NCBI GenBank assembly: GCA_038871175.1 | Contig: JAVZIQ010000003.1 | Location: 1 to 64,000, forward strand | Source: Candidatus Bathyarchaeia archaeon | GTDB lineage: Archaea; Thermoproteota; Bathyarchaeia; Bathyarchaeales; Bathycorpusculaceae | DNA: 64,000 nucleotides | Reading direction: 5' to 3' | Shown: piece by piece, positions 1 to 64,000 of the stretch | Numbering within the stretch: the first letter of the stretch is position 1 | Layout of the letters: the number at the start of each line of letters is the position of its first letter | Position numbers and translations under genes: made by a program | The notes under the pieces: generated by a model | The model's input: the letters and a program-made list of their open reading frames with translations, nothing else | Told to the model about the DNA's origin: nothing | Database searches by the model: none

Positions 1-1000
1 GAACAGCTGGGATAACCGTTAACAAAGCTGTCATGTTTAGGCTTCCGCCTGTTAATAGCGGTTTGAAGATTTCTGATATTCCAGCCTCTCCCATGACGTT
101 TCTAAGGAGGAAAGCTCCATAGGCTGCTGCTGTAATTCCATAAAATCCCAGGCTTTTCAAAGGTCTGGCGAAAACTTTAACTCTTATTTTGAAAAGTATG
201 GTTAAAACTGTTAATCCGGCAAATGTGGCAATTAAAACGTCGAAACCCTGTTTTGACAAATTATAGCTTAAACAGTCTATAAAAACTGTGACAATTAGGG
301 TTGTGATTATTGGTAGGGAAGCCTTCAGAAAATTTTTAATGTATGAACCTGTTTCAGCTTTGCATTTCTCTCCCTCCATTTTCTCCTGTTTTGGAATTCT
401 CCATAATCCTATGATGTAGCCTGCAACCAACATTACAGTTACCATGGGAATTTGCCGTAGAATTATGCCTGTTAAAGTTGCACCTGTAAGGGCTGCTGTT
501 GTTATAAGCGAGGGACTTGTCGGGTAAACTGGGTAAACCGTATGTCTAAACCATATGTTTATGTAGGCCTTCATTTCAGGCTTCATTTTAAGTTTATCCG
601 CTTCAGAATCCACTATGGGCGCAGACATTAATGCCCCTCCAGCCACTGGGAGAAGGCCTATTACAGCTGGAAGCGCCCCTAAAACAATTTTGGAGTTTTT
701 AAATATTCTTTCAAGGCTTCGGCTTAAATCCTCAAGGGCTCCGGTTTCTTTGTAAAGTTGGCTTAACCACATTATCCCAAAAGTTGCAAATACAACGGCT
801 ATTGTAAGCTGTCCCTCAAGGGTTGAAGGATCTGTGGCTGACCATATTACCCGTGGAATTTCAGCCCAGTCAAGGGTTAAAAAGGCGAGGATAAGGGCTG
901 TGGCGTTCAAGGTTATTCCCAAGTTTACATGTTTGTAAAGCATAAGCCCAAGGCAGATGAAGGAGACGACGATGCCTGTTAATGGTTCAACAAATCCCAA
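1..1000 (-). CDS. Polytopic membrane protein, 3' end outside the window (permease-like, possibly DUF401 family)
   Basis: Hand translation of the minus strand gives one open hydrophobic frame from a TTG at 1000-998 (in-frame TAA just upstream) to the window edge: LGFVEPLTGIVVSFICLGLMLYK...GALPAVIGLLPVAGGALMSAPIV... It is absent from the ORF track only because it is truncated. Confidence 0.55.
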   Translation of the reverse strand, partial: MGFVEPLTGIVVSFICLGLMLYKHVNLGITLNATALILAFLTLDWAEIPRVIWSATDPSTLEGQLTIAVVFATFGIMWLSQLYKETGALEDLSRSLERIFKNSKIVLGALPAVIGLLPVAGGALMSAPIVDSEADKLKMKPEMKAYINIWFRHTVYPVYPTSPSLITTAALTGATLTGIILRQIPMVTVMLVAGYIIGLWRIPKQEKMEGEKCKAETGSYIKNFLKASLPIITTLIVTVFIDCLSYNLSKQGFDVLIATFAGLTVLTILFKIRVKVFARPLKSLGFYGITAAAYGAFLLRNVMGEAGISEIFKPLLTGGSLNMTALLTVIPAV

Positions 1001-1123
1001 GCTTTAGGCCTATCCCACATTTATAGAAAACCAGAAATTGCAGCCGAACTTTTAAACCCTTTCCCAGAACCCTTCACCCACCAACAATCCATGTGGCATT
1101 AGCCAGTGAAACAGCCCTTTGCC

Positions 1124-1735
1124 TTAGCTGGCTAGGGTAGCTATAATTGTTATTGTTAAAGGCGCAGTTATTGTTAAGATGAAGCCGCTTGTGAAAGCGG
1201 GTATTAGGGTTTCCCTGCCGCAGTAGTGGACAATTATTGGAAGGGTGGTGTCCATTGTTGTTGCACCTCCCATTGCTATTGGGACATTCCTGCCAATTTT
1301 CCTTGCAAATGGCGTGGTGACCACCGTTATAAGCTCCCTTAAAAGGTTAACCATAAAGCCTAATGCTCCCCATTCCATGCCGAAAAGCTGTCCAGCTAAT
1401 GGACCGGCTAAAGTGTACCAGCCGAAGCCAGCACACGCCCCCATAGAAGCATAAACGTTAACATTTAGAATTATTCCTCCCAAAAATCCTCCTGTAAGGG
1501 TGCCTAAAGCCGCTGATAATGGAAGTATTAGAACTCTAGCTCCAATTTTCTTCATTTTGGCTGTTGCCTCCTCATCCCCTCCGAAGGCTAAACCCATAAG
1601 GAAGAGGAGAAATACGAGGGAAAAGTTGAAAACATAATCTGAAACAAAAATTTTAAATGGCGAAAGTCCCGAAAAGCCGCTTAAATATCCAGCGAACCCG
1701 CCAATTACAAGCACAGCTAAAATATACTTCATCAT
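1124..1735 (-). CDS. Membrane protein, LysO/YbjE (DUF340)-like C-terminal module
   Basis: 203-aa all-hydrophobic ORF with a 4-nt overlap to the upstream 98-aa membrane ORF. The two together match the length of single-chain YbjE-type exporters (from memory). The family call is tentative. Confidence 0.45.
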   Translation of the reverse strand: MMKYILAVLVIGGFAGYLSGFSGLSPFKIFVSDYVFNFSLVFLLFLMGLAFGGDEEATAKMKKIGARVLILPLSAALGTLTGGFLGGIILNVNVYASMGACAGFGWYTLAGPLAGQLFGMEWGALGFMVNLLRELITVVTTPFARKIGRNVPIAMGGATTMDTTLPIIVHYCGRETLIPAFTSGFILTITAPLTITIIATLAS

Positions 1736-2028
1736 ACTCTCACCATTTTGCCCAATGCCTTAATGAATAATATGGTAAAAATAAGCGTCATAGCCGAAAG
1801 CACAACTGCCTTAAACCCTGCATCTGGCATAACAGCTAAAAGCTCATTATTAGAACCAACAGTAAAGCCAAGGGAGAAAACGAGGAATAGAATAACCCAG
1901 AAGATTAGCCTGTCAAGGTTTAAGCGTTTCTTCCCCCTCCTTAAAATGTAGCCTAAAACCAAGCCGAGAAAAAGGGGGATGAAAACCCTTAAAACATCCA
2001 ATGGGTTAACCACACAACCACCGCCCAC
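1732..2028 (-). CDS. Small membrane protein, LysO/YbjE-like N-terminal module
   Basis: 98-aa ORF with about 3 TM segments, translationally coupled (overlap at 1732-1735) to ORF 1124-1735. Confidence 0.4.
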   Translation of the reverse strand: MGGGCVVNPLDVLRVFIPLFLGLVLGYILRRGKKRLNLDRLIFWVILFLVFSLGFTVGSNNELLAVMPDAGFKAVVLSAMTLIFTILFIKALGKMVRV

Positions 2029-2206
2029 ACCATGACCCTGAAAATATAAACAGTCAACATTTAACCTTATCTAAAAGACAAGTTTCGCTCCATAATTTGC
2101 CGCTGTAGCTTTTCATGGCTAAACGTTCAAATATGCCAATAAAATGGAACACGTTTCTTAACAATTTGAGGCTTATCCATTGTTTGGAAGCTAACAAGGA
2201 GGACTT

Positions 2207-2743
2207 CTATGTTTTACTTAGGTGTTGGCAGGTTAGGAGTAAGGCTATTAACGTTTTGGAATCCGCTATCCTCTCGCTTAAAATTGTTTTTAAAGCTTCA
2301 TTGGGCTTTATCTCTTCAACTTCAATGAGTTCTCCTGGTTCCGGTTTTCTTCCAACATGTTTTAGGCCTTCAGCTAGGTATATGTGGAGGACTTCGTCGC
2401 TGTATCCTGGGCTCATGCATATGGAAGCCAGCTTGGTTAGCTTTTCTGCTTTGTAGCCTATTTCTTCAGCAAGTTCTCTATGGGCAGTTTCTTCTGGATT
2501 TTCATGAGGCTCAATTCTTCCAGCTGGAACTTCTAGTATCCAGCTGTTTATTGGAGCCCTAAACTGTTTAACGAGAACAATTGATCCATTTTCTTTTAAA
2601 GGTGTGATGGCCACAGACTGTCCAAATTTCACTATGTCTCTCTTGAAAGTTGAGCCTTTGTGCTTGTAAGTTCTCTCTGCCAAGACCACTCTTTTACCTT
2701 TGCATAAAACCTTCTCTTCAATTAGCTCTACTTTGCTGTCCAA
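2207..2743 (-). CDS. NUDIX hydrolase (ADP-ribose pyrophosphatase-like)
   Basis: Nudix box GRIEPHENPEETAHRELAEEIGY (GX5EX7REUXEEXGU) in a 178-aa ORF. Confidence 0.9.
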   Translation of the reverse strand: MDSKVELIEEKVLCKGKRVVLAERTYKHKGSTFKRDIVKFGQSVAITPLKENGSIVLVKQFRAPINSWILEVPAGRIEPHENPEETAHRELAEEIGYKAEKLTKLASICMSPGYSDEVLHIYLAEGLKHVGRKPEPGELIEVEEIKPNEALKTILSERIADSKTLIALLLTCQHLSKT

Positions 2744-2779
2744 TTTTAAACCTTGCCCTTTTAATTTGCCTAATTGAGT

Positions 2780-3661
2780 TTAAATTTGCTGGGATGGTTT
2801 TTTATGGAACCCTAACTCTTCACAGATTATTTCCTTCACTATGGCGTTTGTAAGTAGATCTATGTTTTTAAATGTGTCTTCTGTGAATGTGGGGAAAACT
2901 TCGCCTATAACTTTCTTAATCTTCAATTTGTAGTTTAGGGGAAGATGTTCCATTTTTCTCTCTATGAAGGCTTTTATTTCACCGCCAAACTTTGAGTCTT
3001 CGGTTAGGGGTATGGCGCAGCTTATGTCACGTACGGTCATGGTGAGGTAGGTTATTCGTTCCATGGGTTTTTCTTTAACAGCCTCCCATGATAGAATTTC
3101 CTCAGGGATTGGCTCAAGGATGTATTTTGCGTAGGCTATTTGATCCTCGATAAATCCGCTTTCAACAAGGTACTTTGTAACCATATACTCCTTCACAGCC
3201 ATTGAAGTTCCGTAAATAATTTTAACTGCGGATTCTTGGGGAAAGCTATGTTCAGCCATAATCCTCCTTAACTCGAATGGAAATTTAATTCTGTAGAATT
3301 CTGGGGTTCCATGAATTATGGAGTGGGCAACCTGACGTCTAACCCCTCCTAAAGCCACGTTTAAAGGAAGGGTTGAAATCTTATCCATGTAAATGCTTAT
3401 TGTAGGCGTTCCTCTGGAGGCGTCATGGCATGCGAAAAATCCTCCCTCCTCAGAGCTTTCAAAAACTCTTAGGTTTACAGAGTATGTGATGGGAGGGCCT
3501 AAACGTTCATAACTTTCAATCATAACACTTAAAATCTTCTCTAATAAGGCTTCGTTAAACTCGCCGAACCTCTCAATTTTTATAATTCTCTTAAACAATT
3601 CACCCACCGGTTTCCCTCCATATAATATTTCTAAGTTTAAACCAAAAACTTTTTGAACCAT
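2780..3661 (-). CDS. Hypothetical protein (293 aa)
   Basis: Long ORF that overlaps the upstream hydrolase gene by 25 nt, so it is probably operonic. I recognise no motif except a possible HxxxH (VAHSIIHG). Confidence 0.5.
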   Translation of the reverse strand: MVQKVFGLNLEILYGGKPVGELFKRIIKIERFGEFNEALLEKILSVMIESYERLGPPITYSVNLRVFESSEEGGFFACHDASRGTPTISIYMDKISTLPLNVALGGVRRQVAHSIIHGTPEFYRIKFPFELRRIMAEHSFPQESAVKIIYGTSMAVKEYMVTKYLVESGFIEDQIAYAKYILEPIPEEILSWEAVKEKPMERITYLTMTVRDISCAIPLTEDSKFGGEIKAFIERKMEHLPLNYKLKIKKVIGEVFPTFTEDTFKNIDLLTNAIVKEIICEELGFHKKPSQQI

Positions 3662-4371
3662 TCCAAGATTAAAGCCAAAGCCTTATCTAAACCCCTTGAA
3701 AAAACATGGTCAGCATTCTCCACTATTTCAATTCTTTTGGGAGTGGAAGCCGCTTCATAAAGCCTATAGGCATGTTCAACTGGGACAAGCTCATCTGACC
3801 CTCCGTGGATAACTAGAATAGGAGGAACATTCCTAACAAGGCTTAAAAGATCATAGCCTTTCAAATCTTCAAGGAAGCTTTTCTTAAGCCTCCTTCCCGA
3901 TGGAAGCCTAATGTATCCATCTTCTTCTCTGAGGATTTCTGAATCTTCAGACCATGGTATCTTGTAAGGGGATGCCAAAGTAACCATGGCCCTAATCCTT
4001 TTCTCCCCAGCTGCTATTGCAACCATGCCTCCGAAGCTTGAACCTATAACGCCTAACTTTTCTAAATCAACCCTGCCTGTGCTTTCAAGAAATCTTAAAG
4101 CAGCCCTGTAATCTTCAATTCGGCCTGTTAAACATGTATCCTCAAAATCACCCTCACTTTTTTCCAGGCCCTCCCCACAACCTCGAAAGTTGAATCTTAA
4201 ACATGCATAACCCTCCATGTAAAGCCTTGAAGCAATAGCCAGCCACTTATCGCTGCCTTTTTCGCCCTCGAGGCCATGCAAAGTTATAATGCAGGGTGCA
4301 CCTTCAAATGGAAGGTGAAGGTTCCCAGAAATCTTTCGTCCGCCAGAGTAAAACCTCACAGGCTCAATCAT
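3637..4371 (-). CDS. Alpha/beta-fold hydrolase
   Basis: Nucleophile elbow GSSFGG, a C-terminal HGGSDELVP...ADH arrangement typical of dienelactone-hydrolase or peptidase S9-like folds, 244 aa. Confidence 0.85.
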   Translation of the reverse strand: MIEPVRFYSGGRKISGNLHLPFEGAPCIITLHGLEGEKGSDKWLAIASRLYMEGYACLRFNFRGCGEGLEKSEGDFEDTCLTGRIEDYRAALRFLESTGRVDLEKLGVIGSSFGGMVAIAAGEKRIRAMVTLASPYKIPWSEDSEILREEDGYIRLPSGRRLKKSFLEDLKGYDLLSLVRNVPPILVIHGGSDELVPVEHAYRLYEAASTPKRIEIVENADHVFSRGLDKALALILEWFKKFLV

Positions 4372-4599
4372 CCCTTATTAAACACCCCAATAAAACTTGT
4401 TACAAGGCTATTTATTTTAACTTAACTTTAAAGGTTATTATAACCTTAACTGTTAGGAGAACCATTAAAATAAACCCCTTTTTCAAAGGTATCCCTTTTA
4501 TTTTTTCTCATGTTTTTGTGAATAAAATTTAAAATCATGCTCATTTTTCGTTGCTTAAGTTAGCTAATCCTTTCAGCATTTGGATGGGAGGTTTGCCAA

Positions 4600-5223
4600 G
4601 TGGCTCAGCCTTCAGAAAACGTTGAAAAGAATTTGAGTTTGCTTCGGGTTTCCTGGATTAAGTCCTCTATAGTTTTAGGAGTAGTCTTTGTAATTTTTGG
4701 GTTAACAGCGATTTTAATCATTAAATTTTTAGATTTGGAAGGCTTACATCTTTTCTATGATGCGAAGGCTTTCGTTAATGATTATGGCTTGATAGGAATT
4801 TTCTTGGCAACAATTTTAGCGGGCACTGTGGTTCCCCTTGGAAGTCCAGCCATAGTTGTGGCGGCGGCCTCCTTAGGGGTTAATCCAAGCCATCTGATTT
4901 GCGTATCTACAGCTGGTTTCACAATTGGCATGGCTGTTAATTATGGCTTAGCTTATGGTCTTGGAAGGCCTTATGTCATGAAGAAGGTTGGCGAGTGGAG
5001 GCTTAAGGAGATTTCAGCCCTGTGGAGTAGGTGGGGATGGATTATTTATGCCTTTTTTGGACTAGTACCCTTTCTACCTGTGGAGTTCTTATCTCTGTTT
5101 TGTGGTTTGATAAAAGCTCGGTTCATCCATTTTTTAGCCTTGACATTTATACCGAGATTCTTTGTTTTCGCATTTCTAGTATATTTTGGAGCCATGCTTA
5201 GCGGTTGGCTTGGAATATCCTAA
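4600..5223 (+). CDS. Membrane protein, DedA/YqaA (VTT domain)-like
   Basis: 207-aa ORF with a GTG start. Multi-TM, with a GTVVPLGSPAIVVAAA segment reminiscent of YqaA/DedA proteins. Confidence 0.5.
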   Translation: MAQPSENVEKNLSLLRVSWIKSSIVLGVVFVIFGLTAILIIKFLDLEGLHLFYDAKAFVNDYGLIGIFLATILAGTVVPLGSPAIVVAAASLGVNPSHLICVSTAGFTIGMAVNYGLAYGLGRPYVMKKVGEWRLKEISALWSRWGWIIYAFFGLVPFLPVEFLSLFCGLIKARFIHFLALTFIPRFFVFAFLVYFGAMLSGWLGIS

Positions 5224-5324
5224 ATCGATTTAAATTCAAATTTTCCTGATGGCTTATTTGGCTTGGAGCATATTTTAGCATGAATTGATAAAAGCAATCA
5301 TGTGGATAAATGGTTTTGGTTTTG

Positions 5325-6167
5325 TTAAGTAAATCCTCCTAGAAGGAGGGATGCTAGGGTTGCGATTACAACTATGACTAGGGTTTCAAGGAGGGTTATT
5401 TTCCAGTTCACCCTTGTCTTTCTGGAGCGGTATTGTACGAGGAACACGCCTACAGCCACTCCTACAAATCCAAGGGCTGTTAGGATGTTAACTGGGTTTG
5501 GCAGGGCTAGATAGGCTGTTATTGGGATGATTCCAGCAAAGAAGGTTGTTGCGCTGCATATCATGGCAGCGTATAGGTTTGCCCGATTCACCTCTCTCCT
5601 TAAAATTGTAAACAAATTTTTAAGCAGAATTATGGATTTGTCCCTTTCCTTTTTGTCAGGAATATCACTGAGGCTGAAGTTCATTAAGGTTTGAAGAGTT
5701 GTAATGTCAGCTAAATCTTCAGTTATTCCGCCTAAAAGGAAGCTTGAAAAGTTTGTTATGGCAACAGCAGTCAAAGTTAGAAGGGCAGCGAAAGCAACCG
5801 CCTTAAATGATAAACCTGACATAAAAGAGGATAAAACCACAACAAGGCCTGTTATGGAACCGTCAACAATGCCTGCAACAACCTCCATTATAGGATCCTT
5901 CTTCAAAAGAAGGCTTTCCCACTCTCTGCTTAACCTTAAACCTCGAGGGGTTAAACAAACCCATCCACCCTCTTCACAGATTAATCCTTCAGAAGCCATT
6001 TCCTTTAACGCCCTCTCCAAATCGCCCATCTCAACACATACACGTCCAGCACAGACCCTGTCAATACGCCTTTTAAGAGAAACCTTCCCCAACTTTGACT
6101 TTTTCCTCAAACTCAACAAAACAACAACTTTAATAACGTCGGGCAACTCTTGAATCTCAAAGGACAC
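5325..6167 (-). CDS. Membrane protein with N-terminal winged-helix-like region and VIT1/CCC1-like C-terminal domain
   Basis: AGIVDGSITGLVVVLS, AITNFSSFLLGGITEDLAD and the C-terminal TM helices resemble the VIT1 family layout. The N-terminal 90 aa is soluble and basic. Confidence 0.4.
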   Translation of the reverse strand: MSFEIQELPDVIKVVVLLSLRKKSKLGKVSLKRRIDRVCAGRVCVEMGDLERALKEMASEGLICEEGGWVCLTPRGLRLSREWESLLLKKDPIMEVVAGIVDGSITGLVVVLSSFMSGLSFKAVAFAALLTLTAVAITNFSSFLLGGITEDLADITTLQTLMNFSLSDIPDKKERDKSIILLKNLFTILRREVNRANLYAAMICSATTFFAGIIPITAYLALPNPVNILTALGFVGVAVGVFLVQYRSRKTRVNWKITLLETLVIVVIATLASLLLGGFT

Positions 6168-6594
6168 TCAGCAGATCACCGTTAAACATACACAGCAAAC
6201 ACTCATAACAATCTAATAACTGATAGTTAAATGTTTTCGAAAAGGCTAAAAACTTTCATAAACCCTAAAAATTGCATACCAATCTTTAAACCAAAATTTT
6301 TCATTGGGGGTCTCTTCGCTTAATGAAAGCATTTCACTTACAGCCAAATAATACGGCTGTTCTAGGTATAAGTGAAACTGAAATAATGACCAGTTTGGAA
6401 AAGTGAATCTTAAACGGTATCAGGAGACGAGAATTGGACAAAAAAGGAATACACTACACTATTGCCATTTCCACGACAAATTCGAAAACGCCTTTAATTA
6501 CAAATACTTAATCAAATTTAACTATGAAAGCAATAAAATCTCCAGGAAAGAAAATAAATAAGCCTTCGCATAAAATGTCGTAGTCCATCCTAAA

Positions 6595-6672
6595 GCGGCC
6601 GTAGTCTAGCCTGGGCTAGGACATCAGCCTGCCACGCTGACGACCCGGGTTCAAATCCCGGCGGCCGCACCA
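6595..6672 (+). tRNA. tRNA-Gly (GCC), CCA encoded
   Basis: Cloverleaf folded by hand: acceptor GCGGCCG/CGGCCGC, anticodon stem TCAGC/GCTGA with loop CTGCCAC, T arm CCGGG-TTCAAAT-CCCGG, discriminator A plus CCA. Confidence 0.9.
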
Positions 6673-6698
6673 TCGTTTGGACAAAACATCAGCACTTT

Positions 6699-7927
6699 TC
6701 ACTTACGCTTCCTAAACAGTTTTACGCCTTCAACTTCGCATACGTATTCAAACCCGGCTTCAATCAGCTCAGCAGCCTGCTCAACGGTTTTGGCAGCTTT
6801 GCAGACATAAGCGTCTTCAGCGTCGCCGTTTATCAACTGAGTGTAAACAAACGTGTTCTTAATGTTTCTATGGCCCAGCACCTGCATTACATGGAGTATG
6901 TCCTTGGTTTTATGATATTCCATTGTAGCCTTCCAGTGGCGCAAAGTGCGAAACGATATTTTCAGAAGCCTTGAGTTTCCAAGCTTATGGGCAATTCTTT
7001 TACGGTTTCTTTCAAAGGTGCAGCTTAGGCTTCTTAGGCTTCCATAATTGCTGAATATGTTTTCGCCCTTTTTTGGAAGGCTGTTAAGCATGCTGACGAG
7101 TTTGTTTGAGATTTTGAGGATTCTCGGGTTGCTTCCCTTTTCAGGGGTTATTCTCACGGTTTTTGCTTTTGTGTCGATGTCGATCCATTTCAAGTTGAAG
7201 ATTTCGCCCGCTCTGGCGCCGGTTTCCTTTGTAATTTGAAGGAATGTGCAATTTGTTTGTTGCATCCTGCGATGAGGTCGTCGATTTCTCTTTCAAGGGG
7301 AATGAACGGAAGTTTTCTTATGGCCTTGTATCTTGGTTTTTCCCATTTTAAGCCGGCCCATTTTGCAAAGAGGTCGTAGGCGTAAGCTGTTGTTTCTTTG
7401 CCTGAGTCACTCCATTTCTGTGCAGCTATGGCTTCCTTAACGCTTTCTGGGTCTAGCAGGTTTGCTCCAAGCTTTACAAGCCTTCTAAGCCTTGAACCTT
7501 TACCGCGTATTGTTGTGTCTTTGTATCCTTGCTTTTTCATCCACCAGAGGAATTCAAGGAGTTTTCCCTGAAGCTCAGTTTGGCCAGGCTTCACTGTTGC
7601 CCCCGCAGCCCGCTGTTCAGCGTGGGTTTTAACTTCGGTCAAGGCTTGCACCGCCCTCTGGGCGGAGGACGCTGCGCATGATGCCTCATAGCTTCCTTGA
7701 CAATTAGAAGTTAAGCCATCAGCGCAATTTAAAATCTGCCTATCAACTTTTGAGGCATGTTGAAACTTTTCTGAACAGTTGAGATTTTTCTCGGTGAAGC
7801 GGTAACCGCACGTTCTACATAACCAACGTTGAAGGCTTGAGCCGTCTGCCAAATAGCGTAAACCGTCTCTGTAAAGCGTTGTGCCTCCGCATATTGGACA
7901 GGCAAGTGTTTCGGGCTTGGATGCCAC
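6699..7927 (-). pseudogene. Tyrosine recombinase/integrase split by a single-base frameshift near 7246-7248
   Basis: ORF 7190-7927 has an N-terminal Zn ribbon (CPICG...CRTCG) and a core-binding region. ORF 6699-7265 has the catalytic domain (ETGARAGE, LRHWKAT, LGHRNIKNTFVYTQL). The frames switch inside ...LIAGCNKQIA|TFLQITKETG..., consistent with one missing A. Confidence 0.8.
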
Positions 7928-7931
7928 TTGT

Positions 7932-9725
7932 TTAGGCGTCTCCTGTCTGCTGTTTTTCCCATATTTCTTTACAGTCTTCGCATAGCCACAAGCTTTCGCC
8001 TTTGAATGGTTCAGCCTTCCAGCTTGTCAGCTTAGTGTAGCCGCAGACCTCGCATTTGTGCCAGCCGTAAAAGCCGTCGCTCCAGTGGACAGCCTTAAAA
8101 TTCCGCAATTTGTTGATTTTTTCGTTTTCAACTAATTTTGAAGCACTTTCTGTCAAAGAGGCTTTGTTTGTGGTTAAAGAAATATTTGCACACATGCCTG
8201 TTTCGCTCTGGAAGTGTTTAGCGTATAGATCCTCAACGGTGATTTCGCGTTCGCTGATAATGTTTTCTTTAAGCGAGAGGGTGTTGTGTGCAAATATTTT
8301 TTCAGCGCCTTTCAGCCACTCTTTTAGCGTTTCAATGGTGAAAATAGACGAAAACTGCGAATTCAACAAATTGCGGGATTTTTCACCATTATGAATCGCC
8401 TCGTAAAGTTGACGTCTTTTGTCTGCTGGGTCGGGCTTGCTTGTTAAATAGCCTATGCTGCAGAGAAAAGCGGCCCATCTTCTTACGGCGTCGCTTGACT
8501 TCTTTTCCTCTGCTCGACCTTTCCATTTCTCCGTCAACTCTTCAAGGGTGAACTCTTCTTTTTCTTTGGCCAGCGGCTCAACAGCCTCGTGGTAGAATCT
8601 GATTATGTGTCCTGGCGCAGAGGTTTCCGTTGTTTCCCGGATGTTTTGCCACAGCGCCATTACAAAGTCGTAGTCGCGCCGTGTCACCATTATGTAGCGT
8701 TCTTCAATTTCCTTGCATTGACTGGTTGAGGAGTCTTCCGCTGCCTTTTCTGGTTTGATTTTTCTTATTACCAGCGGTCTTTGGGCGAAGTGGAAAAGCG
8801 CGGAGACTTTGACGAGGTTTGTTAGGTGCTTGAAGTCGCGCATTGAGCGTGGCGAGCGGCTTGGGAAAGCCTCGGCGAATTTCATTGCGTATGGGTCCAC
8901 GGCTTTTATTTCGCTTAGGTGGTTTTTTAGAAAGCGTATGTAGCCTTCTAGGAGCATGTAGTCAAAGTCGTTTTGGAAAATCCATGGGTAAGCTGCCTTC
9001 TTGCCTGTTAGGATGTTTGCTGCCTGATACTTTTTCTGGGTCATTTCAGGGGTTATGGTGAAGCCTCTTGTGGCGAGGTCCTGCACGTATTTTTCCTGAG
9101 TGCTGCAGAATATCGTGGCAGGCCAGCCTTGGATTATGACATGTTGCGTTTGCAACTGATCTTTGCCCGACTTGTCCGTAAAGCGATAACTAATTTGGTA
9201 GGCGTCGTGGCTTAGGATTGACCTTAACATGTTGAAGGTTTCAAAGTGCGGCGCTTCTAAGAATACAAGTATTTTGCCGCTTAACTCGACTAGGTAACGA
9301 GTGTCTTTCAGCTTTTGAATCCAAGCTTCTTTCTCTTCTGGCGATGCGTCTTTGTCTGGCTTGTGGGATGGCAGTATTAGGTCTCCATTTTCGTCGATGA
9401 GAATGCCATGTTGATGGATTAACGCGGTTGGGCTTAGTCCACCGAGAAGCCAAACATCGTCTTTTGGAAAATATTTTAGGGCTTGCACTACATTGTAGCT
9501 TTTTCCTATGCTGCTTTCTCCCCGCAAAAACAGGTTTATGGGTTCAGGCGTGTAGGCGCTTAGGGCTGTTAGGAAAACCATGTTTTTTGTTATGATGTCC
9601 CTGCGCACGGTTCGGCTTAAATGCCTAAGGAATTTGCTGTAAAGCCTTGGATCTACGGCGAGCAGGTCTCCAGCCTTGAAGCCTCCGAGCGTTTTGAGTT
9701 CTGCAAGGTTGAAGAGGCTGCTCAT
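7932..9725 (-). CDS. P-loop NTPase with C-terminal zinc ribbon (putative replication/helicase-type protein of the integrated element)
   Basis: Walker A LRGESSIGKS, a hydrophobic strand plus acidic residue ILVFLEAP (Walker B-like), and C-terminal CEVCG...CEDC. The gene ends 5 nt before the integrase start. Confidence 0.55.
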   Translation of the reverse strand: MSSLFNLAELKTLGGFKAGDLLAVDPRLYSKFLRHLSRTVRRDIITKNMVFLTALSAYTPEPINLFLRGESSIGKSYNVVQALKYFPKDDVWLLGGLSPTALIHQHGILIDENGDLILPSHKPDKDASPEEKEAWIQKLKDTRYLVELSGKILVFLEAPHFETFNMLRSILSHDAYQISYRFTDKSGKDQLQTQHVIIQGWPATIFCSTQEKYVQDLATRGFTITPEMTQKKYQAANILTGKKAAYPWIFQNDFDYMLLEGYIRFLKNHLSEIKAVDPYAMKFAEAFPSRSPRSMRDFKHLTNLVKVSALFHFAQRPLVIRKIKPEKAAEDSSTSQCKEIEERYIMVTRRDYDFVMALWQNIRETTETSAPGHIIRFYHEAVEPLAKEKEEFTLEELTEKWKGRAEEKKSSDAVRRWAAFLCSIGYLTSKPDPADKRRQLYEAIHNGEKSRNLLNSQFSSIFTIETLKEWLKGAEKIFAHNTLSLKENIISEREITVEDLYAKHFQSETGMCANISLTTNKASLTESASKLVENEKINKLRNFKAVHWSDGFYGWHKCEVCGYTKLTSWKAEPFKGESLWLCEDCKEIWEKQQTGDA

Positions 9726-9755
9726 CGCTGCACGCTCGCCAGAAAAGCTTATGCT

Positions 9756-10082
9756 TTATTGGGTTTTGGCGGTTGTTTGGTTTCGTTTTTTGCGTCCGAC
9801 TGTGGCGCCGTTCTGGAAAACCCAGTAAAACCATCCTTCGCGAGTTAGGCGTCCTCCATGAGCCTGCAAATCCTTAAGCATGGCCTTAAAATCCGAATTG
9901 TCCAAGTCTTCGCTTCTTTGATAAGGTCCTGCTGAGCCTTCTGCCCGCTCCCATTTTATGGCTTCTGGGTCCCAGCCGATTTTGGTTTGTTTAATGAGTT
10001 GTCGTGCGCTTGCTATTCCGGCTTCAACAGCGTTCAAGAATTCTAAAAGCGCTATTGTGGCTGTGTCTTCTTTTTCTGTCAT
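9756..10082 (-). CDS. Hypothetical protein of the integrated element (108 aa)
   Basis: Its ATG overlaps (ATGA) the stop of the restored RHH gene upstream. No motif recognised. Confidence 0.5.
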   Translation of the reverse strand: MTEKEDTATIALLEFLNAVEAGIASARQLIKQTKIGWDPEAIKWERAEGSAGPYQRSEDLDNSDFKAMLKDLQAHGGRLTREGWFYWVFQNGATVGRKKRNQTTAKTQ

Positions 10083-10259
10083 GGCAGGTACGCCTCTTCC
10101 GTGGCGGGTTTTTCCTTGTGTTCGTAGTCTTCTAGGTGTTGGTCTAGGGCTTCGGCTATTTTGCGGTCTATAAGCTCTTTTATGGCTGTTTCTGATGATT
10201 TGTTTAGGTCTTTTAGGAGTTTAATTATTTTTTGGAGTTCTTCAGCGGACAGTATGCGC
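10079..10259 (-). pseudogene. C-terminal part of the IS-interrupted RHH-domain gene
   Basis: Minus-strand frame RILSAEELQKIIKLLKDLNKSSETAIKELIDRKIAEALDQHLEDYEHKEKPATEEAYLP*. It is in frame with ORF 12508-12738 once 10260-12514 is removed. Confidence 0.7.
10253..10259. repeat. Left copy of the 7-bp direct repeat TATGCGC (target-site duplication)
   Basis: Identical heptamer at 12508-12514. The two copies bracket the 2248-bp IS chimera. Confidence 0.65.
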
Positions 10260-10277
10260 GGGGCGATTAAATAATTG
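10260..10277. repeat. IS-B left terminal inverted repeat
   Basis: Exact reverse complement of 11506-11523. Confidence 0.9.
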
Positions 10278-10317
10278 TTTAATGCTTATTTGGGAGGGTC
10301 AGCCTTCCTCGTTTTGA

Positions 10318-11304
10318 TTGTTGATGGAGGCTGGCTCTCCTAAGCTGTTGTTCGATTTGGTGGATTTTAAGCCTATCCGTCATATCTTGTGGGTTGGCCT
10401 TCACGTGGATGGTGCTGGCAGGCCTGTGGTTTATGATCCTGAGTGGGATTTGAGGGCTTTGATGCTAAGGTTGCTTTTGCAGCTTAGATACGTTAAGGAT
10501 TTGGTTAGGCTTTTAAGGCGAAGCGCATATTTTAGAGAAGCCTGCGGCTATAGGGGTAGGGTGTCCAGTGAGGCTCATTTCAGCCAGATGAAGAAGCGCA
10601 TTGGCATGGATGGTTTTAAGGCTGTTGAGGGCTATCTTCGTGGAGAAGCTAATAGACTTAGGGCTAAATATCCTCTTTTGGCTTTAGGCTTGGTTCAGGC
10701 AGCATGCTTTGATGGTACAGACCTTAAAGCTTGGAGCAGCCGAAACCCGAAGGATAATACGCGGGGACTTGGAGATCCAGGGGCTAGGGTTGGAAGGGGC
10801 CCTGAAGGCTTCTATCTGGGCTATAGAAGCCTACCGTTGGGGCATGTTGAGGATTCGGCAAACGTCAACGAGAAAGATCTCGTAGAAAAGGTTTTAGAGG
10901 ATGCTTTAGGCGGCGACTTTGAGGTTGAGTTGGTTGTTGGAGACAGCCAACTAGAGTCTAAAAAGGTATTCCGAAAAGTGGAAAACAGGAAAATAGCCCA
11001 TGTAATTCCATGGAGAAAGCTGAAAGGAAGAACTAACCCTCCAGACGTGCTCACAGTTAAGGATAAAATAAGCGTTGAGGGACCTGAACACTTAAAGGTT
11101 ATATACGGCCGCTTGAGGGCTACTGCTGAAGGCTTTGTTTCCACGCTTAAAACCCAGATTGGCTACGACAACTATACATGGAAAGGCTTAGACAACGCTA
11201 CAATCCACACATGCCTAGCCTTCAGCCTAATCTACGCCGTGACAATAGCAGCAATAAAAATGGGAAAACCGGAAAAAGCAAGAAGCATAACATACTTCAA
11301 ATAG
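10318..11304 (+). CDS. DDE transposase of IS-B
   Basis: Motifs DGTDL, GARVGRG, ANVNEKD, VGDSQ and RATAEGFVSTLK (Y/R..E..K-type region of IS4/IS5 transposases). 328 aa. Confidence 0.8.
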   Translation: MLMEAGSPKLLFDLVDFKPIRHILWVGLHVDGAGRPVVYDPEWDLRALMLRLLLQLRYVKDLVRLLRRSAYFREACGYRGRVSSEAHFSQMKKRIGMDGFKAVEGYLRGEANRLRAKYPLLALGLVQAACFDGTDLKAWSSRNPKDNTRGLGDPGARVGRGPEGFYLGYRSLPLGHVEDSANVNEKDLVEKVLEDALGGDFEVELVVGDSQLESKKVFRKVENRKIAHVIPWRKLKGRTNPPDVLTVKDKISVEGPEHLKVIYGRLRATAEGFVSTLKTQIGYDNYTWKGLDNATIHTCLAFSLIYAVTIAAIKMGKPEKARSITYFK

Positions 11305-11505
11305 CAATAAACCAGGAAAAGGATAAGGCTTAAGCTGAAAATGCTAGCCTAAACCATAAAAGCCAACAGCATTCCAAGGCAAAATTCACACAAACCAGCC
11401 CTAAAAGCCCAATTCTAAACCACAAAACCTGCAGAAACCCACCCTTAAACACCCAATAAACCACTCAAAAACCAAAAATCGAAAACAATCAAACAACCCC
11501 AAAAG

Positions 11506-11523
11506 CAATTATTTAATCGCCCC
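11506..11523. repeat. IS-B right terminal inverted repeat
   Basis: Exact reverse complement of 10260-10277. It supplies the stop codon of the truncated IS-A transposase ORF. Confidence 0.9.
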
Positions 11524-12382
11524 GCTCTAGCTTTGAGGCTTTGAATGCCCTTTCAACAGGCATCCTACGCTTATAAAGCTCAACAAGCCTTTTTTCGCCC
11601 TTAACCCTGAAACGCTTAGTCACGTATAAGCGTATTAATGGCTCCTTAACCTTCGAAGAGTGGGGTATTACTGGTTCAGCTCCATAACTACTTATCGTCT
11701 TGAAGACTTCTTCTGAATAGTATTGGCTGTCTGCTATGAAGTGGCTAATGCCCTTTCCATAACGCTTCAGAAGCTTCGAAGCCCTATCCATTAATGGCCT
11801 AACCGCTACTTTGTCATTTACGTTAGCCGCTCGTACGATGTAGGTTATGGGCAAAGTCTTCATACATACAAGCGTGTGGCTTCTCCATCCAAGCTTGTAA
11901 CTTCGCCTATCAGCCCTGCCAACCCTAGCGCCCCTATCGCTTATTCCGCCCTTCCTACCACGCCTAGAATAAGTCTTCATAAAAGTGCTGTCAGTACTAA
12001 CCATAATTAAATCTGAAGCGTCTATTATGGCCATGTTGAAAGCTTGATTTAGAAAATCGTTGAAGAGCTTCTCAATGTTTTCAGGCCTAGCACGAGTAAT
12101 AAACTTGCTGAAAGTTGAATGGTCTGGAGTTCTATCACCAAACTCGCATATTTCACGGGCATACTGACGCCTCTCAAGCCTCCTGCAAAGCTTCCTAACC
12201 GAAGGAATGGCCTCAAAACGCATAAACATCAAAGCCAACAACATGGAACGCACACTAAAGCGAGGCCTACCACGACCGCTATCAGCGTACTCAGCCTCAA
12301 TAAGGCTTACAGTTACGCTTATATCGATATTGGAGAACAATAACTTGAGGGTGTCAAGGGGTAACCCGAGAAATCGGTTCAA
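11524..12382 (-). pseudogene. IS-A DDE transposase, C-terminally truncated by IS-B
   Basis: TTG start with SD GGAGGTGA. Motifs DSTF, GARVGRAD, ANVNDK, ADSQYY, RMPVERAFKASK. The native sequence stops at ...KASKLE, and the last codons plus stop (RGD*) come from the IS-B repeat. About 50 C-terminal residues are missing relative to IS-B. Confidence 0.8.
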
Positions 12383-12434
12383 ACCAGGTTATCACCTCCA
12401 TTTGGACTTGATTTAATTACCCCTTGACACCCTC
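12347..12434 (-). promoter_or_regulatory. Perfect 15-bp inverted repeat bracketing the SD and TTG start of the IS-A transposase
   Basis: GAGGGTGTCAAGGGG (12347-12361) and CCCCTTGACACCCTC (12420-12434), 58 nt apart. The SD (12392-12399) and the start codon (12380-12382) lie between the arms. Confidence 0.6.
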
Positions 12435-12507
12435 ACCCTATAAACCTTAACTAAACCAAAAACAAACTCTTTTAAAGAAAAAATCTGAAAAAAGATTTTT
12501 CAACACT

Positions 12508-12514
12508 TATGCGC
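12508..12514. repeat. Right copy of the 7-bp direct repeat TATGCGC
   Basis: Identical to 10253-10259. Confidence 0.65.
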
Positions 12515-12738
12515 ATGGTTAAACGGATATGTTCACGCTTCAAACCTTCATATTCGATATTAGAGGTGGGCTGAGGTTGTCCTTTAAGCTTTGCAAGCTC
12601 AGCTTTTAACAGCTCGTTAACAACTTCATTAAGGGTTTTGTTTTGCATTACCACGATAGGTTTAAGCTCGTCAATTATGTCGGCTTCCACCGCGAAGCTT
12701 CGAATGCGTAAAGGGTTATCATACTTACGTGAAGGCAT
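12508..12738 (-). pseudogene. N-terminal part (77 codons) of the IS-interrupted ribbon-helix-helix gene
   Basis: MPSRKYDNPLRIRSFAVEADIIDELKPIVVMQNKTLNEVVNELLKAELAKL has an RHH/CopG-like pattern (beta strand, then two helices). ORF 12472-12738 in the track continues into IS-A sequence after ...LTMRI. Confidence 0.7.
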
Positions 12739-12775
12739 GTTTTACTCTTCAATAGAAAAATATGTTGTTAGTTTG

Positions 12776-12832
12776 CCAACTGAATATGTATGTGAAATTG
12801 AAGGTGCCAAGCTTTTCCGCAAACGTAAATAA
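12776..12832 (+). pseudogene. Relic of a second integrase gene (last 18 codons only)
   Basis: PTEYVCEIEGAKLFRKRK* matches the C-terminus GFEYVCEVEGVKLFRKRK* of integrase 6699-7265, at roughly three-quarters nucleotide identity by eye. It lies convergent to tRNA-Ser, just as the full integrase lies relative to tRNA-Gly. Confidence 0.65.
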
Positions 12833-12870
12833 AATACACAGCGGGGGTTCATTAAAAACAATGTTGAAAG

Positions 12871-12969
12871 CGCCGGGGGTGGGATTTGAACCCACGCGGC
12901 CCAAAGGGCCACAGGCTTCCAAGCATATAGTCTCCAGGCCTGCTCCCTACCTGACTAGGAGACCCCGGC
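12871..12969 (-). tRNA. tRNA-Ser (GGA) with a 14-nt intron at or near position 37/38
   Basis: Acceptor GCCGGGG/CCCCGGC, long variable arm TGGCCCTTTGGGCCGC, T arm GTGGG-TTCAAAT-CCCAC. The anticodon stem CAGGC/GCCTG encloses 21 nt, which is a 7-nt loop CTGGAGA plus 14 extra nt. Confidence 0.8.
12918..12931 (-). other. tRNA-Ser(GGA) intron (ACTATATGCTTGGA in RNA sense)
   Basis: Inferred from the excess length between the two anticodon-stem halves. The exact boundaries are ambiguous by 1 nt, and I could fold only a relaxed BHB. Confidence 0.55.
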
Positions 12970-13101
12970 TTAAACTTTTACTCTTCTTATCAAATATTTG
13001 TCTGCTCTAAATTTTCTCTTCTGAGAATTTATTTATTCTGTTAGAAGCGTTTGAATTTTTCATTATTTAATGTGCTTTGTTAAAACCTATTCTAGGCGTT
13101 T

Positions 13102-13716
13102 TTAGCTATTTTGTTTTTCTGACAATAGAACGCGGTAGCCGCTTTCTCTAGCTATTATTTCTAAGTTTCCGAAGGTTTCTCTGAATGTTTGCATGAGTCT
13201 TTCGCCGACAACTTTTGATTTTAAGACTATTTGGAGTGTGGCTTTTTCCGCCATGTGCTCTGGAGCTTGAAATATTATTTTTTTAATAGTGGTCAGTCCG
13301 GCGCTTACTGGGGGGTTTGAAAGTATGCAGTTGAAAACCATGTCTTTTACGGGTTCGTAGAGGTTGCCTCTTCTAACCTCAACGTTGGCCGCTTTGTTCA
13401 GGGCTATGTTTCTTTTTGCAAGCATGACGGCACGTTGGTTTAGGTCTATCATGACCACTTGGAGGTTTGGGTTGAAGGTTGCAGCTGCTATTCCAACAGC
13501 TCCGTAGCCGCATCCTATGTCTAGAACGTAGCCCTTTTCAGGAAGCCTCATTGCCTCTATAAGAAGCTTTGTCCCTGGGTCTAAACGTTTTTTGGAGAAC
13601 ACTCCTGAAGCTGTTAGGAATTTGTAGGGTTTCCCCCTTAGGTAAGTGTGGATAACTCCGAATTTCAGCTTGGATTTTGGATGGGATGTGAAGTAGTGGT
13701 TAGCCTTTTCAGGCAT
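13102..13716 (-). CDS. Class I SAM-dependent methyltransferase (RsmC/MTS small-domain type)
   Basis: VLDIGCGYGAVGI (motif I) and ILSNPPV (NPPY-like motif IV). The stop abuts the cbf5 stop region. Confidence 0.8.
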   Translation of the reverse strand: MPEKANHYFTSHPKSKLKFGVIHTYLRGKPYKFLTASGVFSKKRLDPGTKLLIEAMRLPEKGYVLDIGCGYGAVGIAAATFNPNLQVVMIDLNQRAVMLAKRNIALNKAANVEVRRGNLYEPVKDMVFNCILSNPPVSAGLTTIKKIIFQAPEHMAEKATLQIVLKSKVVGERLMQTFRETFGNLEIIARESGYRVLLSEKQNS

Positions 13717-14791
13717 TTAGATCTCGCCGCTTCTCCAGCATTTGGGGTATGTGCCCCGAGGCATTAAAACCCTTCTCGTTTTAGCAACAACTCCATGTTC
13801 CATTTTTAGGATATCCTCTGTTGAGGATTGAGCTGTTGCCAGGGCTACAGCTTCCCCTTTAAGGGTGAAAAGGGCAACAGCTGAACCGGTTTTTATTCCA
13901 GTTTCAATTGATAAAACTCCTGGAGCGGTTAGGTTTGCCCCATGGCATATGGCGTCCACAGCTGAGTCTCTTATGTAAATTTTCGGTACTAGGGCTAAGG
14001 CCTTCTCCATTGGCTTGATGAAACTTTTAAGCTTCACGTCTTCTTTCTTCTCTTGCCATTCCATAAACATGTAAGCCACGTCATGGAGGGTTACAATGTT
14101 TTCATCTTCCACGAAGGGACCAGCTCTTGTTCTTCGAAGCTCCTGCATGTGAGCCCCGCATCCTAGAACTTCGCCTATGTGGTGGCAGAGCATGCGTATG
14201 TATGTTCCCCCTTCACATCCAACCCTGAAAAGCACACTTCGCCTTTCCATCTCTAAGAAATCCAAATAGTATATTTTCCTCGTCCTAAGATGACGTTTAA
14301 CAGAAGCCCTGAGGGGAGGCCTCTGATAAATAGTGTCCTCAAAAATTTTTAAGACTTCCCTAACTCTCTCTTCTTGGATGTCGCCGTGAAGCTTCATTAG
14401 GCAAACGTATTCTTTTCCGCTTAACAGCAGTGCCTGAACAATTTTTCTAGACTCTTCAAGAGTTATAGGCAGAACACCGGTCACGTTGGGATTTCTCCGG
14501 CGTTAAAGCCTCAAGAGTCCCTCCGTGACCTATGCTCTTAAGGTTTAATATGCGTTTAACCCATGCAGCCACTTCGTGGCTTGTTGGGCCTGCAGGCTTG
14601 TCAAGGTTTATGACGCCGTATTTGATGTGTTCAACTGCAGGCCGCTGTTCAGGGGGACACCCATATTTCGGGTCTGTTTCTCCTTCAGCCTTCACAATTA
14701 GCTTACGTTCAATTTCCCATGGAGCAGCACTTCTAGGCAAATATGTGGACACCTCTATGCAAAGGATAAAATGGCTTAAACCTAAAAACAT
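13717..14791 (-). CDS. cbf5: Cbf5 (H/ACA RNP pseudouridine synthase, TruB family), interrupted by a 19-nt BHB intron at 14493-14511
   Basis: Exon 1 ends ...GVINLDKPAGPTSHEVAAWVKRILNLKSIGHGGTL. Exon 2 reads DPNVTGVLPITLEESRKIV...PUA domain. Exon lengths are 280 + 776 nt = 352 codons after removing the 19 nt. The N-terminal start is uncertain (ATG 14791 or an internal GTG). Confidence 0.9.
14493..14511 (-). other. Bulge-helix-bulge intron in the cbf5 pre-mRNA
   Basis: RNA sense: GGGA-CUCU-[UGA]-GGC-UUUAAC-GCC-GGAG-[AAA]-UCCC, extended by an outer helix GGUCACG/CGUGACC. There are two 3-nt bulges on opposite strands, 4 bp apart. Cutting after the second nt of each bulge gives CUUG|AUCCC = L-D-P. 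Confidence 0.85.
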
Positions 14792-14793
14792 GT

Positions 14794-15126
14794 CTATTTA
14801 ATCTTGGCCTCAGCTAAGGCAGGTTTAACCGGCTGAGCCATTTCCTCAAGCAGGCCTGCCTCCTTTAAAGCCTTTTCCACATCCTCGTCGGATGCACCTC
14901 TCCTAACATCCACTTTAGCTGGAAGAGGCTCCAAATGGCTTGTGTTAGCCCTTCTCCGCCTAACCCCTGTCACTTTTTTAGGGCCGGTTACAAGTACGAA
15001 GTTCTTATCCATCACATCAACTATTACGCATTTCCTTCCAGCCTCTCTTCCTGAAATTTTCACGCAGATTCTACCTATCTCTATTGCCGGCATGGCTGTG
15101 CCACCTCTCTTTAGGAAACACAACAT
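14794..15126 (-). CDS. rpl14e: Ribosomal protein L14e
   Basis: [27 protein letters not shown]...[13 protein letters not shown] (KOW-like L14e signature). The likely true start is the internal ATG at 15093. Confidence 0.9.
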
Positions 15127-15183
15127 TCACACATATATTTTTAACTTTGCCTTCAGAAAAGTTTGCGTATTAGGTTTCTAGGC

Positions 15184-16542
15184 TTACGCCATGAAGCGTT
15201 CCACCACATTGTATAGGACACTTGTGCCGAAAACAAGGTTTTTAATCGATATACGCTCGTCCAAGCCGTGGACCATTTTCAAGATTTCCCCGTATGGAAG
15301 GTCTGAAAGGACTGGCTGGAAGCCATAGCACACGGCGCCCATAGACCTGAAGAATCGGGAGTCTGTTCCTCCTGTCAGCATAAATGGGGCCACTGCACAT
15401 TCAGGCTCAAATTCTTTCAGAACCTCCACTATACTCCTGTACAGGGGCGTGTCTGTTGGAGATTCAGAGGGCTCGTTAGCCTGCACTTTTTCAAACTCTA
15501 TTTTTTCATGGTCTAAATCCTTTAAGAGCCCTTTAATCTCGTTTAGGGCTTGTGTGGTGCTTTGTCCTGGAAGTATTCTGCAGTCGAAAACTGCCTCGCA
15601 TATTGATGGAATTATGTTTTCCTTCACCCCTCCATGTATCATTGTAGGTGCAATGGTCATTCTGAGCATTGCTCGAAGCTCTTCAGCCATGGCTTCGTCC
15701 TTTTCTGCAAAAGCGTCTAAAACCTCATCGCCTAAAGCTGGATTTTGAAGAAGCGTTTTTATGGCTTGTCCTGCATGCTTGTTTTCTTCAGCCATTACTT
15801 TTAAAAACTGTTCGACAGTGGGCACAAGCATAATTTTGGCACGGTGCTTTCCCAGCTTCTCAACAATTCTATTCATTCTTAGGATGGCGTTGTCAGCTGC
15901 CCCTGGAATAGACCCATGTCCAGGCCTTCCCTTAGCCTTAACCTTAAACCATAAAATTCCCTTCTCTGCTGTTTGAATTGTGAAAACATTTTTTCCATTT
16001 AAGGGAATAGCCTGTCCTCCTCCCTCATTTATAACATATTCCGCTTCCACCTTCTCCCTTTGGCTTCTCACAAGCCATCCTGCTCCAGCCTCTCCGCCCC
16101 TTTCCTCGTCAGCTGTGGCTGCAAGTATTATGTCTCCCTTTGGCTTCACATTGTTCCGCTTCAGAAGCTTCATAACCATTACTTCCATGGCTGTCATGGA
16201 CTTCATGTCCATGGCTCCCCTACCCCAAACAAAGCCGTCCTTAACAACTCCTGAAAAGGGATCAACTCTCCACTCTGCAGAATTTGCAGCTACAACGTCT
16301 AAGTGGGAAAGCAGAAGAAGCCTTGGCTTTTCACTCTTCCCCTTTAAGCGTGTAATAACGTTTCCCCTTCCAGGAGCAGACTCTAAAACCTCACATTCAT
16401 AACCATCCTTCTCCAAAATTTCAGCCAAGTACTTGGCGGCTGCAGTTTCATTTCCAGGAGGGTTTGTGGTGTTTATCCTTATTAAATCACTCAATAACCT
16501 TGTAACTTCCTCTTCCACATCCAAAATTAACTGAGCCTTCAT
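15184..16542 (-). CDS. M20-family metallopeptidase (ArgE/DapE/CPG2-like)
   Basis: LLLLSHLDVV, GRGAMDMKS and ADEERGG metal-ligand motifs. 452 aa. Confidence 0.85.
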   Translation of the reverse strand: MKAQLILDVEEEVTRLLSDLIRINTTNPPGNETAAAKYLAEILEKDGYECEVLESAPGRGNVITRLKGKSEKPRLLLLSHLDVVAANSAEWRVDPFSGVVKDGFVWGRGAMDMKSMTAMEVMVMKLLKRNNVKPKGDIILAATADEERGGEAGAGWLVRSQREKVEAEYVINEGGGQAIPLNGKNVFTIQTAEKGILWFKVKAKGRPGHGSIPGAADNAILRMNRIVEKLGKHRAKIMLVPTVEQFLKVMAEENKHAGQAIKTLLQNPALGDEVLDAFAEKDEAMAEELRAMLRMTIAPTMIHGGVKENIIPSICEAVFDCRILPGQSTTQALNEIKGLLKDLDHEKIEFEKVQANEPSESPTDTPLYRSIVEVLKEFEPECAVAPFMLTGGTDSRFFRSMGAVCYGFQPVLSDLPYGEILKMVHGLDERISIKNLVFGTSVLYNVVERFMA

Positions 16543-16606
16543 AAAACCGCCTTCTAAGATGGATATTTAGGGTTACCCACTTAAAATTTTGTTTGCTTTA
16601 AACCAT

Positions 16607-17011
16607 TTAACATGTTATGTGGAATGCCCCTGCAACACGCCTGCCTGCCTTTAAAAGTTCATTAAAGGTTTTGCAAGCCTCCTTTGTGGGTTGTTTTAAC
16701 AGTTTAATGCCCATACTCTTAAGGGCGCTTTCAACTTCTGGGTTAACCCTTACAAGTCCAGAGTAGCCTGTTCCGATGACTAAAACTTCAGGGATGGGTT
16801 TACAGTTGAGAACTTCCCTTAAATCTTCAAGGTGAATCCTATGGCCCTCTTTCCTCCACCAGCCTTCAATAACCCTTTCAGGGAAAACTATCACGTCGCT
16901 TCTGTATTGTTTTCCATTTATAACAATTAATCCGAAATCATATGATTCAATCAACTTCGCCACCAAAATTGATTTTACATCTTCAACAATAATAACATTT
17001 AGGGTTGACAA
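16607..17011 (-). CDS. MTH938-domain (DUF498) protein
   Basis: IESYDFGLIVINGKQYRSDVIVFPERV...PEVLVIGTGYSG. The probable true start is the TTG at 16954 (M-IESYDFG), which leaves a 61-bp divergent intergenic region. Confidence 0.6.
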   Translation of the reverse strand: MSTLNVIIVEDVKSILVAKLIESYDFGLIVINGKQYRSDVIVFPERVIEGWWRKEGHRIHLEDLREVLNCKPIPEVLVIGTGYSGLVRVNPEVESALKSMGIKLLKQPTKEACKTFNELLKAGRRVAGAFHITC

Positions 17012-17015
17012 AGCC

Positions 17016-17594
17016 TTGAAGTTGCTTCCTAAAGAGTTCTATGAGAGGGATCCCGCTGTTGTAGCCTGTGAGCTTCTAGGAAAGGTTCTGGTAAGAAAGC
17101 TTGAAGGCGAAATTCTAAGCGGAAAAGTTGTTGAGACAGAAGCCTACTATGGAGAAGAGGATCCTGCATCTAAAGCCTATAAGGGGGAAAAGAGGTTTAA
17201 CCAGTTAATGTTTTGCCCTGCTGGAAAACTCTTCATTTACATGGTTCATGGAAACTGGCTTCTCAACATAGTTTCCCACCCAGAAGGAGGGGTTGGCGCA
17301 GTTTTAATAAGGGCTTTAGAGCCCATTTCAGGAGTGGAAACTATGATTAAAAATAGGGGTGTAAAAAAGTTAGAGTGTTTAACCAGCGGCCCTGGAAGGC
17401 TTACAAAGGCGCTGGCGGTAACAAATGAGCTGAACGGTGAAGACGTAACCTCGGAAAACAGCAGGTTGACCGTGGCTGAGGGCATGCCTGAAAGCTTCCA
17501 AATTGCCTCAACCCATAGGATAGGTGTAAAATTCGACCTTCCCCAACCACTCCGTTTTTACATAAAAGGAAACAGGCACGTTTCCAAAGGTTGA
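17016..17594 (+). CDS. mpg: DNA-3-methyladenine glycosylase (AAG/Mpg family)
   Basis: FYERDPAVVACELLGKVLV, VETEAYYGEEDPASKAY, GKLFIYMVHGNWLLNIV, AVLIRALEP. Confidence 0.85.
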   Translation: MKLLPKEFYERDPAVVACELLGKVLVRKLEGEILSGKVVETEAYYGEEDPASKAYKGEKRFNQLMFCPAGKLFIYMVHGNWLLNIVSHPEGGVGAVLIRALEPISGVETMIKNRGVKKLECLTSGPGRLTKALAVTNELNGEDVTSENSRLTVAEGMPESFQIASTHRIGVKFDLPQPLRFYIKGNRHVSKG

Positions 17595-17730
17595 AATTTA
17601 GAAACCCTTGAAAACCCTGAAAATTGAGCTGAGCTTCGAAAGTATTAGACTAAACCTTATTATGGCTGTATTCCTTTAGGTTTCTTTAACACTTATTTAT
17701 AAAGGCATGTAACTATATATAGGGGTTTTA

Positions 17731-18270
17731 ATGTTAACTCAGGAAGCCCTGCGTCAAGCTTACGAGCCTGGTTTATATAAGAAAATCGGGGTGATTTCAG
17801 ATACACATGTGCCCACGAGGGCTAGGGAAATTCCTAAAAAGGTTTTTGAAATTTTTGAAAACGTTGACTTCATAGTACATGCAGGCGATTTGGTGGAGTT
17901 ATCCGTTATCGACAAGCTTGAGCAGCTTGCACCTGTGCTTGCTGTTTACGGAAACATGGATGGCCCTGACATCCGTGGAAAACTTCCAAAAATGAACTCT
18001 TTTAATATTTTCGAATGGAAAATTGGAGTTATGCATAATCCTGGAGCACTTTCCGGAATTAATAAAATGCGGGAAATAGCCCATAAAAACGGTTTCAAAG
18101 TGCTCGTTTACGGGCATACCCATCATTCAAACATAAAATGGGATGGAGAAATCCTATTTATAAATCCTGGAAGCCCCACAAACCCAATTCCACCCTTCAT
18201 AGCCAAGCCTTCAGTTGCCCTTCTTAAAGTAACAAAGGAGAAAATATTCCCAGAAATATTTCAAATATGA
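17731..18270 (+). CDS. Metallophosphoesterase, YfcE/MJ0936 family
   Basis: ISDTHVP, HAGD, GNMD, GHTHH motifs in order. 179 aa. Confidence 0.85.
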   Translation: MLTQEALRQAYEPGLYKKIGVISDTHVPTRAREIPKKVFEIFENVDFIVHAGDLVELSVIDKLEQLAPVLAVYGNMDGPDIRGKLPKMNSFNIFEWKIGVMHNPGALSGINKMREIAHKNGFKVLVYGHTHHSNIKWDGEILFINPGSPTNPIPPFIAKPSVALLKVTKEKIFPEIFQI

Positions 18271-18534
18271 ACGGATTTGGGTTTAATGCTAAAGCCCATT
18301 CCAGCCAAAAATATATTTGCGTAAATAGCCTTTTCAGTCCGCCGAAAAGTTGAAGATTGAGGGCTAAGCCGCAGAATATATAGTAAAATTTAAAGATTTT
18401 TAAAATAATCTGCGCTAAAGTCTTTTCATCCGTACTGGAAGAAGTGGCGAATTTATCTCTGACAAGAAGCCTTTTACATAAAAGTATCAGACAATCTTAA
18501 ATAGGTATTAGCGAATTTTCAAGGCGGCGATGGC

Positions 18535-19533
18535 ATGCCTTGCACTGTTGTGGTTGGAGCCTTCTGGGGAGATGAGGGTAAGGGTAAAATTATATCGTAT
18601 TTGGCCTTAAAGGACAAGGTTGATGTAACTGTTAGAACAGGTTCGGTTAATGCAGCCCATACTGTTTGGATTGAAGGTAAACGTTACGCTTTACACATGG
18701 TTCCATCAACCTTTGTTTATGAAAAATGCCGACTGTTAATAGGTGCAGGGGCAAATGTTTATGTAGCTAAATTCCTCGAAGAGGTTGAACTGACCAATGT
18801 GAAAAGCCGCATAGGAGTGGATTACCAAGCGTCCATAATTGAAGAGAAACATCGAGATTGTGAAAAATCCAGTGAGCATTTAAAGGGCATCGGCACGACA
18901 GGTTGGGGTGTTGGACCAGCCATTGAAGAACGAGTCCGTAGGACAGCGAAACTTGCAAGGGACATACCGGAGCTTAAGCCATACTTAACAGACGCTGCTG
19001 AGGAAGCAAACAGGGCTATAGCAGAGGGGAAAAAAGTTCTGCTGGAAGGAACTCAGGGGTCGATGCTTTCACTTTTCCACGGAACATACCCCTACGTGAC
19101 TGGAAGGGATACGTGTGCTTCTGCCATATGTTCAGAGGCAGGTGTAGGCCCAACTAAAGTGGACAACGTACTCTTAGTTTTTAAAGCTTACATGACCAGA
19201 GTTGGAGCTGGACCACTTCCAGGAGAGCTTCCAAAAGAGGAGTCTGTTAAAAGGGGATGGTTTGAAGTTGCCGCCGGAACAGGCAGGGATAGACGTTCAG
19301 CCCCATTCAACTTTGAAGTTGCTGAAAAGGCTGTTATGTTAAATGGGGCAACTCAGGCTGCCATAACCAAGCTTGACGTTCTGTACCCCTCTTGCAGGGG
19401 TAAAAAATCCTTCGAAGAGATTCCAAATGAGGCAAGAGAGTTTCTAAGGGAGTTTGAAAGGCGATTAGGAATACCCGTTGTGCTTATTGGCACAGGGCCA
19501 GAGGCCTTAGACATAATTGACAGAAGAACATAG
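18535..19533 (+). CDS. purA: Adenylosuccinate synthetase (short archaeal type)
   Basis: VVVGAFWGDEGKGKII P-loop and GIGTTGWGVGP motif. 332 aa. Confidence 0.9.
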   Translation: MPCTVVVGAFWGDEGKGKIISYLALKDKVDVTVRTGSVNAAHTVWIEGKRYALHMVPSTFVYEKCRLLIGAGANVYVAKFLEEVELTNVKSRIGVDYQASIIEEKHRDCEKSSEHLKGIGTTGWGVGPAIEERVRRTAKLARDIPELKPYLTDAAEEANRAIAEGKKVLLEGTQGSMLSLFHGTYPYVTGRDTCASAICSEAGVGPTKVDNVLLVFKAYMTRVGAGPLPGELPKEESVKRGWFEVAAGTGRDRRSAPFNFEVAEKAVMLNGATQAAITKLDVLYPSCRGKKSFEEIPNEAREFLREFERRLGIPVVLIGTGPEALDIIDRRT

Positions 19534-19625
19534 AAGAGGCTTTATTGAGCTGGCAGAATAAAATGAAGGCTTTTCGAATTAGTTAGAAGTTTTCGAGGAT
19601 TAGTTGTTATCTGTGAGGAGCCTAC

Positions 19626-20822
19626 GTGTTAAGGGAGGTGTTAAAGAGAATTTTTTCTTTCAGCATTTTCAGAGAGGTTTTGAATAGAGATTTAAGGCTG
19701 ATTTTCACCTCAAACCTTTTAGGCGCCTTCGGAGACGGCCTTTACGCTTATCTTTTACCCTACTACATGAAGGAGGTTTTATACGCCACGCCTGTTGAGG
19801 TTGGAGTGCTTTACGCTTTGTCAAGCCTAACGGCAGCAGTCACCCTTTTCACAGCTGGAATGTTTGCAGATAGATATGATAGGAAGAAGATTATGATTGC
19901 AGGTTGGGCTGCATGGATTCCTGCGCCTTTAATATTTTCCTATGCTACAAGTTGGGTTCAAATGGTGCCAGGCATGATTTTATATGGCTTCTGGCTTGGA
20001 GGCCCCACAACAACAGCTTACATAGTTACATCAGCTGGTAAGAATAGGCTCACTTTAACTTTTACATCTATTTCTGCATCATGGTCTCTAGGCTACATTT
20101 TTTCCCCGGCTTTAGGAGGGCTTATGGCTGAAAAACTTGGAATGCAAACAGTCTTCTACACGGCTTTCATTTTATATTTCCTAGCAGCCCTCACCCTAAT
20201 ATTCATAAAGAGTCAGCATGGACCCGTTAACAAAAAGCAAATGGAAATCGGCTCGCTTCTTAAGTTTCTGAAAACAGCCCACCTCATGGTTCTTTCAGTT
20301 TTCTTTGCTTTAACAATGTTCTCTTTAATGATGTTCCGTCCCTTCATACCTCAATTTTTATCTGACGTCTACCATTATGGGGATTTCCAAATAGGCGTTC
20401 TAGGCTCTTTCTCCTTTCTAGGCTCAGCGGTTTTAGGCATACTCCTCGGCAGGTTAGGAGACAAAATTGGGAAAAAATATGCACTTTCAATAGCCCTTTT
20501 CCTATGCAGCCTTTCCCTAGCCCTTATTATAGGCTCAGGGAACTTCATCATCCTAACAACGGCCTCCTTCATCGCAGGGGCCTCTTACAGCGTATGGTCT
20601 TTGATGAACGCCATTTTAGGGCCAATAGCCCCTGAAAACATGAGGGCGAAATGGATATCTATCCCACAGACCATTAGCATGCTAGCCTCCTTTTTAGCTC
20701 CCTACATCGGAGGGATAATATATGACTTATCGCCACACTACACTTTTATAATAGCAATAATTGCAACTTCCTCCATAGCCGTATCGGCGGTAACCAAAAT
20801 ATTAAACGACCAGCCTATCTGA
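19626..20822 (+). CDS. MFS transporter
   Basis: About 12 TM segments and the loop motif GMFADRYDRKKIM between TM2 and TM3. Confidence 0.8.
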   Translation: MLREVLKRIFSFSIFREVLNRDLRLIFTSNLLGAFGDGLYAYLLPYYMKEVLYATPVEVGVLYALSSLTAAVTLFTAGMFADRYDRKKIMIAGWAAWIPAPLIFSYATSWVQMVPGMILYGFWLGGPTTTAYIVTSAGKNRLTLTFTSISASWSLGYIFSPALGGLMAEKLGMQTVFYTAFILYFLAALTLIFIKSQHGPVNKKQMEIGSLLKFLKTAHLMVLSVFFALTMFSLMMFRPFIPQFLSDVYHYGDFQIGVLGSFSFLGSAVLGILLGRLGDKIGKKYALSIALFLCSLSLALIIGSGNFIILTTASFIAGASYSVWSLMNAILGPIAPENMRAKWISIPQTISMLASFLAPYIGGIIYDLSPHYTFIIAIIATSSIAVSAVTKILNDQPI

Positions 20823-20880
20823 TTCTAATCCCAAACTAATACAACTAATCGCCATCACCAGACATAAGAATTTATGGCAA

Positions 20881-21311
20881 ATGTTAAATTTGCTATTTAA
20901 TAAGAATAGTCTGGGTGAGAGTGTGCCTAAAGAGGCTTTGTCTAAAGATGAGGAGACATTGCAGGTTTTGAAGGAGATCAAGGCTTTGCTGGAGCCTAAG
21001 CCAGCTCCACCAGCTCCGCCGCCTCCTAAGGGCCTTTTGAATGAGTTCTTAGACTTTTTATCCAAGTACAAGGTTATGGGCATGGCTGTAGCCTTCATCT
21101 TAGGCTTTACCTTGGCGCTTTAGTTCAGGCCTTAGTAGAGGACTTAATCATGCCGATAATAACGCTTGTTTTGCCAGGCGTTCAGTGGGAAGCTCTTGCC
21201 GTGGGGCCCTTCCGCATAGGCCATTTCATAGGTGCATTAATAACATTCATTATTGTGGCTTTCGTCATCTTCCTAATCGTGAAGATAACTAGAAAATGGG
21301 GAATTGAGTAA
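20881..21311 (+). pseudogene. mscL: MscL-like large-conductance mechanosensitive channel, frame broken at a T-run (21106-21108)
   Basis: Frame 1 ends ...GLLNEFLDFLSKYKVMGMAVAFILG. A second frame continues YLGALVQALVEDLIMPIITLVLPG...FIIVAFVIFLIVKITRKWGIE* (MscL TM1, loop, TM2). One extra T would fuse the two frames. Confidence 0.7.
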
Positions 21312-21461
21312 ACGCTTCACTTCTCCCCCATTTTTATGTATACGTCAACGACAAGACTAGAAAAGGCATAAAATGGCTTGGTTCTTTTCCAACGTTTTCC
21401 TTTCCCTATTGAACAGTAAATTTTAAATTTTAATTAAAACATACTTTGCATGGCGTTTTAA

Positions 21462-21866
21462 ATGCCAAAAATCGAAGAGATAGAGGGAATAGGTCCGGCT
21501 TACGCTAAGAAGCTTGCTGAAGCAGGAATTAAAACCACCGACGATTTGCTTGCTGCCGGTGCAACGCCTAAGGGAAGAGAGGAGCTTGCAGCTAAAACTG
21601 GAATATCAAGCAAACTCATTCTTGAATGGGTTAACCTAGCCGACCTCTTCAGAATTAAAGGTATAGGGGAGGAGTATTCAGACCTCCTTGAAGAGGCAGG
21701 AGTTGACACTGTAGTTGAACTTGCAAAGAGAGATCCTGAAAACCTCCACGCCAAAATCCTTGAAGTTAACGAGAAAAAGAAGCTTGTAAGAAGGCCGCCT
21801 ACATTAAAACAGGTTAAAGACTGGGTTGAACAGGCAAAGAAGCTTCCTAGAAAAGTTGAATATTAA
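21462..21866 (+). CDS. Helix-hairpin-helix repeat protein (DUF4332-like)
   Basis: Two HhH-like units: IEGIGPAYAKKLAEAGIKTTDDL and IKGIGEEYSDLLEEAGVDTVVEL. Confidence 0.6.
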   Translation: MPKIEEIEGIGPAYAKKLAEAGIKTTDDLLAAGATPKGREELAAKTGISSKLILEWVNLADLFRIKGIGEEYSDLLEEAGVDTVVELAKRDPENLHAKILEVNEKKKLVRRPPTLKQVKDWVEQAKKLPRKVEY

Positions 21867-21974
21867 CAAATTCCACCACCTCTTTTTCTTTTCAATAAAG
21901 ACGGCTAACCGCATAATAGAACGTCGATTCAAAGTTTTTAAGCAATTGTAAACAATTCTAATGGGACGATAAAT

Positions 21975-22424
21975 ATGAAGCTTCCTGAATATGTAACCGT
22001 AGAAGAAGTAAAAAGAGTTTGCAGAACTCTAGGCATAAGAGATTGGACCATGTTAAAAAAGCCTGAAGTAACCCTTGAAGAAGCCAAAGTAATTTTGGCA
22101 GAGCTGGAAACTGGAGGAATGAATATTTCCCTTGAGAATTTCCGCCGAGGACTAGAAGTAGAGTTGGAACATGGAATTCGCTTTCCAGAGGCAAACGTCA
22201 CCAACAACCACCCAATTTTAACTGGTAAAATTGTACTAGCCCACTTCAAAGAATCCTTGGATTATTACCAACGATTAGAAGTAGCTGAAATCGAAGGAGA
22301 CCTTTTGAAAGCAGCAGCAGCCAAGGACTCCTCAAAACTTCTAGTTCTATATAGAAAACTCATAAAAGCAAAATTAGAGCTAAGCCAAGCAGAAGCCCAA
22401 ACACTTCAAGCCTACACCGCCTGA
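21975..22424 (+). CDS. Hypothetical protein (149 aa)
   Basis: Clean ORF with a GLEVELEHG...ILTGKIVLAHFKESLDYYQRLE motif of uncertain family. The antisense ORFs in the track are shadows. Confidence 0.5.
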   Translation: MKLPEYVTVEEVKRVCRTLGIRDWTMLKKPEVTLEEAKVILAELETGGMNISLENFRRGLEVELEHGIRFPEANVTNNHPILTGKIVLAHFKESLDYYQRLEVAEIEGDLLKAAAAKDSSKLLVLYRKLIKAKLELSQAEAQTLQAYTA

Positions 22425-22495
22425 ACAGCCATTATTAGCTCCTTAAGCACATTACTGTATTAACCGAGTAGGCTTCTCTATTGAAAACGCACGGT

Positions 22496-22872
22496 TTATA
22501 GGTTAACCTTAAGCCTAAAGGGTTCACTTTGGGCTTTAAATACTTTTACAACTCCATTATCAGCGTTAACCCCCCACAGGTCTCCTGTTTCTATGAGCCA
22601 AAAGGGTTTTCTCAAATTTATGAACCATGAACGCGTTTGCTATTACACCGCTGAAAGCTATTACGGTTTCATCTTCAAAATTGATTATGGTTTCAGGGAC
22701 GTTCCCACCCTTAAAAACTATTTGGAAATGCCATTGTCCAGTGGTCAAACCCCTTATCTTATGGGAAGACTAATATCTTCTCCACAATTATTCCCGTGTA
22801 TGGGTTAATCCCCTGCAGTTATTGATATTAGCATCTGGTCACGAGGCTTCCTTTTGCCTTACCTTTGCTCAT
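22496..22872 (-). pseudogene. Decayed AcnX small subunit (DUF126 swivel domain)
   Basis: Hand translation gives MSKGKAKGSLVTRC*YQ*LQGINPYTGIIVEKILVFP*DKG, then a frameshift to TTGQWHFQIVFKGGNVPETIINFEDETVIAFSGVIANAFMVHKFEKT, then a frameshift to LIETGDLWGVNADNGVVKV. This is collinear with the intact paralog 51865-52299. Confidence 0.8.
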
Positions 22873-24116
22873 GTTTGCCACCTGCCCTTGACTGCTGCAT
22901 TAATGCAATTTTCTGTTGAGGCGAGTATGGATCCCATGTTGAAGAGGCCGTGGGAATAGTAAACTTGCTTTACAGAGTTTGTAACCACCACGTGAGCTCC
23001 CTGCTCTTTAAGGTAGGTGTACATCCCTCCTGAAGGACATGTGTCGGCTAAAACTAGCCCTCCAGCCTTTCCTATCATATGGGAGTATCCCATGCGGTCT
23101 GCATAGGATTTTGTGGCCTTTGATGTAAAAACCCAAAGCTTAACTTTAGGGTGAACCTTTTTCCCCTCAAGCAGAATTGCAATTTCCTCTATTTCCTGCA
23201 ATGTGCAGTGGGGACATCCGAAAATTACATAGTCAACCTTTTCCTCGTCCGTCATCCTTAGTTCTTCATAAACATTTTCCACTTCTGAGGGGGTGATTGT
23301 TATCTTTTCATCAGGTTTATCTCCTCCGAAAGCCTCCTTAAGCGTCTGAGCTTCAGGCGTTATGCCCACAGCGTGAAACATGGGAACAGCGCCGGAAACT
23401 GGAAGTGCATAGGCTATGGAGAGGAGGTTTTGAAGAGATATGCTTTTAGGTAAGTTGGCGAAAACAGGAATTTCATCTCCGACAACCCTGCCAGTATGGT
23501 AGGCCATAGCCGCATAGTCTGTCGAAGTGTAATTTTCCAGTTTAAGCTGACTAACGTCGACGAGCACATTTCCAACCCTGTTTTCAGGCAAATGCATTCC
23601 ATACTCTGGAGTTTTTCCAACAACGGCTGCAGCAATGGCTGAGTGGTCACCCTCCCTATTCGTCATGGCGCCAAAAACCGAGTTGGCAAAAACTTCGCTA
23701 ACCGATTCAGCCCAAGCTAAATGCTCACCCTTCCTCGCTAGATTTCCGACAAGAAAGTGTTGACAAGTGTAAAAAAGCTTAAACCCAAGCTTCCTCAAAG
23801 CTTCATCAATTCTAAGCTGCATCTTCCTAAAAATTTCAGGAACAACCATCTCACGCCAAAACTCAAAGTCAAAACACTGAGGATTCACAGTGGCAAAAAC
23901 TTTAGCTTTAACTCCTGATTCAGCAAACTCCTCCAACCACTCAACCCCCTCCACCCCCAAAACCCCAAAATTTCCAGCCATATGAGCACTGCTTACAGGT
24001 ATCAACCTCTCAGCATCATAAAGATCTCCCAAAGCAACCAAAATTTCCATAGCCTTCTCCACACCAGAACCAAATTCCCCCTCAAGCATTCTCTCCTCTT
24101 CCCCAGTCAAATACAT
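22869..24116 (-). CDS. Aconitase X large (catalytic, DUF521) subunit, copy 1
   Basis: 415 aa. Roughly 70 percent identical by eye to ORF 50618-51877. Conserved blocks include IPVSSAHMAGN, GAMTNREGDHSA, GKTPEYGMHLPENR, FGCPHCTLQEIEEIA. Confidence 0.85.
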   Translation of the reverse strand: MYLTGEEERMLEGEFGSGVEKAMEILVALGDLYDAERLIPVSSAHMAGNFGVLGVEGVEWLEEFAESGVKAKVFATVNPQCFDFEFWREMVVPEIFRKMQLRIDEALRKLGFKLFYTCQHFLVGNLARKGEHLAWAESVSEVFANSVFGAMTNREGDHSAIAAAVVGKTPEYGMHLPENRVGNVLVDVSQLKLENYTSTDYAAMAYHTGRVVGDEIPVFANLPKSISLQNLLSIAYALPVSGAVPMFHAVGITPEAQTLKEAFGGDKPDEKITITPSEVENVYEELRMTDEEKVDYVIFGCPHCTLQEIEEIAILLEGKKVHPKVKLWVFTSKATKSYADRMGYSHMIGKAGGLVLADTCPSGGMYTYLKEQGAHVVVTNSVKQVYYSHGLFNMGSILASTENCINAAVKGRWQT

Positions 24117-24646
24117 GCCATACCCCCATACCCCATCATCTTCAACCCAGTTATATATTATTCAAATTTGAAGAAATCAAAACAGATCCAGAAGAAAACA
24201 CTAATCCAAAAGCTTCAAGGCCAAGTACAAAAAAGTGTTAAGGAAGCAAAAATAAGGCAAATTCCGAAAATAACACACAAATCCATTAGTAAGCCTTTCA
24301 AAGCTTACTTTTGAAGCGCAAAAAATCCATAGGCTCAAATCAGAGAGACTGAATTTTAGGCTTAGAAAATGATTGCCTCATATCTTGATGCTTTGAAAAA
24401 ATCTGCGACTTAAAAAAGAACTTCACAAAACACACCTAAAGCTTTTTTGCATACATGAAACCAGGATGGTTTGGAAGTTTGTTTGAAAAGCTTAAGAACC
24501 TTTTAGAGTTAAAGGATATATTTATCAGTAGCAGCAGCGAAGAAACCGCATTTAAATAGCTAAAAGCTTAGTTTCTTGATGGCTTTATTATCAAATTTCT
24601 ATCGGATGTAGACATTTCCAAAATTTTGTCTGAACCAAAAAGTAGG

Positions 24647-24732
24647 CGCGGGGTGCGGGATTTGAACCCGCGCGGCCATTGCTGACCACAGGCTTAGCAG
24701 GCCTGCCCCCTACCAGGCTAGGGCAACCCCGC
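24647..24732 (-). tRNA. tRNA-Ser (GCU)
   Basis: Acceptor GCGGGGT/ACCCCGC, anticodon stem CAGGC/GCCTG with loop CTGCTAA, long variable arm TGGTCAGCAATGGCCGC, T arm GCGGG-TTCAAAT-CCCGC. Confidence 0.88.
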
Positions 24733-24892
24733 CATAATTTTTACCGGTCCCGCATATTTTTAACGTTTCTCTTTCATTGCCTTTCGAGAAGAATAGAAGT
24801 GCAACTTTTATACCTGCTGTTCGAGCAAGTTATGCCGGTAAAATTTAGCCCAATTTTATCTAAAGTCATTTGCAAAAATACTAAGAATTTTA

Positions 24893-25786
24893 ATGTTTCT
24901 TCGGCAAATCTACGATTGTGGAATAATGGAATATCAAAGGTTTCTAACTCAAGGTTTCAAGCCCTTTAATCCTTTGGAATTAGTTAAGGAAACTGAAAAG
25001 ATTGTCACCAGGCATGGAAGTGAAGGTTTAGAAAGGAAGTATACTGATTTTTATTCTGTTCCTGTTTATAGAGGTATAGCTACTGGCTATGCTGCTGGAT
25101 GCTGTTTAAGATGCGTATATTGCTGGAGTAATTGGTCAAGGGATTTTCCTGAGAAGTTTGGTAATTTTTATTCTCCTAGGCAAGTTGCTCAGAATCTGTT
25201 TGAGGCTGCTGAAGAAGGAATAGTTTATTCTGATTATTGGAGAAAGCTTATTCCGAAAGTTAATAAGCTTCGCTTGTCTGGATGCGAGCCGACCATAGGA
25301 AAGGAGCATTTGTTGGCTGTTCTTAGCTTTGTTAAAGAATCAAAATATCCTCTTTTTATCTTAGAAACAAACGGAATAGTTCTGGGAAGTGATAAGGATT
25401 ATGTTAAAAGGCTTGGTGAGTTTAAGGATAAGCTTTATGTTAGGGTTTCTTTCAAGGCTGCCACTTCAGAAGGTTTTACTCAAAGAACGGGAGCAATAGG
25501 AGGATTCTATGAGCTTCCGTTTAAGGCTTTAAAGTATTTGCTTGATGAAGGAATTTACGCAAGGGCAGCAGCTATGACGGATAGCAGGATAATGTCCAAA
25601 AAAGAAAGAGAAATTCTGATTCATAGGCTGGATGAAATCGACCCGAAAGCAAATTATGCAAAAACTTTGGAGGAAGAGGTTATTGATGCATATGATACGA
25701 CGGTAAAGAGGTTAAAGGCTTTTAGGGATAAAGATTATGCGAAAAGGCTTATGAGAGAATTCTTAGAGAGTAGTTTTAAAGTGTAA
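24893..25786 (+). CDS. Radical SAM protein
   Basis: CxxxCxxC cluster in GCCLRCVYCW and the glycine-rich LSGCEPT motif. The likely start is the internal ATG (MEYQRF...). Confidence 0.7.
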   Translation: MFLRQIYDCGIMEYQRFLTQGFKPFNPLELVKETEKIVTRHGSEGLERKYTDFYSVPVYRGIATGYAAGCCLRCVYCWSNWSRDFPEKFGNFYSPRQVAQNLFEAAEEGIVYSDYWRKLIPKVNKLRLSGCEPTIGKEHLLAVLSFVKESKYPLFILETNGIVLGSDKDYVKRLGEFKDKLYVRVSFKAATSEGFTQRTGAIGGFYELPFKALKYLLDEGIYARAAAMTDSRIMSKKEREILIHRLDEIDPKANYAKTLEEEVIDAYDTTVKRLKAFRDKDYAKRLMREFLESSFKV

Positions 25787-25904
25787 GGACTTTTGCCCGC
25801 AGGGAACGCCCAGGTCTTGGGTGAGAGATATTCTGACTTCTTAATTAGAGATTAAGTAATACTTTTAAGTTATAGGATGGTTTAAATTCAATTTCCTTGA
25901 GAGT

Positions 25905-26768
25905 GTGTTGTTGAAGAAGCGTAGCTGGATACTGTTCACTGTGGTTGTCTTAATTTGGAGTTCAAATTGGACGTTTATGAAAGTTGGATTAAAATTTGTT
26001 AATCCCCTAAATCTCGTCACCCAGAGGATAATTTTAGCCTCAATCTTCATATTGCCCGCCCTACTGTGGAGAAGGAGTCTTCTTCCAAAAAGTGGCGAGG
26101 TGTGGTTTAAGGCAATTTTCCTCAGTTTAATAAATGCCGTGGGCATGACCTTTTCCAACGTTGGTTTAATGTTTGAGACAACTGGGCTTAGCTCAATATT
26201 GACTTACACTCAACCAATATTTGTTTTCTGTTTGGCTGTTCCTCTCTTAGGCGAGAAAGCAAGTTTAGCTAAGGTTTTAGGGGTTATACTCAGCTTTCTA
26301 GGCATAGCTACACTTTATGCGGATAAACTCTATTCTCCATCAAGCTCTCCTGAAGCATTATTATTCCTGATTTCAGGGGCATTTCTATGGGCTGTTACAA
26401 TAGTTTATTATAAAAAATTTTTAGGCAGTTTAGACCCATTTATCGTTAACGCAATCCAGTTTATCTTCGGCTCAGTTTTCCTTCTAGCAATCGCCCTAAT
26501 GCTTGGAGGAGTTAACTTCAGTTCAGCTCCAATTTACATTTTCTCTCTACTTTACATGTCAATACTTGGAAGTGTAATAGCTATGACAATTTATCTGCTC
26601 CTTGTAAAAGAGGAGGAAACCGTAATAGTCTCCACTTCAAGCCTCATGGTTCCAGCTTTAGCCCTTATTTTCGGATGGTTTTTCCTGAAAGAAACTATGG
26701 AGTTCTACTCCATTCTAGGCTTTCTACTAATACTATTCGGAGTTTACATTGTGAACAAATATCATTGA
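25905..26768 (+). CDS. EamA/DMT-family transporter
   Basis: 10 predicted TM helices in two repeated halves. 287 aa. Confidence 0.8.
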   Translation: MLLKKRSWILFTVVVLIWSSNWTFMKVGLKFVNPLNLVTQRIILASIFILPALLWRRSLLPKSGEVWFKAIFLSLINAVGMTFSNVGLMFETTGLSSILTYTQPIFVFCLAVPLLGEKASLAKVLGVILSFLGIATLYADKLYSPSSSPEALLFLISGAFLWAVTIVYYKKFLGSLDPFIVNAIQFIFGSVFLLAIALMLGGVNFSSAPIYIFSLLYMSILGSVIAMTIYLLLVKEEETVIVSTSSLMVPALALIFGWFFLKETMEFYSILGFLLILFGVYIVNKYH

Positions 26769-26959
26769 AAGAGCCCTTTAAACCGCATTGTGAAAACATA
26801 AGCATGTTGAGATCTACAACTTTAAGGGCGCCTAGGATAAGGGCGTATAAAAGCTTTAAGAGATTCACATGATATTCGCTCATTTTAAAAGGGTTTTAGG
26901 CTTTTCTTCAGAAAACGTAAATAGGGCTTCAGCGAACATTAGAAAAAGTATGTGAAACA

Positions 26960-28201
26960 GTGAAGAACATGAAGATAGCAGTTTTTGTCGAGTACCTTCC
27001 CCCGAAAATGGGAAGTGACAGGAGAATCTTTGAACTTATGAAGAGGTTGTCGAAGCTTTATGAAATACATTTCATAGTGCTTCCTCCGATTCGGTTTTTG
27101 ATGGGGGCTGTGAAAGATTACGTGAGAAGGCCGCATAGGCATGGAGAGAACCCCAAGGTTTATGAGGGGATAGCTGGACATTACACTTTAATCCCGTCTT
27201 TTTTGGCCAATTTGTGGCAATCGTCAATTTTGCTGGCTTACTTTTTAACAGTGCCCTTGCTTCTTTTAAAAGCAATAAAGATTTTAGCAGGGTTAAAGCC
27301 TGAAGTTATAGTGGTTAACTATCCAAGCCCTTATACTGGACTTGTTGGATTTACAGCTGCAAAGCTTTTTAGAAAGCCTGTGATGGTGGATTTCAGCGAT
27401 CTTATAGCTCAGTACACTGCAAATATACTTAACTTAAAAAGGGGCTGTTTTAAAGCTAGAATGCTTATCCACATGCAAAGTCAAATTGTAAAAAATTCTG
27501 AATTTATAGTTGCACCTACAAACTTCATTAAAAATTATGCTTTGGCCCAAGGCGTTTCAGATAAAAAGGTTCGGCTTATTCCAAACGGGGTAGACGCTGA
27601 ACTCTTCAATTCTGAAAAGTATGATGGTGAAAGTGAGAAAAAAAAGTTGGGACTTTGCAGAGAAAGAACTTGCCTTTACTTTGGAAGGTTAGATGCATGG
27701 GCAGGCGTAAACATGATATCAAAACTTTGCAGGGCAGCCTCAGAGAGGAAAATGGATTTGAAATTCGTTTTAGTGGGAAGCGGAGAGCAACAAAAAATAA
27801 TTTGGAAAGGCAACGTTATCCATTTAGGAGAACATCCCTACGAAAAAATGCCTGAAATAATAGCCGCAGCCGACTGCATTCTCGTTCCATTCCCTCAAAA
27901 CGAAGTTTCCCATGGAGCAAGCCCCCTAAAGCTCTTTGAAGGAATGGCTATGGAAAAGCCGGTAATTGCAAGCAGGGTAAGCGGAATTGAAGAGGTTATC
28001 TCAGACGGAGAAAACGGTTATCTGGCAGATCCCCAAAACGTAGAGGACTGGATTTTAAAAATTGAAAAAGTATTTAAATCCAGGAATAAAGCCATAGATG
28101 TGGGAAAGAAAGCGAGGAAAACTGTGGAAAAAAATTTTAACTGGAGCTTCCTTGCAAAACAATTTGAAGAAGCCTTAACTAAACTAGTTTTAAAGAATTA
28201 A
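26960..28201 (+). CDS. Glycosyltransferase, GT4-like (GT-B fold)
   Basis: C-terminal nucleotide-sugar-binding pattern SPLKLFEGMAMEKPVIASRVSGIEEVISDGENGYL. Confidence 0.85.
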   Translation: MKNMKIAVFVEYLPPKMGSDRRIFELMKRLSKLYEIHFIVLPPIRFLMGAVKDYVRRPHRHGENPKVYEGIAGHYTLIPSFLANLWQSSILLAYFLTVPLLLLKAIKILAGLKPEVIVVNYPSPYTGLVGFTAAKLFRKPVMVDFSDLIAQYTANILNLKRGCFKARMLIHMQSQIVKNSEFIVAPTNFIKNYALAQGVSDKKVRLIPNGVDAELFNSEKYDGESEKKKLGLCRERTCLYFGRLDAWAGVNMISKLCRAASERKMDLKFVLVGSGEQQKIIWKGNVIHLGEHPYEKMPEIIAAADCILVPFPQNEVSHGASPLKLFEGMAMEKPVIASRVSGIEEVISDGENGYLADPQNVEDWILKIEKVFKSRNKAIDVGKKARKTVEKNFNWSFLAKQFEEALTKLVLKN

Positions 28202-28214
28202 TATATACGCTTAT

Positions 28215-29405
28215 GTGGTGAACATGCATATAACACAAGTGGCTCCACGTTTTCCTCCAGCCATAGGAGGGGTGGAAGAACATGTTTACAGGATATCCCT
28301 TGAACTCGCAAAAAGGGGACATAAAATTACAGTTATCACCTCAAATGAATTTGACAGTGAAAAACTCTTAGGGGATGAAGGGGAAGCAAATGGAATAAGA
28401 GTTCAAAGGTTTCCACTGTTTTTTCCAAAATTTTTCAGGGAATGCTGGCTTTCTCCCACCATGCTTAAAAGTTATAAAAATTTTAAAACAGACGTTGTCC
28501 ACGTCCATGGATACAGGTGTTTAAACTCATTCATTGCTTTATTGATGGCGCGTTTTAAAGGAACACCAAAAGTTTTCACGCCTCACGGAATCTACCCACC
28601 CCGATCCAGGGCGGACGCCTTATTTAAAAAAACTTTTGACATTTTTTTAGGCCGCCTAATGTTAAAAATTTCTGATAGAATAATAGCCCTAACAGAACAC
28701 AATAAAAGGCTGCTCTTACAAATGGGAGCCCATGAAGAAAAAATAAGCATATTGCCAAACGGTATAAGCCTTGAAGAATTTAAAGCCATCAGAAGGAAAA
28801 ACTATAAGACATTAAAGGATAAGTATGGCAGTCCACTCCTCCTATATGTAGGAAGAATCGACTGGAATAAACGATTAGAGAAAATAGTTGAGGCTATGCC
28901 TCTTATTCTAAAAAATTTTCCATCAGCAAAGTTAATGATAGTGGGGCCTGACTATGCAAACCATGCGGATCAACTAAAAAGGCTTGGAAGAAAGCTTGGA
29001 GTAGATCCGGCCCTAATCATAACAGGAGCTGTTCCTAGAGAAAAACTGCTATCCTTTTATTCAATAGCTGACGTATTCATTTTACCATCATTATACGAGG
29101 GGTTTGGAATAAGCTTGCTAGAGGCGATGATGAGCCAGGTGCCTGTTGTGGCATCACCTTTCGGAGGTCCAGGCGACATCCTAACCCACAGGGTCAATGC
29201 CTGGTTGTTAAATGGAGAGGATGAAACAGAAATATTTGAAGCTGTCAACTCAATCCTCTCAGACGGGAATTTAAGAGAAACAATAGTTCAAAACGCTCTT
29301 AAACTTGTTAAAAGCAGATATACATGGGAAAAAATAGTTGACGAACTAGAATTAATATATATACAAGTAGTTAGAAAGAAATCTAAAGGGAAGGCTTCCT
29401 TTTAA
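28215..29405 (+). CDS. Glycosyltransferase, GT4-like (GT-B fold)
   Basis: N-terminal GGVEEHV and C-terminal LPSLYEGFGISLLEAMMSQVPVVAS motif. Confidence 0.9.
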   Translation: MVNMHITQVAPRFPPAIGGVEEHVYRISLELAKRGHKITVITSNEFDSEKLLGDEGEANGIRVQRFPLFFPKFFRECWLSPTMLKSYKNFKTDVVHVHGYRCLNSFIALLMARFKGTPKVFTPHGIYPPRSRADALFKKTFDIFLGRLMLKISDRIIALTEHNKRLLLQMGAHEEKISILPNGISLEEFKAIRRKNYKTLKDKYGSPLLLYVGRIDWNKRLEKIVEAMPLILKNFPSAKLMIVGPDYANHADQLKRLGRKLGVDPALIITGAVPREKLLSFYSIADVFILPSLYEGFGISLLEAMMSQVPVVASPFGGPGDILTHRVNAWLLNGEDETEIFEAVNSILSDGNLRETIVQNALKLVKSRYTWEKIVDELELIYIQVVRKKSKGKASF

Positions 29406-29489
29406 AAGATAAAAGCCCCTTAACCTTATTCAAGGTATCTGAGGTATACCTTAACCGTGTTGTTGGTTAAGCTTGAATCCCCCTCTTTT

Positions 29490-30521
29490 TTAGCCTGTTT
29501 TTTGTTTTTGCTTGTAATAGTTTATTGGGTGTGATATTCTCCTGCAGAGCTGGTCTGGATCTACGCAGACTCCATGGGTTTTAAGGGTTTCACACCTTGG
29601 CGAAGTGTAACGAGTTCTGGATCCTCTCTCCCCTGCTATGTGCTCAACTTGGTAGCGTGTCAACCGCTCGTTGAAGTCTGAAGAGGTTTTAAAGAGGTCT
29701 ATTACGTTTTCCGTTGGCATTCCTATGTTTATTAGGAAGGCTGTTAATGTGAACCTTCCTATGTGGGATATGTGGCGTCCTGAGGCTGCTGCCTTGTAAA
29801 GGGCGTTTATGCATGGTGGGAAAGCCTCCCTAATCACGGTTTTTGGCATGCCTTCCATTTCTGTTTCGCTGATCTTTCCCACGGTTAGCCTTCTAAGTTT
29901 TTCAGCTGTTTCCAGCATTTTCTGGGGTAGTTGTAAGCCTTTCACTTCTAACCTTTTTTCTATATGTCTTCGAACTTCTTCGCTTAGAAGCCTGGCTGTT
30001 TCATTTTTTGTGAGGTAGACTTTTCCGTTTTTTAGGGTGCGGTTAACAAGCTTCCAGTTTTTATCTCTGAGGTTTGCTGTGTTTTTGAGGTAGTATGGGA
30101 AGTGGAGTTTAAAATCGTATGGCTTCTCCTCAGCTTCTACTGTTTCAATTTTCCATTGAAAGTTTTTTGCCAATGCTAGAATTTTCTCTTTAGCCTCAAA
30201 TCTCATTTCGTTGTAGGCTTGTTTTGCCTCTGCTAGTGCGTATCTTCTCTTTATAAAGGGGTTTTCTGTGGCTGCTGCTAGGATTATGGCTGTTGGAAAG
30301 GATAGGATTTCTATTTCTTCATTTTGAGTTTTTCTGGTTACTATGGCGTAGAGGATTGCCTCCTCCACCCTTTCATTTGCCCGTTCTAGAATTTTCGAGT
30401 ATTCAGGGTTTACGAGGTCTTCAATTTTTAAGTCTAGCATTTTCACATGTTCTGCTGCTTCTTTTAGGAATGGGTACTTTGCCAAGTCGTTTTTGGTGAA
30501 CTTCACCGTTAAAGTTTGCAT
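29490..30521 (-). CDS. priL: DNA primase large subunit PriL
   Basis: FPPCINALYKAAASGRHISHIGRFTLTAFLINIG... with Fe-S cysteines (PPC..., SPRCETLKTHGVCVDPDQLC). Confidence 0.9.
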   Translation of the reverse strand: MQTLTVKFTKNDLAKYPFLKEAAEHVKMLDLKIEDLVNPEYSKILERANERVEEAILYAIVTRKTQNEEIEILSFPTAIILAAATENPFIKRRYALAEAKQAYNEMRFEAKEKILALAKNFQWKIETVEAEEKPYDFKLHFPYYLKNTANLRDKNWKLVNRTLKNGKVYLTKNETARLLSEEVRRHIEKRLEVKGLQLPQKMLETAEKLRRLTVGKISETEMEGMPKTVIREAFPPCINALYKAAASGRHISHIGRFTLTAFLINIGMPTENVIDLFKTSSDFNERLTRYQVEHIAGERGSRTRYTSPRCETLKTHGVCVDPDQLCRRISHPINYYKQKQKTG

Positions 30522-30529
30522 TTTTCCAC

Positions 30530-31291
30530 TTATGCTGTTTCAATTCTTGGGGCTAGGTAGAAGACAAGCTTTCCTCCCTTTGCCTGCTGGAAATCCAGCT
30601 TTATAGGCATGTCTGTGGAGAACTCTAATGTTGCAATGTCTGATGTTGCAGATGAAGCCTTAACAATTTGTGAAAGGTAGCTTAGGCTGAAAGTAGCTTT
30701 TGAGGGTTCTCTAGCCTCCAGCTCCAGTAGGGCGTCGCTTCCCCTTTTAATCTCTATTGTTGCTCCCATAAGGTCGCCTGCAGCCTGAAAAACGAGTTTC
30801 TCTGCATCTGCCTCTAATCGAACATGATCGCTTACAAGTTCAGCGTCTTCTATGGCTTGGCGCAGCCCATCTGTTGTTGCCTTAACCGTAACGTTGAAAG
30901 TTATTTTCGGCGTGGGAACCTCCTCCTCAGACGCCTCAAGGGTTGGCATTGTAAAGTTACGCGTATACTTTCCAGTTATCTTAACCTGTAAACGTCCTGT
31001 TTTCTCGTCTAGGGCAAGCTCAACAACCTCGTCCTTTCCAGCCCTCTTCAAAAGCTTCAGAAGTTCACCTATGTTAATGCAGATTTTGGTAGGTTCAGAA
31101 CAGAAGTATTCGTCGAAAACATTTTTCGGCCATTCAAAGTCCACCATGGCTACACGTGACGGATCCATAGCCCTAAGCTTTAAGCTTTCAGGCGTTACCT
31201 GAAATGTAGCCTCATCAACGAGTATTGATATGGCTGTAGCCATATCCCTTAAAAGCCTAGCGTCTGAAACTTTAAGCTTAAACACTTTCAT
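30530..31291 (-). CDS. pcn: DNA polymerase sliding clamp (PCNA)
   Basis: 253 aa. Has the typical archaeal PCNA N-terminus (F.......A..L......I..LVDEA.F.V.PE.L.LRAMDPSRVAMVDF) and a two-domain length. Confidence 0.9.
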   Translation of the reverse strand: MKVFKLKVSDARLLRDMATAISILVDEATFQVTPESLKLRAMDPSRVAMVDFEWPKNVFDEYFCSEPTKICINIGELLKLLKRAGKDEVVELALDEKTGRLQVKITGKYTRNFTMPTLEASEEEVPTPKITFNVTVKATTDGLRQAIEDAELVSDHVRLEADAEKLVFQAAGDLMGATIEIKRGSDALLELEAREPSKATFSLSYLSQIVKASSATSDIATLEFSTDMPIKLDFQQAKGGKLVFYLAPRIETA

Positions 31292-31366
31292 CCCCTTTTA
31301 TTGGGTTATGCTTTAACGTTATAAAACTTTACATACTTAAGGGTGACGCATTAGGCCATAGAATGT

Positions 31367-31717
31367 TTAAGAATATTCTCTGAAGGTGTATGCACACTTT
31401 GTGCAGCGTAAGAACTGGGTTGACGACTCGTCTGCCCCCCTGGTTTGAACCTGCCAAACATATGCCAAATTGTTTCCGCATTTTGGACATTCAACGCGTA
31501 CTGTTGGAAGCGTCCTAAGCTTTTGTTCCTCCTTGCCAATCACCGCTACCAGACGTTGAGGGTTAGGTTGGATGACCCTTGCAACTTTCGGAGCAGCCTC
31601 TTCGCTTACCATTTCCTTTTTGTACCCGCACTTGGGACATGTAAGGGTCAATGTTTCCTTCTTTGTCTTCCCCTTTTTAGGCACGAGGCGTGTTCCACAC
31701 TTTGGACAAAATTCCAT
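31367..31717 (-). CDS. tfs: Transcription factor S / RNA polymerase subunit M
   Basis: N-terminal Zn ribbon CPKCG...CPKCG. C-terminal TFIIS-type ribbon CPKCGNNLAYVWQVQTRGADESSTQFLRCTKC with the acidic DE hairpin. Confidence 0.88.
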   Translation of the reverse strand: MEFCPKCGTRLVPKKGKTKKETLTLTCPKCGYKKEMVSEEAAPKVARVIQPNPQRLVAVIGKEEQKLRTLPTVRVECPKCGNNLAYVWQVQTRGADESSTQFLRCTKCAYTFREYS

Positions 31718-31785
31718 TATGATTAACTCCGGCTTCCGTTTGTTTTCCCATGTATTGGTGTCTTTTAAACTTTTCTTGCTGCAAA

Positions 31786-32385
31786 TTAAGATTTACTGTT
31801 AACAGCGCTAAGGCCTGAAGCAACTATGTGAGCCACGCGTAGGGCTTCAGGCAAATTGCTTCTAGTTGATGTTAAATTAAGAATTTTCCGCGCATCATCC
31901 TCTGAAATTCCAGCTATCTGCATAAAAACCCTCTCCTCTTTTCCTTTAACAGGCACTTCATATATTTCTCCAGCGTTTAGAACAGCCTCCCATCTTTTAT
32001 GGCTTCTTGGAAGCCTTCCTATAGCTTCTCGGATCTCATCAAGGTTTGGCTTTTCCCGAGTTACAGCTATTACAGGAAGCCCTGTTTTAGAGTTAAGCCT
32101 TTTTATATCCACCACATTGAAGCCTGCAAATGTTATTCCATTAAGCATTATAACCCTTAACTGCTTATAATGGGGAGAACCTACAATCATAGAGGAAATT
32201 TTCTCTGTGGCTTCAAAGCCGTCAACCCTTATTTTCGTATGCATAACCCCGTCAAGCCAGTATCCCCCGCGGAAAACAACTCCTACAACAGGAACCAACC
32301 TCCGCGTATGAGGCTTAAAAACTCCGTCGTCAACCCCTAAAACCCGAATTTCAGGTTTAATCACACGAAACTTCATGGAAACCAA
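31786..32385 (-). CDS. DUF99 (UPF0215, endonuclease V-like fold) protein
   Basis: IRVLGVDDGVF...VVGVVFRGGYWLDGV...RVIMLNGITFAGFNVVDI...TGLPVIAVTR. Confidence 0.7.
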   Translation of the reverse strand: MVSMKFRVIKPEIRVLGVDDGVFKPHTRRLVPVVGVVFRGGYWLDGVMHTKIRVDGFEATEKISSMIVGSPHYKQLRVIMLNGITFAGFNVVDIKRLNSKTGLPVIAVTREKPNLDEIREAIGRLPRSHKRWEAVLNAGEIYEVPVKGKEERVFMQIAGISEDDARKILNLTSTRSNLPEALRVAHIVASGLSAVNSKS

Positions 32386-32569
32386 AATTAACCCTCAACA
32401 TTACTGAAACATAAAGCCCTATTATAATTTACCGAAAAGCTTGAAGCCTAAATAAAATTTCAAGGCATATTTTTAACAGGCAGAAATGACAATTTTATAG
32501 CCACAGACTTAAAGCGGAAGGCGGTGATGGAAAACGAACCTACTCATCCACAACGGCACCATAATTACC

Positions 32570-33889
32570 ATGAGGGAAGGCGAAGTCATAAGAGAAGGGG
32601 CTGTAGTCGTTGAAAACGGGGTTATAGTAGACGTTGGGAAAAACAGCATACTGCTAGGAAAGTATTCAGAAGGCTACGAAAGGATAGATGTTAAAGGAAA
32701 AGTTGTAATTCCAGGGCTTGTCAACACCCATCAACATGCAGCCATGAGCCTTTTAAGAGGCTACGCTGATGATTTACCCCTACAAGAATGGCTTGAAAAA
32801 TGGATATGGCCAATTGAGAGGCTTATGACAGCCCATGATGTTTATGTGGGAGCGCTCCTAACAGCAGTTGAATCAATACTGGGGGGCACAACAACTGTTA
32901 ACACCATGTACCATTACATGCCTGAATATAACGAGGCTAAAGCCTTGGCTGAAGCTGGGCTTAGAGGCGTTGTTGGACACGTTTGTTTTTCATGGAGAAA
33001 AGAAGAGGATAGAAAAGCCTTAGAGGATTTAGCTAAAAACTGGCATAACAGGGCAGGCGGCTTAATCCGCGTAAGCGTGGATCCCCATTCGCCTTACACC
33101 GTTGACCCTGAATACATGAAGGAATTGAAAGCCTTACGCATGGAGCTTAATGAAAAGTATGGTGGCAAAAAGGCTCCAGTTACATGGCATATACACGCTG
33201 CCGAAACAAGCGATGAGCCTGAAAAAATTCGGAAAGCCTTCGGAATTAAATTAGAGGGAGGTATAATGGAGTATCTGGATTCTTTAGGCGTCCTAGACAA
33301 GCATGTGGTAGCCGCCCACTGTGTAGACTTAACGGAAAGGGATATAGCCGTCATAAGGGATAGGGAGGTTAAGGTCTCCCATAACCCTGTTTCAAATCTT
33401 AAGCTTGCCTCAGGAATAAGCCCTGTTCCGAAAATGGTTAAGCATGGAGTAGCGGTTTCCCTTGGCACAGACAGCCCATGCTCCAACAACTCCGCTGACA
33501 TGTTTGAAGTTATGAAGTTCGCGGCTTTGCTGCATAAAGGGGTGAACAGGGATCCAACATCCATGTCTGCTGAGAAGATTTTAGAGATGGCAACCTTGGA
33601 CGGGGCTAAGGCTCTTTCCTGGGATAGTGAAATAGGCTCAATAACTGTTGGGAAGAGGGCTGACTTGGCCATAGTTGACTTTGCAAAGCCTCATCTGCGG
33701 CCAATACATAATGAAGTGAGCCACATGGTTTACGCAGCCAGATCCTCAGACGTTAATACAGTTATTGTTGATGGGGAAATAATTATGGAGGATGGGAGGC
33801 TTACAAATTTAAAGGTTGAGAAAGTTATGGAAATGGCTGAAAAGGCTAAAAACCGCCTTTTAGAGAGGATTAGACGTAATGTTAAATAG
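32570..33889 (+). CDS. mtaD: Amidohydrolase, 5'-methylthioadenosine/S-adenosylhomocysteine deaminase-like
   Basis: VNTHQHAAMSLLRG (HxH), HAAET, AAHCV, LGTDSP motifs. The expected N-terminal strand NLLIHNGTIIT is encoded in frame upstream, but there is no start codon there. An ATG at 32527 lies in another frame (see finding). Confidence 0.85.
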   Translation: MREGEVIREGAVVVENGVIVDVGKNSILLGKYSEGYERIDVKGKVVIPGLVNTHQHAAMSLLRGYADDLPLQEWLEKWIWPIERLMTAHDVYVGALLTAVESILGGTTTVNTMYHYMPEYNEAKALAEAGLRGVVGHVCFSWRKEEDRKALEDLAKNWHNRAGGLIRVSVDPHSPYTVDPEYMKELKALRMELNEKYGGKKAPVTWHIHAAETSDEPEKIRKAFGIKLEGGIMEYLDSLGVLDKHVVAAHCVDLTERDIAVIRDREVKVSHNPVSNLKLASGISPVPKMVKHGVAVSLGTDSPCSNNSADMFEVMKFAALLHKGVNRDPTSMSAEKILEMATLDGAKALSWDSEIGSITVGKRADLAIVDFAKPHLRPIHNEVSHMVYAARSSDVNTVIVDGEIIMEDGRLTNLKVEKVMEMAEKAKNRLLERIRRNVK

Positions 33890-33924
33890 TTAAAAGCGTG
33901 ACGGCATATTTGAGGTGAACGCTA

Positions 33925-35181
33925 TTGGAGAAATTCAGGGTTAAGGACGAAAGTTTAGCTTCAATGGGAAATCTTCAGTTTGAATGGGCTTCTAAACACA
34001 TGCCTGTTCTAAGACAGATAAAGAATAGGTTTGGAGAGGAGAAGCCTTTAAAAGGCGTGATGGTTGGAGCCTGCTTACACGTGACTAAGGAAACAGCTGT
34101 ACTTGTAGACGTTTTCCTAGCTGGAGGGGCTGAGGTTGCTTTATGCGGTTCAAACCCCCTATCCACCCAGGATGATGTGGCTGCGGCTTTGGCTGAGAGG
34201 GGGGTTCATGTTTATGCTTGGAGGGGACAGACAAAAGAGGAATATTACTGGTGTATTGAAAGGGTTTTAGACTATAAACCTCAAATAACACTTGACGATG
34301 GAGCAGACTTGGTCAGCACAATTCACAGTCAAAGAAGAGAGGTTTTGCCAAATGTTAAGGGAGGAACAGAGGAAACAACAACGGGTGTTTTGAGAATTAA
34401 AACCATGGAAAGGGCTGGCATGCTTAAATACCCCATTATAGCTGTTAATGATGCAACCACGAAATACCTTTTTGATAACCGTTATGGAACAGGGCAAAGC
34501 ACAATTGACGGAATTCTTAGAGCTGCAAACATACTGCTGGCTGGGAAAAACTTTGTTGTTTGCGGTTACGGATGGTGTGGAAGAGGCGTAGCCATGAGGG
34601 CCAGGGGGATGGGGGCAAACGTCATAATCACCGAGGTAAACCCCTTAAGGGCGCTTGAGGCTTCTATGGAAGGATTTCAAGTGATGCCCATGGAAGAAGC
34701 AGCCTGTATAGGCGACATTTTCCTCACCGCAACAGGAGACATAAATGTGATAAGGGGGGAGCACATGCAGAAAATGAAGGATGGAGCTATATTGGCGAAC
34801 AGCGGCCACTTCAACGTTGAAATATGCCTAAAAGACCTTGAAAGGCTTGCAGCCTCCAAAAGAATGGTTAGGTTAAACCTTGAAGAGTTCACGTTAAAAG
34901 ATGGTAGAAGATTGTATCTTCTTGCTGAGGGAAGGCTTGTAAACCTTGCAGCTGCAGAGGGCCATCCCCCTGAGGTTATGGACATGTCATTTTCAAACCA
35001 GGCCTTAAGCGTGGAACATCTCGTTAAAAGGGAAAAATTGCCTGCGAAAGTCTACCCTGTGCCAAAGGAGATAGATGAAAAAGTGGCGGAAATGAAGCTT
35101 AAAGCCATGGGAATAAAAATAGACACTTTAACAGAGGAGCAGAAAAAATACTTGGCCACATGGGAGATGGGGACAACATAG
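33925..35181 (+). CDS. ahcY: Adenosylhomocysteinase
   Basis: [42 protein letters not shown] (NAD site). 418 aa. Confidence 0.95.
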
Positions 35182-35267
35182 GTTCAACACGGCATTAAGC
35201 CCTAACCCATGATAAACTTTAAAAGCTTGTAGAGGATATAACATTGGCTTTGTATGGTGATTGGTGA

Positions 35268-35567
35268 ATGGTTAGTAAGGATCAGGCAATTGGAGGGCTA
35301 ATATTCATAATATGCGTGGTTGTGGGAATACTCTACACGGTTGGGCTTTTCCTCTTCGGAGGCCCCTCAGGCTGGGGTGTTGCCTTCTGGCTTGTAGCGG
35401 TTCCAGTGTTCCTAGCCTTCATAGCAGTGATGGTTATAGGTGCATGGATAGGCTGGACTATGGCTACAACTCCACCTCCAAAGCCCATAGAAGAAATAAC
35501 AAGCGAAATAGAAGAAGAGAAGAAGGAAGAAACCTCCAAAGAAACGGCTGAGGAGAAAAAGGAATAA
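35268..35567 (+). CDS. Small membrane protein with acidic/lysine-rich tail
   Basis: Three hydrophobic helices followed by EEITSEIEEEKKEETSKETAEEKKE. No family recognised. Confidence 0.5.
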   Translation: MVSKDQAIGGLIFIICVVVGILYTVGLFLFGGPSGWGVAFWLVAVPVFLAFIAVMVIGAWIGWTMATTPPPKPIEEITSEIEEEKKEETSKETAEEKKE

Positions 35568-35674
35568 GCAGGGAAGGTTTAAAAGGATCCTCCGCTTAAT
35601 CCTCTTAGGATTTAGGATAGGCTGATGCCGAGAAAGTAGTTCTAGCTGTAATTCTAAAATGTTTAAGGCATGGT

Positions 35675-36256
35675 TTAGGGAGATGCTAGTTTTTTAAGGT
35701 CTTCCTCACCTTCCGAGTAGCCTGAGGCTATTAAAATGTCTCCCACCCGTATTTTTGTTTCAGGCTTAGGTCTGATGCAAACGTCTCCCCTTTTAATTGC
35801 TAGAATCCACATGCCTGTTTCCTCTGGCACGCGTGCATCACGCAGAGTCTTGTTTACAAGTGGGGATTTCTCAGTTACAGGGGTGTACGTGATTGTTTCT
35901 TCTGCCTCTTTTATGGCGAGCTTTAAAACCTGATGAGGCTCTATTCCTCTAAGGACGACTTCTGCTATTTCAGCTGCAGCGTCAGCTATTTTCTCAGTTA
36001 CAACTCCAAGCCTTATAAGTCCAAGGAATCCCTTAGCCTCTTCCTTTTTAAATCCGCTTGAAAGAACAAGGAGTTCAAACTCTGTGTGGAGTTTATCAAC
36101 ATGTTCTTCAAGTCTCTGAACCTCTTCAGCCAGATCCCTGTTGTTTATAAGAAGCGATGAATAGGCTAAGTCCATCATAAGCTCACATGTATCTTTAAGC
36201 TCCACAAACTTTTCAACTATATCCTCAAACTTGCGCATACCCTTCTTAGGGGACAT
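35675..36256 (-). CDS. PhoU-like plus TrkA-C (RCK C-terminal) domain protein
   Basis: Helical PhoU-like N-terminal half (LMMDLAYSSLLINNRDLAEEVQRLEEHVDKLH) and a TrkA-C-like C-terminal half (LRDARVPEETGMWILAIKRGD...GDILIASG). I prefer the start at ATG 36256, 1 nt after the upstream stop. Confidence 0.65.
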   Translation of the reverse strand: MSPKKGMRKFEDIVEKFVELKDTCELMMDLAYSSLLINNRDLAEEVQRLEEHVDKLHTEFELLVLSSGFKKEEAKGFLGLIRLGVVTEKIADAAAEIAEVVLRGIEPHQVLKLAIKEAEETITYTPVTEKSPLVNKTLRDARVPEETGMWILAIKRGDVCIRPKPETKIRVGDILIASGYSEGEEDLKKLASP

Positions 36257-36257
36257 T

Positions 36258-36866
36258 TTAATCCTCCAGTTTAGCCCTCCTTCCCTCGCTGAGCTCCCTA
36301 AGCTCATTCAAGCCTTTAGAAGGGCCTCGGGCAATTAAAACATCTCCAGCTCTAATCTGCTCATTTTCCTTTGGGTTAATCAGCCATTCTCCATTTCGAA
36401 GTATGGCGATTATGTCAACCCCTATTCTTGGAGCCAATTTAAGCTCTCCAATGTTTTTCCCCACGAGAAAAGAGTTTTCCCCAACCTTAGCCTTGGTTAA
36501 GCGTTCTTCTACCCTCTCGAAAATTTCACCCACTATGGGATGTACTCCAATATTCTGTGTAACTATTGCAGCAATATCCGCAGCAGCATCTGAAATTTTA
36601 TCCGCCGCGGAAGCCACTGCAGAAACACCTACCAGAGCCTCAGCGTCTTCAGCGTCCCGCGCCGCCACCATGACGGTCATGTCAAGGAGATAAGCAAGCA
36701 TGTCAACACGCTTTTCAAGTTCCAGAACATCTTCAGCTAACTCTTTATCATTGAACAAAGCAGCTGAATAAGCCAAGTCAATCATAAGCTCTGAAAGGTT
36801 TTTCATTTCCAGCAGGAGCTCCCTCACAGATACAGGCTTATACTCAACCTTCTCAAACAGAGGCAT
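36258..36866 (-). CDS. PhoU-like plus TrkA-C domain protein (tandem paralog)
   Basis: Same architecture as 35675-36256: LMIDLAYSAALFNDKELAEDVLELEKRVDML ... GELKLAPRIGVDIIAILRNGEW...GDVLIARG. Confidence 0.65.
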   Translation of the reverse strand: MPLFEKVEYKPVSVRELLLEMKNLSELMIDLAYSAALFNDKELAEDVLELEKRVDMLAYLLDMTVMVAARDAEDAEALVGVSAVASAADKISDAAADIAAIVTQNIGVHPIVGEIFERVEERLTKAKVGENSFLVGKNIGELKLAPRIGVDIIAILRNGEWLINPKENEQIRAGDVLIARGPSKGLNELRELSEGRRAKLED

Positions 36867-37228
36867 AGTAGTACTGGCGCTCCAACAAAATATTAAACAA
36901 CAAATATTTTAACCCTATCTCCAAAAATCCCACAACACCTTCAAACAACGTCGCCTGATTGAAGCGGCTCGTATCCTAAAGGAAAATAGACTTAAACGAG
37001 CTTATGACTAAAGGGCCAAGAGTATCAGTGAGGGCTTAACTAAAGTAGACAAGGGAGAAGCCAGCCACTTTTAGTCAAAATTATGCAAGCAAGAAGCTTG
37101 GCCCTAAGAAGAAACCCGCACACCTATTGCCTAAGCGAAAACCTCAATTTAAATTATGGAACCATAAAAACACCCGAAAAAGAAAACGGTCTAAAATAGG
37201 TGCGCAACATTCAAACCCAAAACATAGG

Positions 37229-37313
37229 CGCCGGGAGTGGGATTTGAACCCACGCGGCCCAAACGGGCCACAGGCTCTCAAGGCCTGCGCATTATCCACT
37301 CTGCCATCCCGGC
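37229..37313 (-). tRNA. tRNA-Ser (UGA)
   Basis: Acceptor GCCGGGA/TCCCGGC, anticodon stem CAGGC/GCCTG with loop CTTGAGA, long variable arm TGGCCCGTTTGGGCCGC, T arm GTGGG-TTCAAAT-CCCAC. Confidence 0.88.
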
Positions 37314-37436
37314 TTAACGCTATTTTAAACTTTCTAACTTAAATCTTTAGTCTTGAAAAATTGGAAGATGGAAATTGTATAAAGGTTTTCGTGTTAAAGG
37401 CCTTGAATATTCTGCTAATTCATTTGCTGTTTTAGC

Positions 37437-37901
37437 TTAAGCTTTGAAGCTTTTTGCTATTTTTACCGCCCATTCTTTTGCTTTCCCTATGTCGGTTTTA
37501 TCTATTGTTTTTCCTAAAAATCTTATTCTTCCCCCGAAAACCTCGATATCTACTGGTTTAAGTTTCGGGTTCTTTCGCAGGATTGGATCTATGTATTTTC
37601 TTATGGCCTCGTCTTTAGGTTCAAGGGATGAAAGGAATACCGCCACTTTCCTCTCTCCAAATTCCCTCTCCAGAAACTTGCGACCATCACCATGCATTCT
37701 CTGCATTCTCACCCCGCTGCCTACGATTAAGCTTTGGTATTGTGTAAGGTCCGGATTACTATTCCTTTTAAGGTCAACGACATCCACCTGCAAATTGTTG
37801 TCTCTCAAAACAGAAGCAATTGCCTTCGCATACTCTTCAGTTGTGCCTCCCTTTGTGGAATAGGCAACTAAAACTTTACCCCTTGCCATATCATACGCCA
37901 A
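37437..37901 (-). CDS. Flavodoxin-fold protein
   Basis: KVLVAYSTKGGTTEEYAKAIA (FMN phosphate-binding loop pattern). 154 aa. Confidence 0.7.
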   Translation of the reverse strand: MAYDMARGKVLVAYSTKGGTTEEYAKAIASVLRDNNLQVDVVDLKRNSNPDLTQYQSLIVGSGVRMQRMHGDGRKFLEREFGERKVAVFLSSLEPKDEAIRKYIDPILRKNPKLKPVDIEVFGGRIRFLGKTIDKTDIGKAKEWAVKIAKSFKA

Positions 37902-38232
37902 AACAGATTAACTTTTAGTCTCTTTATTTTTATTACGCACAGAGTTTTATAAGCCTTTCAGAAAGCGTTTTCTAAAGGAGATTTTGCACCTGAAAGCACA
38001 AGTTTTTCTAAATTCTGTCAATCCCTAAGGATTTACTTTGTGAACTAAATGAAAGGATAAACCTTGCCGAAAAGCTTGAAAATCTCCTCTGTGCCTAAAG
38101 CTTATGGCGTGCTGTTTAGTCTCAACTTTGCCCCGCGTGATAGTTGAGACTATTCTCAACCCTTAAGTAAGGCAAATTTTAGTTACATTTATTACGTTTG
38201 CAGAGATTAATTCAGAGACGTTATAGAAAACA

Positions 38233-39456
38233 TTGAGCTGGAGGCATTTGATGAGTATAATAGCTATTACGAACATAGGTAAAATTGTTTCTGGAGATTT
38301 AGATGAAGGAGTTTTGGAGGGAAAAAATACCATAATTATTCATGATGGGAAAATAGCTGAAATTAAACGAACAAACATTGTGGATATTAGCCACGTAGAT
38401 GTTGTGGTGGATGCTAATGGAATGACGGTTATGCCGGGTTTAATAGACACTCACATACATCCAGCCATTGGAGACTGGGCGCCGACGTTTAACGCAGTGG
38501 GATACTGTGGAAGTATGCTTCGGAGCGGGACAACCACGGCTATTTCACAAGGAGAGTACGGCGTTCAAGGACGCCCACAAGATCCAACAGGAATTAAAGC
38601 TCTAGCTTTGCTTGCAAAAAAGACTTTTGACAACTTTAAGCCTGGAGGTGTTAGAGTTTATGGGGGCGCCCTCATACTTCATCCAGCCTTTTTGGAGAAA
38701 GATTTCAGAGAATTGAAAAATGAGGGTATATGGCTAACAGCAGAGATTGGGGCTACACATAGGGAAATCAGAAGTTTGATGCCTGTTATAGAATTAGCTA
38801 AAAAGTACGAGATGAAGGTTATGATGCATATGGGAGGAAGATCCATACCGGATTCTATGACGGTTACAGCTCAAGACGTTATGCAAGTGGAACCTGACGT
38901 TGTTTCTCATATTAATGGAGGGCCAACTTCACCTTCTCTGAAGGACATAAAAACCCTACTTACAGAAACCGAGCTAACCCTTGAAGTTGCTTATAATGGC
39001 AATCCGAAAACGCTTATAGAAACGGTGAAGTTGGCAAAGGGTGAAGGCGCACTCAACAGAATAATTACTGGAAGTGACTCGCCCACAGAGACTGCAAGTT
39101 TGGGCACCAGCGCAATGATGAGAACGGTGATTTTCATTTCCTCAGTAGCGGAAATCCCAGGGGAACAAGCTGTAGCCATGGCGACAGGTAATGCAGCTCA
39201 AGCTTTAGAATTGAAGGAAGGGAAGATAAAAGAAGGATGGACTGCGAATTTATTAGTAGTGGATGCTCCGGAGGGTTCTGTCGGAGGAGACGCCCTCAAA
39301 GCTATTGAGTCAGGAGATTTACCAGGAATAGCATTCATAATAGCTGAAGGAAAAATCATAACACCACCTCCCATGGTAGTTCCATCACCACGTAGAGGCG
39401 TACGCATTTATACACAACAAAACCCATACAAACTAAATTCTTTTTCAAATGTTTGA
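38233..39456 (+). CDS. Metal-dependent amidohydrolase-superfamily protein
   Basis: MPGLIDTHIHP (HxH) near the N-terminus and GSDSP near the C-terminus. The likely start is ATG 38251, behind a GGAGG. Confidence 0.65.
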   Translation: MSWRHLMSIIAITNIGKIVSGDLDEGVLEGKNTIIIHDGKIAEIKRTNIVDISHVDVVVDANGMTVMPGLIDTHIHPAIGDWAPTFNAVGYCGSMLRSGTTTAISQGEYGVQGRPQDPTGIKALALLAKKTFDNFKPGGVRVYGGALILHPAFLEKDFRELKNEGIWLTAEIGATHREIRSLMPVIELAKKYEMKVMMHMGGRSIPDSMTVTAQDVMQVEPDVVSHINGGPTSPSLKDIKTLLTETELTLEVAYNGNPKTLIETVKLAKGEGALNRIITGSDSPTETASLGTSAMMRTVIFISSVAEIPGEQAVAMATGNAAQALELKEGKIKEGWTANLLVVDAPEGSVGGDALKAIESGDLPGIAFIIAEGKIITPPPMVVPSPRRGVRIYTQQNPYKLNSFSNV

Positions 39457-39940
39457 GGGAGAAGCATAGGATCTACTTCCCACAGAGAAAGGAGAAAGGA
39501 GGTGAAAAATTTTCAGCTCCCCTACGCTTCTCTTTCCCCTCTCACATTTTATAAGTATCACAATCTAAATAAACTATTCTATTAAAATAGATAGAGATTT
39601 TAGCTTAACATGGAGGCTTGACTTATTTAGTGATCTTTCTACACAAATGAGATTTCCGGGATTTTCAGTCAGAAAATTTAAGGTTTCAATCTATCAAACA
39701 CTTGGCTGAAGAAGGAACAGCTATCTCGTTGAGAAAGTGATGTCATATCTGGGCTGTCAAATGATGGTCGAGGCGTCTTTTTCAGTTTTCGAAATTTTGG
39801 TTTTTTAAAGAATCTTGATGGTAGTCTTAGAATTTTAGGGATAAACTTTGCGTTTTGCATACGTATTATCGTGGCTTTGGGGAAAGTGTAAGAGTAAAAC
39901 TGTATATAATCATGTTATGCGAGGTTATTGTGTGAGAGTG

Positions 39941-40536
39941 ATGTCGACAGGCTTTGAGAAGATCGGGAGGGATTTGCAACTTCAAGATCATTGGATTAGA
40001 AGATTTGTAGCCTTTATAATCGATGAAATAATTATAAGCCTTTGCATTTTAATCTTGGTTGGAATTATTGCAACGCCCTTAACCATATTTGGGTTTTTGG
40101 ATGGTTTTCCTTGGTATTTATTTGATTTTTTCCCTTTCTCATTGTTTTTAGGCGTTTTAAGCCTCTTTTACTTCGCTTTTTTGAAACTTTTTATGAAGCT
40201 ACATTTGGCAAGAGGATAATGAACTTGAAAGCTGCAAGGCTTAATGGAGAAAGAATCCCTTTAAATTTGGCTTTCATCAGAAACCTAAGTAAGGTTCAAT
40301 GGTTTCTTGCGCTCATAGACACGGCTATTGGCTTAGCAACTCCAGGCGACCCCCATCAAAAGGTTTCTGACCGCTACGCAGGAACAACAGTTATTTCAAC
40401 AGGATTTTCTCCCTTCGCAAGCCTAGCTTCAAAGAAATCAACTTTAAAATTCTGCTCTAACTGCAGAAGAAAACTGCCTGAAAAAGCATTCTACTGCCCC
40501 TATTGTGGAAAACCCTTAATTGAAAACGTGGGCTGA
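39941..40536 (+). pseudogene. RDD-family membrane protein with C-terminal zinc ribbon, frame broken in a T6 run (40177-40182)
   Basis: ORF 39848-40219 ends ...LSLFYFAF|LKLFMKLHLARG*. The other frame reads FFETFYEATFGKRIMNLKAARLNGERIPLNLAFIRNLSKV... (typical RDD core) and ends with CSNC...CPYCG. A seventh T would fuse the two frames. Confidence 0.7.
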
Positions 40537-40652
40537 AATGATTCGCGCGTGAAGGCTTCAACGCTAGCTTTAGCTTATCAACTAACCTTTTAAATTGAGA
40601 AGGGTTTAAGTCTGCTTATGGCTTTTCTGCTGTAGCAAATCTTTCCCTTTTG

Positions 40653-41147
40653 TTATTTTATCTTTATTGTTGCTAGGATGGTGGCTCTTAGGATCAGGGT
40701 GAAACCTATAAGCATTAAAATTGCAGACCAAAAGACAAACCATTCGGTTATTTTCGCCGTTTCATTAAGGAAAACGCCTATAATAAAGCTTGCTCCAAGC
40801 CAGAAAACAACGTTTGATGCAGTTTCAGCTTTTTTGCTTAAAGGCGAGTGGACAAAAAATCTTAGAATTAAAATGGCAATTTCAAATATGCCCCAAACTA
40901 AGCTGAATTGTACTGCAGCGGTGTATAGTGTTAAATGTTTCCATGGATTTGCCGGTGCAGGCATAAAAATGTTTGTGTTAGGCACATTTACCATTTTAAA
41001 GTCTTTAAAAAAGGCTATAATTTTTTCAAAAAGGTCAGGTGTAGCCATAAAAATAATTCCAACCAGGATGAAGAAGAAACCTGCCGAAACAGCGTTTATA
41101 AGGCCTTCTCGATATTTGGGTTTAGGGGTTTCATTGGCTTCACTCAA
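40653..41147 (-). CDS. Hypothetical membrane protein (164 aa)
   Basis: Four or five hydrophobic helices. No motif recognised. The + strand ORFs here are shadows. Confidence 0.5.
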   Translation of the reverse strand: MSEANETPKPKYREGLINAVSAGFFFILVGIIFMATPDLFEKIIAFFKDFKMVNVPNTNIFMPAPANPWKHLTLYTAAVQFSLVWGIFEIAILILRFFVHSPLSKKAETASNVVFWLGASFIIGVFLNETAKITEWFVFWSAILMLIGFTLILRATILATIKIK

Positions 41148-41262
41148 ATTTATATTCCTCCACAGCTCTATTCTGCGCTTATGTCATATAACATTTCTTT
41201 ATCGAAGACTTTTGTACATGCTTTAAATACTTGATATCACAATAATGGGTTAAGGGATCCAT

Positions 41263-41634
41263 ATGCCTTATTGTTTTAAGTGTGGAGCTGAAGTGGAGGA
41301 GGACATGGCCTTCTGTCCAAAATGTGGGGCTTCCTTGAAAGTTGGGCAGCCTCCAGCTGAAGCTAAGCCTAAAGTAACGCCAAAAGATGAGAAGGCTGAG
41401 AAACATGAGAAGGAGGAGAAAGGGGAGAAAACTGAAAAACGTGAAAAGCGGGAGATTTCATTCCTAGGGCCTTTAATAGGCGGCTTAATACTTATATTTT
41501 TAGGGTTAATGTCTTACCTTCAAGTAGTTGGATTCGTTGACAGAAGACTTGTGGGAGCTTTGTTCCTCGTTTTGATAGGAGTGATAATTATAGTTTTGGC
41601 GTTTGCAGCTTGGAGGAGACATCCTAAAACCTAG
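41263..41634 (+). CDS. Zinc-ribbon membrane protein with K/E-rich linker
   Basis: MPYCFKCGAEV...FCPKCGASL, then a KDEKAEKHEKEEKGEKTEKREKRE linker, then two TM helices. Confidence 0.6.
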   Translation: MPYCFKCGAEVEEDMAFCPKCGASLKVGQPPAEAKPKVTPKDEKAEKHEKEEKGEKTEKREKREISFLGPLIGGLILIFLGLMSYLQVVGFVDRRLVGALFLVLIGVIIIVLAFAAWRRHPKT

Positions 41635-42770
41635 AGGAACCATCCGAAGAAAAGCCTATAAAGCCTATGCTCTAAAAGCGTTAAAGTGTTGCATCTTCCG
41701 ATAACGCGGAAGTAGTTTTTACCAGCTGCTTCAATTAGGTCTCCGATGTCATATCTTGGAAATAGACATGAGGAGATTACTAGTCTACCCCACTCTCCTC
41801 TTTTAAGCTCGCATAACATCTTCGTTTCACCGCCCAATACAACTTCGAAGAAGTACTTGTCATAGTTCGGCGTCACATATGGCAATTCGTCAAGTTGCTG
41901 AGCGAAAACCCCTTCTGTTGCGCTGTAAATCTCAACCACCGAAACATTCCCAAAGTATTTCCTGAGAATAGGCGCATATTTAAAATGGATTTTCCGAACG
42001 CTTGTGCAGAACAACGCGTGAAATTTCCAAATCTCTTTAGGCTTCTTTCCATGTTTTTTCTTGATGTATCTTGCAAAGGCCAATATGACGGGCGTGACAC
42101 CCATGGCGGCGGTCACATTCTCTTCTAAAGCTCTCTGATAAACCAGTTCAAATCTTCTCTCCCAATCAGCCCTTGCAATTCCTGAGCCTAAAGCGTCTAT
42201 TTCCTCTTGCGGAGGCCAAAGCCCACCTTTTTCAAGCGTTGGGTTAATCTTAGCATAGGTTCCGGAACTATATCCGTAGGTTATCTTTTTGTCTCCAACA
42301 ATCATTGTGTGAACTTGGGATGGAAAATTAAGGTTAAGAATTTTCCCCATGAGAATTTCATAGTCCTTTTTTCTAAAGGCATAATTCACCAAAGCCCTTG
42401 CCCCACAAGTCAAAATCTGATTTAAATGTGTTCTCGTTGCGGGAATAACCTTTGCAGGGCCAGTTGACCCCCTAGTCATAACCCAGCAGAAAAGCGGTTC
42501 AGGGAGAATAGCGCTGAAATCACCCTTCTGAACCTCAATCAAATAAGGATTAAGTTCTCTATAACCTATTATGAGAAATCTGGCTCTAAAATCCTCAACC
42601 CCTTCAACCTCTGAAGCGCGGCAGCTTTTTCCATAACGAGTTTTACAGTATCCCTTGACAAGTTCTAAGAGAACCCGCCTCTGAAACTCCAAAGGATTCC
42701 TTAAAGATTCATACCAAGAACCTATTATAGGCTGAAATACGCCTACATCAGGCTTATCAGATAACATCAA
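41631..42770 (-). CDS. GH3-like adenylate-forming enzyme (short form)
   Basis: The N-terminal region resembles the GH3 family (F....P...Y.EL.PYI..V..G......P...W..T.GSTG.AK.IP.T). It is only 379 aa, so the usual C-terminal domain seems absent. Confidence 0.45.
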   Translation of the reverse strand: MMLSDKPDVGVFQPIIGSWYESLRNPLEFQRRVLLELVKGYCKTRYGKSCRASEVEGVEDFRARFLIIGYRELNPYLIEVQKGDFSAILPEPLFCWVMTRGSTGPAKVIPATRTHLNQILTCGARALVNYAFRKKDYEILMGKILNLNFPSQVHTMIVGDKKITYGYSSGTYAKINPTLEKGGLWPPQEEIDALGSGIARADWERRFELVYQRALEENVTAAMGVTPVILAFARYIKKKHGKKPKEIWKFHALFCTSVRKIHFKYAPILRKYFGNVSVVEIYSATEGVFAQQLDELPYVTPNYDKYFFEVVLGGETKMLCELKRGEWGRLVISSCLFPRYDIGDLIEAAGKNYFRVIGRCNTLTLLEHRLYRLFFGWFL

Positions 42771-43116
42771 TGCCCCACAATGATCTACACAACTTCACTT
42801 ATATCCTTCACCTTCCAAAAAGACTTTTAAAAACCATCACATATCCAAGTCAGCATGCAAAGCCATAAAAATTAATTTGGAAAAGCCAAACACAGGGCAG
42901 AAATTAACCTATAACTTATCCTTCCCTGATGAAAGCTTAACCAGCTAATTTCAGCCTTTAAAAATCCAACCTTATTGCATACATAAGAAAAATTCATAGC
43001 TTGTAATTTATAGGCTTCAAGTCGCCTCTAAAATTTAAATTATGTTCTGCCATCTGTTAGGACAGTGTTAAAAGGGTAGGTTGTTAAAGGCTTTACGTCG
43101 ATTTGGGTTTATACTT

Positions 43117-43374
43117 TTAAATTTTAGCATGGTTTCCACGTTTGGATATTTTTGTAAGAATTATCACAGCTGTTGCATGAGAACATCTGCCTTTCCTTGC
43201 AAATCCAGGACAGCTACAGGTTACTCTGCCTTCGTGGGTTTGAACAACAGTGTACGTTCCATGATCCCCTACGACGTTAAACCGCTCATGGTTAAGGCGT
43301 TCTACTCTTCCACTTTCAACAAGTTTACGTGCCTTATCGATCATCCTATCAATAGGCAATACGCAAACCCTCAA
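43117..43374 (-). CDS. SWIM zinc-finger protein (85 aa)
   Basis: CxCx(n)CxH motif: VTCSCPGFARKGRCSHATAV. Confidence 0.6.
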   Translation of the reverse strand: MRVCVLPIDRMIDKARKLVESGRVERLNHERFNVVGDHGTYTVVQTHEGRVTCSCPGFARKGRCSHATAVIILTKISKRGNHAKI

Positions 43375-43832
43375 CTAACTAAAAATAACCAATTTATAAA
43401 ACAATTTAACTATAACTATGGATTCATCAACGATTTAAAGTTTAAGTTTTAAACTTACATGGGCTTTTCTGTAGATGTTTTCTTTTTCTTCTATTAGCAT
43501 AGAGGCTTTGAGGTTTTCTATTATGCGATAGATTATTGCATTGTTCACTGAAGATGCTTTTGCTATTTCTACAGTCCCCTTTTATCTCCATATGGTTGAT
43601 GTGGCCTTTGCTTTAAAGGCTGCTAGGTAGGCTTGTTTGTAGAAGGAAGTAAAGACAGAGTTATTGGATGCATGCAGAATTAAGCGTTTATCGATGCCTT
43701 CGCAACCTTATACTCCAACAGAAAGAGTGTTTGTCTGAAAATATCGGAGTGGAAAGCTTCGAGAAGCAAGGCATCGTTAAATTTAATGAAAGGAAAGTAG
43801 TTTGTAGAGACAAGTTGCAATGAAAGATAAAT

Positions 43833-44342
43833 TCATTCCTTAGAACTTAAGGCTTTTGCTATTCTTTCTGGAAGCTTATCTAGTTTTTCGTCCATTGACT
43901 TTGCATACTGGGCGAATAAGCCAAATCTTTCTACGACTTTATCAAACTTTTCATCTAAGCTTGATAATGATGAAGAAATTGGTTTAAGTGCTCTTTCAAC
44001 AGCTGTTGGCAGCTTTATGACCTCTTCCTTTCCTCTACTTAGTTGTTCTAGCGTCAAAAAGTGGAAGTATCTGTCGATGCTAGGTATTGGAATTTTCCCC
44101 TCATACGGCTCTTCTTTTATGCTTTCAACTTTTGCCTCTTTTGGAGTTTCTGAGCTAATTTTTTGGTAGAAAGACTTAACTTTATTTTCTTCGTCGCTAA
44201 CAAGCAATTCAACTTTATTTTTGTCTATGTTTCTAGCATAATTTTTCTCAACTCCACTTTCTATTGCTTTTTCCAATAAAAATAGCCTGTAACCAACACC
44301 CTGAACCTTTATTCCTTCGATTAAAACCCTTACTGAAACCAC
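43833..44342 (-). CDS. Acylphosphatase-like domain protein with helical C-terminal extension
   Basis: VRVLIEGIKVQGVGYRLFL (acylphosphatase V.G.VQGVGFR signature) followed by about 90 aa of coiled-coil-like sequence. Confidence 0.5.
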   Translation of the reverse strand: MVSVRVLIEGIKVQGVGYRLFLLEKAIESGVEKNYARNIDKNKVELLVSDEENKVKSFYQKISSETPKEAKVESIKEEPYEGKIPIPSIDRYFHFLTLEQLSRGKEEVIKLPTAVERALKPISSSLSSLDEKFDKVVERFGLFAQYAKSMDEKLDKLPERIAKALSSKE

Positions 44343-44517
44343 TTCTTAACCCTCATCTCTATTTAGTAATGATATCGGGATTATTTTCTTCCTCGATTAA
44401 TGTTTTATCTTATTTGACAATAATATTTAAAACTTGTTTCACGGACTTCGTGTACTGATTAAGGAACTGAAAGGATTATCCAAAAATAGAATGGGGAAAA
44501 GAAACGTAAGGAAAAAT

Positions 44518-44826
44518 TTAATTAACTGATTCTGCTGGTTTCACCATCAGCTTTAGCTTTTCTAGAATTTCTTTACCTTCCTCTGTTAGCTTGTACTTGG
44601 TCAGCTTTCTGCTTCTTTTCTGGTATTCCATTTCAACTAAGCCTACATGCTTCAAAACGCCTAGATGGTAGGCTAGAAGTGCTTTTTCAATTCCCGTTTT
44701 TCTTGCAATGTCGTTAAAGGATAGGTCTGGCTCTTCGGCTACAGTAAATAGTATGTTGAGTCTATAGTCGTTGTCAAGGATGCTGTAGGTAGTGAGCATT
44801 TTGCGCAGTTCTTCCATTTTGATCAA
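44518..44826 (-). CDS. ArsR-type winged-helix transcription regulator
   Basis: RLNILFTVAEEPDLSFNDIARKTGIEKALLAYHLGVLKHVGLVE. Confidence 0.7.
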   Translation of the reverse strand: MIKMEELRKMLTTYSILDNDYRLNILFTVAEEPDLSFNDIARKTGIEKALLAYHLGVLKHVGLVEMEYQKRSRKLTKYKLTEEGKEILEKLKLMVKPAESVN

Positions 44827-45008
44827 ATAAAAATAGTTTTGACAGGTAAATAAACCTTTACCTATGCCTTGCCCAAAGCTTTAAGGAGCCTGTAACGAAG
44901 CGATAGAATCAGGATTACTGCCTCTGAATTTGGAAAGCTGCTTTTTTGCTCGTCGTCGTATGCATAGACGTGTCTGGGACCATTGCAGTAGAAGCACACA
45001 ATAGTTGT

Positions 45009-45506
45009 ATGACACACGAAAGTAGTAGCGGTAGTAGAAATTATGGAAATAAAACAACAACGATAACCATAAGGATACCAGTCTGGCTTTATGAAAGGCT
45101 TAAGAAGAAAGGAATCTTAAACATCAGCAATTTTGTTCGGAAACTTCTCGTAATGGAAATTGAAGGCGAACAAAGTAGAGAGGAGGAACTCGAATCCCAA
45201 CTTGAAAACCTTAAGATAGAAATGGAAAAATTACAAAACTATCATTCAACTTTACTAAAACATGGAAGCTACGCAAAGGAATATCTTGAAAAACTTAAAG
45301 ATGGAACCATGATAACACACAAACCATTCAGCTATTCAAAGCCTGGACAATTGGCTTTAAGCAAAGAGGAACAAGAACTTGTAGATGAGACAGTAAAAAT
45401 TCGTGAAGAACTAGCAAAGCAATATGGTAAGAAATTAAAAGAACTGTTAACATTGAAAAGGAGCCGTTTAGAAAACGACTTGCCAAAGCGAAACCAGTCA
45501 AAATGA
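45009..45506 (+). CDS. Ribbon-helix-helix plus coiled-coil protein
   Basis: TTITIRIPVWLYERLKKKGILNISNFVRKLLVMEI (RHH pattern), then a heptad-rich tail. I prefer the ATG at 45009 to the TTG at 44946 in the ORF track. Confidence 0.45.
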   Translation: MTHESSSGSRNYGNKTTTITIRIPVWLYERLKKKGILNISNFVRKLLVMEIEGEQSREEELESQLENLKIEMEKLQNYHSTLLKHGSYAKEYLEKLKDGTMITHKPFSYSKPGQLALSKEEQELVDETVKIREELAKQYGKKLKELLTLKRSRLENDLPKRNQSK

Positions 45507-46156
45507 AGTTTCTTCTGGTGTATTGGACTATTTTTAGGCTTCTTTTTGTTTTTATGGACTAAGTGTTTACGATAACGGTTACAATCGCACAACATGTACT
45601 TTTGTTTGTCCCTCCATTCTTATTCTCTCCATTCACGAGTTTTATTCGTTTAAAACTTGTTACCCGGTAAACTTTTATCTCTGGAGTTAAATGCAGATTG
45701 CAAGGGCTATTCTGTAACATTTGGGCTATTTCTTTGGTTTATAATGCATATGGAAGTAGTTTCTAAATGGGTATTTTACACAAATAACAAACATTTCAAA
45801 AATTACCATTAAAGACCATTCTTCAATGGCCTTTATAAGCTACAATATCGTTTCTGGTCGACCATAAACAATTGCTACGGAGGTGAAAACGGAAATGGGA
45901 AAAACCAAATGTGTTAAGGATTTTAAATGTGAAATATGTGAGATGCCAGGAATGTTACAAATCTTATTAGAAACATACGTAAGGGTTAGACATTATAGAG
46001 GCCTTAAAGATGGAAAACCAATATTTGAGTATCACAGAAACCCTATGGAATATGTTAATAAAACCCTTAATGAACAAACAAAGAATTCTGACCTAAGTGG
46101 TCAAAGTAACATAGACCTAAAACTCTTAAATAATGGCTCCTTTAATGAAAATAGAG

Positions 46157-46231
46157 GGGCCGGTAGTCTAGCTCGGTTAGGACATCCGCTTGACGTGCGG
46201 AAGGTCACCGGTTCAAATCCGGTCCGGCCCA
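46157..46231 (+). tRNA. tRNA-Val (GAC)
   Basis: Acceptor GGGCCGG/CCGGCCC, anticodon stem TCCGC/GCGGA with loop TTGACGT, T arm ACCGG-TTCAAAT-CCGGT, discriminator A. Confidence 0.9.
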
Positions 46232-46467
46232 CTTTAAAATCAGAACTTAGGCTTCGAAACCTTCCCTTTTCAGCGAAACCAAATTTTTGGTCTATGTTTT
46301 TGACTTAAAGCAAATACTCTGTTAAAACGATCCGTGTACACATAAAATTTTAGAGCATTCCCGGGTGGTTAAAGTTGTGAAAAACATATGAGGCTGATGT
46401 GGAATAGATAATAAAGTCTTGACGGCGGTGTTGGCTAAGACTTGAATCAAACCATGGGGGATGAAGC

Positions 46468-47499
46468 TTGCGGATAATTCTTGTTGGGTATGGTGTTGTA
46501 GGTCAATGTCTTACAAGGATCTTCATAAATCGGAGTTTAGAGCTATCTAGCCTTTACGGTTTTCGACCTAAGGTTGTGGCTGTTGTGGATAGGGGTGGGG
46601 CTGCGGTAAATCCTAGGGGTTTGGAGCTTGAGAGGGTTTTGCTGGTTAAGAGGGAAAGGGGCACTGTGGCGGCTGAAAGCAGTTTTGGAAAGCCGGAAAT
46701 GTCCGCCTTCGATGTTATTGATTCTGTTGAGGCTGAAGCCTTTGTGGAGGTTTCTCCAACCAATGTTAGGGATGGGGAGCCAGGCCTGTCCCATATTAAA
46801 AGTGCGTTTAAATATGGATTGCATGTTGTAACGTCGAATAAGGGTCCTTTGGCTTTGGCTTTGCCTGTTTTAACGGAGCTGGCTGAGCATAATAATGTTT
46901 ATTTCAGGTTTAGCGGTTCTGTTGGCGCTGGCACTCCAGTTTTGGAGTTTGCAAAAAGATGCCTATTCGGCGATAGGATTCTGTCTGTAAGGGGTGTGTT
47001 GAATGGAACTACAAATTTTATACTTACAGAGATGGCTGAGAGGCATTCCACTTTTGAACAGGCTCTTGAAAGGGCTAAAATGCTTGGATACGCAGAAGCT
47101 GACCCTTCAATGGACATAGATGGAGTTGACACAGCCTGCAAGCTTGTTATAATTGCAAACTGGGTTATGGGTAGAAAAGTCACTTTGAAAGATGTCAAAA
47201 TCAAGGGTATAAGGGATGTAACCGTAAAAAACATAGAAGAAGCCTTCAAAGAAGAATCCACAATTAAGCTTTTAGGAACAATAGGCGAAGGATTAGAGGT
47301 AAAACCCACATGGGTTTCTAGAAAAGATCCCTTATGCGTAAGTGGAACCCTTAACGCTGTAACCTTCTTTTCAGAATTTGCAGGAGAGCAAACAATAATT
47401 GGGCGTGGTGCAGGAGGAGTTGAAACCGCCAGTGCTATATTAAGGGATTTGCTAGAAATAAAAGAGAGGTTGGCGGCTAAAGCCTGGCTTGAAGTTTAA
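46468..47499 (+). CDS. hom: Homoserine dehydrogenase
   Basis: ILVGYGVVG (NAD site), NGTTNFIL, GYAEADPSMDIDGVDTACKL motifs. Overlaps the aspartate kinase gene by 11 nt. Confidence 0.9.
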   Translation: MRIILVGYGVVGQCLTRIFINRSLELSSLYGFRPKVVAVVDRGGAAVNPRGLELERVLLVKRERGTVAAESSFGKPEMSAFDVIDSVEAEAFVEVSPTNVRDGEPGLSHIKSAFKYGLHVVTSNKGPLALALPVLTELAEHNNVYFRFSGSVGAGTPVLEFAKRCLFGDRILSVRGVLNGTTNFILTEMAERHSTFEQALERAKMLGYAEADPSMDIDGVDTACKLVIIANWVMGRKVTLKDVKIKGIRDVTVKNIEEAFKEESTIKLLGTIGEGLEVKPTWVSRKDPLCVSGTLNAVTFFSEFAGEQTIIGRGAGGVETASAILRDLLEIKERLAAKAWLEV

Positions 47500-48916
47500 G
47501 GGTGGAAAAATGAAAATAGTGATGAAGTTTGGAGGAACATCTATAACTGGGGGGAAAAATGCAAAAAAAGCAGCGGAGCTTATAGCATCCCATGTTCGTA
47601 AAGGCCATAGGATTGTGGCCGTTGTTTCAGCCTTAGACGGAGTGACAGAAAAACTAATAGAGGCTGCAGACAAGGCTGAGAGGAGGGATAAAAATTTTGT
47701 TAAGCCTTTCCTCGACGAACTGGTTGAGAAACACCTTAAACTCGCCGACCAAGCCGTTGAAAATTCAGCCGTGAAAGAGGAAGTTAAAAAGATAATTTTG
47801 TCAGCGGTTGATGAGCTTGAAAAGGTTTTAACAGGAATAATATATGTGGGGGAGCTTACGCCCAGATCAAGAGACTACATTTTATCCTTCGGTGAAAGAC
47901 TTTCCACACCCATAATATATGGGGCTGTTAAAAGCTTAGGGGTTGAAGCCTGCTATCTGACTGGGGCTGAGGCTGGGATAATAACAGACTCAAACTTTGG
48001 AGAGGCAGCCCCCCTTATGAATGCTTCGAAACACCAAGTTAAGGAACGCCTAGAGCCGCTAATTGAAAGGGGAATAGTTCCAGTGGTTACGGGCTTTATA
48101 GCTGCAACCCAGGAGGGGATAATCACAACCCTTGGGAGGGGAGGTTCAGACTACACAGCCACAATAATAGGGGCTGCACTATCAGCAGATGAGGTTTGGA
48201 TATGGACAGACGTTGACGGCCTAATGACTACAGATCCGAAAATAGTTCCATCAGCAAAAACTCTGCCTGAAATCTCCTTTGAAGAAGCCTTAGAAATGGC
48301 TGTCTACGGAGCTAAAGCAATGCATCCAAGAGCCCTAGAACCCCTAATAGGTGAGAAAACCATTGTTAGAATAAAAAACATTTTCCACCCAGAAGGCCCT
48401 GGAACAGCAATAACAGGGGAAAGGAAAATCAAACATGGAGTCACCGTTAAAGCCTTAACCCTCCTAAGAAACGTGGCATTAATAAACCTGACAGGAGCAG
48501 GAATGATAGGCACTCCAGGAACAGCTGCAAAAGTATTCGAAGTCCTTGGAAAAAACGGAATAAACATATTAATGATTTCCCAAGGAGCCTCAGAGGCCAA
48601 CATCTCAATAGCCATAAGAAGAAACCTCCTGGAAAAAGCAGTAAACGCCCTAGAAGTAGCCCTTCTCGGAAGAGGACTCATAAGGGAAATAACCTACGAA
48701 GACGACGTCTGCATAATCTCAGCTGTAGGGGCAGGCATGAAAAACACCCCCGGAATAGCCTCAAAACTTTTCACCGCTGTTGCACGCAAAGGAATAAACG
48801 TCCGAATGATTGCACAAGGCTCCTCAGAACTCAACATATCATTCGTTGTAAAAGAGGCTGACGGAAAAGCCGCCATCCAAGCAATCCACGAAGAATTCAA
48901 ACTAAACGAAGATTGA
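47489..48916 (+). CDS. lysC: Aspartate kinase
   Basis: VMKFGGTSI, GRGGSDYTA, TDVDGLMTTDP and two C-terminal ACT repeats. The start may be ATG 47510. Confidence 0.9.
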   Translation: MKFKGGKMKIVMKFGGTSITGGKNAKKAAELIASHVRKGHRIVAVVSALDGVTEKLIEAADKAERRDKNFVKPFLDELVEKHLKLADQAVENSAVKEEVKKIILSAVDELEKVLTGIIYVGELTPRSRDYILSFGERLSTPIIYGAVKSLGVEACYLTGAEAGIITDSNFGEAAPLMNASKHQVKERLEPLIERGIVPVVTGFIAATQEGIITTLGRGGSDYTATIIGAALSADEVWIWTDVDGLMTTDPKIVPSAKTLPEISFEEALEMAVYGAKAMHPRALEPLIGEKTIVRIKNIFHPEGPGTAITGERKIKHGVTVKALTLLRNVALINLTGAGMIGTPGTAAKVFEVLGKNGINILMISQGASEANISIAIRRNLLEKAVNALEVALLGRGLIREITYEDDVCIISAVGAGMKNTPGIASKLFTAVARKGINVRMIAQGSSELNISFVVKEADGKAAIQAIHEEFKLNED

Positions 48917-48955
48917 AGCAAAACGCTAATATTAGCTATTTACCGTCTTACTCTT

Positions 48956-49030
48956 GGGCCGGTAGATCAGCCTGGAATGATCGCAGCGTTGGCATCGCTG
49001 AGGTCGCGGGTTCAAATCCCGCCCGGTCCA
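48956..49030 (+). tRNA. tRNA-Ala (GGC)
   Basis: Acceptor GGGCCGG/CCGGTCC with the G3:U70 identity pair, anticodon stem CAGCG/CGCTG with loop TTGGCAT, T arm GCGGG-TTCAAAT-CCCGC. Confidence 0.9.
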
Positions 49031-50139
49031 CTTAAATCAGAACCCATGTTCCTATACTTCCTTTTGTGAAAGCATTTCTTCATGCTTAAACATTGTAGAG
49101 TAATGTGCGCAATGATGACGAATACTTATGGAAAGCTCAAAAACCTTGAATAGACCTCTGAAGTTATAGAGGCTGAATTTGAATGCTTGTGGGATATTTT
49201 GGGCTTCACCTTTTCATTAAGAAGAATGGTTGCTCACGGTTTATCCAAACTATGGGGCTCAAGCCCTATCTTAAATTGGAGAGACGCTTTTCTCGAAGGG
49301 AAAACAGACACTAGGCAAGCTGAAAGGAAATCTGAAAGTAAATTAATAAACTGAAAGCTCGCAATAAGGAGTAACCTAAGCTGAAGGAATGAGCCAGAAT
49401 GCCCATTGTTATAGTTAGGATTCCTAAGAAAATGACCAAAAAGTGGGTGCTGAGACATAAGAAGGATGGAATTGACTAATATAATATTTCCATATTTTTG
49501 AAATTTCAGTATCAGTTGCGGAATTTTGAATTGACGCCTGAAAACCTTCTTTTATTCACTATGCGTTTTCAGAAGCATGAAGGACAGCCTATGAAGGCGA
49601 GTTTGTGGGTGAGGGAAAGAAAAATTAATGATTTAGTGTAACTAATACTAATAAGGGCGCATGCAGAATCATTATAAAGGAAAAGGCCATGCAGAATCTA
49701 GTTGAAGCAAGGATAGATGTGAATCAGAAAATTACTAAAGGTGAAAAACTACCTGAGGAGATGATCCTCTACGCGGTGGACTCGGAACATTTTGTGATAG
49801 CAGCTAGACCCCTAAATAACTTGGAGGAGAAAGCCCTTTTAAAAATGAACGTTAAAGTGGTTAGTGAAAAAAGCACGTCATCATAATCCCACAAAAAATA
49901 TACAATTTCTATCAACTTGACGAAAACGACTATACTATTATGACCTCAGAGAAAGACCCAACAACAATCATAATAGCAATCTAACAGTAAAGGATGACGA
50001 CACTAAGAGTGATAAAATGTCTTCTTGCACCCCTAGGTAAGAATTTCTTTATGTCAATTTTCTCCAGCTAAATATACCCTTGCCCCAACCGTTAAACGCA
50101 TAAACATCAAAGCAGTCATTGGCGCTTCGCTTCTTAGAT

Positions 50140-50459
50140 GAAGATACTAAAATTCTCAGTCGCGAAAAATTTTGTGATGCAAGCCAAAAGCATTGAAAAA
50201 ACAGGATAGCGCGGTTCCCTTATCACTATTAGCCTACTCGGCCTGATAGGGCTCACACCCAAATCTATTTCAATATTGAGAGAACAATAACTTGAAGGTG
50301 CCGAGCGATAGTCGCATAAATTTGTCTGAAAGGTTTATCACCTTCGTTCGGGCTTGATTCAACTATCCCTTGACACCCTCACCCTATAAACATAACAAGC
50401 AAAAATCTTTATTTCAAAGAAGAAGCCTAAAAAGAATTATTCCACATTTATGCGCCTAT
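50140..50459 (-). mobile_element. Degenerate relic of an IS-A-type element (outer end plus the first ~60 transposase codons)
   Basis: Collinear with 12200-12514, including CCCTTGACACCCTCACCCTATAAAC (identical 25-mer) and the terminal ...CA(C/T)TTATGCGC. The reading frame MRLSLGTFKLLFSQY*...RYPVFSMLLAC is broken. The inner boundary is approximate. Confidence 0.65.
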
Positions 50460-50617
50460 TAGAAGGGTTGTTTGAATTAGTGCAAAGGGTAAGTATCATT
50501 GCCAGCACGATAATTGAGACGATGCCGTTAAGAAGATAATCTTCCAAGCTCTCTAGTTTTGAAAAGTTTATAGTTTATTTAAGCAATTTTTAAAAACTGC
50601 CACTGGTTAAATTTCAG

Positions 50618-51877
50618 TTGAGAATAAACATGTATTTGACTAATGAAGAGGAAAGGATGCTTAAGGGAGACTTTGGCCGAGGAATACAAAAGGCCATGGA
50701 AATTTTAGTGGCTGTTGGTGATATTAACGAGGCTGAGAGGATGATACCAGTTAGCAGTGCGCATATGGCCGGGAACTACGGACCGTTAAGGGATGAAGGA
50801 GTGGAATGGTTGGAAGAATTTGCTGAATCCGGTGTCAGTGCCAAGGTTTTTACAACGGTGAACCCGCAAGGTTTCGATTTTGATATTCCTAGGGAAATGC
50901 AGGTTCCGGAGAAATTTAGAAAAATTCAGTTAAGAATTGATGGAGCCTTGAGAAAAATTGGGGTTAAGCTTTTTTACACTTGCCAACAGTTTCTAGTTGG
51001 CAACCTGCCTAGGAAGGGTGAGCATTTGGCTTGGGCTGCATCGGAGAGCGAAATCTTCGCCAACTCTGTTCTTGGAGCCATGACGAACAGGGAAGGCGAC
51101 CACTCTGCCCTGGCAGCGGCAGTTACAGGTAAAACCCCGGAGTACGGTATGCATTTGCCTGAAAATAGGATCGCTAAGGTGCTTGTCGATGTATCTGGGC
51201 TTGATTTTGGAAGCTTAACTCAGACGGACTATGCGGCTATAGGGTACCATGTGGGTAAGATTGTTGGCGAAGATATTCCAGTGTTTGTCGGCTTGCCTAA
51301 AGATATTTCCCTTCAAAACCTTCAAGCTTTAGCCTATCCTCTTCCAGTTTCCGGCGCTGTGCCAATGTTCCATCTGGTGGGAATAACGCCGGAGGCTCCA
51401 ACACTCGAGGTAGCTTTTGGAGGGGATAAACCTGAAGATAAAATATCAGTTGCAGCCTTTGATATAAGGAATGTTTATGAGGAGTGCCGCAGGACAGAGG
51501 AGGAGAAAGTTGATCTGGTAATTTTTGGCTGTCCCCACTGCACCTTGCAGGAAATAGAGGAAATCGCATTAATGCTGGAGGGAAGAAAAGTTCGTAATGG
51601 AACAAAGTTTTGGGTGTGCACCTCTAAGGCTACTAAGGCGTTTGCTGAACGTATGGGCTATGGAGATTTAATAAGAAGAGCTGGAGGTTTACTTGTGGCT
51701 GACACATGCCCTTCCGGAGGGCCATATGCCTATCTGAAGGAACAGGGAACCAACGTTGTTGTCACTAATTCCTTGAAGGCAGCTTACTATGCCTATGGCC
51801 TTTTTGGAATGGGTACTGTATTCGCCTCCACCAAAGATTGTGTGGAGGCTGCTGTTAAAGGGAGATGGGAAAAATGA
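50618..51877 (+). CDS. Aconitase X large (catalytic, DUF521) subunit, copy 2
   Basis: Paralog of 22869-24116. The probable start is ATG 50630 (MYLTNEEERML). Confidence 0.88.
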   Translation: MRINMYLTNEEERMLKGDFGRGIQKAMEILVAVGDINEAERMIPVSSAHMAGNYGPLRDEGVEWLEEFAESGVSAKVFTTVNPQGFDFDIPREMQVPEKFRKIQLRIDGALRKIGVKLFYTCQQFLVGNLPRKGEHLAWAASESEIFANSVLGAMTNREGDHSALAAAVTGKTPEYGMHLPENRIAKVLVDVSGLDFGSLTQTDYAAIGYHVGKIVGEDIPVFVGLPKDISLQNLQALAYPLPVSGAVPMFHLVGITPEAPTLEVAFGGDKPEDKISVAAFDIRNVYEECRRTEEEKVDLVIFGCPHCTLQEIEEIALMLEGRKVRNGTKFWVCTSKATKAFAERMGYGDLIRRAGGLLVADTCPSGGPYAYLKEQGTNVVVTNSLKAAYYAYGLFGMGTVFASTKDCVEAAVKGRWEK

Positions 51878-52299
51878 CTCAGAAAATAGTGTTAAAAGCC
51901 AAACCGGTATGTAAGGGTAAAGCTGAAGGGGAAGCAATGGTTACCAAAACGCCGATATCCATCACAGGAGGTCTAAACCCCTATGATGGTAAAATTGTGG
52001 AAAGGGGACACCCACTTGAAGGGAAAAGTGTTGCTGGAAAAATATTGGTTTTCCCTCACGGTAAAGGCTCAACTACCGGACCATGGCAGTTTTATGTTGC
52101 CTATAAACGTGGGAACGCTCCTAAAGCCATAATCAACGTTAAAGCAGAGGCAGTGGTTGCTGTCAGCGCCCTAATTACAAACACTCCCATGGTACATATG
52201 CTAGAGAAAAACCCCTTAGAGGTTATAGAAACAGGAGACTACGTTGTCGTCGACGCCGATAACGGAATTGTAGAAATAACCAAGCAAAACAAACATTAG
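51865..52299 (+). CDS. Aconitase X small (swivel, DUF126) subunit, intact
   Basis: GKAEGEAMVTKTPISITGGLNPYDGKIVE...GKILVFPHGKGSTTGPWQF. The start may be ATG 51874, overlapping the large-subunit stop (ATGA). Confidence 0.85.
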   Translation: MGKMTQKIVLKAKPVCKGKAEGEAMVTKTPISITGGLNPYDGKIVERGHPLEGKSVAGKILVFPHGKGSTTGPWQFYVAYKRGNAPKAIINVKAEAVVAVSALITNTPMVHMLEKNPLEVIETGDYVVVDADNGIVEITKQNKH

Positions 52300-52311
52300 A
52301 TTATACACTCC

Positions 52312-52740
52312 TTGTTTCTGTTAGTTTTAAATAAGAAGCCATTCCAAGAATCAAGTAGCCATCATCGCAATTATCGTTACAATCGCCAGAATTGCAGTTG
52401 TTACTTGCTATCACCAACACTCCCGTTGCCAAGCCCTACTCCTGCTAATCCTACTCCGGGTCCGCCAATTAGGAAATTTTGGATGGGGTGAAGAGGTAAA
52501 CAACATGGGTGTGTGCTTGGAAGGAAATTGCAGCTTGTTATTGAAGGAACTAATCGAATCAGGTAAAGTTACTCATTACTTGGGTTCTCCATTAGTAGAA
52601 TTATCCATGCCATACTCAGCCATAACGTCTTCGCTTTTAATGTGGAAACACCTGAGCTGCTGGATCAGCTTTAGACTATTTATGTTTCGGCACACATGGA
52701 GCTATAATGTATCTTTAACTGAAAAACTGTGGCTTCCTTA
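52312..52740 (+). pseudogene. Internally deleted relic of a LIV-type solute-binding-protein gene (paralog of 56913-58301)
   Basis: Nucleotide collinearity with the intact gene at its signal-anchor/TP-linker region (GTTTTAAATAAGAA...CCTACTCCGGGTCCGCCAAT), at a KKLVELDKVD-like block and at GGCACA(CA)TGGAGCT..AA.GTATCTTTAACTGAAAAA. About 1.4 kb has been reduced to about 0.43 kb, with frame breaks. Confidence 0.7.
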
Positions 52741-53583
52741 TCTTTTTCCCTCTTTTAGTAGGGGTATTTCGCCTAGGTTGAGGTCTTTATCTATTTTTAT
52801 TTCTTCCAGTATCCAGGGTTTGTAGCCTTCCTTTTCTATTTTAACAGTGTATGTTTGGTCTTTTTCCAAGTTTTCTATCCAGAAATCTCCGAAAATGTCT
52901 GTTTGAGCAGTGTATTCCCTTCCAGTTTTCAGGTTTATGACTGTTACATCTGCTCCTTCTATGCATTCGTCTATTTCTGGGCTGTAAACCTCCCCTGCTA
53001 AAAATGGCTTCGGCAGGTTTAAATAGTACACTCTAGGCTTGGTTTTCGATTCAGGCTTTAAAACCTCAGCCTTCCCAATTAAATCCTTCAGCTCTTCCTC
53101 TTCCGCGAATTGTATGGCGTTGTGGGGGCAAACCTCAACGCATCTGGGAACCCTTAACTCATAAAGCTGGTCTATCCCGTCTAGAAGGTGGGCGCATCCG
53201 GTGCATTTCTGAGCAACATTCAAATCTTCATTAAAGTATATGGCGTTATAGGGGCAAGCCGTTAGGCATTCCCTGCAACCATTACATTTTTCAGGATTTA
53301 TCAATACTAGGCCGTCAACCCTCTTTGTTATGGCTTCAGCCTTGCAGACTCCCATACATGGAGCATCATCACAATGCATACACAAAACTGGAATGTAGGT
53401 TACCCTAACCTTAGGAATAGTTCCCCTCTCAAACTCCTCCATTTTAAGCCAGAAATGCCCAGTATCAGGCTGAGGCTTAGCATAAGGAGTCCAGTCGTTG
53501 CCTACATGCTCATCCTTACACGCTATTTGGCAACAATAGCACCCATTACATTTGGCAACGTCTATAACGAAGGCTTTTCCCAT
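52738..53583 (-). CDS. 4Fe-4S subunit of a molybdoenzyme, BthL (pyrogallol transhydroxylase beta)-like, with C-terminal beta-sandwich domain
   Basis: Ferredoxin-type Cys clusters (CNGCYCCQIAC, CMHCDDAPC, CNGCRECLTACP, CTGCAHLL, CVEVCP). The blocks NVAQKCTGCAHLLDG and KPRVYYLNL match my memory of Pelobacter BthL. The C-terminal ~80 aa looks like a carboxypeptidase-regulatory/transthyretin-like fold. Confidence 0.8.
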   Translation of the reverse strand: MGKAFVIDVAKCNGCYCCQIACKDEHVGNDWTPYAKPQPDTGHFWLKMEEFERGTIPKVRVTYIPVLCMHCDDAPCMGVCKAEAITKRVDGLVLINPEKCNGCRECLTACPYNAIYFNEDLNVAQKCTGCAHLLDGIDQLYELRVPRCVEVCPHNAIQFAEEEELKDLIGKAEVLKPESKTKPRVYYLNLPKPFLAGEVYSPEIDECIEGADVTVINLKTGREYTAQTDIFGDFWIENLEKDQTYTVKIEKEGYKPWILEEIKIDKDLNLGEIPLLKEGKR

Positions 53584-53589
53584 TCTTTT

Positions 53590-56181
53590 TCACCCCACTA
53601 CCCATGTTTCATAACATAGATTCACGTCGGGATGTAGTTTACGTTTGAATGCTTCTGGATAGGTTTTCATAAGTTCAGTGATGTCTGTTTTTTCAATTTC
53701 TACGAGGATGCCGCTGCAAACTTGGCCCACATTGTTTTTGGACATGGGTTTGTCTGGAACTATTAGGTCGATGGCTCCGCCTCTGTCTATTAGGGGGTTT
53801 ATTGATATTAGGTCGGCTCTTGCTCCGTGGTGTACTTGCACGGTTCCAGCCATTATTCTCTCGGTTATGTATGCTGCGCAGAGTACTGTTCCGCGTTCGT
53901 TGTAGACTTTAACTATGTCTCCATTTTTTATTCCTCTTTTAACGGCGTCTTTTGGGTGGATCCATACTGGTTCGTACATGTAGCCGTCTGGCCCTTTTAT
54001 TTTGCAGGTGGGTATTTCCCTTAGCCATGTTATGTCGTCTCCTTGTGCGTGGTGCCGCCATTTCGGATGGTTTGACTCTAGGAGCAGCGGGTATTTTTTG
54101 GCTCTTGGGTGGAGTAGGCTTTCTTGATGGGTTTCACCGTAGGGTATGTAGCGTGGAATGGGCGGCCTTTCCTCATCGTCTGGAAAGTGTTCAGCCAAGC
54201 CTGTGGATACTATTTCAAGTTTGCCTGTTGGGGTTTCAAGGCCTCTGCCTTCTGGCAGTTCGTAATACCATGTTAAGCCCGGTTTTGAGCCCCATGTTTT
54301 GCCGTGGGTTATGGCTACTTTGTTTTGAATTTGCTTCCACTCTTCCCATGTTGGATGGTCTGGGATGAATATTTTCCTTTTCTTAAATTCCTCCCAGCTT
54401 ATTCCATATTTTGTGGCAGCGTAACTGGCTTCATAGAATTTTTTCATAAACTCTTCGGGTGGTGGGAAGGCTTTTTCAACGCCCATTCTCTGGGCTATTA
54501 AGCGGCATATTTCATAATCGCTTTTTGATTCTCCTATTGGCTCAATGCATTTTTCTTGGTATGCAATGGCGTTTACTGCTGTTCTGCTGGTTATTATTAA
54601 GTCTTCATGTTCGAAGATTGTCTGTGCGGGAAGTATTATGTCAGCGAATGTTGCTTCGTTTTCAAGCCAAGGTGTAACTGCGACGATGAACTCTATTTTT
54701 GGGCTTCTAAATGCTTCGAGTATTCTGCTGTTCCAGCAGGTGATGTAACAGCCGTTTGCATTCCATACCATATGTATTCCCGGATGCCCTTCCGGTGGAA
54801 AAGTGTACTTCTTAAACTGGTCCTCTCTAGGCGCGCTAATAGCCCCTGTGCCATACCAGGTTATGGGAGGGTTCAAAATGGCGTCGGCTACGAGCACTTT
54901 TGGCACAATCATGGGAGAAACCACTTCAAATGTGGATCGGGCCATGGGGTTAGTCATGTAACCTGTTGTGGTTTCTGGATATTGAGGAACTGACGCAACA
55001 TTTTTTCCTATACCGCCTACTCGCATTCGTATAAATTGTCGTCCTGGTTTTCCAAGTCCCTGCATTGCTAGGCATATAACCTCCAGCCTTGCTGTTTCGT
55101 GGGAGTAGGGCCCCCTAATTTTTGGCCCGCCGAAATGCACCGCTATGGATGTTCTCTTTTTGGCCCATGTTCTAGCTAAAGCCTTTATGGTTCTGGCAGG
55201 TATCCCTGTGATTTTTTCAGCCCACTCAGGGGTTTTCGGTATTCCATCTTCTTCTCCCAACACGTATTTTCGGAATTCTTCAAAGCCTATACAATGGGTT
55301 TTAACATAATCCTTCTCGTAGGTTCCATCCTTTAACCATATATATGCAATTGCTAGGTATAATGCTCCGTCGGTGTTGGGTTTTATGGGAATCCACTTGT
55401 CTGCATGTATTGCGGCTGCAAAGTTGCAGTCGGGAGCTATGGCTATCAATTTTATACCGGCTTCCCTAAACCAGCGGCATACAACGCTGCCTATCTGTCC
55501 GGAAAATCCTGGAACGGTTGCTTCAGGATCGCAGCCTGTAAGTATAAGCACTTCCGTGTTTTCCAATACATCGTCGAAGATGGCGTCCTGATAGGCCTCT
55601 CCTGCATGGACGCCTCCTCCCATCCCCCATACATGCATGGCGCCCCAGTAATAGCCTTCCCAGCTGTCGGGATTTCTAACCTGCTGGGTGAATCCTCCAA
55701 GCTGGCGGAAAAGTTCGTGGTGAATGCCATGAGTTGTCTGGACGGATCCTCCCTGGCCGTGGCCGTCATCCTGTACAAGCACCGACCATAATCCATATTT
55801 TTCTTTTATGCGTTTTAACTCCCCTTCAATTATGTTTAGGGCTTCCTCCCACGTAATTCTAACGAATCCGCTTTTACCTCTGTTCTGGGGATTCCTATCC
55901 TCAGGGCTCCAATCCACCCTCTTCAACGGGTACTTAACCCTGTTAGGCGAATACACACGCTTTTTATAGGCTAGGCTAACCCAGTAGGGCAGAGTTTTAG
56001 CAGGCTGACTGAAAGACTTTCCGCGAGCCCTAATCTCATATAGCCTTATGCCATCGAAATGGAGAGGCTTAACCCTCAATATTTTGCCATTCTTAACATG
56101 AACCTCCAAAGGCAAAGCTGAAACTGAAATCCCGCCCAAACCATGACTCACATAACATAATTTGACTTCTTCTTCCATCAT
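53590..56181 (-). CDS. Molybdopterin oxidoreductase catalytic subunit (DMSO reductase superfamily), transhydroxylase (AthL)-like
   Basis: 863 aa. It has no N-terminal Cys-x2-Cys-x3-Cys Fe-S motif (a single Cys in the first 100 aa) and no twin-arginine signal. The start V.VKNGKILRVKPL...ARGKSF is like the Fe-S-less members. All + strand ORFs in this interval are shadows. Confidence 0.8.
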   Translation of the reverse strand: MMEEEVKLCYVSHGLGGISVSALPLEVHVKNGKILRVKPLHFDGIRLYEIRARGKSFSQPAKTLPYWVSLAYKKRVYSPNRVKYPLKRVDWSPEDRNPQNRGKSGFVRITWEEALNIIEGELKRIKEKYGLWSVLVQDDGHGQGGSVQTTHGIHHELFRQLGGFTQQVRNPDSWEGYYWGAMHVWGMGGGVHAGEAYQDAIFDDVLENTEVLILTGCDPEATVPGFSGQIGSVVCRWFREAGIKLIAIAPDCNFAAAIHADKWIPIKPNTDGALYLAIAYIWLKDGTYEKDYVKTHCIGFEEFRKYVLGEEDGIPKTPEWAEKITGIPARTIKALARTWAKKRTSIAVHFGGPKIRGPYSHETARLEVICLAMQGLGKPGRQFIRMRVGGIGKNVASVPQYPETTTGYMTNPMARSTFEVVSPMIVPKVLVADAILNPPITWYGTGAISAPREDQFKKYTFPPEGHPGIHMVWNANGCYITCWNSRILEAFRSPKIEFIVAVTPWLENEATFADIILPAQTIFEHEDLIITSRTAVNAIAYQEKCIEPIGESKSDYEICRLIAQRMGVEKAFPPPEEFMKKFYEASYAATKYGISWEEFKKRKIFIPDHPTWEEWKQIQNKVAITHGKTWGSKPGLTWYYELPEGRGLETPTGKLEIVSTGLAEHFPDDEERPPIPRYIPYGETHQESLLHPRAKKYPLLLESNHPKWRHHAQGDDITWLREIPTCKIKGPDGYMYEPVWIHPKDAVKRGIKNGDIVKVYNERGTVLCAAYITERIMAGTVQVHHGARADLISINPLIDRGGAIDLIVPDKPMSKNNVGQVCSGILVEIEKTDITELMKTYPEAFKRKLHPDVNLCYETWVVG

Positions 56182-56197
56182 TCATCCCACAGGATCG

Positions 56198-56211
56198 GAA
56201 ATACGTATTTC
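56198..56211. promoter_or_regulatory. Perfect 14-bp palindrome GAAATACGTATTTC upstream of the molybdoenzyme operon
   Basis: Lies 17-30 nt upstream of the ATG at 56181 (minus strand). An A/T-rich TATA-like stretch lies further upstream. Confidence 0.4.
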
Positions 56212-56876
56212 GATACTATTTTTGCTTGCTTTAAACTTAAATTTTTCCACTCTCAGAATTTTCTTGATAGACCCTTCAAATATTATCTTTCCTTTTCCAC
56301 AACATGCAATAATTAGCAAGTTTAATCGCTAGACGGGTGGAATGTAGATAAAAAGACATACTCAACGCTTCAGACATCTAAAAAGCATCTATTGCTTGCT
56401 TGAATATACCTATTTTCTTTTCACAATCCCGAACGTAAAAGTAGCTTGAAAAATAGGTAAAGGTATTTATCAATTCATCTCCGCAGCCTAAGGTTAATCC
56501 TGAAAGATCCGCCCCTAACGCTTTGGTCGCAAGAGCAGCTTTTGCTTAACTCCTATGTCAGTCATTAACACCTAACAGCCATGATGGTTTCACTACTTAA
56601 ATGCCATTCACTTTGTTTATCGAAACCGCAAAGGAAAGCCTAATGTTGAATATTGCAGCGTCATTTTCAAATTTTTAACATTGAAGAGAAAGCACAAATT
56701 CTTCAGGTACCGTTTTGAAAGAGCGTTTAATGCTGAAGTTTTCACAGCTGAACCGAAAAATCTTTAGTTGATCCCTTCTGACGACTCACATCACGCTGGC
56801 GGCATAGAGCAGTTTGCAACAAGTAACTAAGCAAAGAAGCGTTACATTACTTTCATCATTTATATTAGCCCGCAAA

Positions 56877-56890
56877 TTTTATATTTATAA
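56877..56890 (+). promoter_or_regulatory. TATA-box-like element for the SBP gene
   Basis: TTTTATATTTATAA sits about 25-30 nt upstream of the in-frame GTG at 56913, which would give a leaderless or near-leaderless mRNA. Confidence 0.4.
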
Positions 56891-56912
56891 GGGTACGATA
56901 GACATTAATCAG

Positions 56913-58301
56913 GTGATACTGTTGTTAGTTTTAAATAAGAAAGCCATTACAAGAATTCAAGCAGCTGTCATCGCTGTTATTGTTATAATTGCCATAATTG
57001 CAGGTGTTGCTTACTATTTCGCAACTCTCCCGTCGCCAAGCCCTACTCCTGCTACTCCTACTCCTGCCACTCCTACTCCTGCCACTCCCACTCCTGCCAC
57101 TCCCACTCCTGCCACTCCCACTCCTGCCACTCCCACTCCTGCTACTCCCACTCCTGCTACTCCTACTCCGGGTCCGCCAATCAGAATAGGCTTAATACTT
57201 CCTTTGACAGGGGCATCTGCTAGGTTAGGGAAAGAGGTTCATGATGGAGCGATGTTAGCGCTTGAGGAGATAAATGAGAAGGGCGGTATGCTCAGGAGAA
57301 CAGTGGAGGTAGTAATCGAAGATGACGAGGGAAACCCTGACAAGTGCTTAAGCGCGGCTAAGAAGTTAGTTGAATTAGATAAAGTTGACTTGCTGACGGG
57401 TGTACTCCATTCGGGCAATGTTGTTGCAATAAGTGAGTATGTATCAAGTGTTGGGATACCCTACATTTCTCCCATTTCATCCGGTCCTGTGTTGGTTTAT
57501 ACGCAAAATCCTCAGAAATTCAGAAATTTCTTCACGATACATCCCTATTATGACGACGTTGCAAAATTGGGATTAAAGTTTCTGACAGATGTCGTAAATG
57601 CTAAGACCTATATGTATATAGGGGAGACCTTAACATTTTCTGTGAGAAGTGGCGAATTCTTAAGGGTTTTTGCTGCCGACAGAAAAATAAACTGTTTAGG
57701 CGAGATAATTATGCCTGCGGGAAGTAAGGACTTTAGTGAAGCCATAATAAAGGTAAGGGAAGCTAAACCTGACGCGGTTATTATTAATATCTTTAGCGGG
57801 GCAGAAGTAACCCTTGCGAGACAGATTTATGAAAATAGGCTGCCTGTACCATACTTTGCCATTATGGCTTCACTTTCAATGTGGGAGACAGCTGAGCTTC
57901 TAGGAGACGCCTCAGATTATTTGGCCTTCGGCACATGGAGCTGGAACGTATCTTTAACTGAAAAAACTGTGCCATTCTTTAACAAGTTTTATAAGAAGTA
58001 CGGCTATCGAGCTTGCGGGCTAGAGGGGCCAGCTGGATATGACCTTATGTATTTTGTAGCAGCTGCGGTTGAGAAGGCAGGCACATTGGAGTGGAACGCC
58101 GTTATTAAAGCCTACGAAACAGTGGAAATAGTTGGGGTAAGAGGAATTACTAAAATAGACCCCTCAGACCATGGAGCCATTTACTGGGCTCCAGGGTATA
58201 TAAATGGCGTATTGGCACAGTGGATGAGTCGAAAGCCTTACGTGATCTGGCCGCCTGAGATGGCTGAGAAGAGCTATCAGAAAGCGCCTTGGATGGAGTA
58301 A
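56913..58301 (+). CDS. ABC transporter substrate-binding protein, branched-chain amino acid (LIV, Peripla_BP_6) type, membrane-anchored with a (TPATP)n linker
   Basis: N-terminal TM anchor AAVIAVIVIIAIIAGVAYYF, a Thr/Pro repeat, then IRIGLILPLTGASARLGKEVHDGAMLALEEINEKGG. The ORF track starts at 56814, but I prefer GTG 56913. Confidence 0.85.
   Translation: MILLLVLNKKAITRIQAAVIAVIVIIAIIAGVAYYFATLPSPSPTPATPTPATPTPATPTPATPTPATPTPATPTPATPTPATPTPGPPIRIGLILPLTGASARLGKEVHDGAMLALEEINEKGGMLRRTVEVVIEDDEGNPDKCLSAAKKLVELDKVDLLTGVLHSGNVVAISEYVSSVGIPYISPISSGPVLVYTQNPQKFRNFFTIHPYYDDVAKLGLKFLTDVVNAKTYMYIGETLTFSVRSGEFLRVFAADRKINCLGEIIMPAGSKDFSEAIIKVREAKPDAVIINIFSGAEVTLARQIYENRLPVPYFAIMASLSMWETAELLGDASDYLAFGTWSWNVSLTEKTVPFFNKFYKKYGYRACGLEGPAGYDLMYFVAAAVEKAGTLEWNAVIKAYETVEIVGVRGITKIDPSDHGAIYWAPGYINGVLAQWMSRKPYVIWPPEMAEKSYQKAPWME
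57045..57170 (+). repeat. Tandem 15-bp repeat ACTCCTGC(C/T)ACTCC(C/T), 8 units plus a partial unit, in frame (TPATP)n
   Basis: Read directly from the sequence. Units differ only at two synonymous positions. The relic paralog at 52.4 kb has a single unit. Confidence 0.9.
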
Positions 58302-58364
58302 AATAATTCAAACTCTAAACCACCTTTTTTATCTCTCAAATTTGGCCAGTTGTTAGTTTAAGTG

Positions 58365-59078
58365 TCAAATGCCTAAATATGCCCTTTTCACCTGCTGATT
58401 TGCTAGTAGTTCTCTACAGCTTCCCTCTAAAACCACATTTCCAGTTTCAAGGATATACGCTCTGTCAGCTATTCTTAGAGCTGAATATGCATCTTGTTCA
58501 ACAAGCAGAATTGTGGTGCCTTCTTTTCTGATTTCTTGGACACTTTTGAAAATTTTGCTTTTAACTATTGGCGACAAACCAAGGGAGGGTTCATCCAACA
58601 TTAAAAGTTTAGGTTTAGCCATTAAAGCCCTTCCAATAGCCAGCATTTGTTGTTCTCCTCCGCTTAGGGTTCCAGCTCTTTGGTTTCGCCTTTCTCTTAA
58701 AACTGGAAAGAGGTCATAAACCCTATTCAAATCCTTCCTTACTTCATCTTTATCTTTGCGGAGATAGGCGCCCATTTCAAGGTTCTCTAACACTGTCATA
58801 TCTGGGAAAAGCCTCCTCCTCTCTGGGCATAGGGAAATCCCGCTTTTAGTTATATTGTATGGTGAAAGTTTATGAATTTCTTTCCCCATGAAATTAATTG
58901 AGCCTTTACTAATTCTCTTCAGTCCGAAAATTGACCTTAGGAGGGTTGTTTTTCCAGCTCCATTAGGTCCCAAAACCGCTACAAGTTCTCCTTCTTTCAT
59001 GCTTAAACTGACATTGTTTAAAGCTAAAGCTGCCCTGTAATGAACCGTAATGTTATCGACGCTAAGCAGAAACTTCAC
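58365..59078 (-). CDS. livF: LIV-type ABC transporter ATP-binding protein (LivF-like)
   Basis: Walker A GPNGAGKTT, signature LSGGEQQ, Walker B LLMLDEPS. Overlaps livG by 17 nt. Confidence 0.88.
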   Translation of the reverse strand: MKFLLSVDNITVHYRAALALNNVSLSMKEGELVAVLGPNGAGKTTLLRSIFGLKRISKGSINFMGKEIHKLSPYNITKSGISLCPERRRLFPDMTVLENLEMGAYLRKDKDEVRKDLNRVYDLFPVLRERRNQRAGTLSGGEQQMLAIGRALMAKPKLLMLDEPSLGLSPIVKSKIFKSVQEIRKEGTTILLVEQDAYSALRIADRAYILETGNVVLEGSCRELLANQQVKRAYLGI

Positions 59079-59778
59079 CTCCCAAGTAAGCTTCTATAAC
59101 TCTTCTATCTTCAGTTATTTCTAATGGTTTCCCTTCAGCTATTTTTTCGCCGTCGCAAATAACAACTACCCGATGTGAAAGTTTCATTATTACCCTCATC
59201 ACATGCTCAACAATCACTATTGTTAGACCCTCATCATTCAATTTCTTCACAAGCTCCATCAATTCGGAAACCTCTTCGAAGCTTAGCCCGGCGAAGGGCT
59301 CATCTAGCAAAAGCAGGCTAGGCTCAGTTGCCAAGGCCCTAGCTATTTCAAGCTTTTTTAATTCGCCATGGGGCAAATTTTTGGCCAACTCATTTTTCCT
59401 ATGGTCCAATTTCATAAGCGCAATAATTTCCGCAGCCTTATCAGTTGATCTAATGCCTCTTTTCCCATACAAAGGTATAGAAACGTTGTCTATGACGCTT
59501 AGGTTGCCGAATGGATTAACAAGTTGGAATGTTCTGGCTATTCCCTGTCTAACAACTAGGTGTGGTGGAGCTCTGGTTATATCTTTTCCTTTAAAAACTA
59601 TGGATCCAGCGTCAGGCTTAATAAACCCTGTTATCAAATTGAATAGTGTAGTTTTACCCGCCCCATTTGGCCCTATTAAACCTAAGATTTCGCCTTCTCC
59701 CACACTTAAATCTACATTTTTGACGGCAACAAGACCTCCGAAAGACTTTGTTAAACCCTTAACTGTTAAAACATCCAA
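59062..59778 (-). CDS. livG: LIV-type ABC transporter ATP-binding protein (LivG-like)
   Basis: Walker A GPNGAGKTT, Walker B LLLLDEPFAGL, IVEHVM H-loop region. Confidence 0.88.
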   Translation of the reverse strand: MDVLTVKGLTKSFGGLVAVKNVDLSVGEGEILGLIGPNGAGKTTLFNLITGFIKPDAGSIVFKGKDITRAPPHLVVRQGIARTFQLVNPFGNLSVIDNVSIPLYGKRGIRSTDKAAEIIALMKLDHRKNELAKNLPHGELKKLEIARALATEPSLLLLDEPFAGLSFEEVSELMELVKKLNDEGLTIVIVEHVMRVIMKLSHRVVVICDGEKIAEGKPLEITEDRRVIEAYLGGEVSA

Positions 59779-59844
59779 TCAATTGCCCTCTGCTACTTTG
59801 TTAAACATGTTTACGGGTAAAGTTTTTATATTTTGCGTCAAGAC

Positions 59845-59863
59845 AATATTAACCGTTAATATT
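59845..59863. promoter_or_regulatory. 19-bp palindrome AATATTAAC-C-GTTAATATT in the livG/livH divergent intergenic region
   Basis: Perfect 9-bp arms. Lies between a TATA-like TTTTTATATTTT (59824-59835) and the livH SD/TTG start (59880). Confidence 0.45.
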
Positions 59864-59879
59864 ATAGCGAGGTTATAGA

Positions 59880-60749
59880 TTGATCGCAGTAATTGTACAA
59901 TTAATCATTAATGGTTTAATGTTAGGCGCCTTATATGCGCTCGCGGCGGTTGGGCTTTCATTAATTTTTGGCATAATGGATGTGGTAAATCTTGCCCATG
60001 GCTCTCTGCTTGCCATGGCTGCTTTTGTAACATACACATTGTCGAGTTGGTTTTTCAGTAACATTTTTGCAGCGGCAGCCTCTGCAATTTTCCTCGTTTT
60101 TCTAGTTGGAATGGTTATTGAAAGGGCAGGAGTTTATCCTTTTAGGGGTTCTGCCGTTCGATTGGTGGTAATTACCATTAGCGTGGGCAAAATCCTTGAA
60201 CAGATTATTTACATAGTGTGGGGTCCAACTTACATAACAAGCCCAATTTATGTTTCAGGATCCTTAAACTTTCTCGGCATAACAATTAGCATCTACCGGA
60301 TGATGCTCCTTGTATTAAGCGTTGTCCTAATAATGGCTTTGTGGTTTTTCATTCAGAAGTCTAAGTGGGGGAGGGCAATACGTGCTGTTGCTCAAGACGA
60401 GGAGGCTGCTTCAATTTTCGGTGTTAATATTAAACGAGTACGTACACTTACCTTCGCCCTTGCCAGTGCCTTAGCTGCAGTTGCAGGCATATTTCTAAGT
60501 TCAATCTACATGTTTCATTCAGCAAGTGGATGGGAATATCTTTCAATAGCCCTGTCCATCACAATTGTGGGAGGTTTGGGCGATGTTAGAGGAGCTATAC
60601 TCGCTAGCTTCATATTGGGAATAGTGGAGTCTTACATTGGGTATTATATTTCTCCACTTTGGCGTACAACGGTTTACTTTATTTTAATAATAATCATATT
60701 GACAATTAAGCCTTCAGGGCTTTCTGGACTATGGAGGGGCAGAACCTAA
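59880..60749 (+). CDS. livH: LIV-type ABC transporter permease (LivH-like)
   Basis: 289-aa polytopic protein. INGLMLGALYALAAVGLSLIFG N-terminus is typical of LivH. Confidence 0.85.
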   Translation: MIAVIVQLIINGLMLGALYALAAVGLSLIFGIMDVVNLAHGSLLAMAAFVTYTLSSWFFSNIFAAAASAIFLVFLVGMVIERAGVYPFRGSAVRLVVITISVGKILEQIIYIVWGPTYITSPIYVSGSLNFLGITISIYRMMLLVLSVVLIMALWFFIQKSKWGRAIRAVAQDEEAASIFGVNIKRVRTLTFALASALAAVAGIFLSSIYMFHSASGWEYLSIALSITIVGGLGDVRGAILASFILGIVESYIGYYISPLWRTTVYFILIIIILTIKPSGLSGLWRGRT

Positions 60750-61729
60750 TGTTTAAGGCAAGGTTAAAATTGAGAAGCACCGCTTTTAAACTGCTTATTC
60801 GCCTTATTCCATTAGTTATTCTTGCATTAATCCCTGCTTTTATCGAAAATGTATATTTTATTCACATCTTAATATTGTCGAATATATATGCTGTTTTGGC
60901 TTCAAGCTGGGATCTGATTTCCGGCTATACTGGTCAAGTAAGTTTAGGCCATGCCCTCTTTTTCGGAGGAGGAGCGTATATTTCAGCTTTTCTTACAATG
61001 TGGTATAATGTTCCACAACTCTTATGCCCCTTAATTGCAGGAGTTTGTATGGCTGCCTTCAGCTTGATTGTGGGAATACCCTGCTTAAGGCTTTCAGGGC
61101 CTTATCTCGCAATAACAACTTTAGCCTTCTCCCAAGCAGTAAGGTCCATAGTAATTGCCTTTCCAGATGTGACGCGGGGAGATGAAGGTATGCCTATTGC
61201 AGCTTTGGTGCTGGGGACAATCCCTAACTATTATGTTGCACTTATTCTGATGTTCGTCTTCGTAAACATAATACACTTAATTGCAAATTATTTTTATAGA
61301 ATACCCTTCATTGCAATCAGGGAAAATGAAACAGCTGCAAGGGCTTCAGGAATAAACGTCACCAAATACAGGCTTCTGTCCTTTACATTAAGTGCCTTCT
61401 TCTCCGGTATCGCCGGAAGCTTTTACGCCTACTACATGATGGCGATAACTCCAGAAGGATTATCCATAGACACATCTTTTATGCCGCTTACAATGACCAT
61501 AGTTGGCGGAATGGGAACGATAGTAGGCCCAGTAATTGGAGCTTACATCCTTGTTTTCTTAACTGAGATGCTCCGCGTTTTCATCTATAGAATACGCATC
61601 CTCATATACGCCTCATTAACCGTCATATTCATAATGCTATTGCCTGGCGGAATCCTTAAAGCCTTAAGGAGTATAGCCAAAATTCGAAAATCCCACGTTA
61701 GTAAAATTGATGTTTCTCCGACAAAATAG
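60731..61729 (+). CDS. livM: LIV-type ABC transporter permease (LivM-like)
   Basis: 332-aa polytopic protein. SWDLISGYTGQVSLGHALFFGGGAY is typical of LivM. Overlaps livH by 19 nt. Confidence 0.85.
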   Translation: MEGQNLMFKARLKLRSTAFKLLIRLIPLVILALIPAFIENVYFIHILILSNIYAVLASSWDLISGYTGQVSLGHALFFGGGAYISAFLTMWYNVPQLLCPLIAGVCMAAFSLIVGIPCLRLSGPYLAITTLAFSQAVRSIVIAFPDVTRGDEGMPIAALVLGTIPNYYVALILMFVFVNIIHLIANYFYRIPFIAIRENETAARASGINVTKYRLLSFTLSAFFSGIAGSFYAYYMMAITPEGLSIDTSFMPLTMTIVGGMGTIVGPVIGAYILVFLTEMLRVFIYRIRILIYASLTVIFIMLLPGGILKALRSIAKIRKSHVSKIDVSPTK

Positions 61730-61914
61730 TGCTTGTCGCCAAAATGTTTGTCTAAAACTTCAAATGTAGAAAGAGGCTTAAAGCTTAAAATCCTAAACCT
61801 GAAAAGTTGAAATTTAGACATTTAAAAGTTGAAATAGATACTGGTAGACTATGAGATAGGCTTGCATGGAATTCTAAAGGCTTTAGACGTAACTGTCGAT
61901 GTTTTGTTTTGACT

Positions 61915-62976
61915 TTAAAAGTGTGCTTTTGAGCCCCTTTTTAGAAATAGTTTGGCGCTTCGCCATCTGTCTTTGGCTATTTGGATGTTTCCATATACGC
62001 TTCCGTGAAGTGAATAGAAAATGTAGCATAAGTATGTGCATTTTTTGCATTGGCTGTAGGTTTTTCTTAAGGCGTTGAGTTTGGGGGTTTTCCAAATTTT
62101 GGGAAGTTCAAATATTGAGGCTACTGGTTGGTGGAGGTGGCATCCTGAAACTTCTCCTTTGTGGTTTATTATGAAGAAGTTCTTCATGGCTCGGCATTTC
62201 CATGTTCTTTTGTTTTTTAGGTATAGGTTTTTAACAGCCTCTAAAACCTTGGTTGTTATTAGAATGTTGCTGTTTTTTCTTTTCATTTCCATTATGGATT
62301 CGCAGAGCTTAACCATGGCATCATTATCTCTTATTATGAAGGCGTCATCTATTTTTCCAATTTCGAAGAGGGGGTTATGAGCTGAGTTTGGTATGTCGTA
62401 AGAGTATAGGCTGTACCATATTGGTATGTCCTTTTCCAGGAAATATTTTGTAAGGTCGACAATTTCGTTGAGGTTTATTTGTGAAATTGTTGGTGTTACT
62501 GCCACGTTAACTCCTTCTTTTTGGAGTTTTTCAACGGATTCAAGGGCTTTTTTCAATGAGCCTCTTACACCTTTTATATAATCGTTTTTTTCAGGTTTCA
62601 GGCTGTCAATGGATATTGCAACGAAGTCTGCTTTTCTTAAGGCTTCAACCTTTGAGCCGGCTATGCTGCCATTGTCATAAACTGTTGTTATGAAGAAGCG
62701 GGAAGCATACCCTATTATTTCTTCTATGTCCGGCCTTAAGAGGGGGTTTCCTCCTGAAAGGACAATTTCTAAAACTCCAATTTTTCTAAGAGCATCCAAT
62801 CCCTGCTTTATCTCACATGTTGAAAGCTCCTCTTCATCCTGCATGCGCCAAACATTGCATCCTAAACAACGGTAGTTGCACCTTCTGGTTATCATCCATT
62901 GGACATGGTAAGGCCTGTTTGGAGTTAAAGCTCTAAAGGCAATGCTTAAAGCTTTTTTAGGGGGCAGAGATGCCAA
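61915..62976 (-). CDS. Radical SAM protein with Cys-rich (SPASM-like) C-terminal region
   Basis: CNYRCLGC (CxxxCxxC), SGGNPLL, and C-terminal cysteines CRAM...GCHLH...CKKCTYLC. Confidence 0.75.
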   Translation of the reverse strand: MASLPPKKALSIAFRALTPNRPYHVQWMITRRCNYRCLGCNVWRMQDEEELSTCEIKQGLDALRKIGVLEIVLSGGNPLLRPDIEEIIGYASRFFITTVYDNGSIAGSKVEALRKADFVAISIDSLKPEKNDYIKGVRGSLKKALESVEKLQKEGVNVAVTPTISQINLNEIVDLTKYFLEKDIPIWYSLYSYDIPNSAHNPLFEIGKIDDAFIIRDNDAMVKLCESIMEMKRKNSNILITTKVLEAVKNLYLKNKRTWKCRAMKNFFIINHKGEVSGCHLHQPVASIFELPKIWKTPKLNALRKTYSQCKKCTYLCYIFYSLHGSVYGNIQIAKDRWRSAKLFLKRGSKAHF

Positions 62977-63155
62977 ATGTCCACCTGCTTTAACTTTTCT
63001 GTTTTAAATATGCTGCTGAAGGCTGATATAGGCTTTATAGGCTTATACTGGCTGGATAAATTTTAAAGGCATTAGAGTAATAACTGAATCCTGGGAAAGC
63101 CTTAATTCCATTTTGAAATGGATTCTTAACTCTGGCATGTAAGGCGGCACCTGAA

Positions 63156-63887
63156 ATGTGTGGTGAAAAGGTAGACGTCGTCGTTCTCACGAAAAACAGC
63201 GAAAGGCTTCTGGAGAGATGTTTAAACTCGGTTTATGAAAATGTCCCAGTTAACCGCCTAATAATTGTAGACGGATACTCCACTGATTCAACCCTGCAAA
63301 TCGTTGAAGAGCTCCGTAAAAAACATGGAAACGTCTTTTTGATAATGGATAGAGGAACCCGAGGAAGTGCAAGGATGAAAGGGATGGGAAAGGTTGAAAC
63401 TGAATGGTTTGCCTTCGTGGACAGCGACGTAGTTCTATGTGATGAATGGTATGAAAAGGCAATAAAACATGTGAAGCCCGACACAGGAGCAGTTTGGGGC
63501 ATAGAAATATGGGAGGGAATTTCGAATAAGGCCGTTTTAAAGCTTTTTTTGAAAGTTACGAGAAAAATTTTCGAGTTGAGGGGTGGAACCCACGATTTGC
63601 TTGTAAGATATGAGGCTGTTAAAGGCATAAGGATTCCTGAAAACCTGCATGTCTTTGAAGACTCCTATATTAAAGAGTGGATTGAGAAAAGGGGTTATAG
63701 GGTTATAGCCGCCTACGATCCGTACTGCATACATTATAGGCCTAAGGAAGCCTGGACAATAAAAGGAAGTATAAAAATACTTGTTGAAAACCTCCGTTTT
63801 TGCAGTTTCTGGAAGCTTCCAAAATTCCTCGTCGCCTACGCCTTTTATACAGCATATGTAATTTACAGAAGTCTATCTGTAAAATAG
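63156..63887 (+). CDS. Glycosyltransferase family 2 (GT-A fold)
   Basis: VDVVVLTKNSERLLERCLNSV...IIVDGYSTDST...FVDSDVVL (DxD). Confidence 0.8.
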   Translation: MCGEKVDVVVLTKNSERLLERCLNSVYENVPVNRLIIVDGYSTDSTLQIVEELRKKHGNVFLIMDRGTRGSARMKGMGKVETEWFAFVDSDVVLCDEWYEKAIKHVKPDTGAVWGIEIWEGISNKAVLKLFLKVTRKIFELRGGTHDLLVRYEAVKGIRIPENLHVFEDSYIKEWIEKRGYRVIAAYDPYCIHYRPKEAWTIKGSIKILVENLRFCSFWKLPKFLVAYAFYTAYVIYRSLSVK

Positions 63888-64000
63888 CTGAATGATAAAA
63901 TGTTATGTAGATTTTGAATGCATTTCAAAGAGAAACCGTAAATTTTACATGATAAGCAAATTGTTGAAAATAGTGATGGGAATAGGGCCTTTTATTTACG

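Follow-up and report, generated by a model that had tools for sequence, protein, structure and literature searches.

The DNA between the two convergent tRNA genes, positions 6673-12869 of the window (the whole 64,000-nt stretch of a Bathyarchaeia contig that was analysed), probably represents the fused remains of two integrated elements, E1 and E2, which belong to the same Bathyarchaeia family, were joined by one or more rearrangements and are accompanied by two nested insertion sequences. What is left is ordinary element debris and no functioning mini-element of four genes; this kind of locus is already known, and the window's copy is a new member of it.

The interval between the tRNA genes

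The features of the interval are as follows:

6595-6672, plus strand: tRNA-Gly(GCC) with encoded CCA (ARAGORN; Rfam, 65 bits), the integration target of E1, attL side
6673-6698: 26-nt spacer from the integrase stop codon to the tRNA-Gly 3' end, read from the sequence
6699-7927, minus strand: tyrosine integrase pseudogene of E1, ORFs 7190-7927 and 6699-7265 (PF00589; Zn-ribbon profile)
7932-9725, minus strand: p597, AAA+ ATPase of MCM-like fold, presumed replication helicase or initiator
9756-10082, minus strand: p108, conserved partner protein of p597; N-terminal helix plus small beta-beta-alpha-beta-beta-beta domain
10079-10259, minus strand: first ORF of E1, 3' half (p59 part), frame restored on removing 10260-12514
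10258-11525, plus strand: IS-B, IS5/IS1182-like, transposase 10318-11304, repeat pair I4 (DDE_Tnp_1 and DUF772 profiles)
11526-12514, minus strand: IS-A remnant, transposase 11513-12382 (DDE_Tnp_1 profile positions 8-171 of 200)
12515-12738, minus strand: first ORF of E1, 5' half, ribbon-helix-helix (RHH)-like, joining 10079-10259 into 134 codons
12739-12781: 43-nt junction at which E1 ends against the E2 stub (sequence and scans)
12782-12832, plus strand: E2 integrase stub, the last 16 codons, EYVCEIEGAKLFRKRK, and stop (tblastn, 87.5% identity to the E1 integrase end)
12833-12869: E2 spacer, an imperfect copy of the tRNA acceptor end, GCGGGGGT, as in relatives
12870/12871-12969, minus strand: intron-bearing tRNA-Ser(GGA) (Rfam, blastn, k-mer scan, empty site of the sister genome G001)

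Much of the initial annotation has stood. The tRNA-Gly(GCC) on the plus strand and tRNA-Ser(GGA) on the minus strand are convergent by ARAGORN and Rfam, all DNA between them belongs to mobile elements, and the integrase adjoins and converges with a tRNA that provides the attachment site at its 3' end; the gene spacings (an ATGA overlap, 30 nt and 4 nt) were read again in the sequence, and the IS DNA, put at 2.25 kb, measures 2,255-2,262 nt. The tRNA-Ser was detected by Rfam alone (45 bits) because the gene carries an intron; the orthologous genes of relatives are recognised as intron-bearing Ser(GGA). The 3' end of the tRNA-Gly coincides with the exact end of a sister-genome contig (G001:C34). 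The G+C content of E1 is 45.8% against 41.7 +/- 1.8% for the genome, a value reached by 0.7% of the same-size genome windows.

Layout of the element family

The cassette of an RHH gene, p59, p108, the 597-aa MCM-like AAA+ protein and a Zn-ribbon integrase was found at more than 80 (about 90) loci of Bathyarchaeia, in every case occupying the tRNA-proximal end of an element, with p108 directly upstream of p597 in ~50 of the ~90. In the relatives, the integrase stop is followed by a 36-46-nt spacer and then by the tRNA end; in L003 and L004, the integrase is followed by a 17-nt core and then by other DNA, with the full tRNA standing at that place in L005 and L001. In this reading, the family integrase recombines with the chromosome through a 17-28-nt core that corresponds to a tRNA gene's 3' end. 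The integrated element begins with the full tRNA, a short spacer and the integrase read towards the tRNA, and continues with p597, p108, small regulators and cargo; its far end consists of the conserved distal-arm sequence (GGTGGCGA..TCTCCCGCAAA.TCCCCTTTTTT) plus part of the tRNA. One subfamily uses the tRNA 5' end instead.

Both attachment copies were mapped for elements of 41 kb and 10.9 kb. In G041, an 18-nt att repeat lies 41 kb from the tRNA-Arg adjoining the integrase, and between the two repeats lie genes for capsid, decoration and portal proteins that share 88-99% identity with their L003 counterparts; by its predicted genes, which include HK97 capsid and portal, the 41-kb element is a provirus. 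In L003-L005 and in G041, the cassette and virion genes form one contiguous stretch. In L084, an exact 26-nt repeat is spaced by 10.9 kb, with host ribosomal-protein genes outside it. The distal-arm motif occurs in G041, L073, L084 and the contig C30, the last being its only occurrence in the window's genome.

Element E1 and its insertion sequences

E1 spans 6673-12781, of which 3,854 nt, the surviving part, are left after subtraction of the IS DNA; it would have entered the tRNA-Gly(GCC) gene and kept only the tRNA-proximal replication and integration cassette. The "Tyr integrase" of the initial annotation has the domains of a tyrosine integrase, with a Zn ribbon at the N-terminus and core-binding and catalytic domains (the C part matches PF00589 at 3e-18, the N part the Zn-ribbon profile), but is not one gene: a 1-nt deletion near 7245 breaks its frame into the two overlapping ORFs. 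The box II (HxxR) His is changed to Arg (FRTLRH versus FHTLRH in relatives), and four single-frame intact homologues, on C71, L001, L003 and L006, served as the reference of the comparison. Judged from its letters, with the frame broken and the catalytic-box His lost, the enzyme is dead.

The segment 10079-10259, annotated initially as an RHH gene, has no start codon upstream of ILSAEEL, while the L006 homologue begins MILSAEEL; it is the 3' half of an ORF whose 5' half lies at 12515-12738. Excision of 10260-12514 restores a single ORF of 134 codons, and the DNA at the restored junction, AACCATGCGCATACTGTCCGCTGAAG, aligns with AACCATG---ATCTTGTCCGCTGAAG of L006. The product of 12515-12738 resembles a ribbon-helix-helix protein in its beta-alpha-alpha pattern, and its gene sits where relatives have the RHH gene; no profile backs this label for the protein of the window itself, which found no homologue except itself among 5.8 billion proteins, and the related L006 protein reaches only a below-threshold E = 0.0026 against RHH_1.

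IS-A would have split this first gene, and IS-B would later have replaced one IS-A end. IS-B, bounded by terminal inverted repeats of 23 nt whose ends can be placed to within 2 nt, stands in place of the missing end of IS-A, from whose low-coordinate end ~220 nt are absent; the C-terminus of the IS-A transposase is cut, its stop codon being provided by the IS-B repeat. An internally deleted IS-A copy on C33 places the end of similarity at ~12514-12519 and shows the other inverted repeat.

E1 would have lost all that lay beyond the operon promoter, distal arm and attR included. The 43-nt junction contains ATATTTTT, a possible minimal promoter of the E1 operon with a TATA-like box, and a scan of it gave no tRNA-Gly copy and no distal-arm motif. 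As first noted, attR is lacking, with no copy of the tRNA-Gly 3' end in the whole of 6701-12832, and the distal-arm motif, present in relatives, is likewise missing from E1. Because of the 1-nt deletion and the H-to-R change in the integrase, the first gene split by IS DNA, and the lack of both attR and the distal-arm motif, E1 is predicted to be unable to excise or move.

The p597 and p108 proteins and a possible host role

The 597-aa P-loop/Zn-ribbon protein and the 108-aa ORF recognised at the outset both proved real. p597 combines an AAA+ ATPase domain (Walker A motif GESSIGKS) with winged-helix domains behind it and a Zn ribbon at the C-terminus. It gave zero matches in Pfam (including MCM), PHROG and NCBIfam and zero among 50,697 deposited phage and virus records; its homologues number more than 416, with all named matches in Bathyarchaeia, and it occurs in 11 of 41 related genomes, the distribution of an accessory gene. 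The AF2 model (pLDDT 79.7) matched MCM2-7 and archaeal MCM in the PDB by Foldseek, with E down to 3e-9, as well as BchI, RavA and Orc1/Cdc6, and in BFVD the fusellovirus SSVK1 ORF A460 (8e-13), the modelled fold suggesting p597 as the presumed replication helicase or initiator of the element. For p108 (AF2 model, pLDDT 76; alignment A2 was also made), the structural search returned no match with E <0.3.

As p597 and p108 are intact and p597 is under purifying selection, expression of the E1 cassette may continue. A further reading takes the cassette as a replication module that is immobilised and domesticated, with the helicase p597 (and p108) kept by the host for a separate function, e.g., defence or interference against related viruses; it would be compatible with the two-element reading, and seems rather unlikely. 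Its arguments are the intactness of both genes beside a broken integrase, the TATA-like box left within the 43 nt upstream of the first ORF, and a p597 dN/dS of 0.27 with a significant synonymous excess (binomial p 1e-4) since the split from the copy of the third assembly, L129, which already had the IS junction; however, this estimate comes from only 39 substitutions, and recombination with other element copies could mimic purifying selection. Moreover, the 2.25 kb of IS DNA in the first ORF of the operon probably blocks or alters the transcription of p108 and p597, and the sister genome lacks these genes.

Was E1 a compact mini-element

It was also considered that E1 is, or recently was, a complete autonomous integrative plasmid or satellite of ~3.9-4.4 kb (regulators, p108, helicase, integrase) that lost only attR as E2 decayed, an explanation regarded as improbable. 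Regulators, a replication protein and an integrase are a sufficient gene set for an integrative plasmid, many p597 contigs are only 2-5 kb long, and E1 ends just 43 nt upstream of its own first start codon. Furthermore, a 4.4-kb unit (137-aa gene, RHH, p59, p108, p597, integrase) is 99.4% identical in L001 and L047 despite different left flanks, and could therefore move or be exchanged as a unit; yet its left boundary has neither a tRNA-Leu copy nor a distal-arm motif. The three short contigs that were opened are fragments of variable gene content and not a uniform small replicon, and the cassette runs into virion genes in L003-L005 and G041. None of the 15 loci with a tRNA adjoining the integrase has an att copy of at least 13 nt elsewhere in the locus, with at least 9.5 kb upstream of the tRNA in 10 of them; no element of ~4 kb with both att copies was found in the family, the two bounded on both sides being far longer. 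Thus, the "very compact 4-gene integrated element" of the initial annotation was not borne out: E1 has a broken integrase and neither attR nor distal arm, and in relatives its cassette forms the tRNA-proximal end of elements of 10.9 and 41 kb.

Element E2 and its other end

The suggestion that a second, mostly deleted element had used the tRNA-Ser was upheld. The integrase tail at 12782-12832 (+) shares 14 of its 16 residues with the end of the E1 integrase, the DNA differences being mostly synonymous. The att core of E2, the 3'-terminal 28 nt of tRNA-Ser (12870-12897), is repeated exactly at C30:2451-2478 (blastn, k-mer scan). A truncated capsid gene of HK97 type also lies on C30, together with the distal-arm motif; it shares 92% identity with the capsid of G041 and matches Linocin_M18 at 2e-36. 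In the sister genome G001, the tRNA-Ser site is empty, and the C30 genes (an MFS-transporter cluster) lie directly against the tRNA-Ser. By these matches, the tail is the stub of a second, decayed tailed provirus with its other end on C30. E2 would have been a head-tailed provirus in tRNA-Ser(GGA), leaving 16 integrase codons and the spacer beside the tRNA, and its distal arm, truncated capsid gene and 28-nt att copy would now be those on C30.

The join and the integrity of the assembly

At least one rearrangement with breakpoints inside both elements would have brought tRNA-Gly and tRNA-Ser together. None of the simple single inversions or deletions, as modelled, yields the RHH promoter against the tail of the second integrase. 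The predicted empty site with both tRNAs adjacent was not found: the tRNA-Ser of G001 abuts the transporter cluster, and the host flanks are on different contigs in 11 of 11 relatives tested.

An assembly chimera, placing tRNA-Gly with E1 next to tRNA-Ser by a join at an IS or at the repeated integrase tail, is very improbable and largely refuted: in its favour, the MAG comprises 80 contigs, IS-B lacks a target duplication and has two flanks that do not match, and the host flanks of relatives are separated as above; against it, the sequences on the two sides of the IS DNA are halves of a single ORF and thus both part of E1, the L129 assembly has the same IS-B/p59 junction DNA (98.2% identity), and a second, non-identical assembly agrees. 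The latter agreement is protein-level, from products all recorded with a longest contig of 168,912 nt: p597, p108, an 88-aa RHH-IS fusion and both flank genes are identical, and the 245-aa N part of the frameshifted integrase and the 289-aa IS-junction transposase with the same junction-encoded tail differ by one residue each.

Comparison with known systems

The Bathyarchaeia head-tailed proviruses BATPV1/2 (PMC11705971) and Kunpengvirus (PMC10848311) carry capsid genes of HK97 type and, at one end, a tyrosine integrase; they integrate at tRNA genes with flanking direct repeats, and an MCM-like helicase is reported for Kunpengvirus (PMC10848311), as p597 is MCM-like. The 41-kb G041 element and E2 fit this description; in contrast, the window holds only stubs, and p597 has no Pfam MCM match.

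The SSV-type "suicidal" integrases (PMC7253208, PMC8371274) are likewise archaeal, target tRNAs and leave pieces of the integrase next to tRNA genes, but their own gene contains the att site and is cut in two when the element integrates. In the present family, 26-46 nt separate the stop codon from the tRNA, and intact integrase genes occur in integrated elements. The tail at 12782-12832 was rejected as an SSV-type Int(C) half and taken as a deletion remnant. Similarities also exist with the non-suicidal (pNOB8-type or bacterial-type) tRNA-targeting tyrosine integrases of archaea (PMC8371274), whose gene stays whole after integration and adjoins the reconstituted tRNA, with the tRNA end as att core; the family integrase differs in its N-terminal four-Cys Zn ribbon and conserved C-terminal tail (...EYVCE.EG.K.FRKRK), and, likened by features, its box II HxxRH resembles the bacterial-type enzymes, in contrast to YxxR in pNOB8.

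In Thermococcus kodakarensis, a chromosomal inversion between TKV2 and TKV3, as cited in PMC8371274, similarly presents related integrated elements of opposite orientation as substrates of chromosome rearrangement; a simple homologous inversion of this type does not give the junction found in the window, where the elements are further broken by insertion sequences. The cryptic integrated elements and proviruses of Thaumarchaeota (PMC6563490) are alike in being small and in centring on an integrase and a replication helicase at tRNA genes.

Structure of the interval between the two tRNA genes

The interval between tRNA-Gly(GCC) and tRNA-Ser(GGA) consists of remnants of two integrated elements, E1 at tRNA-Gly and E2 at tRNA-Ser, and not of a provirus, since profile searches found no virion genes in 6673-12869 and the capsid gene of E2 is truncated and lies only on another contig, C30, of the same 1.72-Mb MAG (80 contigs). 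The window itself belongs to contig C3, and the named homologues assign the MAG to Bathyarchaeia. The features of the interval are as follows.

Features between and including the two tRNA genes
6595-6672, plus strand: tRNA-Gly(GCC) (ARAGORN, Rfam)
6699-7265 and 7190-7927, minus strand: integrase, in two overlapping ORFs
7932-9725, minus strand: 597-aa protein, p597
9756-10082, minus strand: 108-aa protein, p108
10079-10259, minus strand: 59-codon reading frame without a start codon (p59)
10258-11525: insertion sequence IS-B, with 23-nt inverted repeats
11526-12514: insertion sequence IS-A, truncated
12472-12738, minus strand: 88-codon ORF
12782-12832, plus strand: 16 codons repeating the integrase C-terminus
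12871-12969, minus strand: tRNA-Ser(GGA), intron-bearing (Rfam, 45 bits; missed by default ARAGORN)

The gene spacings (an ATGA overlap, 30 nt and 4 nt) and the amount of IS DNA (2.25 kb) given in the initial annotation were confirmed. For the tRNA-Ser gene, the orthologues of relatives were called as intron-containing Ser(GGA). With the intron search, ARAGORN returned tRNA-Ile(TAT) for 12870-12969 and Ser(GGA) for the orthologues of five relatives in the same run; an ambiguity of the intron boundaries misleads the caller at this gene. The gene cbf5 at 13717-14791 is divided between two ORFs (255 aa and 111 aa) that overlap.

E1, a single interrupted and inactivated element

Removal of 10260-12514 fuses 12515-12738 in frame with 10079-10259 into a 134-codon ORF, and the restored junction, AACCATGCGCATACTGTCCGCTGAAG, aligns with the undisturbed AACCATG---ATCTTGTCCGCTGAAG of a relative's locus, L006; thus, both flanks of the IS DNA are parts of one element, which without this DNA measures 3,854 nt, with a G+C content of 45.8% vs the genome mean of 41.7%. 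The attribution of the 88-aa ribbon-helix-helix (RHH) ORF to an element other than E1 (E2 or a third one) was rejected because of the same restoration across the nested insertion sequences (the IS chimera). The restored 134-aa product itself gave no match to an RHH profile, and its 63-aa homologue at the same position in L006 matched RHH_1 at E = 0.0026, under the gathering score.

The insertion sequences are IS5/IS1182-like, with a DDE_Tnp_1 transposase and terminal inverted repeats. IS-B is without a target-site duplication. The heptamer TATGCGC stands at both 10253-10259 and 12508-12514, and comparison with a copy on contig C33 suggests that its bases belong to the terminal repeat of IS-A. 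This copy (C33:684-1366) is MITE-like, derived from IS-A by an internal deletion that left both inverted repeats in place, and a more distant IS-A-like end is found in the window at 50181-50455.

The catalytic domain of the integrase is recognizable at 6699-7265 (PF00589, 3e-18; phrog_1, 4e-20; XerA_Arch, 1.5e-17, in profile searches). Relative to the intact homologues on contig C71 and in the loci L001, L003 and L006, one base is missing near 7245 (ATTGC-ACATTC), and box II reads FRTLRH, with FHT(L/F)RH in all four homologues (His to Arg). Because of this frameshift and substitution, E1 contains no intact integrase frame with complete catalytic residues. A copy of the tRNA-Gly end that would represent attR of E1 was not found in 6701-12832 at any of the settings used (word length/mismatches allowed: 11/0, 13/1, 16/2 and 20/3). 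E1 is dead, and the IS chimera interrupts what was a single element.

This structure is not an artefact of the assembly. In a second NCBI assembly of the same species, identical p597, p108, the 88-aa fusion product and both flank genes each have 168,912 nt as the longest contig, and the same length was recorded for one-residue variants of the 245-aa N part of the frameshifted integrase and of the IS-A transposase, the final residues of which are encoded across the IS-B junction. The same junction between IS-B and p59 is present in a third assembly, 98.2% identical (locus L129). The agreement among these assemblies indicates that the lineage inherited the frameshift together with the IS chimera and the linked flanks.

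E2 and the derived adjacency of the tRNA genes

An exact second copy of the 28 nt at 12870-12897 is located at C30:2451-2478. This att copy is preceded by the conserved motif of the far end of such elements (the distal arm), in its single occurrence in the window genome, and by a capsid gene (Linocin_M18, 2e-36) that lacks its first 46 codons and is 92% identical to the capsid of the related genome G041; a cluster of MFS-transporter genes follows the copy. In the sister genome G001 the tRNA-Ser site is empty, the genes of C30 standing directly against tRNA-Ser on its contig C15, and its similarity to the window ends 6 nt beyond tRNA-Ser. Thus, the att copy and the capsid gene on C30, together with the sister's empty site, identify E2 as a former tailed provirus in tRNA-Ser that now exists as two separated stubs.

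The empty site with the two tRNA genes side by side, which the initial annotation had suggested seeking in related genomes, was not found in the 11 relatives examined: the left-flank and right-flank genes are on different contigs in all of them, and in the sister the contig carrying tRNA-Gly (C34) ends exactly at the tRNA. The adjacency of tRNA-Gly and tRNA-Ser is derived. The join is located in 12739-12781, with no IS inside. Models in which E1 and E2 were joined by one homologous inversion, one deletion or an IS-mediated inversion had to place the RHH promoter against the tail of the second integrase and retain the C30 genes in the genome, and each of them failed.

Layout and integration sites of the element family

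In about 90 loci of the relatives, the gene order is (regulators), p108, p597, (0-3 genes) and integrase, with a tRNA gene of varied identity 36-100 nt past the integrase. The extent of complete elements was established from pairs of att copies, the first of which came from a whole-genome pattern search and later ones from the distal-arm motif. In G041 the integrase is adjoined by tRNA-Arg, an 18-nt copy of whose 3' end lies 41 kb upstream, and the capsid, decoration and portal genes between these copies are 88-99% identical to those found by the cassette (RHH, p59, p108, p597 and Zn-ribbon integrase) in L003-L005. The locus L084 carries a 10.9-kb element (3146-14067) with an exact 26-nt repeat at both ends, host ribosomal-protein genes outside the repeat, a 5'-truncated p597 and an integrase, no capsid gene, and cargo ORFs that, as judged by eye, resemble Mre11/SbcD and Rad50/SbcC; it is a non-viral island on the same backbone. 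From these att pairs and the layout in relatives, we take the cassette to be the end of larger elements that lies next to the tRNA and serves replication and integration, and E1 would accordingly correspond to such an end minus everything distal to its operon promoter.

The att core was defined by the contrast of L003 and L004, in which the integrase is followed by a spacer, a 17-nt core and then other DNA, with L005 and L001, in which a complete tRNA-Leu stands where the former have only the core. In L003 (12957-13756) and L004, the tRNA-Leu 3' end after the integrase is cut short at its first 17 nt and other genes begin, and with such attP-type or tandem junctions the contigs may represent a viral genome in its free form or a tandem array. 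The distal-arm motif follows the partial tRNA copy in G041, L073, L084 and C30. In some relatives the tRNA is co-directional with the integrase, and the core is then the tRNA 5' end (L058). The att architecture is conserved, and an imperfect 9-12-nt copy of the core is also seen about 20 nt inside the spacer (L001:10194-10250, L006:10963-11030, L097:10203-10260, where GGCCGGGGTGAG is present twice, and the window at 12833-12885); it may be a half-site of the integrase.

Several scans for att repeats within the relatives' loci detected none. In 15 loci with an integrase-adjacent tRNA, no att copy of at least 13 nt was found elsewhere in the locus (0 of 15), 10 of them extending at least 9.5 kb upstream of the tRNA; the L084 pair was missed by the scan and later caught via the distal-arm motif. 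The contigs stop at the tRNA in the search for an empty site of the L001 tRNA-Leu element.

A different reading, which we regard as improbable, takes the cassette of about 4 kb for an exchangeable or independently mobile, satellite-like mini-replicon common to tailed viruses and non-viral islands of Bathyarchaeia; in this species purifying selection would then have preserved an immobilised copy as a host gene. L001 and L047 share a 4.4-kb unit (99.4% identity) with differing left flanks and no att copy at its boundary, which leaves a small probability to this reading or to that of a compact element.

Predicted functions of p597 and p108

No match to p597 was obtained in Pfam, PHROGs or NCBIfam, and a profile search against PDB sequences returned nothing under E = 0.08. 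The protein has more than 416 relatives, and all named matches belong to Bathyarchaeia; its clusters at 90% identity number more than 400. Eleven of the 41 related genomes encode it, and the sister G001 lacks it. The phage collection gave zero matches, and the scans of viral-contig collections two distant ones only. The short contigs with p597 had been considered as circular plasmids, which was dropped when the three examined proved to be fragments of variable gene content.

The AF2 model of p597 (pLDDT 79.7) shows an MCM-type AAA+ fold with a winged helix behind it and just about 60 helical residues ahead of the ATPase core, the place of the N-terminal OB-fold/Zn domain in the MCM family. In the Foldseek search of the PDB, the 24 best matches were all MCM subunits (E 3e-9 to 3e-5), with TM-scores of only 0.3-0.37; BchI, RavA and Orc1/Cdc6 also matched, as did ORF A460 of the fusellovirus SSVK1 among the viral models. 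From these model matches, p597 is assigned as an MCM-like AAA+ ATPase that carries winged helices and ends in a Zn ribbon, and we infer a role as a replication helicase or initiator. Its constant upstream neighbour, p108, gave nothing significant in the fold search.

Compared with L129, p597 has accumulated 19.3 synonymous and 19.7 non-synonymous differences, and the resulting dN/dS of 0.27 (binomial p 1e-4) indicates that it remained constrained after the IS insertion.

Relation to known elements

Tailed Bathyarchaeia proviruses with tRNA-gene integrases, and Kunpengvirus with an MCM-like helicase, have been described (PMC11705971, PMC10848311), and the present locus is a newly found, degraded example of an already published type. 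As such it is ordinary, decayed proviruses and IS at tRNA genes being expected in archaeal genomes. The integrase here belongs to the non-suicidal class (PMC8371274): unlike in the SSV-type suicidal integrases, its stop codon is outside the tRNA, and integrated copies keep whole integrase genes. Rearrangement between related integrated elements has been documented in Thermococcus (PMC8371274); however, the simple homologous model fails for the join of tRNA-Gly and tRNA-Ser. We take the pair as a synteny breakpoint made by the elements, and convergent tRNAs across element DNA need not mean insertion into one ancestral site. The large protein pair p597 and p108 can be annotated as the presumed MCM-like module for replication in integrated elements of Bathyarchaeia, and the att architecture (a 17-28-nt tRNA-end core, a putative core-like half-site some 20 nt into the spacer, and the distal-arm motif) lets such elements be delimited exactly in MAGs.

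Other integrated elements in the genome and its relatives

The genome-wide search for attR of E1 yielded C77:5143-5168 as the sole partial copy of the tRNA-Gly end, and it was rejected and assigned to another element because of the different integrase kind alongside and an inverted CACCAGAACTAGA motif in common with a tRNA on C49. The copy, 25 nt of a tRNA 3' end, is next to host PolB and PIN genes and the N-terminus of an integrase without the Zn ribbon, and its sequence is common to tRNA-Gly(GCC), tRNA-Gly(CCC) and the C49 tRNA (C49:380-475). Both sites are probably parts of another integrated element distributed over two contigs.

The window genome is riddled with remnants of the Zn-ribbon integrase family, with at least nine more copies or fragments (C71:4760-6236, C8, C5, C2, C26, C27, C52, C64, C68), most of them adjacent to a tRNA gene; that on C71 is intact and co-directional with tRNA-Arg(GCG). 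Near position 1144 of L029 (contig C6 of the related genome G018), a distal-arm-like sequence with 4 mismatches stands close to the left-flank gene's orthologue and may point to a further element of this family there. Upstream of the cassette in L001 (2404-5666) there is a cluster with a KaiC/RadA-like ATPase, which recurs on the short contigs C65, C66 and C29 of the window genome and, by this recurrence, is probably another multi-copy mobile element.

Follow-up and report, generated by a model that had tools for sequence, protein, structure and literature searches.

A Single Apparent Insertion Composed of Two Insertion Sequences in a tRNA-Gly-Linked Element of a Bathyarchaeia Archaeon

Introduction

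The heptamer TATGCGC occurs at 10253-10259 and again at 12508-12514 of the window (the whole 64,000-nucleotide stretch of Bathyarchaeia DNA analysed here), and joining 10259 to 12515 yields an ORF of 405 nt on the minus strand, with 134 codons, a stop at the end and none inside. The question is whether the block at 10260-12507 is one mobile unit that duplicated 7 bp of an intact RHH gene, as the original prediction held, or an assemblage of another kind. The repeats, the in-frame join and the overlap of the terminal TGA with the ATG of the adjacent 108-aa gene (ATGA at 10079-10082), from which that prediction started, were all confirmed. The sequence comes from a MAG contig built from short reads, in which repeats, insertion sequences (ISs) among them, are easily misassembled.

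Results and Discussion

Genomic Setting and the Joined Reading Frame

The locus is best explained as the 5' end of an operon in a decaying integrated element linked to tRNA-Gly (Table 1). The genes of the element follow the order RHH gene, small gene, 108-aa gene, 597-aa gene and integrase, the last being XerA-like (1.5e-17, below the cut-off) and lying 27 nt from tRNA-Gly (6595-6672); a search for direct repeats of the tRNA 3' end gave none. The 597-aa gene served as the anchor for finding relatives, which adjoin tRNA-Arg, tRNA-Pro and tRNA-Ser, and a scan of viral contigs with its protein gave no relative. As in tRNA-integrated archaeal elements, the integrase stands beside a tRNA, and an RHH-led small-gene operon is present in the related elements L005, L012 and L001. 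Unlike such elements, the window copy has core genes (597 aa, 108 aa and small) whose proteins match no Pfam or NCBIfam family, a frameshifted integrase with no attR repeat, and an RHH-like gene that is non-orthologous, truncated and fused to the small gene. Synteny with 30 relatives stops at the IS block. To the right of the block lie an integrase remnant and a tRNA (12871-12969).

Table 1. Features of the locus and of a related fragment in the window.
Feature	Position	Strand	Remarks
Tyrosine-recombinase integrase	6699..7927	-	Two overlapping ORFs, frameshifted; a single 395-aa ORF in L005
597-aa core gene	7932..9725	-	P-loop-like GESSIGKS motif
108-aa gene	9756..10082	-	ATGA-coupled to small gene; 20+ related elements conserve it
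Headless small gene	10079..10255	-	Codons 77-134 of joined ORF plus stop
Left flank repeat GCGC	10256..10259	.	Adjoins IS1-type 5' end; inferred target-site duplication
IS1-type insertion sequence	10260..11523	+	1264 bp, both ends present
IS2-type insertion sequence, truncated	11524..12510	-	First 987 of ~1196 bp kept
Present-day 88-aa ORF (P0001)	12472..12738	-	76 native codons plus 12 from IS2 end
Right flank repeat GCGC	12511..12514	.	Adjoins IS2-type 5' end; G12514 doubles as the G of ATG
RHH-like N-terminal 74-75 codons	12515..12738	-	Then AACC AT(G), matching small-gene start context
Degraded IS2-type 5' fragment	50094..50455	-	~72% identity to 12232-12514; ends ...CACATTTAT directly before GCGC

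Removal of the block with one repeat copy restores an open frame, which had been thought hard to explain by chance. The open frame alone is weak evidence against chance, for when every deletion boundary within +/-30 nt is considered, 31% of them leave the frame open. The stop/start coupling between the small gene and the 108-aa gene is real and kept in relatives. Better evidence that there was one target site is given by the RHH-side flank, which matches the context of the small-gene start in relatives: its minus strand reads ...AACC ATG CGC followed by IS2, and the relatives have ...AACC ATG ATA CTG.... The IS2-side flank is AACCATGCGC, corresponding to AACCATG at the small-gene start of relatives, and the IS1-side flank continues GCGCATACTGTCC.... 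The view that the block interrupts one ancestral sequence is supported.

Two Different Insertion Sequences within the Block

The 2.25-kb block consists of two different IS5/IS1182-like elements, both defective, lying side by side and labelled here IS1-type and IS2-type. Their transposases share 28% identity, and one element is truncated by ~208 bp at their junction, which does not support the notion of one insertion. The IS1-type element is bounded by terminal inverted repeats that match perfectly over 18 bp (GGGGCGATTAAATAATTG at 10260-10277, its complement at 11506-11523; 96% over 23 bp), and its transposase ORF (10318/10324-11304) carries an internal deletion of eight codons, the missing conserved residues being LLIDMEGx; its transposase relatives measure 333-335 aa and full-length IS1-type copies 1270-1271 bp. 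The IS2-type copy still has the inverted repeat of its 5' side (ATAAGTGTTGAAAAATC..., with its end at 12510) and has lost the 3' ~208 bp together with the 3' inverted repeat, the break falling at position 988 of ~1196, directly at the IS1 inverted repeat, into which its transposase ORF (12382-11513, 289 of 335 codons) runs. Full-length IS2-type copies, in comparison, measure 1193-1197 bp, encode 335-aa transposases and are bounded by inverted repeats ATAAGTGTTGA.../...TCAACACTTAT, which extend over at least 29 bp. The outer ends of the block, GGGGCGATTAAATAATTG and ATAAGTGTTGAAAAATC, are unrelated, so that no single transposase would recognise both (GGGGCGATTAAAT... and ATAAGTGTTGAAA...).

The affiliation of both elements is indicated by their transposases, which carry, like those of IS5/IS1182 DDE elements, DUF772 and DDE_Tnp_1 domains, all above the Pfam gathering scores (5e-16 and 1.6e-15 in the IS2-type, 2.9e-6 and 6.2e-6 in the IS1-type). 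Sizes of 1.2-1.3 kb, terminal inverted repeats of 18-30 bp, and palindromic targets with a short palindromic flank on both sides are further shared traits. Unlike known members, window-type transposases fall far below every NCBIfam IS-family cut-off: no named family was reached by equivalog cut-off among those tested (IS1182, IS5, IS4, ISH3 and others), the best scores of the full-length P0012 being 107 bits for IS1182 (cut-off 270) and 59 for IS5_4 (cut-off 140), and those of the IS1-type being lower still. Both lineages are widespread in Bathyarchaeia and in hot-spring or sediment metagenomes. Scanning genome contigs for a 21-mer taken near the 5' end of IS2 produced a single match, in a Clostridia MAG, which is probably spurious (~0.3 expected by chance), and a contig search with the IS2 ORF translated from a TTG start gave none. 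In many metagenomes, the IS copies were found as separate contigs of 1.1-1.4 kb.

GC-Tract Flanks and Length of the Target Duplication

All full-length IS2-type copies end in ...CAACACTTAT followed by (GC)n, from which it follows that TAT at 12508-12510 is IS sequence and that the flank repeat is only GCGC. The predicted 7-bp target duplication is reduced by this comparison, as three of its seven base pairs belong to the IS2 inverted repeat and the GCGC that remains is a signature found everywhere beside both IS families. (GC)n flanks were present at eight of eight distinct insertion sites elsewhere, both IS types included (L034, L035, L037/38, L045, L048; L040, L044, L051), as well as at the outer junctions in the window and at the single IS ends in L027, L041 and L043. 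In L042, the IS2 3' end is followed by GCGCGC and then by the IS1 5' end, forming a tandem pair with one common tract. TATGCGC has four copies on the plus strand of the window, and one of the additional copies (50449-50455) likewise adjoins a degraded IS2-type end.

The GC tract is palindromic, and the length of the duplication is therefore not readable from the flanks. Most IS copies elsewhere show 6/6-nt tracts, so that a duplication of 6 bp is possible where the site is canonical; the tract in the window has only 4 nt, and the L044 flanks are compatible with a duplication of 2 or 4 bp only. In the window, GCGC flanks the IS pair and not each IS, and among the fetched loci no empty site was found for any IS copy. 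A wholly IS-internal origin of TATGCGC was rejected because the tract length varies and the L042 tract is common to two ISs, as was a 6-bp duplication at the window site, where ATGCGC and GCGCAT are not direct repeats. A 2-bp duplication was set aside as less likely, since the frame would break and the small gene would have no start codon. IS5 is known for a 4-bp YTAR duplication. No description of a GC-alternating tract as an IS5/IS1182-type target was found. For some members of the IS1182 family, IS1272 among them, PMC5678879 describes palindromic or stem-loop targets, with reference to Siguier et al.

The Two Halves of the Joined ORF

Comparisons with databases and with related elements indicate that the restored 134-codon ORF is not a conserved gene but a singular fusion, between half of a regulator gene and a small neighbour gene. 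Matches to the joined ORF in exhaustive HMMER searches divide exactly at residue 75-77, covering residues 3-80 or 77-134. Those to the C-half, the last 57-60 codons (P0002, P0006, P0008 and P0009; 62-71 aa), align from their own residue 2, and those to the N-half, the first 74-77 codons (P0003, P0004 and P0007), belong to a family with a usual length of 159-187 aa and continue into a different C-domain; P0005 (102 aa) aligns to residue 95, yet it belongs with the N-half family and not with the small protein. The predicted intact RHH gene was thus not recovered: neither 1.84 billion representative proteins nor 5.8 billion clusters contained a homologue covering the two halves, and a word-indexed protein search with the joined ORF returned only the window's own 88-aa ORF. 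The C-terminal domain of the RHH-like family and homologues of the genes beside the RHH homologue in L002 are absent from the whole window and all loci, a contig search with P0001 gave no match, and neither did viral-contig scans with the joined 24-mer and the RHH-like family.

Homologues of the small gene are stand-alone genes of 58-75 aa in ten syntenic relatives, starting at the junction ATG, and the window copy is 70-97% identical to ORFs in L001, L005, L006, L007, L012, L016, L019, L026, L030 and L031. All homologues with their 5' end inside the locus begin M-I/T-L/G-S-A-E-E-L, and at least four relatives (L001, L005, L012 and L031) have a separate 58-62-aa RHH gene upstream. In the window, the ATG of the small gene now lies across the IS block from its body. 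DNA homology to relatives begins at the junction, and CGTTTAAC is common to the window and the RHH homologue in L002; an older fusion joint would lie at about 12518-12520. In several related elements, the small protein directly follows the RHH gene.

The RHH fold assigned to the N-terminal half by the original prediction is weakly supported. Alignment with RHH_1-type genes of related elements by hhalign was in register over 48 columns (probability 35%, E 3.9e-4); residues 1-53 gave no Pfam RHH match at E <= 1, and PDB profile matches to ParG and VapB had E > 1. An AlphaFold model of the joined protein (pLDDT 52, low confidence) places helices at 19-31 and 36-51, without any strand.

Proposed History and Alternative Explanations

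The likeliest history, which we hold with moderate confidence, combines an older fusion, two ISs at one GCGC site and a deletion adjacent to IS1. Before any IS arrived, recombination or deletion would have replaced the usual region upstream of the small gene with the first ~74 codons of an unrelated RHH-like gene, joined at a 3-4-nt microhomology (AAC/AACC) and in frame by accident, giving a lineage-specific 134-codon ORF (...RLT-MRILSAEEL...). The IS-free allele would have read ...CGTTTAACCATGCGCATACTGTCC... (as a 26-mer, CGTTTAACCATGCGCATACTGTCCGC). Two distantly related ISs, both of a type that targets GC-alternating palindromes, may then have entered the same palindromic site ATGCGCAT, spanning the start codon of the small gene, in successive insertions that each duplicated GCGC. 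A deletion adjacent to the IS1 end, through intramolecular transposition, could have removed the middle GCGC together with ~208 bp at the end of the IS2-type copy, leaving GCGC-IS1-IS2(truncated)-GCGC. For these insertions the ends and the flank signature are observed; we infer the order of events and the adjacent deletion. The apparent 7-bp repeat would then be a 4-bp duplication plus TAT, which on the right is the IS2 terminus and on the left an Ile codon. As a consequence, the RHH-like ORF presumably stops after 12 IS-encoded codons and the small gene would be deprived of its ATG; excision would not be expected, both transposases being defective. Several points count against this history. 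The proposed joint is only ~8-10 nt from the IS target, a coincidence of ~1/17 given the 17 GCGC sites in the reconstructed element, and relatives have ATG ATA, not ATG CGC ATA, so that GCGC depends on a lineage-specific extra codon. The possible 6-bp duplication at canonical sites, set beside the 4-nt tract of the window, and the risk of misassembly in a short-read contig weigh against it as well.

Nested and tandem insertions with IS-mediated adjacent deletion belong to general IS biology, and here too an IS with both ends abuts another that is truncated exactly at its terminus. Unlike in the usual cases, the window pair comprises different lineages with a common target, and the composite consequently has the look of one insertion that duplicated its target. 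That the block is a single 2248-bp chimeric unit, placed by one transposition with a TATGCGC duplication into a true 134-aa RHH gene, agrees with the heptamer at both boundaries and with the in-frame join, but is scarcely credible in view of the unrelated outer ends, the presence of TAT (12508-10) within the IS2 inverted repeat of every copy, and the lack of a both-halves homologue in the protein and cluster searches. An assembly artefact, in which the contig was mis-joined inside repeated IS sequence and the flanks are not contiguous in the organism, is also very improbable. Separate assembly of IS copies in many metagenomes would be in keeping with it, as would L045 and L046, which have one flank in common and the other different; against it, the IS1/IS2 junction is unique sequence with no shared repeat, the outer flanks fit as one site (AACCATGCGCATACTG), and the gene models of the NCBI record cover the same arrangement.

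A weightier alternative, though still an unlikely one, is that the IS block joined two unrelated segments and that no 134-codon ORF ever existed. An IS2-type copy would have lain in the RHH gene of another element, perhaps that of the remnant near the tRNA at 12871-12969, and an IS1-type copy at the start of the small gene, and a deletion between the ISs would have fused the flanks, the open frame being a 1-in-3 accident. The frequency of open frames among arbitrary joins (31%) allows for this, and two-sided GCGC proves nothing alone, GC-tract flanks being always present on both IS families. The end of synteny at the block, the absence of a duplication of its own around IS1, the truncation of IS2 at IS1, and the resemblance of TTAACC A.G to TTAACG AGG of the L002 RHH homologue point in the same direction, and the integrase remnant and tRNA on the right are suggestive of a second element. 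However, AACCAT before GCGC on the RHH side equals the small-gene start of relatives, with a chance of ~2e-4 to 1e-3. In addition, the left flank needs GCGC directly before ATA, which means that the small-gene start must have read ...ATGCGCATA, exactly what the right flank supplies.

Implications

The case is one of ordinary mobile-element decay, and it carries a caution for annotation, as the edge repeats and the in-frame join gave the impression of one clean insertion into a gene. Comparing the block with full-length IS copies, and the locus with syntenic relatives, resolved it into two ISs, a flank of 4 bp and not 7 bp, and a chimeric ORF. It is conceivable, if rather doubtful, that the two lineages form an undescribed archaeal IS5/IS1182 branch with strict GCGC/GCGCGC specificity and, separately, that the RHH::small-protein fusion is functional. 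If so, a common GC-palindrome specificity would cause ISs to pile up at the same rare sites as pseudo-single insertions, and the fusion would couple the small protein to the RHH regulator that leads the operon. Possible uses lie in the (GC)n target preference common to two abundant archaeal IS lineages, and in the 30 related integrated elements, whose core genes are without family assignment.

Two Defective Insertion Sequences Form the Block

TATGCGC is present at both edges of the 2.25-kb block (10253-10259 and 12508-12514), and joining 10259 to 12515 gives a minus-strand ORF of 405 nt and 134 codons without internal stops (MPSRKYDNPL...REHIRLTMRILSAEELQK...EEAYLP*), whose TGA shares bases with the ATG of the 108-aa gene. 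These features of the original prediction, which saw a single insertion with a 7-bp target duplication in an intact 134-codon RHH gene, were confirmed. The open frame by itself is weak evidence, since 1150 of 3721 alternative boundary pairs (31%), all within +/-30 nt, are also uninterrupted. TATGCGC occurs four times on the plus strand of the window; apart from the two at the block edges, the copy at 50449-50455 likewise adjoins an IS end.

The block is composed of two different insertion sequences, labelled IS1-type and IS2-type, whose transposases are only 28% identical. The IS1-type element is bounded by perfect 18-bp terminal inverted repeats (GGGGCGATTAAATAATTG); full-length copies outside the window measure 1270-1271 bp and the transposases of relatives 333-335 aa, eight conserved residues (LLIDMEGx) being missing from the window copy. 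Full-length IS2-type elements are 1193-1197 bp long, with inverted repeats ATAAGTGTTGAAAAATTC... and ...GAATTTTTCAACACTTAT, and encode a 335-aa transposase, the closest 82-90% identical to that of the window. The window copy comprises positions 1-988, its homology ending at ...AAGCTAGAGC, flush with the IS1 inverted repeat; the absent stretch of about 208 bp, which contains 46 codons along with the 3' repeat, was not found on the far side of IS1. Both window copies are defective. Neither transposase reached the NCBIfam IS-family cut-offs, the best scores being 107 bits for IS1182 (cut-off 270) and 59 for IS5 (cut-off 140). A perfect 19-bp inverted repeat (12346-12364 and 12417-12435) surrounds the IS2 transposase start codon (12382) and may form a hairpin sequestering the start in read-through transcripts.

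Features of the insertion region and the adjoining integrated element
Feature	Position	Strand	Description
tRNA-Gly	6595-6672		adjoins integrated element
Tyrosine-recombinase integrase	6699-7927	-	two overlapping ORFs, 245 aa and 188 aa, beside tRNA-Gly
597-aa core gene	7932-9725	-	GESSIGKS motif (Walker-A-like), C-terminal Cys cluster
108-aa gene	9756-10082		start overlaps stop of joined ORF
IS1-type element	10260-11523		1264 bp; plus-strand transposase ORF, DUF772 and DDE_Tnp_1
IS2-type element	11524-12510		minus-strand transposase, DUF772 (5e-16) and DDE_Tnp_1 (1.6e-15)
Present-day ORF	12472-12738		88 codons; ends within insertion
Second-integrase remnant	12781-12834	+	18 codons, EYVCEIEGAKLFRKRK*, right of RHH-like fragment
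Intron-containing tRNA	12871-12969	-	99 nt, 36 nt from 18-codon remnant; detected by Rfam, missed by ARAGORN

A Probable GC-Tract Target Shared by Both IS Lineages

In every full-length copy the IS2-type terminus reads ...CAACACTTAT, followed by a GC-alternating tract, with the mirror image at the opposite end (checked in the comparison loci L034, L035, L037/38, L039 and L045-L050). Therefore, TAT 12508-12510 is IS2 sequence and the flank is only GCGC 12511-12514; on the left, TAT 10253-10255 forms an Ile codon within the gene, with GCGC 10256-10259 adjoining IS1. GC-alternating tracts of 4-10 nt flank the ISs on both sides in every copy examined (L034, L035, L037, L040-L048, L051, L027), those of IS1-type copies measuring 6/6 nt in L040, 6/5 in L044, 8 in L041 and L043, and 10 in L027, and those of a more distant IS1-like copy (L051) 7/7. 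At the start of contig L042, the IS2 3' end is followed by GCGCGC and the IS1 5' end, so both lineages occupy the same GC tract elsewhere. These comparisons suggest a shared, strict target preference of the two lineages and the more distant IS1-like one, a description of which was not found in the literature. This apparent target, common to two abundant archaeal IS lineages, is the most notable by-product of the analysis.

Because the tract varies in length and nothing is repeated past it, any duplication would have to lie inside it; the L044 flanks (TTGCGCGC/.../GCGCGGAA) permit 2 or 4 bp, and those of the window 4 bp at most. Ancestrally, the site would have read ATGCGCAT, an 8-bp palindrome unique in the window, whose 64 kb contain GCGCGC once and GCGC 89 times. 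Palindromic targets have been reported for some IS1182-family members (PMC5678879). Two broken copies were also observed. An IS1-type copy in L027 (11711-12501) breaks off after about 790 bp and is followed by GCGCGCGCGCG, which places the end of the truncation at a GC tract. At 50094-50455, roughly 1.1 kb downstream of a tRNA-Ala, lies a degraded 5' fragment of the IS2 type, about 72% identical to 12232-12514 and ending in ...CACATTTAT/GCGC, the same end and flank as at 12510/12511.

The Joined Frame as a Probable Gene Fusion

When the 134-aa sequence was run with HMMER exhaustively against 1.84 billion representative proteins, nine matches came back, none covering both halves. The C-terminal stretch, residues 77-134, aligns with small proteins (62-71 aa) from their residue 2 onwards (P0002, 76% identity; P0006, P0008, P0009), and these start with MILSAEEL, LIVSAEEL or MILDVEDV. 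Residues 3-80 match P0003 (162 aa), P0004 (159 aa) and P0007 (187 aa), which continue into an unrelated C-domain of about 85 aa absent from the whole window, as well as P0005 (102 aa). The RHH assignment of this N-terminal part is weakly supported, with no Pfam match, an hhalign probability of 35% and a low-confidence structure model placing two helices as expected.

Metagenomes scanned for the 597-aa protein encoded nearby yielded 30 syntenic loci. In 10 of them a small gene (58-75 aa) lies upstream of the 108-aa homologue, as a stand-alone ORF where its start falls inside the locus, its stop abutting or overlapping the next start (ATGA in L001 and L005); a separate 58-62-aa RHH gene precedes it in L001, L005, L012 and L031. 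No homologue of the window's N-terminal part was present in the 30 loci, and DNA homology with the relatives starts at the junction. Since no homologue spans the halves, the small gene stands alone in relatives and the C-domain is absent from the window, the 134-codon ORF appears to be a fusion, specific to this lineage, between an RHH-like gene that has been truncated and a complete small gene, and not the intact RHH gene proposed. The joint lies at about ...CGTTTAAC/CATG...; CGTTTAAC is common to the window and the RHH-like homologue in L002, and AACCATG to the window and the small-gene start, which would amount to a microhomology of 3-4 nt.

What lies upstream of the 108-aa gene varies among relatives in a mosaic fashion. 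In seven loci (L003, L004, L008, L015, L021, L023, L027) this slot holds an unrelated protein of 91-99 aa (mostly 94 aa), sharing, except in L004, only a C-terminal ...STEGAW(T/M)P tail that overlaps the next start. This replacement points to mosaic exchange at exactly the small-gene position.

A Probable Single Ancestral Site and Its Proposed History

GCGC on both sides is no proof of a single target, because both ISs always carry GC flanks. The flank beside IS2 is more informative, also on the main alternative, that an IS-mediated deletion fused two unrelated flanks and left a frame open by accident. On the minus strand the IS2 side reads ...CAT ATC CGT TTA ACC ATG CGC and the IS1 side GCGC ATA CTG TCC GCT GAA GAA; in syntenic relatives whose small-gene start falls inside the locus, the context is ...GGTGAAAAACC ATG AT(A/C) CTG TCC GCT GAA GAA... 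(AAAC ATG in a few). The 10 nt adjoining IS2 therefore look as expected of the small gene's own start region, and the joined sequence differs from relatives by a single extra codon (CGC). The AACCAT match makes fusion of unrelated flanks unlikely, and misassembly of the contig, with both flanks fitting as one site, is improbable.

Because of this flank match, the block is accepted, on sequence comparison, as interrupting one ancestral sequence, and to that extent the original prediction stands. The unrelated outer ends of the two ISs, the IS2 terminus and the lack of a spanning homologue in the protein search contradict the idea of a single unit that duplicated 7 bp within a genuine 134-aa gene. 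The inferred order of events would follow one of two routes. The ISs may have inserted successively at a single GCGC, after which a deletion adjacent to IS1 took away the 3' end of IS2 together with the middle GCGC; or IS1 may have entered IS2, its outer end then attacking the GCGC flanking IS2. Either would yield GCGC-IS1-IS2(truncated)-GCGC with no boundary coincidence required. The case belongs to the ordinary biology of ISs, here in an archaeal integrated element undergoing decay.

Surrounding Mobile Elements

The region is littered with the remains of mobile elements. The integrase, a single 395-aa ORF in relative L005, is probably a frameshifted pseudogene in the window. No Pfam or NCBIfam family matches the 597-aa core protein, which shows 76-94% identity in about 25 metagenome contigs (relatives L003-L032); it seems to mark a family of tRNA-integrating elements in archaea that has yet to be characterised. 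The 18-codon remnant, inverted in orientation, resembles the C-terminus of the integrase (74% DNA identity to 6697-6750), and the adjacent tRNA has a 3' half with 93% identity to tRNA-Ser(TGA) at 37227-37313; together they look like what is left of a second integrated element. At 13717-14791 (minus), a Cbf5/TruB-like pseudouridine synthase is present as two ORFs with a 29-nt overlap (111 aa with DKCLD; 255 aa with TruB/PUA), which may reflect a frameshift, an error in sequencing or a gene that is truly split.

Follow-up and report, generated by a model that had tools for sequence, protein, structure and literature searches.

The closest described system is the crenarchaeal cbf5 intron (Watanabe et al. 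2002; Yoshinari et al. 2006; Yokobori et al. 2009, PMC2738675), which sits between bases 1 and 2 of the catalytic Asp codon, is short (16-44 bp), contains no ORF and is lacking in Thermoproteales, Nitrosopumilus, Cenarchaeum and Korarchaeum (PMC2738675). That it is spliced has been demonstrated with cDNA and with endonuclease cleavage experiments (PMC2738675, PMC10485636), and the literature associates it with a broad-specificity (alpha-beta)2 splicing endonuclease in the host. In the strict form of the bulge-helix-bulge (BHB) motif, hBHBh', the flanking helices h and h' each contain at least two Watson-Crick pairs (PMC7714728), and the exon-intron borders fall between the second and third bulge nucleotides (PMC2738675). 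The splicing endonuclease also acts on a BHB in the mRNA of Haloferax volcanii HVO_1309 (Schwarz et al. 2020, PMC7714728), where the intron lies in the 5'-UTR of an unrelated gene, whereas the cbf5 intron interrupts coding sequence at the catalytic codon. Endonuclease-spliced introns in archaeal protein-coding sequences are extremely rare. With the BHB introns of archaeal pre-tRNAs, at 37/38 and at non-canonical positions, the cbf5 intron shares the motif, the small size, the cut after the second bulge nucleotide and, we infer, EndA and RtcB; unlike them, its substrate is an mRNA, without a tRNA body to aid recognition, and the exon strands of its helices are protein-coding, with codon choice co-opted for RNA structure. 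A more distant parallel is IRE1/RtcB splicing of XBP1/HAC1, which is likewise non-spliceosomal and protein-only, with an endonuclease acting at paired mRNA stem-loops and an RtcB-type ligation, and in which removal of the 26-nt XBP1 intron changes the reading frame. Endonuclease and motif are unrelated there and splicing is stress-regulated; the likeness to the small cbf5 intron is one of analogy.

In the window, as we call the whole 64,000-nt stretch of bathyarchaeal DNA analysed here, the open reading frames 14456-14791 and 13717-14484, both on the minus strand, are the two parts of cbf5, split by 19 nt at 14493-14511 (RNA sense AGGCUUUAACGCCGGAGAA). A sequence-only reading of the locus had proposed this division, and it holds: when 14493-14511 is deleted both ORFs fuse in a single 1056-nt frame, ...GHGGTL-D-PNVTGVLPITLEE, which includes GHGGTLDPNVTG and whose product carries the Pfam domains DKCLD, TruB_N, TruB_C_2 and PUA. 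Aligned to Cbf5 of P. abyssi and P. furiosus, as that reading had suggested, the joined product shows no gap at the junction (E = 8e-127; P. abyssi match over residues 21-346), and its GGTLD Asp aligns with GGTLDPKVSG of solved Cbf5 structures. Domains and Pyrococcus match identify the host gene as cbf5, encoding the TruB-family pseudouridine synthase of H/ACA RNPs. The insertion does fall inside the catalytic Asp codon, behind base 1 (CUU G↓...↓AU CCC, arrows marking borders), and its removal recreates G↓AU; the Asp of the GGTLD motif is present only once the 19 nt are removed, the unspliced reading GGTLEALTPEKS... being without it. Apart from the insertion both exons are intact and highly conserved. 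The parts of the gene are as follows.

14512-14740, minus strand: cbf5 exon 1, beginning at the probable TTG start codon (14740) and ending with the first base, G, of the catalytic Asp codon, with DKCLD and the start of TruB_N (the longest ORF runs from ATG 14791).
14493-14511, minus strand: predicted BHB intron, 19 nt, A-GGC-UUUAAC-GCC-GGAG-AA, from frame, fold and relatives, among them L018 with a same-site 19-nt intron.
14493-14511, minus strand, contents of this intron: last nucleotide of the 5' bulge; h' (GGC/GCC) with its 6-nt loop; 3' strand of the central helix H, GGAG; first two nucleotides of the 3' bulge.
13717-14492, minus strand: cbf5 exon 2, from the AU of the Asp codon through the stop codon, with the rest of TruB_N, TruB_C_2 and PUA.

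The sequence-only reading had further given a continuous protein of 351 aa, of which the single frame stands and the length does not. That length presupposes the ATG at 14791, and the likely start is instead the TTG at 14740, giving 334 aa, because the Cbf5 N-terminus of relatives reads MPRS(V/A)APWE; tblastn matches start at residue 18. The intron boundaries are themselves ambiguous by 1 nt from sequence alone, because A opens both the intron and exon 2, and it is the BHB rule that picks 14493-14511.

In RNA, the helices GGGA/UCCC, CUCU/GGAG and GGC/GCC are present together with an outer helix GGUCACG/CGUGACC, and are laid out around the insertion as listed here.

14524-14530, minus strand: 5' strand of the outer helix, GGUCACG (Gly-His-Gly codons).
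14514-14521, minus strand: exonic 5' strands, h GGGA at 14521-14518 and H CUCU at 14517-14514 (Gly-Thr-Leu codons of GGTL).
14511-14513, minus strand: 5' bulge UG↓A, predicted 5' cut 14512/14511; relatives and Crenarchaeota have AG↓A or GG↓A.
14492-14494, minus strand: 3' bulge AA↓A, predicted 3' cut 14493/14492; alignment A1 has AAA here in 29 of its 30 sequences.
14488-14491, minus strand: exonic 3' strand of h, UCCC (third base of the Asp codon and the Pro codon).
14479-14485, minus strand: 3' strand of the outer helix, CGUGACC (last base of the Asn codon, Val and Thr codons).

The geometry is that of a canonical hBHBh' motif: two 3-nt bulges on opposite strands are separated by the 4-bp helix CUCU/GGAG, and the flanking helices comprise four (h, GGGA/UCCC) and three (h', GGC/GCC) Watson-Crick pairs, with the exon-intron borders between nucleotides 2 and 3 of the bulges UG↓A and AA↓A. 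The 55-nt hairpin has a folding energy of -28.2 kcal/mol (z = -5.55), and none of 200 shuffles folds equally well. In the window sequence the strict BHB register lies 1 kcal/mol above the minimum free energy (MFE) register, which prefers the central helix shifted by one position. We rejected this alternative register (UCUU/GAGA), which is not conserved in relatives (slid controls at most 45% paired); the register conserved across them is that of the BHB. The fold with its 7-bp outer helix, and rule-based cuts giving an in-frame junction, had both been described by the sequence-only reading, and pair list, hairpin statistics and covariation in relatives bear them out.

A loose hBHBh' motif by itself is no evidence. 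Our scan of the window (strict geometry, G-U pairs allowed, intron of 12-60 nt) returned 106 motifs, compared with about 77 in shuffles. Because the motif alone is common by chance, comparative evidence is decisive, and the weight of the case lies in that evidence and in the coincidence of the motif with a frame break. No other of the 106 motifs coincided with a split ORF across the window, to which this search for further split genes, an idea of the sequence-only reading, was confined. The scan missed a tRNA intron, whose h' is minimal. This neighbouring tRNA in the window has a 14-nt intron at position 37/38; it was missed by ARAGORN and found by the Rfam tRNA model. At the gathering threshold Rfam matched tRNA genes only in the window, and no family covered the insertion element. 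Among the ten annotated ORFs around cbf5 there is no EndA and no RtcB.

The 80 cbf5 loci closest to that of the window all belong to Bathyarchaeia, and 33 of them carry an insertion at the same site, of 18, 19, 21, 24, 30, 33, 36 or 39 nt; the remaining 47 lack one, and their Asp codon is GAC or GAU. L018, an independent MAG whose protein is 94% identical, has a 19-nt intron at this site with a different loop. The central helix H is paired in all 30 distinct sequences, with compensatory changes from U-A to C-G and from C-G to U-A; in the fixed-length alignment two of its four pairs are compensatory, as are three of the four pairs of h', and 91.9% of cells are paired compared with at most 44.6% when the partners are slid. 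RNAalifold, given the unedited sequences, recovered H, the 5' bulge, h' and the unpaired AAA, and placed helix h one position off. Under its coding constraint, the outer helix has undergone no double compensatory changes. Its pairing nevertheless distinguishes the two groups of genes, with a mean of 5.8 of 7 positions paired in 34 intron-bearing genes versus 3.5 of 7 in 47 intronless ones, and the Pro codon is CCC in 32 of the 34 while varying freely in the intronless genes. Synonymous sites coding for the same amino acids are thus fixed for pairing only where the intron is present. The interior of the intron varies; the 4-bp helix and both 3-nt bulges, a fixed distance apart, are conserved.

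The length is a multiple of three in 32 of the 34 bathyarchaeal introns, which are marked by an in-frame stop, so that the frameshifting 19-nt form is exceptional. Such a stop is found in all 32 of these and in two in-frame crenarchaeal introns, where 10.7 would be expected, and it differs in kind (TAA, TAG or TGA) and in codon position. Repeated loss of the intron is directly visible within Bathyarchaeia; in one lineage without it, represented by a genomic contig of 84 kb, every helix-forming codon is still there, and the exons meet precisely where the junction is predicted. We also looked in JGI metagenome contigs for the spliced junction with codons of the intron-bearing type, and both hits were genomic intronless alleles, not cDNA.

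The comparison with Crenarchaeota bears out what the sequence-only reading had said of their cbf5 introns (Watanabe et al. 2002), and with it the assignment to the same rare class of protein-gene intron. Five reference species, A. pernix, S. islandicus, S. acidocaldarius, Staphylothermus marinus and Ignisphaera aggregans, carry the intron at this G↓AY site too, agree in the CCCU/GGGG helix and have a 5' bulge of the AG↓A type, which in S. islandicus reads GG↓A; this matches the description by Yokobori et al. 2009. These were reached with a profile derived from supplementary sequences of PMC2738675 that OCR had damaged; a large protein-database search with the spliced protein gave almost only full-length intronless Bathyarchaeia proteins and did not extend to Crenarchaeota. 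Host gene and insertion point are identical in the two groups, and the size class is alike (16-44 nt in Crenarchaeota; 19 nt in the window, 18-39 nt among its relatives). In both, an exonic ACYCU pairs with an intronic RGRG between bulges NG↓A (5') and NN↓A (3'), the interior is variable, in-frame versions contain stops and losses are lineage-specific; cbf5 is also flanked in both by L14e upstream and an MTS methyltransferase downstream. The two differ in that the window motif is a strict hBHBh' with an extra 7-bp outer helix, while most crenarchaeal ones are described in the literature as relaxed, so that the window motif should not require a broad-specificity enzyme, and in that splicing has been demonstrated for the crenarchaeal intron and is inferred for the bathyarchaeal one.

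Taken together, the 19 nt are very probably a tRNA-type BHB intron in cbf5, which EndA and RtcB would remove to restore Cbf5. Before splicing, base pairing between the G-H-G-G-T-L codons and the (D)-P-N-V-T codons, and of these codons with the 3' portion of the insertion, would build the 7-bp outer helix and the canonical helix-bulge-helix-bulge-helix of the pre-mRNA. EndA would then cleave both bulges behind their second nucleotide, at CUUG↓A... and ...AA↓AUCCC, and the RNA ligase RtcB would join the exons, recreating the GAU of the catalytic aspartate in an mRNA for the full-length pseudouridine synthase; the predicted spliced junction is ...GGGACUCUUG-AUCCCAACG..., 19 nt shorter than the DNA. 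An unspliced mRNA would yield no full-length protein, owing to the frameshift here and to the ever-present in-frame stop in those relatives with a multiple of three, and for this reason active Cbf5 would depend on the tRNA-splicing machinery.

A gene split in two ORFs might also be read as a cbf5 pseudogene in the window genome, created by a frameshift mutation or by the kind of indel error that occurs in MAG assemblies. This is extremely improbable given the 19-nt insertion with a different loop at the same site in L018, the 32 further genomes with insertions of 18-39 nt, the covarying structure, the exon codons selected to pair and the otherwise intact exons. It is only slightly easier to suppose that the insertion is a conserved RNA element that is never excised, a regulatory hairpin or protein site leaving two polypeptides or a truncated DKCLD fragment without the catalytic Asp. 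The great stability of the hairpin would fit such an element, and the conserved in-frame stops would also suit a deliberately truncated product. We nevertheless think this very unlikely: the Asp codon would never be formed, yet the downstream TruB_N, TruB_C_2 and PUA are under strong purifying selection, and the conserved features are those the endonuclease needs (the 4-bp helix and the two 3-nt bulges at fixed spacing), the interior being free. Moreover, the same-site crenarchaeal element is experimentally spliced (PMC2738675), and in the intronless allele the two exons meet precisely at the predicted cut positions. Least credible of all is that ribosomes bypass the 19 nt, by hopping or programmed frameshifting, and so make full-length protein without RNA splicing. 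A stable hairpin in the gap does resemble bypassing elements, but here the gap varies between 18 and 39 nt, take-off and landing codons do not match (CUU or CUA precedes the gap and AUC lies inside it), and the Asp codon draws its bases from either side of the gap, an assembly beyond the reach of hopping; what is conserved is BHB geometry rather than a bypass signal.

If, as we favour, the element is a spliced BHB intron, its history in the two groups is a separate matter. The intron might have been gained independently, or by transfer, at the same place, with GGNACYCUNG↓AYCCN acting as a preferred insertion or proto-splice site, which we regard as possible though somewhat doubtful. Most of the similarity between bathyarchaeal and crenarchaeal introns lies at positions forced to pair with conserved exon codons, the interiors are too short and variable to prove homology, and Thermoproteales, Nitrosopumilus, Cenarchaeum and Korarchaeum are without the intron (PMC2738675). 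Against this, the groups share the exact nucleotide position, the A as third bulge nucleotide and an h' start of A-R-S-C-C (a purine, then C-rich), as well as similar length ranges (18-39 nt and 16-44 nt, PMC2738675) and the L14e-cbf5-methyltransferase synteny, and the repeated losses within Bathyarchaeia make multiple losses elsewhere plausible. Horizontal transfer of an intron-bearing gene from Crenarchaeota finds no support in the protein identities: bathyarchaeal Cbf5 is 43-56% identical to that of Crenarchaeota and 55-59% to that of Pyrococcus, with no sign of recent transfer.

One practical consequence had been anticipated by the sequence-only reading, namely mis-annotation. The exon-2 ORF is called as a separate protein in the 98%-identical relative P0012 and in all 120 top crenarchaeal hits. 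In Bathyarchaeia MAGs, cbf5 is likewise called as two fragments or read as interrupted by a premature stop, which can distort annotation and may distort marker-gene completeness estimates and Cbf5 phylogenies.

No report of a cbf5 intron in Bathyarchaeia was found in the searchable literature. On the comparative evidence presented here, this intron, previously considered restricted to Desulfurococcales and Sulfolobales, extends to a distant lineage, the host of the window and all its closest loci being Bathyarchaeia. About 40% of the sampled Bathyarchaeia species have the intron at this nucleotide, which adds a second, abundant and mostly uncultured class to its known host range. This challenges the inferred origin in the common ancestor of Desulfurococcales and Sulfolobales and suggests an older origin with repeated losses, and makes the choice between one ancient insertion and repeated insertion at a favoured site testable. 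The 34 natural variants also show which features are selected: the BHB core, the choice of exon codons, and an obligatory stop or frameshift, the last of which suggests selection against translating unspliced mRNA. Tentatively, the intron might predate the Bathyarchaeia/Thermoprotei split, having been kept at one nucleotide and often lost by precise deletion, and might persist as a splicing-dependent gate on Cbf5. If so, selection would keep the unspliced message untranslatable through a frameshift or a constant in-frame stop, no catalytically dead, RNP-assembling Cbf5 would be made, and the supply of Cbf5 would be tied to the capacity of the cell for tRNA and rRNA splicing by EndA and RtcB.

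The overlapping ORFs at 14456-14791 and 13717-14484 (-) encode the N-terminal and C-terminal parts of a single protein, and once 14493-14511 (19 nt; AGGCUUUAACGCCGGAGAA in RNA sense) is removed, one 1056-nt frame runs across both, reading ...GHGGTL-D-PNVTGVLPITLEE... around the junction. The fused product contains DKCLD, TruB_N, TruB_C_2 and PUA domains, the complete Cbf5 architecture, in agreement with the sequence-only reading, which took the ORFs for the two parts of Cbf5. Alignment of the spliced protein to Cbf5, a check proposed in that reading, gave E = 8e-127 against the solved Pyrococcus structures and is gapless across the junction (GHGGTLDPNVTGVLP against Pyrococcus GHGGTLDPKVSGVLP). 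The collinear, unspliced translation is GGTLEALTPEKSQRDRCSAYNS-stop, without the catalytic Asp. While the single frame stands, the 351 aa previously assigned to it are probably 334, starting at TTG 14740 (14738-14740, -) rather than ATG 14791, since the relatives' N-terminus, MPRS(V/A)APWE, corresponds to TTG-CCT-AGA-AGT in the window and tblastn matches start at residue 18. A start at ATG 14791, which directly follows the stop codon of the upstream KOW gene (14794-14796), would mean 17 extra residues with no counterpart in relatives.

The 55 nt at 14478-14532 (-) fold with -28.2 kcal/mol (ensemble frequency 0.68, z-score -5.55), which none of 200 dinucleotide shuffles equals. The strict bulge-helix-bulge (BHB) register, GGUCACG / GA / GGGA-CUCU-[UGA]-GGC-UUUAAC-GCC-GGAG-[AAA]-UCCC / AA / CGUGACC, is only 1 kcal/mol above the MFE structure, in which the central helix is shifted by one position. 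With four Watson-Crick pairs in h and three in h', this is an hBHBh' motif as defined in the wording quoted in PMC7714728 and, as in pre-tRNA BHBs, each bulge is 3' of its own strand of the 4-bp helix. BHB cleavage follows the second nucleotide of each bulge (PMC2738675). Applied to the window, the rule gives CUUG|A...AA|AUCCC, taking out exactly 14493-14511 and recreating CUU-GAU-CCC (Leu-Asp-Pro). The hBHBh' motif, its 7-bp outer helix and the predicted Leu-Asp-Pro junction of the sequence-only reading are all borne out. The motif alone is no more than chance, since the window, scanned with G-U pairs permitted and introns of 12-60 nt, holds 106 instances of this geometry, against ~77 in shuffled sequence. 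It is the combination that is improbable: rule-defined cut sites that exactly match the sole excision restoring this highly conserved protein, the extra 7-bp helix and the comparative evidence.

From a collection with one genome per species, the 80 loci closest to the window's cbf5 were compared (top identity 94%); all are Bathyarchaeia with one exception, on an Acidoferrum-labelled contig. An insertion at the GGTL|D site is found in 33 and none in 47; with the window included (n=34), the lengths are 18 nt (eight loci), 19 (two), 21 (eight), 24 (eleven) and 30 (two), the longest being 33, 36 and 39 nt in one locus each. The exception (DASPTR010000054.1) is labelled 'Candidatus Acidoferrum sp.' (Acidobacteriota), yet its cbf5 is bathyarchaeal and holds a BHB intron of 24 nt; this contig was probably mis-binned in the public MAG.

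Four independent lines, a fixed-length alignment, RNAalifold, a codon control and in-frame stops, support the BHB reading. The fixed-length alignment, constructed around the proposed structure, joined the exon flanks to the intron's first 5 and last 10 nt, a linker standing in for the variable interior; standard pairs fill 91.9% of its pair cells, a share that drops to 21-45% once the 3' partners are displaced by 1-3 columns. In all 30 distinct sequences the central helix pairs, with compensatory changes from U-A to C-G in nine sequences and from C-G to U-A in one, and h' has such changes at three of its four pairs; covariation counts are affected by relatedness. RNAalifold, run independently of the proposed structure on unedited sequences including two Sulfolobales, predicted a 4-bp helix, a 5' bulge of 3 nt with h' directly after it and, on the 3' side, a run of three unpaired A's, with five covarying pairs and helix h moved by one position. 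As GHGGTL and DPxVTG are encoded by intron-bearing and intronless genes alike, they serve as an internal control: the synonymous positions that pair are fixed only in intron-bearing genes (GGU CAC .. GGG ACY CUN G | AU CCC .. GUG ACC), which form on average 5.8 of 7 outer-helix pairs and 3.7 of 4 in helix h, versus 3.5 and 2.1 in intronless genes.

Intron length is a multiple of three, hence causes no frameshift, in 32 of the 34 loci (window included), and the frameshifting 19-nt form occurs only in the window and its closest relative. All 32 such introns contain an in-frame stop, as do both in-frame crenarchaeal introns examined (L083, L084), giving 34/34 against 10.7 expected from composition-preserving shuffles, with P inflated by phylogenetic non-independence; the remaining two frames have a stop in just 12/34 and 5/34. 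Stops in the in-frame introns fall at codons 3, 4, 8, 9 and 10, most commonly codon 3 (TAA 22, TAG 4, TGA 2), and this turnover of type and position suggests that selection acts on the untranslatability of unspliced cbf5 mRNA, not on a fixed sequence.

A crenarchaeal profile was built from Cbf5 segments in the supplement of PMC2738675 (OCR text, approximate), and its top 120 matches were all C-terminal fragments of 200-293 aa. The DNA of five crenarchaeal species was compared with bathyarchaeal variants such as locus L001.

Exon-intron junctions of crenarchaeal and bathyarchaeal cbf5
A. pernix: ACCCUAG|AGCCCC..(38 nt)..GGGGAU|AUCCU
S. islandicus: ACCCUGG|AGCCCAUUUCACUGGGCGGGGUA|AUCCA
Staphylothermus marinus: ACCCUAG|AACCCC..(36 nt)..GGUUAA|ACCCC
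Ignisphaera aggregans: ACCCUAG|AGCCCG..(39 nt)..GGGGAG|AUCCG
S. acidocaldarius: ACCCUAG|AACCCGUAUAACGGGUGGGGAA|AUCCC
Bathyarchaeal variant L001: ACCCUAG|AAGCC..GGGGAA|ACCCC

Both groups have the intron at the identical nucleotide position and share the pairing of exonic CCCU with intronic GGGG (GGUU in Staphylothermus), a 5' bulge of AG|A type (GG|A in S. islandicus) and a 3' bulge NN|A. The proposal that the window's intron is of the crenarchaeal cbf5 class thus agrees with position, pairing and bulges in all five DNAs. The gene order is also shared by the two groups, a KOW ribosomal protein gene (L14e-like) preceding cbf5 and an MTS-family methyltransferase gene following, whose start codon in the window directly abuts the cbf5 stop codon.

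13102-15126, - strand: syntenic block KOW-cbf5-methyltransferase, order matched in loci L082-L085 and L087

Recent transfer of the intron-bearing gene was considered and no sign of it was seen, because bathyarchaeal Cbf5 is only 43-56% identical to the crenarchaeal proteins and closer to intronless Pyrococcus Cbf5 (55-59%), and Bathyarchaeia with and without the intron are equally far from the crenarchaeal set.

By analogy with the established BHB pathway (PMC7714728, PMC10485636), the splicing endonuclease EndA would cut at both bulges and RtcB would ligate the exons; neither enzyme is among the ten ORFs annotated around cbf5. The window's motif, being strict, should be a substrate for every type of EndA; (alpha-beta)2 EndA has been linked in the literature to mostly relaxed crenarchaeal motifs. 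An intron-containing tRNA, missed by ARAGORN and detected by Rfam, sits 130 nt downstream of the methyltransferase gene and makes splicing machinery plausible in the host; from its anticodon loop CUGGAGA it is apparently tRNA-Ser(GGA), and it forms only a minimal BHB, h' being very short.

12871-12969, - strand: class II tRNA with a 14-nt insertion ACUAUAUGCUUGGA at the canonical 37/38 site (Rfam tRNA model, 45 bits)
10318-11304, + strand, and 11513-12382, - strand: two DDE transposase ORFs (DUF772 + DDE_Tnp_1)
6595-6672: tRNA-Gly(GCC)

The transposase ORFs lie near each other just past the intron-containing tRNA. After tRNA-Gly(GCC), on the strand opposite to it, come two ORFs that overlap (6699-7265, 7190-7927) and one of 597 aa (7932-9725); by eye, ORF 6699-7265 has a tyrosine-recombinase-like C-terminus (...LRHWKAT...LGHRNIKNTFVYTQ), and 6595-9725 may be an element integrated at the tRNA gene, its integrase split or frameshifted. 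Elsewhere, the translations of ORFs 22869-24116 (-) and 50618-51877 (+), ~415 aa each, are by eye clear paralogues, and a small ORF (51865-52299) follows the latter.

Gene callers turn the exon-2 ORF into a protein of its own: P0012 (265 aa), from a 98%-identical relative, begins MRLQSRRNPNVTG, the intron tail read through, and crenarchaeal C-terminal fragments are named e.g. 'Cbf5' or 'tRNA pseudouridine synthase B'. The expected mis-annotation is therefore real, but its form as a frameshift does not extend to the in-frame introns, which show a premature stop. In a proposal by Watanabe and colleagues, the intron acts to down-regulate the expression of Cbf5 (PMC2738675). An obligatory stop or frameshift would block production from unspliced mRNA of a full-length, catalytically dead Cbf5, which could still assemble with Nop10, Gar1, L7Ae and guide RNAs.

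In a neighbour-joining tree of Cbf5 only, the intron is present on deep branches and in most clades. Several derived groups lack it, among them a large clade of mostly soil and peat MAGs, within which one subclade (L030, L041, L052; 24 nt) retains it. The closer intronless relatives L086 and L087 are on ordinary genomic contigs. Two intronless loci of one lineage, L088 (84-kb contig Ga0315285_10000097) and L089, keep all helix-forming codons, joined as GGUCACGGCGGGACUCUAG-AUCCCAAAGUGAC, and a third locus, L017, keeps only those of exon 1; these resemble the traces of a recent intron loss that was exact to the nucleotide. The L088/L089 exon junction corresponds exactly to the predicted splice sites and fits loss via a spliced-mRNA intermediate, as proposed by Yokobori et al. 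(PMC2738675). The simplest reading of this single-gene tree is that the ancestor of Bathyarchaeia had the intron and that it was lost several times. Thermoproteales, Cenarchaeum, Nitrosopumilus and Korarchaeum do not have it (PMC2738675), and a literature search of incomplete coverage found no paper on a cbf5 intron outside Desulfurococcales/Sulfolobales, or on any mRNA intron in Bathyarchaeota. The window's element is the same in kind as the known cbf5 intron; its host lineage is new, and this alters evolutionary inference on the cbf5 intron.

What the first reader, a model, noticed from the sequence alone, without database searches (positions are those of the whole stretch)
22496..22872. The small-subunit gene of the first AcnX pair is decayed while its large subunit stays intact
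Downstream of the intact 415-aa DUF521 gene, in the same ATGA-coupled position as in the second locus, lies a clear DUF126 homolog. By hand translation it carries at least three in-frame stops, two frameshifts and a ~12-codon deletion, when aligned to 51865-52299. AcnX-type enzymes need both parts. They are known as cis-3-hydroxy-L-proline dehydratase in bacteria and as phosphomevalonate dehydratase of the archaeal mevalonate route. Either the intact large subunit borrows the small subunit encoded 29 kb away, or it is itself on the way to loss or a new function.
Basis: partly seen in the sequence, partly recalled or inferred. Interest (0 to 1): 0.6.

Follow-up and report, generated by a model that had tools for sequence, protein, structure and literature searches.

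The report
Dead small-subunit gene beside live aconitase-X
In this uncultured archaeon one of two duplicated two-part iron-sulfur dehydratases has lost the gene for its small catalytic part, while the large part is still kept intact by selection, so it most likely borrows the small part made by the other copy 29 kb away.

Summary
Window 22515-22872 (-) is a true pseudogene of the AcnX small (swivel) subunit. It is ATGA-coupled to an intact 415-aa large subunit (22869-24116). It carries three TAA stops, at least four frameshifting indels, and in-frame deletions of 33, 36 and 3 bp. The catalytic Ser codon is gone.

The sister species keeps the orthologue intact (143 aa), so the decay is lineage-specific. 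Substitutions look neutral: 50 derived changes against 13 in the sister, spread over all codon positions.

The large subunit is not decaying:
- dN/dS is 0.12-0.13.
- Derived amino-acid changes are 13 against 14 in the sister.
- All three Fe-S cysteines and the shared substrate residues are retained.
- There are no indels, where about 20 would be expected under neutrality.

The catalytic serine sits on the small subunit. The best reading (about 55%) is therefore that large subunit 1 pairs in trans with small subunit 2 (51865-52299), the only intact one in the assembly.

Both loci belong to an accessory, bacterial-like AcnX subclass. It lacks the phosphomevalonate phosphate loop and the hydroxyproline signature, so its substrate is unknown. 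The assembly is incomplete, and the canonical enzyme probably lies in a gap. This is a modestly interesting, testable case of subunit sharing.

The parts
22515..22872 (-). Pseudogene of the AcnX small (swivel, DUF126) subunit of locus 1 (psiS1). Its ATG overlaps the stop of the large gene. It has three TAA stops in the ATG frame, at least four frameshifting indels, and 33-, 36- and 3-bp deletions. The catalytic Ser codon is lost.
22566..22748 (-). Residual 60-codon open frame inside the pseudogene (the middle homology piece). It is called as a gene in another assembly. It lacks the catalytic Ser and has dN 0.27 against the sister orthologue. It is not a credible functional fragment.
22869..24116 (-). 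Intact AcnX large subunit 1 (L1, 415 aa). The Fe-S ligands Cys118, Cys301 and Cys360 are retained, as are Asn78, Glu137, Ser138, Lys383 and Tyr387. It is under purifying selection.
24151..24160 (-). TATA-like element TAATATATAA 35-44 nt upstream of the L1 start, with a G-rich stretch (GGGGGT) just before the ATG. This is a possible own promoter and ribosome-binding site for L1, read from sequence only.
   Evidence: sequence reading; inference
50618..51877 (+). Intact AcnX large subunit 2 (L2), 72% identical to L1. Homology starts at the ATG at 50630. Orthologues are 82-85% identical in five other Bathyarchaeia. It has Ala at the position of the family-wide Glu (Tk129), with a Glu two residues later.
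51865..52299 (+). Intact AcnX small subunit 2 (S2, 144 aa, or 141 aa from the ATGA-coupled ATG at 51874). It is the only intact AcnX_swivel gene in the assembly and the proposed trans partner of L1.
56814..61729 (.). Liv-type ABC importer: binding protein 56814-58301(+), ATPases 58365-59778(-), permeases 59880-61729(+). It is a conserved neighbour of L2-type AcnX loci in other Bathyarchaeia. This is context that points to an imported substrate.

Best explanation
Locus 1 is a duplicated copy of a two-gene, accessory AcnX type II dehydratase whose substrate is unknown.

In this species its small-subunit gene was inactivated after the split from the sister species. It has drifted neutrally for roughly half to all of the time since then.

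The large subunit L1 is still maintained by purifying selection. A large subunit alone lacks the serine base and a carboxylate-binding threonine, which the swivel subunit supplies. L1 therefore most likely assembles in trans with S2, the small subunit of paralogous locus 2 encoded 29 kb away. The substrate-facing motifs of S2 are identical to those of the lost S1.

L1 and L2 differ at an active-site glutamate (WAESVSE in L1, WAASESE in L2). They are probably not redundant, which would explain why L1 is kept.

Shown: the pseudogene, its lineage-specific origin, the constraint on L1, and the non-PMDh signature. Inferred: the L1-S2 pairing and the functional difference between L1 and L2.
For: Pseudogene: the lesions are unique to this genome when compared with the intact sister orthologue and with S2.

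Neutral drift of the remnant:
- 50 derived substitutions against 13 in the sister, p = 3e-6.
- Spread over codon positions as 21/18/11.
- dN is 0.27 against 0.06 for L1.

The sister lineage keeps S1:
- G001 has an intact 143-aa gene.
- A G001-like metagenome contig is open for the 124 aa visible.

L1 is constrained:
- dN/dS is 0.12-0.13; neighbouring genes give 0.03-0.22.
- Derived amino-acid changes are 13 (this genome) against 14 (sister).
- Derived nucleotide changes are 24 against 39, mostly at third positions.
- Tree branch lengths are 0.057 against 0.065.
- L1 has no indels in 1,248 bp. The remnant has 7 in 429 bp, so about 20 would be expected, giving P about 2e-9 (my calculation).
- All three Cys ligands and E/S/K/Y/N are retained.

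Need for a small subunit: Ser62(S) and Thr63(S) are catalytic or substrate-binding (PMC8184944). ApPMDh is a 1:1 heteromer (PMC10040528).

S2 as partner:
- It is the only intact AcnX_swivel gene in the assembly.
- It is 74% identical to sister S1 overall.
- The PISITGG and FPHGKGSTTGPWQFY motifs are identical.

Unlinked large and small AcnX genes occur naturally in Methanocorpusculum.
Against: No direct evidence exists for an L1-S2 complex or for expression of L1. Reads and RNA runs could not be consulted.

The assembly is 91.6% complete. It lacks the canonical clade-I AcnX region, and even a thymidylate kinase, both of which the sister carries. A second small subunit may therefore exist unseen.

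S2 shows no sign of adapting or converting towards S1.

Only two or three L1-type sequences exist. Branch-specific selection therefore rests on small counts.
Confidence: 0.55

Rival explanations
1. L1 pairs with a different small subunit that is not in the assembly. The obvious candidate is that of the canonical clade-I AcnX (the probable phosphomevalonate dehydratase), which the sister species carries.
For: G001 has a clade-I small-then-large pair on contig C48. The neighbours of that pair, including thymidylate kinase, have no counterpart in this assembly, which has no Tmk at all. All relatives examined have a clade I or clade II copy.
Against: Clade-I small subunits are only about 41% identical to S2. 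They carry different substrate-facing motifs: SFLGG and GSTVGSY, against SITGG and GSTTGPW. S2 is far closer to the lost S1.
Confidence: 0.12
2. L1 now works without any swivel subunit, in a new catalytic or non-catalytic role such as an Fe-S-dependent sensor or binding protein.
For: L1 is under selection although its cognate partner is dead. The L1 lineage has a longer stem branch than the L2 lineage (0.2 against 0.096). It also has a remodelled Glu motif compared with L2 and bacterial relatives.
Against: The same remodelled L1 occurs in the sister species together with an intact S1, so the remodelling predates the loss. There is no change in rate after the loss. All residues needed for the two-subunit active site are kept. 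No precedent was found in the AcnX papers read.
Confidence: 0.1
3. L1 is simply the next gene to decay. It is intact only because too little time has passed.
For: Its partner gene is dead. A nearby MscL-like gene also carries a frameshift.
Against: The remnant accumulated 7 indels and about 50-77 substitutions in roughly 400 bp. Over the same period L1 took 0 indels and only 13 unambiguous amino-acid changes, the same number as in the sister. Its substitutions are biased to the third codon position.
Confidence: 0.07
4. Assembly artefact or strain mixture: an intact S1 allele exists in the population and the consensus shows a broken minority form.
For: The genome is a metagenome-assembled draft of 80 contigs. 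Reads could not be inspected.
Against: The lesions include 33- and 36-bp deletions, a two-base codon change to a stop, and a four-fold excess of substitutions at all codon positions. Sequencing error does not produce these. The flanking genes are clean. The same sequence stands in a second public assembly, although its independence from the first is unknown.
Confidence: 0.04

Closest known systems
AcnX type IIb, phosphomevalonate (mevalonate-5-phosphate) dehydratase: T. kodakarensis TK1249/TK1248 (PDB 7CNR/7CNS) and A. pernix APE_2087.1/APE_2089
   Same: It is the best solved-structure match: E = 2e-81 for the large subunit and 2e-29 for the small. It has the same two-gene architecture. The three Cys ligands are the same, as are Asn79, Ser130, Lys361 and Tyr365. 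The Ser-Thr catalytic loop lies on the small subunit.
   Different: The phosphate-binding loop G48-V49-S50...N53 is replaced by AG-N[FY]G[VP]. The small subunit has GSTTGPW and SITGG instead of GSTVGSY and SF[LY]GG. In relatives the clade co-occurs with a canonical copy. In locus 1 the small-subunit gene is dead.
Uncharacterised bacterial AcnX type II subclasses (IIc-f of Watanabe et al. 2021), especially Desulfobacterota-type homologues
   Same: These are the nearest non-bathyarchaeal relatives, at 48-50% identity and about 418 aa. They share the H[IM]AGN[FY] loop and lack the family Glu at Tk129. L2-type loci sit next to a Liv-type ABC importer.
   Different: The bacterial forms sampled lack the third Cys ligand (ADVGAADG), whereas L1 and L2 keep it (DTCPSGG). 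No bacterial case with a decayed small subunit was examined.
[quoted passage not shown]
   Same: Same superfamily fold (E = 1e-43 to 7e-45). The small-subunit residue after Ser-Thr is Thr, as Thr72 is in AtAcnX.
   Different: NCBIfam NF051439 scores 247-259 bits against a cut-off of 700. There is no Cys-X-Cys. Ala stands where Asp203 is, and Thr where Trp35 is (PMC8184944).
Shared small subunits between paralogous large subunits, for example the Bacillus subtilis TrpG/PabA glutamine amidotransferase that serves both anthranilate and aminodeoxychorismate synthases (recalled from my own knowledge, not checked here)
   Same: One small catalytic subunit encoded at one locus would serve two paralogous large subunits.
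   Different: This is a different enzyme family. Here the sharing is inferred from gene decay and selection, and has not been demonstrated.

Membership tests
AcnX (aconitase X) large subunit, Pfam PF04412 | Full-length match above the curated cut-off | tested here: met
   L1 scores 448.8 bits and L2 scores 457.4 bits, against a cut-off of 31.5, covering profile positions 1-400 of 400.
AcnX small (swivel) subunit, Pfam PF01989 | Open frame that matches the swivel domain above the cut-off | tested here: not met
   The remnant scores 13.8 bits (cut-off 27) over profile positions 36-76 only. Homology is clear, but only across three frames. S2 scores 96-97 bits.
Pseudogene (unitary decay of one gene in an operon) | Disabling lesions relative to an intact orthologue at the same syntenic position | tested here: met
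   There are 3 stops, at least 4 frameshifting indels and 3 in-frame deletions against the intact S1 of G001. Synteny of the flanking genes is conserved.
Pseudogene (unitary decay of one gene in an operon) | Relaxed, neutral-like substitution pattern | tested here: met
   Derived substitutions are 50 against 13 (p = 3e-6), spread 21/18/11 over the codon positions. dN is 0.27.
AcnX type IIb phosphomevalonate dehydratase | Three Cys ligands of the [4Fe-4S] cluster (Tk Cys110, Cys283, Cys342) | tested here: met
   They correspond to L1 Cys118, Cys301 and Cys360, and are also present in L2.
AcnX type IIb phosphomevalonate dehydratase | 5-phosphate binding loop Gly48-Val49-Ser50 and Asn/Thr53 of the large subunit | tested here: not met
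   All 8 members of the L1/L2 clade have AG-N[FY]G[VP], with Val49 deleted. Clades I and II and Tk have [AS]GVSY.[NT].
AcnX type IIb phosphomevalonate dehydratase | Small-subunit substrate loop Ser62-Thr63-Val64 and Leu27 | tested here: inconclusive
   Ser and Thr are kept, but Val is replaced by Thr and Leu by Thr in S1 and S2 (GSTTGPW, SITGG).
AcnX type IIb phosphomevalonate dehydratase | Sole or housekeeping AcnX of the genome, serving the archaeal mevalonate route | tested here: not met
   Single-copy relatives carry only clade I or clade II. The L1/L2-type copy always comes with a clade-I-like copy in G001 and G041-G045. This genome does have a UbiD-family gene.
AcnX type IIb phosphomevalonate dehydratase | Dehydration of (R)-mevalonate 5-phosphate in vitro | not testable with these tools
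   This requires an enzyme assay.
[quoted passage not shown] | Equivalog-level match (NCBIfam NF051439) and the Cys-X-Cys, Asp203 and Trp35 landmarks | tested here: not met
   Scores are 247-259 bits against a cut-off of 700. L1 has C360-P-S, Ala47 and small-subunit Thr at those landmarks.
Heteromeric AcnX (large + small, 1:1) | Physical complex of L1 with a small subunit | not testable with these tools
   The complex is inferred from the literature (PMC8184944, PMC10040528). Structure prediction of complexes was not available.

The most novel reading that the evidence does not exclude
The orphan large subunit L1 has become independent of any swivel subunit. Alternatively, it uses S2 to build a second enzyme with a different substrate, thanks to its relocated active-site glutamate. 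In that case one small subunit would serve two distinct AcnX activities in an uncharacterised, importer-linked archaeal pathway.
Probability: 0.12. Interest if true: 0.65.

Novelty: new variant of a known kind. Interest (0 to 1): 0.4.

Why it matters
AcnX is a recently deciphered branch of the aconitase superfamily with only two known activities. Subclasses IIc-f remain without a function.

This locus is a natural experiment. One subunit gene of a duplicated heteromer has died, while its partner has stayed under selection for a long time. That argues for cross-locus subunit sharing, which a simple co-purification could test.

The work also shows that bathyarchaeal 'AcnX' genes are not all phosphomevalonate dehydratase. 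One clade lacks the phosphate loop and travels with a Liv-type importer and a PrpD-family gene. This matters for metabolic reconstructions of Bathyarchaeia, and it offers a lead to a third AcnX activity.

Tried and rejected
There is therefore no coverage, allele or expression check.

2. Does the sister species also have locus 2? The G001 contigs end exactly at both flanks of the locus (C111 at the tRNA-Ala side, C110 at the Mo-enzyme side), so this is undecidable.

3. Is the canonical clade-I AcnX truly absent from this genome? It is absent from the assembly. However, the whole G001:C48 neighbourhood and any thymidylate kinase are missing too. I therefore treat it as an assembly gap, not a loss.

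4. Gene conversion or adaptation of S2 towards S1: none seen. G000 S2 has 1 S1-like private state, no more than its orthologues.

5. A functional mini-protein from the 60-codon residual ORF: rejected. It has no Pfam hit, lacks the catalytic Ser and has dN 0.27.

6. Recoding or read-through rescue: rejected. There are too many independent lesions, plus two long deletions.

7. A PrpD homologue in this genome, which is a conserved neighbour of L2-type loci elsewhere: none found.

8. Structure prediction was not run. The tool predicts single chains only, so it could not address the L1-S2 interface.

Full report
**What is there**

On the minus strand, an intact 415-aa gene at 22869-24116 matches Pfam AcnX end to end, at 448.8 bits. 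Its TGA stop overlaps an ATG, giving ATGA at 22872-22869.

Downstream of that ATG there is no long open frame. tblastn with the intact small subunit of locus 2 (51865-52299) finds three collinear pieces in three different frames. Joint E is 7e-20, with 44-50% identity. The Pfam swivel model scores the best piece only 13.8 bits.

I aligned the DNA with the intact orthologue of the sister species and with S2. All of these lesions are unique to this genome:
- a 33-bp deletion after codon 2
- a ~3-bp deletion
- a compensating -1/+1 pair
- a 36-bp deletion
- a His codon turned into TAA
- a +1 insertion exactly at the Ser codon of the GKGST loop
- a -2 deletion

In the ATG frame, TAA stops fall at 22830-22828, 22821-22819 and 22761-22759. 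The ancestral stop lies near 22517-22515.

**Whose genome, and is the decay recent?**

The window is contig C3 of a 1.72-Mb, 80-contig draft that is 91.6% complete. Related records are Bathyarchaeia MAGs.

A same-genus genome, G001 (JBBITX01), carries the orthologous locus in conserved synteny. Its neighbours DUF5661, DUF4332, MFS and others are 87-98% identical in protein. Its large subunit is 89% identical. The small subunit is ATGA-coupled and fully open at 143 aa, and 74% identical to S2.

A G001-like metagenome contig (95% nt identity) also shows an open small subunit for the 124 residues visible. The small-subunit gene therefore died in this lineage after it split from G001.

I polarised changes with six S2-type sequences. 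The remnant has 50 derived substitutions against 13 in G001's gene (p = 3e-6). They are spread 21/18/11 over codon positions 1, 2 and 3. Its dN against G001 is 0.27.

Local dS/2 is about 0.23-0.26. Against that, the remnant has drifted neutrally for roughly half to all of the branch. This estimate is my own.

The same 5,066 nt, remnant included, stands in a second NCBI assembly, GCA_038871955.1. Whether that assembly is independent of this one is unknown.

**The large subunit is not decaying**

- Pairwise dN/dS of L1 between the two species is 0.12-0.13, with dS 0.46-0.52. Five neighbouring genes give 0.03-0.22.
- With the L2 clade as outgroup, derived amino-acid changes are 13 in this genome and 14 in G001. 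Six of each fall at sites invariant in the outgroup.
- Derived nucleotide changes are 24 against 39, mostly at third positions.
- Tree branches are 0.057 against 0.065.
- The remnant took 7 indels in 429 bp. At that rate L1 (1,248 bp) would have about 20. It has none, giving a Poisson P of about 2e-9.

I mapped L1 onto the T. kodakarensis structure (7CNR, E = 2e-81) using the residue roles in PMC8184944.
- The cluster ligands Cys110, Cys283 and Cys342 correspond to L1 Cys118, Cys301 and Cys360.
- Asn79, Glu129, Ser130, Lys361 and Tyr365 are also kept.

**Why a partner is still needed, and which one**

In TkAcnX the general base Ser62 and the carboxylate-binding Thr63 belong to the small subunit (PMC8184944). 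A. pernix PMDh purifies as a 1:1 heteromer (PMC10040528). A large subunit alone thus lacks part of the active site.

The assembly contains exactly one intact swivel gene, S2. S1 of G001 and S2 share identical PISITGG and FPHGKGSTTGPWQFY segments, and their core is roughly 86% identical by eye.

Large and small AcnX genes are naturally unlinked in Methanocorpusculum. There is no swivel gene within 6 kb of the large gene, and one copy elsewhere in each genome. Adjacency is therefore not required.

I conclude, by inference, that L1 works with S2. S2 shows no conversion or convergence towards S1. That neither helps nor hurts the case.

**What kind of AcnX this is**

A tree of 70 large subunits resolves three groups among Bathyarchaeia:
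- Clade I has small-then-large gene order and occurs across the order.
- Clade II has large-then-small order and is shared with DPANN lineages.
- A loose clade III includes L1 and L2.

Clades I and II, Tk and Methanocorpusculum all carry the PMDh phosphate loop [AS]GVSY.[NT] and W[SA]ESSAV. Their small subunits carry GSTVGSY.

The L1/L2 clade instead has AG-N[FY]G[VP] and small-subunit GSTTGPW. It scores 247-259 bits against the 700-bit cut-off of the hydroxyproline-dehydratase equivalog.

Single-copy relatives always have clade I or II. L1/L2-type copies are always extra, as seen in G001 and in all five genomes with L2 orthologues.

Outside Bathyarchaeia, the nearest relatives (48-50% identical) are Desulfobacterota-type bacterial proteins with the same loop. 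This suggests a bacterial origin.

L2-type loci sit next to a Liv-type ABC importer. In three genomes they also sit next to an MmgE/PrpD-family gene. Both loci are therefore accessory AcnX enzymes with an unknown, probably imported, substrate. They are not the mevalonate-pathway enzyme.

**Caveat on completeness**

This assembly has no clade I or II copy. However, the G001 contig that carries clade I also carries a thymidylate kinase and other genes, and none of them has a counterpart here. The assembly has no Tmk at all. The genome does encode a UbiD-family protein, so the archaeal mevalonate route is likely.

The simplest reading is that the canonical enzyme lies in the unassembled ~8%. A second small subunit may therefore exist. 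Its substrate-facing motifs differ, so it is a poorer candidate partner.

Whether G001 also has locus 2 cannot be told. Its contigs break at both flanks of the locus.

**L1 and L2 are not equivalent**

L1-type proteins read WAESVSE, with the family Glu at Tk129. L2-type proteins read WAASESE. Closer bacterial relatives read WA[SA]S[EG][ST][EQ].

PMC10040528 calls this Glu highly conserved across AcnX. Its E145A mutant of ApPMDh nevertheless kept 76% of activity.

The L1 stem branch is twice as long as the L2 stem. This fits active-site remodelling of L1 after duplication. It would give selection a reason to keep L1 after S1 was lost. This step is inference.

**Verdict**

This is a real, lineage-specific pseudogene beside a selectively maintained large subunit. 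Cross-locus borrowing of S2 is the best-supported mechanism, at about 55%. The case is modestly interesting, easily testable, and not a new kind of system.

Noticed in passing
window 20881-21311 (break near 21107): An MscL-like gene is split by a single 1-bp deletion (GGCTT-TACC here, GGCTTGTACC in G001). The G001 orthologue is an open 140-aa frame. The rest of the gene is highly conserved, so this is either a very recent frameshift or an assembly error. That contrasts with the heavily decayed AcnX remnant.
   Followed up: partly
window 50618-51877 (motif WAASESE) versus 22869-24116 (WAESVSE): L2 and its five orthologues have Ala where all canonical AcnX enzymes have the active-site Glu (Tk Glu129 / Ap Glu145), and a Glu two residues later. 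L1-type proteins have the Glu at the canonical place. Bacterial relatives also lack it.
   Followed up: partly
window 52738-56181 and 56814-61729; loci L038-L042: In other Bathyarchaeia the L2-type AcnX pair lies directly beside a Liv-type ABC importer and often an MmgE/PrpD-family gene. Here a molybdopterin oxidoreductase (AhtL-like) and its 4Fe-4S partner sit between AcnX and the importer. No PrpD homologue is found in the assembly.
   Followed up: partly
whole assembly G000; G001:C48 (locus L072): The assembly has no thymidylate kinase and no canonical (clade I or II) AcnX. The sister's contig that carries both has no counterpart here. This is probably an assembly gap, and it is relevant to any pathway reconstruction from this MAG.
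   Followed up: partly
L102:518-952: In a G001-like metagenome contig, the gene just upstream of the L1-type AcnX is listed with a DarT (PF14487) hit. That context differs from the tRNA-Ser found upstream of L1 here.
   Followed up: no
proteins P0015, P0022, P0025, P0036, P0054, P0057: Desulfobacterota-type relatives of L1/L2 lack the third Fe-S cysteine (ADVGAADG instead of DTCPSGG) and carry CPQCS. This points to a differently ligated cluster in that bacterial subclass.
   Followed up: partly
L061-L068 and L103-L105 (Methanocorpusculum): The AcnX large subunits with the PMDh signature have no small-subunit gene within 6 kb. Each genome has a single swivel gene elsewhere.
   Followed up: partly
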